In this document: one piece after another, positions 1 through 526 of the stretch
Layout: the number at the start of each line of letters is the position of its first letter
Numbering within the stretch: the first letter of the stretch is position 1
Sequence record: EF517086.1
Reading direction: 5' to 3' (one strand)
Source: a phage
Length of the DNA stretch: 526 bases
Made by a program: the position numbers and the translations under genes
Notes under the pieces: model-generated
Told to the model about the DNA's origin: nothing
Databases searched by the model: none
The model's input: only the letters and a program-made list of their open reading frames with translations

Positions 1-238
1 GGAAGGGGCTCATCCGGTTAAACAGGTTGCTGGCGGTCTAGCTGGTCTGGCTGGTGGTACTGGTGAAGCACAGATGGTGGTAGTACCACAAGCTGCCGCA
101 CAGATTGTTGACGTACCTGAGAAAGAGGTTTCCACTGAGGACGAAGCACAGACAGAAAGCGGACGCAAGAAAGCTCGTGCTGGCGGTAAGAAATTCTTGA
201 GTGTAACCCGTAGCTCCGGTGACGGTATCAACATTTAA
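1..238 (+). CDS. 3' portion of a small phage virion/tail-associated protein (5' end upstream of window); Gly/Ala-rich linker, acidic segment and basic C-terminal tail; resembles T7-group gene 7.3 product (memory only, unverified)
   Basis: Open frame from position 2 to TAA at 236-238 with no internal stops: EGAHPVKQVAGGLAGLAGGTGEAQMVVVPQAAAQIVDVPEKEVSTEDEAQTESGRKKARAGGKKFLSVTRSSGDGINI*. The stop is followed 2 nt later by a consensus RBS and the next gene, i.e. tight operon packing. GC about 52% by hand count. Identity assignment is from recalled similarity, not a search. Confidence 0.7.
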   Translation, partial: EGAHPVKQVAGGLAGLAGGTGEAQMVVVPQAAAQIVDVPEKEVSTEDEAQTESGRKKARAGGKKFLSVTRSSGDGINI

Positions 239-240
239 TC

Positions 241-246
241 AGGAGG
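241..246 (+). promoter_or_regulatory. Shine-Dalgarno ribosome-binding site (AGGAGG) for the downstream HNH gene
   Basis: Perfect AGGAGG core at 241-246, 5-nt spacer (TTATC), then GTG at 252-254 opening the HNH reading frame. It sits 2 nt after the upstream TAA, suggesting translational coupling. Confidence 0.75.
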
Positions 247-251
247 TTATC

Positions 252-526
252 GTGGAAAACTGCATTGAATGGACCGGAAGTGTCAACTCTAAGGGTTATG
301 GTCGTAAGTGAGTTAATGATAAACTTGTGACTCCACATAGGCATATCTATGAGGAGACATATGGTTCAGTTCCAACAGGAATTGTGGTGATGCATATCTG
401 CGATAACCCTAGGTGCTATAACATAAAGCACCTTACGCTTGGAACTCCAAAGGATAATTTCGAGGACATGGTTACCAAAGGTAGACAGGCTAAAAGAGAG
501 GAACTAAGCAAGAAACTTACAGAGTC
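252..526 (+). pseudogene. HNH homing endonuclease gene (T7-group gene 7.7-like), GTG start, interrupted by in-frame TGA at 309-311; otherwise open to window end (3' end beyond window)
   Basis: Translation from GTG 252: (M)ENCIEWTGSVNSKGYGRK-[TGA]-VNDKLVTPHRHIYEETYGSVPTGIVVMHICDNPRCYNIKHLTLGTPKDNFEDMVTKGRQAKREELSKKLTE... This carries the hallmark phage HNH motifs (C.EW.G..N..GYG, HR..YE..G.VP.G, V.H.CDN..C.N..HL.LGT..DN..D...KGR). A single TGA at codon 20 lies where family members have Trp (TGG). Pseudogene is a working label: readthrough or sequencing error would make it an intact CDS. Possible in-frame internal starts are GTG 327, GTG 387 and ATG 390, the last two preceded by AGGA at 377-380. 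Confidence 0.6.

Follow-up and report, generated by a model that had tools for sequence, protein, structure and literature searches.

A derived GC>AT-rich allele of the bacteriophage T7 HNH endonuclease gene 7.7 with an opal codon, probably from a mutagenised lineage

The locus and the interrupted gene 7.7

The window analysed here is a stretch of 526 nucleotides from a phage (sequence record EF517086.1). It aligns to bacteriophage T7 (NC_001604, positions 19597-20122) over 526/526 bases at 97.5% identity, gap-free and with 13 mismatches, and neither indels nor ambiguous bases occur across it. The alignment and the annotation of NC_001604 place the 3' part of gene 7.3 at positions 2-238 of the plus strand, comprising residues 22-99 (the last 78 codons) and the stop codon TAA at 236-238. 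The product of gene 7.3 is a tail/host-range protein which carries the note 'required for virion infectivity' in the T7 record. Directly downstream lies gene 7.7 with a Shine-Dalgarno sequence of its own, AGGAGG (241-246, plus strand), which is the same as in the wild type, and with a GTG start codon at 252 that corresponds to NC_001604 position 19848, the annotated start of the T7 HNH endonuclease gene 7.7. The initial annotation had proposed a ribosome-binding site and a GTG start for an HNH frame at this place, and both are those of the known gene. The window shares its locus, gene order, Shine-Dalgarno sequence and start codon with T7 gene 7.7 (NP_041994, HNH_3, homing-endonuclease-like), as expected of an orthologue, and holds 91 of the 130 codons of the gene. 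Consensus scans of the window detected no promoter-like and no terminator-like sites.

The frame starting at 252 reads VENCIEWTGSVNSKGYGRK*VNDKLVTPHRH..., where the wild-type T7 counterpart reads ...GYGRKWVNGKLV.... Its truncated part (252-311, plus strand) runs from the GTG start through 19 sense codons to an opal stop. This TGA (309-311, plus strand) is the only stop in the frame, which stays open from 312 to the end of the window at 526. The gap-free alignment gives TGG (Trp20) at 309-311 in wild-type T7, and the stop is a single G>A step away from it, at position 311 in a 5'-GG context, as had been supposed. The companion suggestion for the nearby GAT codon (Asp; 318-320, plus strand) also proved right, the wild-type codon being GGT (Gly23) with G>A at 319. 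The HNH_3 catalytic domain (PF13392) was matched at gp7.7 residues 29-69 (336-458, plus strand), with 47.1 bits against a gathering cut-off of 24.8 when codon 20 was translated as Trp. The whole match is located downstream of the opal stop, in agreement with the earlier observation that every HNH motif lies 3' of the TGA with no later stop up to 526. The gene had been called otherwise intact; however, its 91 codons hold six more missense changes (D3N, G10S, G23D, P39S, S70F and G82R) and one synonymous change, and the uninterrupted 130-codon frame of a functional gene is broken in this allele by the TGA at codon 20. G23D, the synonymous change at 344, P39S, S70F and G82R fall in the open part of the frame 3' of the stop (312-526, plus strand).

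By sequence profile, the closest solved relative of gp7.7 is I-HmuI (PDB 1u3e), the HNH homing endonuclease of the Bacillus phage SPO1. The match, which is weak (E = 0.009), extends from the N-terminal 'GY.R...GK' through the HNH to the C-terminal helix-turn-helix region.

Conservation around the stop was examined in an alignment of T7 gp7.7 with 35 homologues (36 sequences). The stop had been described as lying at a conserved-Trp position of the family; however, column 20 is Trp in 9/36 sequences and otherwise Arg, Tyr, Asn, Gly, Thr and others, and the Trp found family-wide is W7 (31/36). Among the eight sequences at 71% identity or more, six have Trp and two have Tyr at column 20. By this alignment, Trp20 is conserved only among the close relatives of T7 and variable across the family. 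Residues upstream of the stop are conserved, with Cys at position 4 in all 34 sequences ungapped there and Y16 in 33/36, next to W7. This conservation shows that the first 19 codons truly encode part of gp7.7, and the possibility that they lie outside the HNH protein does not hold. Natural termination or restart at this place, the other circumstance that could have undone the initial reading, was not found in the relatives, as none of the 35 homologues has a stop or a restart at the position of codon 20. Glycine is present at position 23 in 23/36 members of the family and in 8/8 close relatives, and at position 82 in 28/30 sequences ungapped at that column. With both glycines conserved, each of G23D and G82R would probably be harmful even without the stop.

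One homologue, P0007, had looked like a natural restart with its 112 residues and its start at about residue 19. This start is a gene-calling artefact, and the ORF in the contig is full-length. The contig of P0007 (L014, 1451-1839) holds an intact 7.7-like ORF with a start codon, ATG, that overlaps the gene 7.3 stop, TGA (ATATGA).

Thirteen substitutions and their spectrum

Five of the substitutions, all given here for the plus strand, are located in gene 7.3 and all five are missense. These are G>A at 12 (R25H), in a CG context and one of the two GC>AT sites outside 5'-purine-G; A>T at 81 (E48V), the only change other than GC>AT; C>T at 195 (S86F); G>A at 206 (A90T); and G>A at 222 (G95D). 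The eight in gene 7.7 are G>A at 258 (D3N), G>A at 279 (G10S), G>A at 311 (W20 to opal), G>A at 319 (G23D), C>T at 344 (synonymous at His31, the only silent change), C>T at 366 (P39S), C>T at 460 (S70F, which adjoins the invariant Asn69) and G>A at 495 (G82R). The interruption had been regarded as a single point event, whereas the stop is accompanied by 12 further substitutions within the 526 bases, seven in gene 7.7 and five in gene 7.3. A base-call error at 311 alone, which had also been offered, is unlikely with 11 changes of the same type surrounding that position.

The natural relatives YpP-R, phiA1122 and HZ2R8 match T7 at 12 of the 13 sites where they are aligned (phiA1122 is gapped at 81), and all three have G at position 311. 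At position 258, HZ2R8 has A as the window does, and Asn is natural at this residue in HZ2R8, P0005 and P0006. Since the natural relatives agree with T7, the window alleles at all 13 sites are derived. A 30-mer across the TGA and GAT codons had no exact match in IMG/VR, the JGI metagenomes or the GTDB genomes, none of the phage records searched is closer to the window than wild-type T7, and megablast of the window against plasmids and E. coli genomes gave no matches.

The spectrum consists of eight G>A, four C>T and one A>T. GC>AT changes therefore make up 12/13 and AT>GC changes 0, for which P = 4e-9 if all types of substitution were equally likely; in a T7 lineage mutagenised with an alkylating agent, about 90% or more of the derived changes are expected to be of this class. 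A purine stands 5' to the mutated G at 10 of the 12 GC>AT sites (83%) against a background of 0.51-0.56 (p = 0.02-0.05 with these twelve sites). Small as this sample is, the fraction lies within the range of about 76-84% that marks a lineage mutagenised by an agent of the nitrosoguanidine type. Only one of the mutated sites is a CpG. Mutagenesis of T7 with nitrosoguanidine or hydroxylamine has been reported to give mostly GC>AT changes (PMC6042481), and 76% of the GC>AT changes induced by MNU were found at 5'-purine-G, 'as expected' for such agents (PMC3576011).

Purifying selection has left no signature on the 13 changes. Twelve of them alter the protein, and the non-synonymous share of the GC>AT changes (11/12) is compatible with unselected mutation, for which 73% is expected (p = 0.13). 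Over the same window, T7 and phiA1122 differ by 12 synonymous and seven non-synonymous changes (Fisher p = 0.003 against the window) and by six GC>AT, eight AT>GC and five transversions (Fisher p = 0.0009). These comparisons bear on natural divergence, that is, on the view that a wild T7-like phage, with gene 7.7 on its way to becoming a pseudogene, is the source of the record. Decay of homing-endonuclease genes does occur in nature, 7.7 is missing from many T7-like phages, and many matches to Studiervirinae records end at about position 247. However, relatives show balanced spectra with mostly synonymous changes, in contrast to 12/13 GC>AT and 1/13 synonymous in the window, and gene 7.3 has been struck as hard as gene 7.7, its invariant C-terminus included. 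Neither the natural spectrum nor the purifying selection on neighbouring needed genes that should accompany natural pseudogenisation is seen, and we consider such a decay extremely improbable.

Origin of the substitutions

Four mutated T7 isolates, K, K115, P and P82 (AY264775-AY264778), were used as comparators, and the substitutions of K (AY264775) and P (AY264777) were counted against the wild type AY264774. We take these isolates to be the ones described by Bull et al. (2003), a study that reportedly passaged T7 in the presence of nitrosoguanidine. In isolate K, 416 substitutions (1.06%) were counted, of which 93% are GC>AT and 80% lie at 5'-purine-G; isolate P has 307 (0.79%), with 93% GC>AT and 84% at 5'-purine-G. 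The window, with 92% GC>AT and 83% 5'-purine-G, bears the same signature and is indistinguishable from them. The single A>T at 81 may be compared with the roughly 7% of changes that fall outside the GC>AT class in K and P. Within the stretch covered by the window, K has nine mutations and P has three. None of the mutations in the window is common to K, K115, P or P82, and the window therefore represents an independent lineage; K and P themselves carry hundreds of mostly private substitutions.

On this evidence, we regard it as highly probable that the window derives from a T7 lineage subjected to GC>AT mutagenesis, most likely by a methylating agent of the nitrosoguanidine type (MNNG/MNU), and that it carries an opal null allele of gene 7.7. 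Both the identity of the mutagen and the laboratory nature of the lineage are what we infer from the pattern of changes. A G:C>A:T process would have struck this lineage many times with little effective or purifying selection, the most probable chemistry being O6-methylguanine, formed by the nitrosoguanidine-type agent, mispairing with T. The initial annotation had hinted at transition mutagenesis and had listed a laboratory opal mutant among its options. The 12/13 GC>AT changes, the 10/12 sites at 5'-purine-G and the likeness to K and P support both strongly.

Another C/G-directed process might have made the same changes, and gene 7.7 would be a null allele in that case as well. Hydroxylamine or bisulfite in vitro, EMS, heat deamination and a cytidine deaminase (APOBEC/AID, a base editor or a deaminase fused to T7 RNA polymerase) come into consideration. 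A share of 12/13 GC>AT does not by itself separate such agents from the nitrosoguanidine type, as hydroxylamine also yields mostly GC>AT in T7 (PMC6042481), EMS likewise gives GC>AT, and a passage of PMC8923235 cites work in phage T4 in which heat raises G-C to A-T transitions. It is the sequence context that tells against them. The purine preceding G at 10/12 sites is the pattern of SN1 methylating agents and matches the 80-84% of K and P. On the 5' side of the mutated C, T is found in 4/12 and a pyrimidine in 7/12, which is background, so that neither the TC/CC contexts of APOBEC-type enzymes nor the dipyrimidines of UV-type damage are enriched. A transcription-coupled deaminase would be expected to leave a strand bias, which is absent (eight G>A against four C>T, with 156 G and 102 C; p = 0.77). 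Therefore, it seems rather unlikely that a process of this kind, and not a nitrosoguanidine-type agent, was at work.

The density of changes requires separate consideration. The 13 changes in 526 bases amount to 2.5%, above the genome-wide values of 1.06% in K and 0.79% in P, and the Poisson probability of 13 or more is 0.005 at the K rate and 0.0004 at the P rate. Among the 526-base windows of isolate K, only 0.5% reach 13 substitutions. The density suggests either a heavier overall load than in K and P or a local cluster of mutations. In the older literature, mutations caused by nitrosoguanidine are described as clustered around replication forks. For T7 under this agent, a yield of about four viable mutations per genome and infection has been reported (PMC6042481).

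The differences might also be other than biological, arising from sequencing or assembly error (a damaged template, low coverage) or from later alteration of the sequence, in which case the phage itself would have TGG. Apart from the A at 258 in HZ2R8, the public sequences searched share none of the alleles; template deamination likewise yields C>T and G>A; and it is suspicious that a conserved motif of gene 7.3, a gene needed for infectivity, should carry so many changes. However, the 5'-purine-G context is not what deamination damage would produce; it argues for real alkylation mutagenesis, and the 526 bases are free of indels and ambiguous bases. Isolate K in GenBank, where this stretch holds nine substitutions and other 526-base stretches as many as 13, indicates that such densities are real in propagated phage. 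We therefore hold an artefact to be very unlikely.

The motif in question is GGKKSLSVARSSGGG(I/L)NI at the C-terminus of gp7.3, which T7, YpP-R, phiA1122, HZ2R8 and a Logan contig share without variation. Three of the five gp7.3 changes (S86F, A90T and G95D; positions 195, 206 and 222) fall within it and are non-conservative, and isolate K has one change there, G94S. Gene 7.3 is essential. It is mutated in the window as heavily as the dispensable gene 7.7, and the source genome may have been crippled or even non-viable. If the genome was non-viable, the dispensability of gene 7.7 would no longer be the point that accounts for the stop. The alternative is a viable T7 lineage which bears a genome-wide load near 2.5% (about 1000 substitutions) and tolerates three changes in the gp7.3 C-terminus. 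We regard this as unlikely. Its load would be more than double the 416 substitutions of isolate K and would point to an unusually extreme mutational robustness in a functional dsDNA virus, with the opal codon still a plain null allele. A viable source would also add one more data point on the random damage, including that to the conserved gp7.3 tail, which T7 tolerates.

No special explanation is needed for the appearance of a stop among these changes, as the chance of at least one nonsense change among eight hits in the gene 7.7 segment is about 28%. Each gene segment offers five GC>AT changes that would create a stop, of which gene 7.7 carries one and gene 7.3 none. This distribution fits a viability filter, but with so few changes it does not prove one. 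The records of the mutated isolates contain what may be events of the same kind. Genes 4.7, 5.7 and 5.9 of K and genes 0.4 and 4.2 of P are present only as misc_feature 'similar to', with no coding sequence. We read these annotations as dispensable genes that have been knocked out, and the opal codon in gene 7.7 would then have counterparts in both isolates. Gene 7.7 itself, unlike in the window, is still annotated as a coding sequence in all four isolates (K, K115, P and P82).

Expression and dispensability of the interrupted gene

On the reading of a mutagenised lineage, one hit would have converted TGG (Trp20) of gene 7.7 to TGA. Ribosomes would start at the GTG at 252 and make a peptide of 19 residues, which would be released by RF2 at UGA-G. 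The HNH endonuclease would not be made, and the allele would be a simple opal null.

It had been proposed instead that the UGA is read through by Trp-tRNA to give a dosed-down nuclease. In this case, Trp-tRNA or an opal suppressor would supply a low and useful dose of endonuclease, or the codon would be recoded in some other way. Reading by Trp-tRNA would restore the wild-type residue, and its competition with RF2 at UGA leads to readthrough of about 2% at 37 C and 4% at 25 C in an E. coli K-12 reporter (PMC10570021). In addition, the base at +4 is G and not U, which a passage of PMC5289835 gives as strongly terminating. However, a programmed UGA should be kept in relatives and accompanied by an adjacent RNA element, and neither is observed. 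The stop is private and derived, with G at 311 in T7, YpP-R, phiA1122 and HZ2R8, and 0/35 homologues have a stop or restart once the short P0007 is recognised as an artefact. A search of the window against Rfam gave no match at E of 1 or below, and the RNA fold around the UGA is no better than that of shuffled sequence (z = -1.13), so that no significant structure surrounds the codon. In a product of readthrough, two conserved glycines would be replaced (G23D and G82R) and S70F would stand beside the invariant Asn69, and the surrounding mutations are without sign of selection. Useful readthrough or recoding is therefore scarcely credible to us.

A trace of full-length gp7.7 with the wild-type Trp, still carrying the six missense changes, is conceivable. 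In E. coli B, RF2 is more active than in K-12, which would cut readthrough further. Possible in-frame restarts are the GTG at 327 and the GTG at 387 or ATG at 390, the latter two behind a weak AGGA at 377-380. The restart products would be without C4, W7 and Y16, and the later ones also without R30. We infer that the products of both readthrough and restart are inactive.

Of the initial interpretation, the TGG to TGA change at Trp20 and the suspicion of transition mutagenesis have stood, whereas the otherwise intact gene, the single event, the family-conserved Trp and the readthrough have not. The opal codon is thus an ordinary nonsense mutation in a dispensable phage gene within what is most probably a footprint of chemical mutagenesis, and carries little biological weight. 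Its use is as a caution, since an in-frame stop in a near-wild-type gene needs to be read against all differences from the reference. In this case, the process can be recognised, and recoding ruled out, from the spectrum, the sequence context and the share of non-synonymous changes.

Gene 7.7 is dispensable for the growth of T7, which would explain why the stop was tolerated. A triple homing-endonuclease deletion phage, T7 delta2.8 delta7.7 delta3.8, has been built and propagated (bioRxiv 10.1101/2025.09.07.674715), and the genome-reduced T7 clone MZ375281 is without 369 of the 393 nucleotides of the gene. The PhageMaP preprint contains no reference to 7.7. The deletion in MZ375281 (L006 839-860 versus L001 852-1220) extends from the GTG to 24 nucleotides before the stop and keeps the 3' end of 7.7, which contains the ribosome-binding site of gene 8. 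The function of gp7.7 is lost in both phages, as in the window; they differ from it in being deletions of coding sequence, whereas the window has a point nonsense change with the DNA left in place. In T7, the stop of 7.7 overlaps the ATG of gene 8 (TAATG), and a premature stop in 7.7 could weaken translational coupling to gene 8.

Two further observations concern the neighbourhood of the gene in natural relatives. The HZ2R8 record (MG832642; L004 838-1033) gives the gene that follows 7.7 as 'DNA primase/helicase, Gene product 4'. The label seems to be an error of annotation, as by position the gene is gene 8, the head-tail connector. The contig L014, a natural T7-like contig from Logan (SRR12232783), holds a second HNH_3 gene of 144 residues at 42-476, upstream of the gene 7 homologue, which is another free-standing endonuclease in this neighbourhood.
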